A stretch of DNA of 20,000 nt from Sarea resinae. Its lineage: Eukaryota. The notes below the pieces were generated by a model. The model made no database searches. It was given only the letters and a program-made list of their open reading frames with translations, and had not been told where the DNA came from. Every line of letters starts with the position of its first letter. The first letter of the stretch is position 1. Location: assembly GCA_026026165.1 (NCBI GenBank), contig JAPEUD010000005.1, positions 606,243 through 626,242 on the forward strand, in the 5' to 3' direction. The translations under genes and the position numbers were made by a program. This document shows, one piece after another, positions 1 through 20,000 of this stretch.

Positions 1-1306
1 CATCCCCCTTCGTGCAAGGTCGTGCTCGCTGGCACGGTCGCAAAGACACTGTTGGCCGAAGTCCATCAAGGGCTATCAAAATTGGACAAGGCCCCGTTGC
101 TGGTAGGCTTTCTGGCGAACAAAGATCCGGCCGCCCGAATGTACGCAGATTGGACTATGAAGACGTGTACAGAAAAGTAAGAATTCTTGCTGATGCTTAC
201 TCAAAGCACTGTTCCAAACGCGTAATTTCTTTGCCGCCTTTGTTGTCAACAAACTGGTTTCTTATGCCATTGACCTGCTTTTACTTCCGGGGTTACTATT
301 ATTTGTCTGCTGACCCCCGCATCGTGGTTTCGTCTTGTCGATTACCTTTGATTTTGATGCAAACGTTTATATCTAATTCTCGATCTTCAGCGGCTTCCGT
401 TTTGAGCTCCGAGAAGTCGACCGGGAAGAACTAGAAGAACACCTCTTAACGGCCAACGCCGACACTGCCGTTGACGGCATCATAGTCTACTACCCTATCT
501 TTGGTAACAGGCAGGACCAATATCTCCAGCAGATCGTCGATGTCAGCAAGGACGTCGAGGGTCTCAGCCACCGCTATATCTTCAATATGTACCAGAACAT
601 TCGCTTCCTGGACGAGCAGAAGCTGCAGAAGAGCATTTTGCCCTGCACGCCTCTGGCCGTCATCAAAATTCTTGAACACTTGCAGATCTATAATTCGATC
701 TTGCCTTATGGAAATCGACTTTTTGGTCATACCATTACTGTCGTCAATCGTTCGGAGGTTGTGGGACGGCCACTTGCGGCCTTGCTGGCCAATGATGGAG
801 CTTGTGTTTATTCTGTTGATGTGACAGGAGTGCAGCAATTTACAAGAGGGGAAGGCATCAAGAAGAGAAGGCATGAAGTTATCGAGAAAGACGGATGGGG
901 CCTGGAGAACTGTGCTCCGTTAAGCGATGTAGTCATTAGCGGAGTACCGGGGGATAGCTACAAGTTCCCGATCAATCTGTTAAGGGATGGCGCTGTCTGT
1001 ATCAATTTCTCAAGTGAAAAGGTAATATTCGCATGCATGTGTTCTGTTCGGATCGACTAACAGTTGGTAGAACTTTAGCCCTGAGGTGAAGGAGAAGGCA
1101 TCGATCTATGTTCCGGCTATCGGCAAAGTCACTATTGTCGTCTTACTCAGGAATTTGCTGGTGAGTACTCCGATAAACAATCCGTCTCAATCTACTTGCT
1201 GATGCCTGGACAGAGGAATGTACAAAATCGTAAAGGGGCTGCTATTCAACCGGCGTCTGCTGTAGAGCGGCCGGGATCTCTCGAAGAGGCGGCTCCCGCA
1301 ACTTGA
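1..1306 (+). CDS. MTD1: NAD-dependent methylenetetrahydrofolate dehydrogenase, 5' end outside window; exons <1-176, 391-1021, 1071-1160, 1214-1306
   Basis: Spliced translation contains PLLVGFLANKDPAARMYADWT, DGIIVYYPIFGNRQDQYLQQ, KDVEGL, KSILPCTPLAVIKIL, NRSEVVGRPLAALLANDGA and EKASIYVPAIGKVTI, matching the yeast Mtd1 sequence as I recall it. Introns 177-390 (GTAAGA..CAG), 1022-1070 (GTAATA..CTAAC..TAG) and 1161-1213 (GTGAGT..CAG) keep the frame. Stop TGA at 1304-1306. Confidence 0.95.
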
Positions 1307-1445
1307 AGCTAATAGCTTTCCCCAGAGTCCCATGAAATAAGGGTCGCTTGGAGTGATCACGAGTTTTGATAGCTATGATATCAGAAACACCAAGTCCGCC
1401 ATTACCGAGACCTAACGCCAGAAAAATGTTTCCGAAATTCAGCTC

Positions 1446-2535
1446 TTAGTGCTTCGTTCGTTTTGGAGTTTCCTCCGCCTCCACCTCCTCCTCCTCCTCA
1501 ACTAGCGTTGCATCGTCACCCTCGTCGGCTGCTACACCTCTTCCTCTCTTCAAACCCTTCATTTTCCGGGTCTGCAGATCACCCAAGTCCTGCCTTCCGA
1601 GATGTATCCTACCCATCTTGTCACCGACGATGTCCGTCTCGACGTTCTTCTTCTGTTTAGGCTAGATAGACATGTATTTAGTACACGTATTCATCTTTGC
1701 ATGGACTCAGGAACACTCACCTCTAATTGCTTAGGCCTCTTCAAAGCCTCCTTCATCATTGCCTCGTCGGCCTCTTTGATCCTTCCGACCCTAAAATCCA
1801 TCCTTGGGCCCATCTCCTCCACTTCGACCCTTGGCAATTTTTGCCCACTCTTCTTCGTCTTAATCAGGTAAACCCTCAGATGTATTCGCGGCGCCGGCTC
1901 GCCTTCTACCTCTTCGCCAGCGGAGATGGAGACCATATATTGCAAACCTTCAACGTCCACGGTTTGCGTTTCTTGACCCCGGAAGAAATCAGTGAACAAG
2001 CTTTTTGCGAGTGTATAGGCATTTGGCGTTGGTGAATCAAAAGGCGTGCCGGAAAAAACCATCAGCGGTTTGAGCCCAACAGCGCATTTGGTATTCTTGA
2101 ATTGGCCCAAGGTCTTGAAAGTGTCGGGATCCAGATACAGCTCCAACATGTCCAGTACTTTGTGGTCGAATGTTCTGATCAGGGTCATACAGTGCGGCCG
2201 TTTTTTGCTGTGAGAGCCGAATACCATCAAACTGGCGTCGTTCTTCTCGCTGAAGAATTCCAATGAGGACGCATCCTCGAAGGGATGGATGGCATTTTTC
2301 TTGGTGAACTTTTTCGCAAGAGGACGCTTGAGCGAATGGAGATCCGTCATTGCCAGCTGAATGTTCTCACTGCAGGTTGTGCCACGGAGAAAGAGTGTTA
2401 TTTTGGGGTTTTCATTGAGTTGGGGAGCTTTCTTCTCCAGCGCGCGTTTCGAGCGCGCATTGCGCGGTTTACTGTAGGTCTCTATGAGTAGATAGCTACG
2501 ATTCATTTTATAGGGACTTACATTTGCCGCAACAT
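1446..2535 (-). CDS. RPF2: Brix-domain 60S ribosome biogenesis protein Rpf2, 326 aa; exons 2535-2522, 2471-1721, 1661-1446
   Basis: Spliced N-terminus MLRQIKPRNARSKRALEKKAP. Motifs KKNAIHPFED, EKNDASL, HSKKRP, LPRVEVEEMGPRMDF and KKNVETDIVGDKMGRIHLGRQDLGDLQTRKMKGLKR are typical of Rpf2. Introns 2521-2472 (GTAAGT..CAG) and 1720-1662 (GTGAGT..TAG). Confidence 0.95.
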
Positions 2536-3103
2536 GTTGAAGTGAATCTTGATGAGTTCGTGCGATCAAAGTGGCCAAGATGGCTTTCGGTCGTTGCTTG
2601 TGGAGGAAACTTTTCGAAGAGAATGAGCTTGATTTCTTTAGCGATATGATTAGATGGGCTCAATGTTGATCTGATCACAGATTAGATAAGATGCATTGAG
2701 TCCTCAATGTCGCCATCTCGCCAAAGAAGATTCCGAAGCCGGCGGCGACGTACAAAGTTACTATGATATGTATTCGTAAGTGGAACCGGAAAAGAAAAGA
2801 AACAAAAGGATAAGGAGAAGATCTCCAGTATCTAAACACCATAACCAGAGTCTAAAAACATCGAACATCTCCGAGGGAGCCACAGAATCCTCTTTATTAT
2901 AACCCTCCCCAACACCAGATCAGTCAGACTCGGGCGCGAAAGTTGACCTCATCAGGCTCGCGATACGGTATTTTATTCGCCATCCAAACACCCCGCCATT
3001 GCCCCGCTGTTGGACGACAAGCGCGAATTCCTACCTACACTTTCATCTGTCTTTCCCTTTTCTGATACTTGACAATACGAAAAGGCATTGAAAATCATTC
3101 ATC

Positions 3104-4049
3104 ATGTCTACCGTCACGGAGATCACTACGGATGCCGAGTTTTCCCAGCACACTTCCTCTCTCGCACCGTCGACCCTACTGGTCTTAAACTTCCATACCC
3201 CGTGGGCGGCGCCATGCGCACAGATGTCTACCGTGCTCTCGACTCTGGCCTCGTCTTATCCGCCCGCCAATCCTCCCACTGTGTCATTCGTTTCTATCAA
3301 CGCCGAAGATCTACCCGACATCTCCGAAGCATACGATGTTACCGCCGTCCCTTACCTCGTCCTCATTCGAGGCGGCCAGATCCTCGAGACTGTGTCAGGT
3401 AGCGATGCCACAAAAGTCCGTGATGCTGTTGAGCGACATGCTGGCAAGTCCAGCGGGAGTTCTAGCAACTTCACCATTCCGCCCGCGCAGAAGGTCACTC
3501 CGCCGCCCGCGGCCAATGGTGCCTCGAAAAACCTCAGCGGCTATGCACCAACCGCCTCAGACCCCGCTACAGCCCCAGAGATGACGGACCCAAGCACCAC
3601 GTCAAAGGAGGAACTGTTCGCACGGCTGACGGAGCTCGTCAAAGCCGCTCCTGTGATGCTGTTTATGAAGGGTTCGCCAAGTGCGCCACAGTGCGGATTC
3701 TCGCGACAGCTGGTGGCTCTTCTGCGCGAGAAGGGTGTGCGATATGGGTTCTTCAACATTCTTGCGGATGATGATGTCAGACAGGGCTTGAAAGAATTTG
3801 CAGACTGGCCAACGTTCCCACAGTTGTGGGTTGGCGGTGAGTTGGTCGGTGGCTTGGACATAGTAAGCTCATCTTCCTTCTGGCTGCTAGCAGCTCTACA
3901 TGATGATAATGAGTGCTAATAAATTGCTCTGGAAGGTCAAGGAGGAGTTCTCTGCCGATCCCGACTTTCTGAATGACTACGCTGTCAAAGCTAATGGGGG
4001 CCCTGCGGGGCCAGAGGCTCAAGCAAAGCCTGCGACTGCGAGCGCTTGA
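3104..4049 (+). CDS. GRX4: Multidomain monothiol glutaredoxin (Trx-Grx; Grx3/Grx4/GrxD type), 290 aa; exons 3104-3862, 3936-4049
   Basis: N-terminal thioredoxin-like domain with WAAPC, a Pro/Ser-rich linker, then a Grx domain with LFMKG, PQCGFS, VRQGLKEFADWPTFPQL and GGLDI. Intron 3863-3935 (GTAAGC..GCTAAT..AAG) restores GGLDIVKEE. Confidence 0.95.
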
Positions 4050-5682
4050 AAATGCTTAACGAGAAGCCGGAGCCGGGAAGCCCGACGAAGATCCTCAAAG
4101 ATAGCGAGAACGAGTCTGAAATTTGGCGTTTGGCTTTGGAAGGTAGAAAAGAAGAGCACGACGCGACGCCCCTCTGAGGTACGAAGAACATGCGCGGGGG
4201 AATAAACCTCCCGATGACAGACTTGGATGGCGTAACAAAGCGAGCTACTCGGCACTGAATTATCGGACATTGAAATTGACGTACGAGCACGCACAAACTT
4301 GTATTGCTTCATCCGTACTTGCATCTCCATTTACTGTATCTGTCATATCTATTCGACAACGAGCAGACAATTGTGAGCCTGGCAAAGCGCAAAGTCCAAG
4401 TGCATTCTATAGACAATCAGAGGTCGTCACTTGAACTGTAGAGATGACCAGGCTCTGCTATATCGTAGCCGTGATCTTGCATTGATCGTCTCTGTGCCCG
4501 TTCTTGTCATGTGCAGGGCAAACCAAGTGACGAACTCAGCCTCTCTACCGTTTACCAGGTATCGTCGAGGGCATGACTCTCTGACGACCTCAGTCCATCC
4601 GCGGTGCATTGGATTTGACACACGCTGAACCGACCCTGTGGGAGAGTCAAGCGTCAAGAGGAAAGAAGTGGCATTGGTAAGAGGTTGAATGGTCCGGCAC
4701 CTCAGTTGTGGAGCTGCTGGTCCGCTCTGCAGCTGTCGTCGAGAGCACCCGTGCACCTCAGCTGTTGCGGTGCTACGTCATTAGACACGCCAGACCGCCG
4801 CGGCCACAACGGGGCTGCAGTGTCGCTGTCGTACTCTCGTAGTCGTGGTACTCGGCCGCAGAAGCCTCAGTCGCCCAGCGGAGATGGCCTTCACCTCATC
4901 GTGAACAATCGCACGTCTGCGAAGCACCGAGAAATCGAGGGAAAACACGTTTTCTTCGTCTTCTGATCTATTACCCTATTGCTGCTCGAATGCAGAATTC
5001 AGAATTGGGCGCATAGCATCTAGACGGAACCTCCTCTGAGCCAAGGTGCTTTCCAGGGCTGTACCTATCTGGGCTGCATCGAGGTACATCGTTAAACGTG
5101 TAGCTTTGGGTACAGCGGCAGGTACCGTATCCGAGTACCACTTCGTACCTCTCTTTCAGTCGGTCAGTCATCTCTCGATCGCCGCACAACTCTTGTCTGT
5201 CTCGTCTGTCTGTCTGTCAATCTCGCCCCGGACCAACGAACACCACCCCTACCTACCTACTACCTACCTACCCACCACTATCAACTTGTAAAGTGACAGA
5301 CACTCCACCACCTTCGATCGTCGCCATCTTCGACTCGCAATTCACAGCCGTCATCCCACATCCAGCAAGACTTCTTTTCTGTGTATCCCTCTCGCCATCC
5401 GCTACCGTACAGTTGGACCTATTCGATCATCCAAGGCGGACGCGCTTGGAGTAGGGCTTGTTTAGACCAGGACAGCATACCTATCTACCTATCGACTCCC
5501 AAATCATCGTCGATATCTCACTCGAAGTTTCACCTAGGTATCGTCCGACCACTCCAGGAGCAGCTGGACGGATATCATCGCCGGTGACTAAGATTGGAGA
5601 CGAGGTGCATTGACGGATCACAATTCGGCAGTCTATCAGCACTCATCTCGGCGGGTCGTTCTGTTGAGGCGGGCTTGGAAAG

Positions 5683-7559
5683 ATGGTAGACGGAGACACG
5701 AATTCTCCGACATGGAAGTTCACCCAGTAAGTGAACTTTTGGCTCCTCTATCAACAAAGGCGGGAAAATTGGGCGGCACGTGTCAGCCTCAGCCATGACG
5801 TGCTGGCATACAGAACTCACGACGCTCGACGTTGGCACTTACTGATTCGGTATGCTAGATGTTTTGGAGATAAAGGGGATGTAGAGGACATTACGGAAGG
5901 TCAGTGGCCCAGAAGACAGCTATTGCGATTTCTATCTTTAACAACCATCTATCAATGGCAAAGCTGACAAGATGATTAGCGGATATCATATCAACGGTAG
6001 AATTCGACCACACTGGTAACTATCTAGCAACGGGTGACAAAGGTGGAAGAGTGGTGCTATTTGAGCGGAACGAGACGGTGAGCCGTTCACCTATATTGAC
6101 CGTCGCTGCTCGGGAGCTAGGGTCAGCCTACGGATATGCAGGGCAGAAAGGCTGATTTTGCTTCAGAAAAAAACTTGCGAGTACAAGTTTCACACGGAAT
6201 TTCAGTCCCACGAGCCGGAATTCGATTACCTAAAGTCTCTCGAGATCGAGGAGAAGATCAACAAGATAAAATGGTGTAGGAGACAGAATGCGTCTCACTA
6301 CCTACTATCTACAAACGACAAGACCATCAAATTGTGGAAGGTGTTTGAGAAATCTCTGAAGGTGGTGGCAGAGAACAATCTGTCGCACGATCTTACCCCA
6401 GGCGGCGCCGTTGGCGGGGGTGGCCCTCCGAGGATAAACCCCAATGCTCATTTCCATGATGCGTCTGCCCTCAAACTTCCGCGTCTCACACACCACGATA
6501 CCGTTGTCGCTGCCGTACCTCGACGCACATATGCTAACGCTCATGCCTACCACATCAATAGCATCTCCGTGAACAGCGATGGGGAGACATTCATCAGTAG
6601 TGACGATCTACGGATCAATCTCTGGAACCTGAACATTCAAGACCAGAGCTTCAACATCGTCGACATCAAGCCAGCGAACATGGAGGAACTAACTGAGGTC
6701 ATAACGGCCGCCGAATTCCATCCGCAAAGCTGCAACCTCTTCATGTACGCAAGCTCGAAGGGGACCATCAAGCTCGCGGATATGCGAGAAAGTGCTCTAT
6801 GTGACCAGCATGCAAAGCGTATGTGGAGACACGACATGAATTACTGGCGGACGACTGACATTTGAGACATAGAATTCGAGCAAGAAGAAGACCCATCTTC
6901 GCGTTCATTTTTCTCGGAGATTATCTCATCCATTTCCGATGTTCGATTTTCGTACGATGGCCGCTACATTCTCTCCCGCGATTACCTTACCGTCAAGATC
7001 TGGGATGTAAATATGGACCGACAGCCCGTCAAGACGATCCCCATCCACGAGCACCTCCGGCCACGCCTTTGCGATACCTACGAAAACGACAGCATCTTCG
7101 ACAAGTTCGAAGTTGTCTTCTCGGGCGATGCAAAGAATGTCATGACCGGTAGTTACAACAATAATTTTATGATCTATCCCTCGGACCCGGAGAAGGAGAT
7201 GGAGGTTGTTCTGCAAGCGGACAAGTCCGCCTTCAAGGCCAAGAAGGTCGGCGTTCCTACGCCCATCAATCAGTCGACGAGTCCTAATGCTGCTGGGAAC
7301 AAGAAGGGAGGCTCTCGAGCCAATAGCCCTGCTGGTACGGGAGGTCAAGGTGGTAGGATGAGGAAGGAGACGGATGCGGATCAAATTGATTTCAACAAGA
7401 AAATATTGCATATGAGCTGGCATCCTTTCGAGGACAGCATAGCCATTGCCGCTACTAACAATGTGGGTTTCTTCTCTTTGCCGAAGCTGTCGTCCTTTGT
7501 CCGACCATTCGCTAATCTTATTTCTCACGATACAGCTCTTCGTCTTTTCAGCATTGTAG
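5683..7559 (+). CDS. CDC55: Protein phosphatase 2A B55 regulatory subunit (WD40), 482 aa; exons 5683-5726, 5859-5899, 5980-6077, 6167-6818, 6873-7462, 7536-7559
   Basis: Spliced product has [120 protein letters not shown] and AIAATNNLFVFSAL. All five introns are GT..AG with CTRAY-like branch sites. Confidence 0.97.
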
Positions 7560-7950
7560 ACAGATGAAGCACAGACTCGTAAAAAATGGGCCATCTTCCC
7601 GACGGTTTCTTCTATCGAATGCAAATTCAATCATCTTGGGTGGCGTTCCTCGTGTCCTTTGATCTGTTATGTGGTCTCTCTTCCCCCTCTTTCTTCACGA
7701 GTTGCATTTTCCTTTGTGAAGAGGCGAGAGGGTAGTAGGAAATGAAGTGATTAGAAATCTGAAGGCGGTACGGTACAGAAGCAGGGATAGAGAAGAACGG
7801 AGCGGGGAGGAAAGGATGAGTGAGTTGGTGAGTCGAGGAGTAGGACTGAATGTATTGAAGACGGAGAAGGGGGATCTGTGGTGAGCGAGCGAGCAAGCAA
7901 GCAAGCGCAGACGACAAGGAATCATACAGTCAATTCGATCCGAGGTATTG

Positions 7951-8049
7951 TGGATGGATGGATGGATGGATGGATTGATGGATGGGTTGATGGATGGATG
8001 GATGAATGGATGAATCAATGAATGTGTGGATGGGTGGGTGGGTGGATGA
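7951..8049. repeat. Imperfect (GGAT)n/(GGGT)n tetranucleotide microsatellite
   Basis: tggatggatggatggatggatggattgatggatgggttgatggatggatg... read directly. Confidence 0.9.
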
Positions 8050-8149
8050 TGACGACCACTATTTAGAGAGACAACCTGAAGACGAGGCAAGACAAGGCAA
8101 GGCAAAGTAGGCAAATCAAACACAGCGATCGATTCTGAGACCAGAACAG

Positions 8150-8172
8150 CCCAGACCAGACCAGACCAGACC
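8150..8172. repeat. (CCAGA)n pentanucleotide microsatellite; the same unit recurs at about 18844-18870
   Basis: ccagaccagaccagaccagacc read directly. Confidence 0.85.
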
Positions 8173-8537
8173 GGGGCCGACTTATTATACCTTATCTTAC
8201 CTTACCTCACCGTCCCTTCCCTTACCTAGGTTACCCAGCGAGGAAAGAGATGAAAGAGATGATGTTTCAGAATGAAAAGAATGAAATCAAGGGATGAATG
8301 ACAAGGCACGAGGATCTTTACAATCTTGTTTATAGGTGGTGGGGAGCGGGAGGAGATGAAGGAGGATAAGGGAGACAGCGAGGGACGAAAGGAATGAGTT
8401 GATCATTAGATAGAAATAGGCGTCCTTTGCTTTTCTTATTGAAACCATCCCTCTGCCTTCTCTTTGATCTCGTCTTTTTACTCATCCTGCTTGACTGCTT
8501 GCTTGCTTGCCTACCTGCTTGTCCCTTGAGAATAGAC

Positions 8538-8612
8538 GGCTGGCTGGCTGGATGGTTGGATTGGATGGATAGATGGATAGATGGATAGATGGATACTTGG
8601 ATAGATAGATAA
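8538..8612. repeat. Compound (GGCT)n/(GGAT)n/(GATA)n microsatellite
   Basis: ggctggctggctggatggttggattggatggatagatggatagatggatagatggatac... read directly. Confidence 0.85.
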
Positions 8613-8756
8613 ATGGGTATATGCGTGCGCACAGCAACAATTCCGAATTCTAGAATGCGTTAAAACCTCTCTCTCTTGTGCATGATTGTATAGCACACTT
8701 TTCTAGATACTATTTCTTGCATCTAGGAGTCTTTAGCTATTCAGCTATGGTGACCT

Positions 8757-8846
8757 ATCCTCATCCTCATCCTCATCCTCATCCTCATCCTCATCCTCAT
8801 CCTCATCCTCATCCTCATCCTCATCCTCATCCTCATCCTCATCCTC
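8757..8846. repeat. Perfect (ATCCTC)15 hexanucleotide microsatellite
   Basis: 90 nt of uninterrupted ATCCTC units. It accounts for the (HP)n run in ORF-track entry 8678..8944. Confidence 0.95.
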
Positions 8847-8994
8847 GTCCCTGTCCTGCCCTGTCCTGTCCTGTCCCTGTCGTAGCAGGGTCTGGGTCAG
8901 GGTCTGGGTGTGATGGAATAATAAATCACACGTCTAGGGTCTAGAGTCTATAGTAACTAACGCCGATGTTTTCCCGTTTGATCAAGGGGAGCTG

Positions 8995-9090
8995 GTCGTG
9001 TGAGGTCGTGTTATGTGAGGTTGTGTTATGTCACGTCGTGTCGTATCAGGTTGTGTCAGGTCGTGTGAGGTTATGCCATGTTATGTTATG
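8995..9090. repeat. Degenerate tandem repeat of about 5/15-nt period (GTGAGGTYGTGTTAT-like) just downstream of the SUA5 stop
   Basis: gtgaggtcgtgttat gtgaggttgtgttat gtcacgtcgtgtcgt atcaggttgtgtcaggtcgtgtgaggttatg. Confidence 0.7.
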
Positions 9091-9168
9091 GTATACGATA
9101 CCATGGCCGTTGTCCTTGTTGCTGTTGTTGATATATGGATCGATTGATCGATTGCTTGAAAAAAAGCA

Positions 9169-10839
9169 TCAGCCAAGCCGGACGACCTCGCCCGCGGCTT
9201 TCCGGAGCCGATTCATGACTGCGGCGGCTATATCGCCTCCGCCTCCGCGTGAGCTATCCTTTGCACTGTCACTACCCCTACCACTGCCACTGCCACTGCC
9301 ACTGCCACTCTCGTGGCCACCATCACCATCATCAGCAGCAGTAGCCTCATCGTCGTCGGAGATCCCCTCGACCAAGATGACGTCCACGCGCAACTCGTCC
9401 AGGGCGCGCAGAGCGGAGAACAAACCCCGCGCGATCTCGGCCGTCGAGGCGCCGAGGGCGATACTGCGGATTTGTAGCATTTTTTCTCCGTCTTGGTCTT
9501 GGTCTTGACCTAGGCCTTTGGGGGATGATGAACAGAGTGCGAGATGCTGGGTTATGACATTGTGAGGTAAGAGGGCGGGGGTGGTTTCCGAGAGGAGGGG
9601 CAAGGAGGACGAGGTCGGCGAAGAGGAAGAGGTGGTAGAGGCGGGCGGAAGAGACGGGTATTTCGTCATCTCTGCGCCCGGCTGGAAGGGCGGCGTCCAG
9701 AACTTGGTTGTTATGATGCCGATGTGCGTTTTATCGCCAATGTAACGCCGGATGAAAGCTGGTGATAGTGGATATGGTCCTGGCCTCTGCTTGTTACCGT
9801 TGCTGACACCGGCACCAGCACTATCACCAGCAGAACAGCCCTCGAATAATATCACTGCTGCCCGCGGCGAGTAATGCTTGTATTTCATGCCTGGCGCCCG
9901 TGGCGCTTTATCCCCGATCTGCGGCGCGTCTTTGTAACCGATGACGACTTTTTCCCAGCCGGGACAGGAGCGCAACTGGTCTATGCTTATGCCGCCTGGT
10001 CTGAGCACGCAAGGCGGATTGCTCAGGCCATCTACGACCGTGCTCTCAACTCCCACGCTGCATGGTCCCCCGTCGAGGATGATCTCAATGCGCCCGTTCA
10101 GGTCGTGCAGGACGTGCTGGGCGGTCGTGGGCGAGGGTTTTGTGGAGGCGTTTGCAGAGGGGGCGGCGAGCGGTTTCGAGGCTGCGTGGATGAGGGCGAG
10201 CGCGAGAAGGGAGGATGGCAGGCGTGCGCCGAAGGTCTGGAGAGTAGAGGTGACTTCGGGTGCTAGAGGAGACGGAGAAGGGAGCGGGAGAAGGATCGTT
10301 AGTGGTCCGGGCCAGAAACGCCGGATTAATGGATGGTAGATTGTGGGGATGGGGTCGTTATTATCATTATCGCCGTTCTGGCTAGCTCCCTTGTTGTTGA
10401 ATTGTGCGTGTGGTGCTGGCGAAGGATGGATGAGGCTTCGGAGCTGCGCGAGTGAGCAGACGTGGACGATGAGAGGATTATCCGACGGTCGCTGCTTGGC
10501 TCTATAGATTCCCTGCACGGCTGAGCTTCTCGTGGCATCCGCGCCGAGACCGTAAACGGTTTCCGTGGGGAATGCGACGGGGATATCTGTTGTGCGAAGG
10601 TGTGCTGCCGCTTCTCTGAGGCGCGCCGCGTCGGGACTGTTCTCATCCAGTTCTAAAACCCAGTCGTCTCGCGGGTCAAGATGCCAGGGGTCTCTGAGAG
10701 TTTCTTCAGAGCCACGCCATGAGATACGTCCAATCTTTGATGGGTCGACAGTAAGAATGCGCGTCTCGCGCGTACTGGGGGGATTCGGTGCCGCGACGGG
10801 ATCAGACATGTTGCGCGCCATGGTGGAGAGCAAGCGCAT
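9169..10839 (-). CDS. SUA5: Threonylcarbamoyl-AMP synthase (Sua5/YrdC, t6A biosynthesis), apparently intronless; first AUG at 10839, strong-context AUG at 10821 (550 aa), candidate ACG start at 10911
   Basis: Signature motifs PVAFPTETVYGLGADA, IYRAKQRPSDNPLIVHV, FWPGPLTILL, PLAAPSANASTKPSPTTAQHV, ILDGGPCSVGVESTVVD, LRPGG, APGMKYKHYSP, ARGLFSALRALD and AVMNRLRKAA. Confidence 0.96.
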   Translation of the reverse strand: MRLLSTMARNMSDPVAAPNPPSTRETRILTVDPSKIGRISWRGSEETLRDPWHLDPRDDWVLELDENSPDAARLREAAAHLRTTDIPVAFPTETVYGLGADATRSSAVQGIYRAKQRPSDNPLIVHVCSLAQLRSLIHPSPAPHAQFNNKGASQNGDNDNNDPIPTIYHPLIRRFWPGPLTILLPLPSPSPLAPEVTSTLQTFGARLPSSLLALALIHAASKPLAAPSANASTKPSPTTAQHVLHDLNGRIEIILDGGPCSVGVESTVVDGLSNPPCVLRPGGISIDQLRSCPGWEKVVIGYKDAPQIGDKAPRAPGMKYKHYSPRAAVILFEGCSAGDSAGAGVSNGNKQRPGPYPLSPAFIRRYIGDKTHIGIITTKFWTPPFQPGAEMTKYPSLPPASTTSSSSPTSSSLPLLSETTPALLPHNVITQHLALCSSSPKGLGQDQDQDGEKMLQIRSIALGASTAEIARGLFSALRALDELRVDVILVEGISDDDEATAADDGDGGHESGSGSGSGSGRGSDSAKDSSRGGGGDIAAAVMNRLRKAAGEVVRLG

Positions 10840-11417
10840 GAAACAGCGGCGAGATACTGAAGGCCCAGCAAGACAAATACGCCTCCTTCCAAAAGCTACT
10901 GTATTGGCCGTTTTGGATGATTTGGTGGAAACCCCTGCTTGAGAGCTCAGGGCGTGAATGGAGAGGTCTGGGGATGCTTGCGATGCTTTTGAAGGAGAAT
11001 GCTCATGACGAGGGTTCCTGAGGGCTCTGGATGAAAGCGTGACAGGCAAATTGATTCATAAGTCAGCGTCACATAATCGATAAGGGGCCGCGGCTCTTTG
11101 GATTCTAGATCCCGCGTCATATGCTGGTGATTGTTGTGGGGAAGAGTCAATTGGAGTTGAAGATGAAGACCAATGACACTTTTTTGTGAGTCGCACGGAG
11201 TATTTCGTACTCGGTACGTCACACGACAGATTCCGAGCCGGGACTTCCCACCAATCTTTCCTCACCCAGATTGGATTACAGATCGAGTTGAATGAATTCA
11301 ATCTTCGGGATCAATACTGTCATCGGCCAACCTTGCTGAATTGCCCGAAGTCCGCCTTCCTCCTGCGCGGCTTATACTCCATTCAGAGTCAAGTCCAGTC
11401 AAGTCGAGATTACGACA

Positions 11418-11998
11418 ATGGCACCTTCACGAGCGAGCATCGTCTTCAATGCGAGCAGTGTCGCCCGAATCACCCGGCAATCAATAAATCGACGCACGCT
11501 CACACAAGCTTCTTCGTTCCGACGAGCAGCCTCCGTTCCTGTCCGAATCCTTTCGCCGTCGACTTGTCGAGAAAGGCATTACTCTACCCCCTCGGATGTT
11601 GTGACTGAAGCCAAAAGCGCTGTTGACGCCGCCTCAAGCTCGCCCTCGCAAGAAGGCCTACCGGAGCCACCGACCTATCTGTCTGAAGGCGAACGGCATG
11701 TCTTCGACAAATTGCAGCAAGAGCTGACCCCTACGGAACTCGAGGTATGATTTCACATCCTGGAAGCCGTCAATCCAGCCTATAGAGTTAGGCGGCTTGC
11801 TTTTTACCCCGATGTTCACCATCCGTCTAGGTCCAAGACATCTCTGGTGGCTGCGGTAGCATGTATGCCATTTCAATTACAGGCGCCCCACAGTTCCGAG
11901 GGCTTTCAACGATCAAGCAACACCGGCTTGTAAATGACGTGCTTGGAGACGAAATCAAGAGTTGGCACGGCGTGCAGTTGCGTACCAAGATTGAGTGA
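11418..11998 (+). CDS. BOL3: BolA-family protein with mitochondrial-presequence-like N-terminus (Bol3/Aim1 type), 164 aa; exons 11418-11744, 11831-11998
   Basis: ACAATGGC start context and an Arg/Ser/Ala-rich N-terminus with almost no acidic residues. Intron 11745-11830 (GTATGA..TAG) gives LEVQDISGGCGSMYAI..FRGLSTIKQHRLVNDVLGDEIKSWHGVQLRT. SGGCG is typical of Bol2/Bol3 and the presequence points to Bol3. Confidence 0.9.
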
Positions 11999-12947
11999 AG
12001 GGTTCTTGAGGTTCGATGTACGTCGAGATCGCGGTACGGTTAGGTATAATGGGATCACATTGATGGGAAAGTGGTATGAATTGGCTTGCAAGGGCGCTAG
12101 GCTGTGCAGGGACGTGGATCTCTTCAGGGGCAATGAGGTCTTAAGCCAACAGTGAAGAGATGGATGGATGGTCGGGCTGCCAGGAATCATCGTTGGGCGT
12201 GATCAAGTCCGAGATCTTCCCCGCCGCGTGGCTTGGAGAGGGAGGGGGCAGAAGGGCGTTTTACAGAATGCCATCCCGCTGCCTACGAGGCGCGAAGGAC
12301 AAGGCAATGGAATAGCGTTTGAAGATAAAACCTTCTCACGCATCGATAACTTTGTACTTCTACTGTCCTGAATCGGGGCCAAAATACTCGTCGGCAATTG
12401 CCTTACTGTCTTGACTAGACTGGGAGATGAGTGATCGATTAGTAGTATCCTTGCAACATGTTATGACTGGGAGGGAAACACGGACCTGAAGAAAAAAGAG
12501 TTGAAGCGGCGTCCCCACCAGAGTAATCGGAATCGAATGATACCCTCCCCCATCCCATCCTTCGAAAAGTACATGGATGAGAGAGAGGTATGCTGCGTAT
12601 TGCACTTAAGTGTCGCACCCTCCAAGGAGAAGCACACACAATCTTCGCAACGGCTCTCCCATAGGGACCTGACCACCTGGGACTTCTTCTTCCCGGAGGA
12701 ATATGCAAGCCAGGAGCCAGCCCTGAAGTTTCTGATGCCAATTGCAGACGTGAATTCACGTCAGACCCTCACGGGCAGTGCCAGCTTGCCAACTGCCTCG
12801 CGGCAGATGGAAGGGGCGTGAAGAGATGAAGAGTACTCCGAATTTCTCATTTGCAAGATGGTGGAGATTGATGCGAGATCAAAATCCTTGACAGCGTGAG
12901 CTATCTATGTGTAGCAAAGAAACGCAGCATTGGTGAGGACGACGCTT

Positions 12948-12972
12948 GAAGAAGAAGAAGAAGAAGAAGAAG
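12948..12972. repeat. (GAA)n trinucleotide microsatellite
   Basis: gaagaagaagaagaagaagaagaag read directly. Confidence 0.9.
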
Positions 12973-13154
12973 CAGAAGAGAGAAAGGGAAGAAGAAGCGA
13001 AGAAGATGGGCATGAGTAAGAGGTGTCTCGCTAAAGGTTCCTATGCGAGTGAATGCTGCATGAACAGGATGGAATCGGGAAGTCGTGGGGTCTCGACGTC
13101 GTTACAGCCGCAGGCAGGGACCAGGCTGTGACTGGCCAGGAACCCGCCGACCGT

Positions 13155-13155
<1 letters not shown>

Positions 13156-13198
<43 letters not shown>
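13156..13198. repeat. Poly-C homopolymer (C43)
   Basis: Read directly. Confidence 0.9.
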
Positions 13199-13201
<3 letters not shown>

Positions 13202-14232
13202 CCCCTCTCCCCCTCTCCCCCTCTCCCTCCCCATCACCACCACCACCCCCACCCTGCTTCGCACTACCAGGTCCAGAGTAGAGTGCTATCCCTGGCCCTG
13301 GCCCGGCTTGCATGCCAAATCACGATGAAACCGTCTACATAGTAGATCAAATCAAACATCCTCTGTCCCCGTAGCACGAACTTCCTCCTCCTGCGCCGTA
13401 AGAGAGCTCTTGGCCACTAAGATAGCTCCAAGGCCTGGCCCTCAGGCTGCAGAAAACCCCATGCATCGCATGCACCGATCAAGGCGCAACGCATGCATCA
13501 TTCGGCATCTGATTGAAGATCCCAAAGCGCGGGAAGCCTTGGAGAGTAAAACAAGGAGGGTCTCACAGCTCCAGCTCAGACACCTGACTTGAAGCACCAG
13601 CAGCATGTGTTTCTGCTCCCCTGATCAGACCTTCCCACGGCTGCCGTCTCTGATCTACTGCGTACATGCCCTCCTTTGAACCTACTGCCCATTTTCATTT
13701 GCTTGTCCCTGAGACCTGTCTGTCCGCCCTCTGCAACCTCGTCCTCTCGATGGCTCGAGCAGGGTTGAGATTCGAAGGCTTCTCCCTGCCGAAAAGCGTG
13801 GACGTCTACCGTCCACTAGAATCTCTGCTTCTTTACTTTCTCTATCGATCAGAAGCTATGAGATTATTTTTCTACACTTTTCCATGATATCGATTCGTCC
13901 AGTATGATCCTATAGCCAGACTGCTACTCGTCCAAGTGTTTCGCGACAGCACGGACCCTAGAAAGCTCGGCCTTTCGTTGGCTACCGATGGGTCCAGCGC
14001 ATCAAGCCCTACCGACGGCACATCATAACGCTTGCTTGAATGAACTACAGACATATTGGTGGTGGTTTTTGAAAATGATATAAGTTGCCTTGTTTGCTCG
14101 TATATTTTCCCATTACATGACGTCCGTCTGCGAATGCAGTTCAGGCCCTGACTAGAAGCTCGACCAATTCTCTATTTGAAAGGCCAGAGGAACATATGAG
14201 GTGGACGATTTGATCCGTCCCCTTTACACAAG

Positions 14233-15395
14233 ATGCAATTGCCCTTGCTCAACTCTCCTTCTATATGTGTCTCGCGCCCTGTCACTCTGCGCCAACGCAT
14301 ACACTCTTTTTTTACCAGGAGAACCGTCTCTCCGGCATATGCCCCGAGCACGTATGCCACCAAAACACCGGGCCTAGACGAGGATGAGGATCCCGAGATG
14401 CTATCTAGCTCCCAGCAGCAGCAGCAGCAGCAGCGATCGCCATTGTATCCTTCCCCTTCGCATTTTGCGGGCGCAACATTCTCCGACGCAGAACGGCCGT
14501 CAGTCAACGTTGATAGCCCTTCTGGCGTGGACGGGAACAACAGATCACATGGTGTACCACATCTTGCCGCAACGGACCCCAATATCAATCCAAGGGAGGG
14601 TTCCGATTCGGGGGCAACCCTCGAAAGAAGTCTACCTTCCAGTTCCGGCAGGAGAACTAGCCGATGTTGTTTCCCATGGATCAAGTCTCCCGACACCTGG
14701 CGCATGGCAATCTGGAGCCTAGCCTCTGGGGCGGTCTTGGCTGTACTCTTAACCACTTGTAAGTTTCCCCAAAGTTCCTTCGCCGGATGCTGAATTAACA
14801 ACCCGGAAGATCTCGTCCTCATCTTCAGTGATCGCGTAAGCGGACAGGAAATCAACGTCCTCTTCATAATTCTCATCGTCATCATCGCCGTCGTCTTCTG
14901 CTATTCTCTTGCCAGGCTCTGTGTTCTGGGTTTGGGACCTGCTGGCGATCGAATATTTCCGACAGCACCGGCTACAATTGGATGTGATGGTTTCGCACAA
15001 CCAGCACAGCCTATCAGAGTTCTATTGGCTAGGGACGAGGAATGCCAAAGGACCATGGATGACTCCTTGATTCCTCGACCTCCGCCACCAGCATACGGGT
15101 TGTGGAGATATAGCGTGGTAAGATTTCAAAGTCGTTTTAGAGCACGTACGCAGTAACTCACGTATCCTTTCAGAAAGTTGATCCGGACCTCCTGCACTGG
15201 CAGCGAGCCAATATAATGCCCGTCCAAGATATGAGGCAAACCGGGCAACCTCCACAAGCAATGGGCCACCCGCCGACGTACGAATGCAACGATCGGGTGG
15301 AATATCCCATGGCACCCAGTTCGATGGCTCCAGCAAGTACTCAGGGTCAACTGTCTTCGGCGAGGCGAAGGATCGAGGCAGCGTCGATGTTTTGA
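14233..15395 (+). CDS. Uncharacterised two-transmembrane protein with PPxY motifs, about 351 aa; exons 14233-14758, 14810-15117, 15174-15395
   Basis: Introns 14759-14809 (GTAAGT..TTAAC..AAG) and 15118-15173 (GTAAGA..CAG) join the frames. The product has a disordered N-terminus with a polyQ run, two hydrophobic segments (AIWSLASGAVLAVLLTTYLVLIF; INVLFIILIVIIAVVFCYSLARLCVL), then FAQPAQPIRVLLARDEE, PPPPAYGLWRYSVKVDPDLLHWQR and HPPTY. The start codon is uncertain. Confidence 0.8.
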
Positions 15396-15994
15396 GTCGT
15401 ATCTCACAGATCTAGAACGCGTACTATGCGTAGACGAGGAGGCAGAACAGGGGCGGACGGGTACCCGACGATCATTAGCAGGGGGGCTCTTTCCCCATCT
15501 CCGTGCAACAGCCCATTGAGCTCGCGAGAGAGACAGCCCTCGGCCGGTCGCTGCGACCACTGTAAATATACGGGCTTGGCCAGCCAGCCCAGAAATTAAT
15601 GGATCAACCATCACCGCTGGCGCGAAGTTCTGGCTCGTACTTTCCCCTACACCGAATAGGCAGCTGTAGATCCCCTCCCTCTGTCAGCCGTAATGACTCT
15701 CCATTTGATAGATAAGGTACTGTGCTCTGCTCTCCCTCTCCGAGACAGATCGCATGGCGCCACAGGCTGTGTTGGCCGACCGGTGTTTGGAGCTCTTCGG
15801 GCTCTCACACGCGCGCCTTTGGTTAAAGCATGAACCACGATCGGTCTCTGGTCTCTGCTTCGTACCTTGCCATGATTCTGACCTCGTTTCTCTACCGATC
15901 GAATAATTGTGGATTTTCCCCTTCTTTGTGGTGGTACCTGCGATTGCAACTGGACGGCTGACGACTGCCGCCGCCTTGACATTCTCTTCTCGGC

Positions 15995-17689
15995 ATGGCC
16001 AAGCGGCGGAAGGCGACGTCTCCCCCAAGCGTCATGACGACCGCGCAACTCCAGCGTCGCCAAAGTGCTCAGCTATCCCCGTCCCTTTCTTCTCCCCACT
16101 CGCTTCATCCAACGCCCAAGGAAATCAACGCCGCCTTTTACCTCGAAAACGCCCAGCTGGGCAGGCCTCAGCGCCGAGGATCGAAGATGTCGACCGCCGT
16201 GGGAATTGCGGGCGCGGTGATCCACACTGCAATACCGGCATTGCTGTCAACGGGGGTCATGGTCGCGTTGATCTTTGGTGGATGCTGCTCAAATGTTAGT
16301 CCGGACATTGGACGCCTTTAATTCAGCTTCCGCTATCACCAACAAATCACGCGTGCTAATTGGAACTCGTCACAGGTCTTTGCATTGGAAGCTATCGTGA
16401 AGTGAGTTCCCGGAGCGCCATCCTGCTTCCTCGCTTCATTCGACTGATCATATGCATTAGAGAAGATCCAGGCAGCGGTATGTTGGCGCAAGTCGCCTTC
16501 ACTCGAGGAGAGAAGCTGCTAATTCTTCAACCAGGTCTCCTGATTACACTCGTTCAATTCGTGTTTACGGCCTTCTTCAGCTATCCGCAGCAGTTTTCGT
16601 CCTCGGGCAAACCACCCTTCTTCTTGAAACCCAATGCCGTCCCTCTTAGTCGATGGATGGTCAGCATATTGCTGTTTTTCGCTATCAGCGTTCTTAACAA
16701 CTTTGCATTTGGATACAACATCTCCGTGCCCGTGCACATCATCCTGCGAAGCGGCGGCAGCGTGACTACAATGGCTTTGGGATGGTTTTGGGGCAAGCGA
16801 TACACGCGGGTGCAGGTCTTCTCCGTGGCGCTTTTGACCGTTGGCATCATCATCGCCGCCATGTCAGATGCCCAAGCAAAGGTGAGACATGATGCTTCGC
16901 ACGCTTTAATGCACCAACAAAGCTAAAAGAGATGTACAGGGCAGAAAGTCAAGTGCAAGCTCAGAGCCGACCGTCAACTTCGTCAAAGGCCTTGTACTTC
17001 TCTTCATTGCTCAAGTCCTCGCCGCATTCATGGGCTTGTTCATTGAATCCACCTACAGCATCTATGGCCGGCACTGGCGCGAGAACCTCTTCTACAGCCA
17101 TTTTCTCTCGATCCCGCTCTTCCTCGTCTTTCTGCCGGCGCTCAAGACGCAGTATCATCGCCTCGCAGACTCCCCTCCTCTCGCTACAGCCATATCCACG
17201 AGATTTCCCGACCTAACCAAAGAACTCTCTCCTGCGACATGGACGCTGCTCCCTCCCATCCCAACCAAGATTATGATCCTCATACTCAACGCTCTAACGC
17301 AGTACGCCTGCATTCGAGGTGTAAATCTGTTAGCCGCCCGCTCCACTGCTCTGACAGTCACCATCGTTCTCAACATCCGCAAACTCGTGTCGCTCTTCCT
17401 TTCAATCATTTTATTCAGCAACAAACTGGCACCTGGCGTCATTCTGGGAGCAGTCGTAGTCTTTGGGAGCGGGGGCATCTATGCATGGGAATCCCAGCGC
17501 CAACGCTACCGGCATCAACGGCAGATATCTGGAGTGCGGAGAAGAGACCTGAATATGGCCGTGTTTGGAAATCGGAACGGCAGTGCAAATGGCGCTCTTG
17601 ATAAGGAGAGGGAATTGGAAAGAGACAGGGGTAGAATCTGGGACCGTGACCAAGACATTGAGGGAGAGCAGAAGCGGGGGAAAAGGTAA
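15995..17689 (+). CDS. YEA4: UAA-family (SLC35B4-like) nucleotide-sugar transporter, probably UDP-GlcNAc, about 479 aa; exons 15995-16294, 16376-16401, 16461-16477, 16535-16881, 16940-17689
   Basis: Spliced LIFGGCCSNVFALEAIVKEDPGSGLLITLVQF, LNNFAFGYNISVPVHIILRSGG, HWRENLFYSHFLSIPLF and NALTQYACIRGVNLL..ALTVTIVLNIRKLVSL are characteristic of Yea4/SLC35B4. It has four GT-AG introns. An alternative start is the AUG at 16188. Confidence 0.92.
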
Positions 17690-18258
17690 TGAGAGTTTTG
17701 TCCCCGCATCTGCATTTGTATCAATAGGCGTATACGCCCTCCTTTTTTGTAGCGTTTCTCAGCTCTGTTCTCAAGAGTCCAAAAGCATCCACACCGTTGT
17801 ATATAGATGCAGTCGAAAACGTAGTCCGCCTGGTAGCGCTATAGAATCTGTCTTTTACTTGTCGTGCTTCTTCGCAGAAGGTTTCAGACTCTCAAGGCGT
17901 GGAAGGAGGGGGCTTCGCGCTTCCTTTGTATGTCCTGTACCCCTGCAGTCACAGCCTCTACTCTCTCCTTGTCCAGTCCCCTGATCAGTACCAATTCAAT
18001 CTCAGCCTCCTCTGACTTCTTCCTCCTGGTTTTCTTCTCCCCGACAAAGGGTTAGGTTTCCATGTTCCTTGTCTGAGGAAAGACTGTTGTTATGATGGTA
18101 CCATTACTATTACCATTACCATTATTGTTCCTGTTCCTGTTTCTGTTACTATTACGTTGCTGCTTCGCCCTTTCCCCCCTCTTTCCCTCCCCCTTCCTTC
18201 CTCCCCCTTCCCCTCTTCCCTTCTTCCCGACTCTCCTTTCCTTCCTCCCCCAAATGAT

Positions 18259-18267
18259 CCCCCCCCG

Positions 18268-18322
<55 letters not shown>
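18259..18322. repeat. Poly-C tract (C8-G-C55) ending a pyrimidine-rich stretch that starts near 18165
   Basis: Read directly. Confidence 0.9.
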
Positions 18323-18324
<2 letters not shown>

Positions 18325-18363
18325 CCCTTTGATTGACTAACCAACAGTATTCTCGCACGCGGT

Positions 18364-18470
18364 GGGCTCAGAAGGGCTCAGCAGGGCTCAGAACCGCGCA
18401 GACGTGCTGGATAGGTAGGTAGGTAGGTAGGTTAGCAAGATGAAAGATGAAAGATGGAAGATGGAAGACG
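18364..18470. repeat. Short tandem repeats: (GGGCTCAGMA)3, (GGTA)n and (AAGATGR)n
   Basis: gggctcagaagggctcagcagggctcagaa; ggtaggtaggtaggtagg; aagatgaaagatgaaagatggaagatggaag. Confidence 0.8.
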
Positions 18471-19144
18471 CGTTAATTAGTCCGGGTCAGCCCAGTTGTA
18501 GCCGTTCCTGCTGGCTGGCTGGCTGGCTCGCTGAGGGGGGTTGGCTGCGAGGGGCGGAGATAAGGATAGAGGAGAGAAGAGGAGAGCAGAGTAGACGGAA
18601 GAAGAGGTAGGAGGAGTAGGAGAAGAAACGAGAAGAAACAAGGGATAGGAGAGATAGGAGAGGGGAAGGGAAGGGAAGAGAGAGGAAGAGAGGAAGAGAG
18701 AATGCGCCACAAGGCATACAATCTCGTCTGTGACTCTATACAATCAATCTCACCCCTGTCATCACCCCTTTCCTTCTCCCACCCGCTCCCGGACCCTGAT
18801 CTAGCCTGTCGCTGGTATTGTCTTATTCGGTTCCTGAGGCCGACCAGACCAGACCAGACCAGACCAGACCGGACTCACTCGCCTGGGGGTAGGGCATCCT
18901 TGGTTACTAGGGTAAGGTGGGTACGCTTTCAGCATCCACTCACCCTACAAACTGCGCTCCTTTGCCCCCTCAAAACGAAAGGCTCAGGACAAAACAAAGT
19001 TCAAAACCATAGCAGAACAGAACAAATCAAATCAAATCAACACAAACGACCGAACCAGTCGAGAAAACCCCCCGCCTCCCCCCCCAAAAAAAGAAAGAAA
19101 GAAAGAAAAGACAACCAAAAGAAGAAAAAAAAAAAAGGGACGTC

Positions 19145-19492
19145 TCACCCCTGAAACCCCATTCCCAGCAGCCCGCTCTCACCACCTCCACTAGTAGTAG
19201 TAAAGGTGTTGTTCTTCTTCAACCGCTCATCTTCCTCCTTGACGCGTCTTTTTAGGTCCGCTTTGGCTGCTTTGCGTTGATCTTTCTCGTTCTGCTTTTC
19301 GCGCTCTTTCTCTTTCCCCACGTCTTTTTCCCCGGCGCTGCTAGAGCCCGGGGCCGTGGCTGCCGCAGGCCGGGCGGACGTGAAGAGCGATTTCAGCTTT
19401 TGCGATTTCGTGGTCGTGGTCTTAGTCTTGGATGCTGGGGTTTGTGGTGTTGACGCTATTGACGCCGTTGATGACGTTGAAGGGATTTCCAT
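19145..19492 (-). CDS. Possible small orphan protein (115 aa from the AUG at 19492; up to 153 aa from 19606), Ser/Thr-rich then charged helical
   Basis: AUG in good context (ATA-ATG-G). The sequence is non-repetitive and protein-like between microsatellite-rich flanks (KLKSLF, EKEKEREKQNEKDQRKAAKADLKRRVKEEDERLKK). I recognise no family. Confidence 0.45.
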   Translation of the reverse strand: MEIPSTSSTASIASTPQTPASKTKTTTTKSQKLKSLFTSARPAAATAPGSSSAGEKDVGKEKEREKQNEKDQRKAAKADLKRRVKEEDERLKKNNTFTTTSGGGESGLLGMGFQG

Positions 19493-19766
19493 TATTACGT
19501 TTTCGTTTTGAAGACCAGGTTCTGGATCTGCTGGATCTGTTGGATCTGCTGGATGCATAAGTAGATGAATAGATGGATGGACAAGTAGATGGATGGGTGG
19601 AAGCATGCGGGAAGGAGTCTGCTATTTATTTCCCTGCTGGCTTACACTACCGCCTGAATACCTGCCGAACTACCTGCTTATCTACCCACTTACCCACTTG
19701 CCTACTTGCCGCGTGTATGAGGGGGAGAAGCAAGAGGGGAGAAGGAAGAGGGACGTAGGGAGATGC

Positions 19767-19819
19767 TGACGACGACAGCCACAACAACGACGACGACGAC
19801 GACGATGATGATGATGATG
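19767..19819. repeat. Compound (GAC)n/(CAA)n/(GAT)n trinucleotide microsatellite
   Basis: gacgacgacagccacaacaacgacgacgacgacgacgatgatgatgatgatg. Confidence 0.85.
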
Positions 19820-20000
19820 CGCTTTGTAGATATCATTTTACCTCAAGCTGCATATCTGCATCTGCATCACCACCACAATTCCCCTCGTTCCCTCGTCACC
19901 TATCCCCTCTACAGTCCCAGCGCAAGCATCCCCGCAGACTCGCGCGGTCGGTGAAAAAACAAAGAAAAAAAAGATAGGACCTCTAGAAACCCCCCTACCC

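Follow-up and report, generated by a model that had tools for sequence, protein, structure and literature searches.

Both the cytosol and mitochondria need the modification t6A, and one SUA5 gene supplies the enzyme for both; the destination of the enzyme is therefore set by the choice of start codon. To reach both compartments with one enzyme, a gene usually places a weak start codon shortly before a strong one. The AUGs of yeast SUA5 lie fewer than a dozen codons apart. Translation from the first in-frame AUG of yeast SUA5 is reported to yield the mitochondrial enzyme, and from the second the cytosolic one (PMC4615747), in agreement with an earlier note on the DNA studied here, which took yeast Sua5 to be dual-targeted by alternative initiation. 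A first AUG with U at -3 followed by a strong in-frame AUG is a reported signature of dual-localised fungal proteins (PMC7049704). Near-cognate codons, including ACG, are likewise reported to add mitochondrial presequences in fungi, the second precedent on which the note relied (PMC7049704, PMC6582344).

We examined a window of 20,000 nucleotides, the whole stretch of DNA that was analysed, for the gene assigned to SUA5 (Table 1). That assignment is borne out by Pfam, where the protein matches PF01300 (Sua5_yciO_yrdC; 7.2e-51, 172.6 bits) and PF03481 (Sua5_C; 2.8e-24, 86.6 bits), both above the cut-off. Like other Sua5/TsaC2 proteins, it combines an N-terminal YrdC/TsaC domain with a C-terminal Sua5 domain, and its invariant motifs are common to 49 homologues. 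The coding sequence has no intron. In a protein database search the homologues are 57-66% identical, the best at 66%. The locus is an ordinary SUA5 of a Pezizomycotina fungus, with its greatest similarity to lichen-forming Lecanoromycetes. The intergenic, promoter region of 578 bp is common to SUA5 and a BolA-like gene, with the BolA Pfam match on the second exon of the latter.

Table 1. Coordinates of SUA5, its candidate start codons and neighbouring features in the window.
Feature	Position	Strand	Remarks
SUA5 (threonylcarbamoyl-AMP synthase) CDS from AUG1	9169..10839	-	556 codons plus stop (9171-9169); single open frame
AUG1	10837..10839	-	tgtttcATGc, weak (-3 U, +4 C); may initiate a mitochondrial isoform
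AUG2	10819..10821	-	tccaccATGg, strong (ACCAUGG); likely cytosolic start
AUG3	10807..10809	-	cgcaacATGt; A at -3, U at +4
Putative N-terminal extension, 24 codons	10840..10911	-	(M)ANTVAFGRRRICLAGPSVSRRCF; basic, no acidic residues
ACG, proposed near-cognate start	10909..10911	-	in frame; AAA-ACG-G; full context tccaaaACGgcc
CTG, alternative near-cognate start	10948..10950	-	precedes AUG1 by 37 codons; G at -3, A at +4
Out-of-frame uORF, 19 codons plus stop	10947..11006	-	starts at ATG 11006; translated only if transcription begins upstream
In-frame TGA closing the SUA5 frame upstream	11056..11058	-	
BolA-like gene, first exon	11418..11744	+	divergent to SUA5; exon boundary read by eye

The weak first AUG, the ideal second and the third all have the positions and contexts previously described. 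The start region has the DualAUG pattern, with a weak-context AUG1 followed by a strong-context AUG2 in the same frame after 18 nt, or six codons. AUG2 begins the deposited model P0003 (550 aa), and most homologues have their annotated Met at the corresponding alignment position; together with its context, this upholds the proposal that it is the likely cytosolic start. The product of AUG1 begins MRLLSTMARNM, for which the 11-residue hydrophobic moment is 0.72, the highest among five candidate isoforms. As Asp13, several Pro and Glu25 come after this segment, a presequence starting at AUG1 would be minimal.

With about an even chance of being right, the reading we favour is that two SUA5 isoforms are made by leaky scanning of AUG1 and AUG2. 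Scanning ribosomes would in part bypass the weak AUG1, and initiation would be efficient at AUG2. The AUG1 product, with its short basic amphipathic N-terminus, would enter mitochondria and provide TC-AMP for Qri7, and the AUG2 product would remain cytosolic and serve KEOPS. The AUG-free open frame farther upstream, ACG 10911 included, would be untranslated leader, and initiation at the ACG, if any, a minor by-product.

The earlier note had instead assigned the mitochondrial isoform to this ACG; the weak AUG1 as mitochondrial start, a simpler route, was passed over. What it reported of the leader is confirmed in the sequence. The SUA5 frame is open from 11055 without an in-frame ATG until AUG1, a stretch of 72 codons, and the ACG lies in frame with A at -3, G at +4 and no stop before AUG1. 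Translation from the ACG would give an N-terminus whose first 30 residues include six Arg, lack Asp and Glu and end in RLL|ST; the 24 codons from ACG to AUG1 account for five of the Arg. No ATG occurs in any frame between 11004 and 10839. Among 10 in-frame near-cognates, A-3 and G+4 occur together at the ACG only. The note mentioned neither the nine others, which include CTG 10950 (G at -3), nor the out-of-frame leader ATGs at 11120, 11074, 11059 and 11006.

To gauge these features, nulls were drawn from noncoding sequence within the window. Among 1908 noncoding positions, 46.0% are preceded by an open frame of 24 codons or more and 8.6% by one of 72 or more. Of noncoding 165-nt stretches, 19.8% contain no ATG, and a set of ten near-cognates would by chance include one or more with A-3/G+4 in 43% of cases. 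Most leader features claimed for the ACG start are thus at the level expected by chance. AAA at -3 to -1 plus G+4 among 10 near-cognates has a chance of 2.1%, by a post hoc criterion chosen after the site was seen. A net charge of at least +6 without Asp or Glu over 30 residues is found in 2.9% of 1181 stop-free noncoding windows, and at least +5 over 24 residues in 4.3% of 1096. The charge pattern and the AAA-ACG-G context are therefore somewhat unusual for a plain leader.

No coding signature was found in the extension by codon usage or third-position GC (GC3), both of which are noncoding-like and argue against selected translation. GC3 codons number 8/24 in the extension versus 19/24 just after AUG1 (Fisher p = 0.003); per 12-codon block the counts are 4/12 and 4/12 upstream of AUG1 and 11/12 in the first block downstream. 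So low a GC3 was seen in only 7 of 533 windows within SUA5, and in other genes 1.4% of 1324 windows were as low. This GC3 argument is moderate, not strong, because the only control presequence in the window, that of the BolA-like gene, has a GC3 of only 0.50-0.54. Between the ACG and AUG1 the codon-usage log-odds is -0.40. Each of 162 SUA5 coding windows scores higher, and the value is matched or surpassed by 95.5% of 1040 noncoding windows free of stops. We also scored presequence composition with a classifier trained on 24 real AUG-started homologue extensions, which separates weakly (positives mean 0.17, SD 0.26; null mean -0.12, SD 0.19) and carries little weight. The extension scores -0.035, a value equalled or exceeded by 35% of 1096 noncoding windows, with only 8% of positives as low, and the score does not separate it from noncoding translation. 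No stable hairpin of a kind that might promote near-cognate initiation was found downstream of the ACG (z = +1.74; 196/200 shuffles fold at least as well).

Presequence-like AUG-started extensions are encoded by 22 of 119 annotated homologues, with lengths of 15-54 residues (median 33.5). The other 97 lack one. Shorter AUG extensions number 10, none of them basic, and 76 of the 119 models begin right at the cytosolic Met, with no residues before it. All these counts rest on gene models, which may miss upstream starts. A metagenome scan for fungal SUA5 loci, dominated by universally conserved motifs, matched 595 stretches, with 584 relatives, of which 80 were kept. Four loci (L001-L004) were inspected, the other 76 (38-47% identity, mostly the N-terminal domain only) being presumed prokaryotic. 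L003 and L004 were rejected as compact prokaryote-type genes, leaving L001 and L002 as the only fungal-looking SUA5 loci among the four. In L001 (48% identical), a weak AUG is followed by a basic extension of 56 codons and then by ATGATGG. L002 (47% identical) has no upstream AUG; a strong-context CTG (acaCTGg) is followed by 28 basic, acid-free codons before the first AUG, an extension non-homologous to the one studied here. Coding GC3 (0.55 in L001, 0.49 in L002) is close to that of their extensions, which makes the GC3 comparison uninformative in these two loci.

The GC3 switch at AUG1, the noncoding-like codon usage ahead of it and the hydrophobic moment of the AUG1 N-terminus argue for leaky scanning of two AUGs. 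So, by analogy, do the two in-frame AUGs of yeast Sua5 (PMC4615747), the weak-then-strong AUGs of dual-localised fungal proteins (PMC7049704) and the arrangement in L001. Against it, the two AUGs are six codons apart versus at least 15 residues in the 22 presequence-like homologue extensions, the putative AUG1 presequence is minimal, and the charge pattern of the extension (3-4% of noncoding windows) comes with an AAA-ACG-G context (2%, post hoc). The last points favour a near-cognate start, with ACG 10911 the best candidate and CTG 10950 second, which we regard as a tentative alternative. A minor extended mitochondrial isoform would then be made, its basic presequence of 30 (or 43) residues, cleaved near RLL|ST, being the effective targeting signal; AUG1 would be minor or additive and AUG2 the cytosolic start. 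The ACG would supply 30 residues before AUG2, within the range of the homologue extensions, and AUG1 only 6. A-3 and G+4 are rated most important for the used ACG start of Pezizomycotina cpc-1 (PMC5487733), and weak AUGs and near-cognates are reported to swap in fungal aminoacyl-tRNA synthetases, with ACG in Cryptococcus LeuRS (PMC7049704). The ATG-free leader, the lack of a presequence-like AUG extension in 97 of the homologues and the CTG of L002 are also consistent with near-cognate initiation, but L002 is a single after-the-fact case. The noncoding-like extension, its composition score, the lack of a stable hairpin and the chance frequencies of the open frame and of an A-3/G+4 near-cognate all weigh against it. 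So does the ease with which presequences appear in silico, as more than 600 yeast proteins are reported to gain a predicted MTS only when extended (PMC6582344). An upstream ACG start that lengthens the import signal is accordingly best called possible, and unproven.

It is also conceivable, though improbable in our judgement, that start codons do no sorting. A weak or internal signal would divide one main product from AUG2, AUG1 or both between the compartments; alternatively, this fungus could do without mitochondrial Sua5. AUG1 and the open frame would be incidental. The 76 models with nothing upstream of the cytosolic Met fit this account, subject to the starts that gene models may miss, as do the upstream features, each compatible with chance, and a Cryptococcus SUA5 allele without the 22-residue MTS, which is reported to restore wild-type phenotypes (PMC10826353). 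The weak-then-strong AUG pair, in contrast, fits a known design, AUG-started presequence-like extensions are present in the 22 homologues and L001, and Sua5 is reported to be mitochondrial in both yeasts studied (PMC10826353, PMC4615747). Splicing of an upstream, AUG-bearing exon to the open frame would make the extension ordinary AUG-started coding sequence that annotation overlooked. The 72 open codons are in its favour, but the rest of SUA5 has no intron. We enumerated GT..AG introns of 42-400 nt joining any upstream ATG in frame without stops; none of the 9 combinations has a donor fitting even a loose fungal consensus, and the models were rejected for their implausible donors (GTATAA, GTAATC, GTCACG). 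Such an exon is very improbable.

If only the two AUGs are used, SUA5 here would be a further example of a known design and would matter mainly for annotation; the deposited model starts at AUG2 and therefore omits the probable mitochondrial form. Near-cognate initiation is restrained by t6A on the initiator tRNA, so the share of an ACG isoform would rise as t6A falls. If the ACG is used, the choice of isoform might then respond to t6A status. In a yeast strain without TCS2/SUA5, non-AUG starts are reported to be doubled (PMC4717488). Were the ACG used, SUA5 would become one of the few fungal genes whose presequences begin at a near-cognate, and many lichen-fungus SUA5 models would seem to miss a mitochondrial isoform. 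A wider proposal, which we consider unlikely, is that mitochondrial Sua5 starts at a near-cognate here (ACG), in L002 (CUG) and maybe in many of the 97 homologues, amounting to a switch from weak AUG to near-cognate in the t6A pathway with a t6A-sensitive share of the ACG isoform, by which SUA5 would sense its own product. A non-AUG-started mitochondrial Sua5 was not found in a full-text literature search; the main text of PMC6582344 does not contain the name 'SUA5', and its supplementary candidate tables could list the yeast gene.

Like the near-cognate isoforms reported for yeast ALA1, GRS1, HFA1 and HYR1 and for Cryptococcus LeuRS (ACG/AUU) and ArgRS (AUU), SUA5 here has a strong-context near-cognate upstream of the annotated AUG and a basic, acid-free extension (PMC7049704, PMC6582344). 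Those cases are backed by ribosome occupancy, conservation or localisation, whereas the SUA5 extension is a candidate read from sequence and has no coding signature. The cpc-1 ACG (NCC8; Ivanov et al. 2017, PMC5487733) similarly has A-3 and G+4, belongs to a Pezizomycotina leader and shares the frame of the main ORF; it differs in being conserved in 98/100 species, with an extension under purifying selection and a function that is regulatory, not targeting. The Sua5 of Cryptococcus neoformans carries an N-terminal presequence and has a mitochondrial pool, as proposed for the fungal Sua5 here, but its 22-residue MTS is AUG-started and was dispensable for the phenotypes reported (PMC10826353). 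Cryptococcus and Neurospora aminoacyl-tRNA synthetase genes of the DualAUG leaky-scanning type (Wallace et al. 2020, PMC7049704) encode a complete predicted MTS between their AUGs, compared with only six codons in SUA5 here; in both, a -3U AUG is followed by a strong in-frame AUG. S. cerevisiae SUA5 (TCS2) differs in that its isoforms are established, while the starts in this fungus are read from sequence; the two genes encode the same enzyme family and have two closely spaced in-frame AUGs at their 5' ends.

SUA5 on the minus strand occupies a single open frame, and its product is identified as Sua5 by Pfam (PF01300 at 7.2e-51, PF03481 at 2.8e-24). Among database relatives, SUA5 models from lichen-forming and related Pezizomycotina come closest, with identities of 66% at most, and the sole 100% match is the window's own 550-residue model starting at ATG 10821. 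The protein, at 550-556 residues, exceeds most homologues (427-582). The earlier note had proposed that an in-frame ACG at 10911 starts a minor mitochondrial isoform and AUG 10821 the cytosolic one. All its coordinates and contexts for the SUA5 5' end were correct on re-reading the sequence, and a recount again gave six Arg and no Asp or Glu in the first 30 residues from the ACG. The predicted ACG-started N-terminus is (M)ANTVAFGRRRICLAGPSVSRRCF, then MRLLST, then MARNM. The note leaves out four out-of-frame ATGs farther upstream, at 11120, 11074, 11059 and 11006; ATG 11006 begins a putative uORF of 19 codons with its end at 10947. It also leaves out nine further in-frame near-cognate (non-AUG) codons, one of which, CTG 10950, has G at -3. 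Between 11004 and 10839 there is no ATG in any frame. The first AUGs of SUA5 and the divergent BolA-like gene are 578 bp apart.

Features of the SUA5 locus and its surroundings (window positions)
Feature	Position	Strand	Remarks
SUA5 open frame	11055 to stop 9171-9169	-	single open frame
TGA closing SUA5 frame upstream	11058-11056	-	
Distal leader out-of-frame ATGs with putative uORFs	10947-11120	-	57 and 19 codons, one shared frame, common stop 10947
In-frame ACG	10911-10909	-	context tccaaaACGgcc
In-frame ATG	10839	-	context tgtttcATGc
In-frame ATG	10821	-	context tccaccATGg
In-frame ATG	10809	-	context cgcaacATGt
Low-complexity region in SUA5	9290-9330		GSGSGS-coding repeat within acidic, low-complexity C-terminal insert
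Simple-sequence repeat beside SUA5	8740-8900		immediately 3' of SUA5; every frame dipeptide or homopolymer runs (HP, DE, MR, S)
BolA-like gene	11418-11998	+	from ATG 11418; divergent from SUA5; exons 11418-11744 and 11831-11998 (boundaries by eye); 86-nt intron GTATGA...TAG; long basic N-terminus resembles a mitochondrial presequence
Housekeeping neighbours	377-1060, 1691-2659, 3092-3919, 6065-7567, 16360-17689		methylenetetrahydrofolate dehydrogenase/cyclohydrolase fragment, Brix-domain protein, thioredoxin-glutaredoxin fusion, WD40 protein, UAA-family transporter

The stretch ahead of the conserved N-terminal domain was compared across 119 annotated homologues (P0004-P0122), the cytosolic Met being defined heuristically as the last Met before that domain. 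It is preceded by no extension in 76 homologues, by 2-13 residues, none basic, in 10, and by at least 15 acidic or mixed residues in 11. The other 22 have basic, acid-poor extensions of 15-54 residues (median 33.5). The clade thus repeatedly has an AUG-started presequence with an internal Met after it, although just about one fifth of the models are annotated that way. The presequence-like AUG-started extension is absent from 97 of the 119 homologues of related fungi, and there the models give no account of mitochondrial Sua5 supply. From AUG 10839 the S. resinae extension would be six residues, below all 22 presequence-like ones; from the ACG it would be 30.

Judged by nulls drawn from noncoding DNA of the 20-kb window, several features of the leader are expected by chance. 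Among 1908 sampled noncoding positions, 46.0% have at least 24 open codons upstream and 8.6% at least 72, and 19.8% of 165-nt noncoding stretches lack an ATG. A-3 with G+4 occurs in 5.4% of 2393 noncoding near-cognates, so at least one such site among ten is expected 43% of the time. Less common is AAA at -3 to -1 plus G+4, a criterion picked after the site was seen, which is expected only 2.1% of the time. The charge pattern is also uncommon: 30 residues with net charge of at least +6 and no acidic residue are found in 2.9% of 1181 stop-free noncoding windows (0.9% with the hydrophobic moment also matched), and 24 residues like those upstream of AUG 10839 (net charge at least +5, none acidic) in 4.3% of 1096.

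The codon usage, GC3 and composition of the 24-codon extension count against its translation under selection. Its codon log-odds, trained on the window's other genes, is -0.40; all 162 same-length SUA5 coding windows score higher (mean 0.17), as do or equal it 95.5% of 1040 stop-free noncoding windows. GC3 is 8/24 in the extension vs 19/24 in the 24 codons after AUG 10839 (Fisher p = 0.003), and by 12-codon block it runs 0.33, 0.33, then 0.92, locating the switch at that AUG. Only 7/533 SUA5 windows have values this low, and among 1324 windows from other genes the share is 1.4%. We take GC3 as moderate evidence only, because the presequence-like N-terminus of the BolA-like protein, the one in-window control, has just 0.50-0.54. 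A weakly discriminating composition score was trained on real extensions begun at an AUG, 24 in all (23 from homologues and one from the fungal locus L001). It was -0.035 for the extension, a value reached by 35% of null windows, with only 8% of positives that low. A stabilising hairpin 3' of the ACG was not found (z = +1.74; 196/200 shuffles fold at least as well).

The DNA comparison covered four of the 80 loci kept from a metagenome scan: the fungal SUA5 loci L001 and L002, and L003 and L004, which were rejected as prokaryotic. In L001 a weak AUG is followed by a basic extension of 56 codons and then ATGATGG. L002, a distant fungal SUA5 (47% identity), has no upstream AUG and no AUG-started presequence. 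At L002:2788-2874 an in-frame CTG (acaCTGg) is followed by a basic run of 28 codons without acidic residues (ASLKIFQHVPPRGARPRNSFALQTAIR) and then the first AUG; the first and second AUGs of L002 each have C at -3, and 9.9% of null windows exceed its composition score. This putative arrangement parallels the ACG model as a single, non-homologous case spotted post hoc.

The most economical mechanism, to which we give roughly an even chance, is that the weak AUG 10839 and the strong AUG 10821 would both be used through leaky scanning. What weakens this model is how very short the stretch between the two AUGs is. A near-cognate start at the ACG, or at CTG 10950, would give a more typical presequence length, and the excellent context of the ACG, the charge pattern and the L002 parallel speak for it; the codon statistics, what chance alone would produce and its dependence on where the SUA5 transcript begins count against it and leave it the less likely of the two. 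The two models are not mutually exclusive and can hold together. It is improbable that start-codon-based sorting is absent altogether, and far more so that an unseen upstream exon supplies the N-terminus, as an acceptable donor is absent from all nine GT..AG combinations that keep the frame.

A term search found no paper describing a near-cognate SUA5 start. [quoted passage not shown] Yeast deficient in t6A reportedly shows a doubling of non-AUG starts in one strain (PMC4717488), and in Pezizomycotina cpc-1 an extension starts at a conserved ACG with A-3 and G+4 (PMC5487733). Dual-localised Cryptococcus and Neurospora proteins are described as typically having a -3U first AUG and a strong downstream AUG; two synthetases use AUU or ACG/AUU instead, and swaps between weak AUG and near-cognate have occurred repeatedly (PMC7049704). 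In Cryptococcus, Sua5 carries a predicted MTS of 22 residues and is present in a mitochondrial pool, but an allele without the MTS is reported to restore wild-type phenotypes (PMC10826353). Yeast Sua5 reaches cytoplasm and mitochondria via two in-frame AUGs, with the mitochondrial signal encoded from the first (PMC4615747), and the two-AUG leaky scanning proposed here would be like it. Either model is an instance of an already known type of system.
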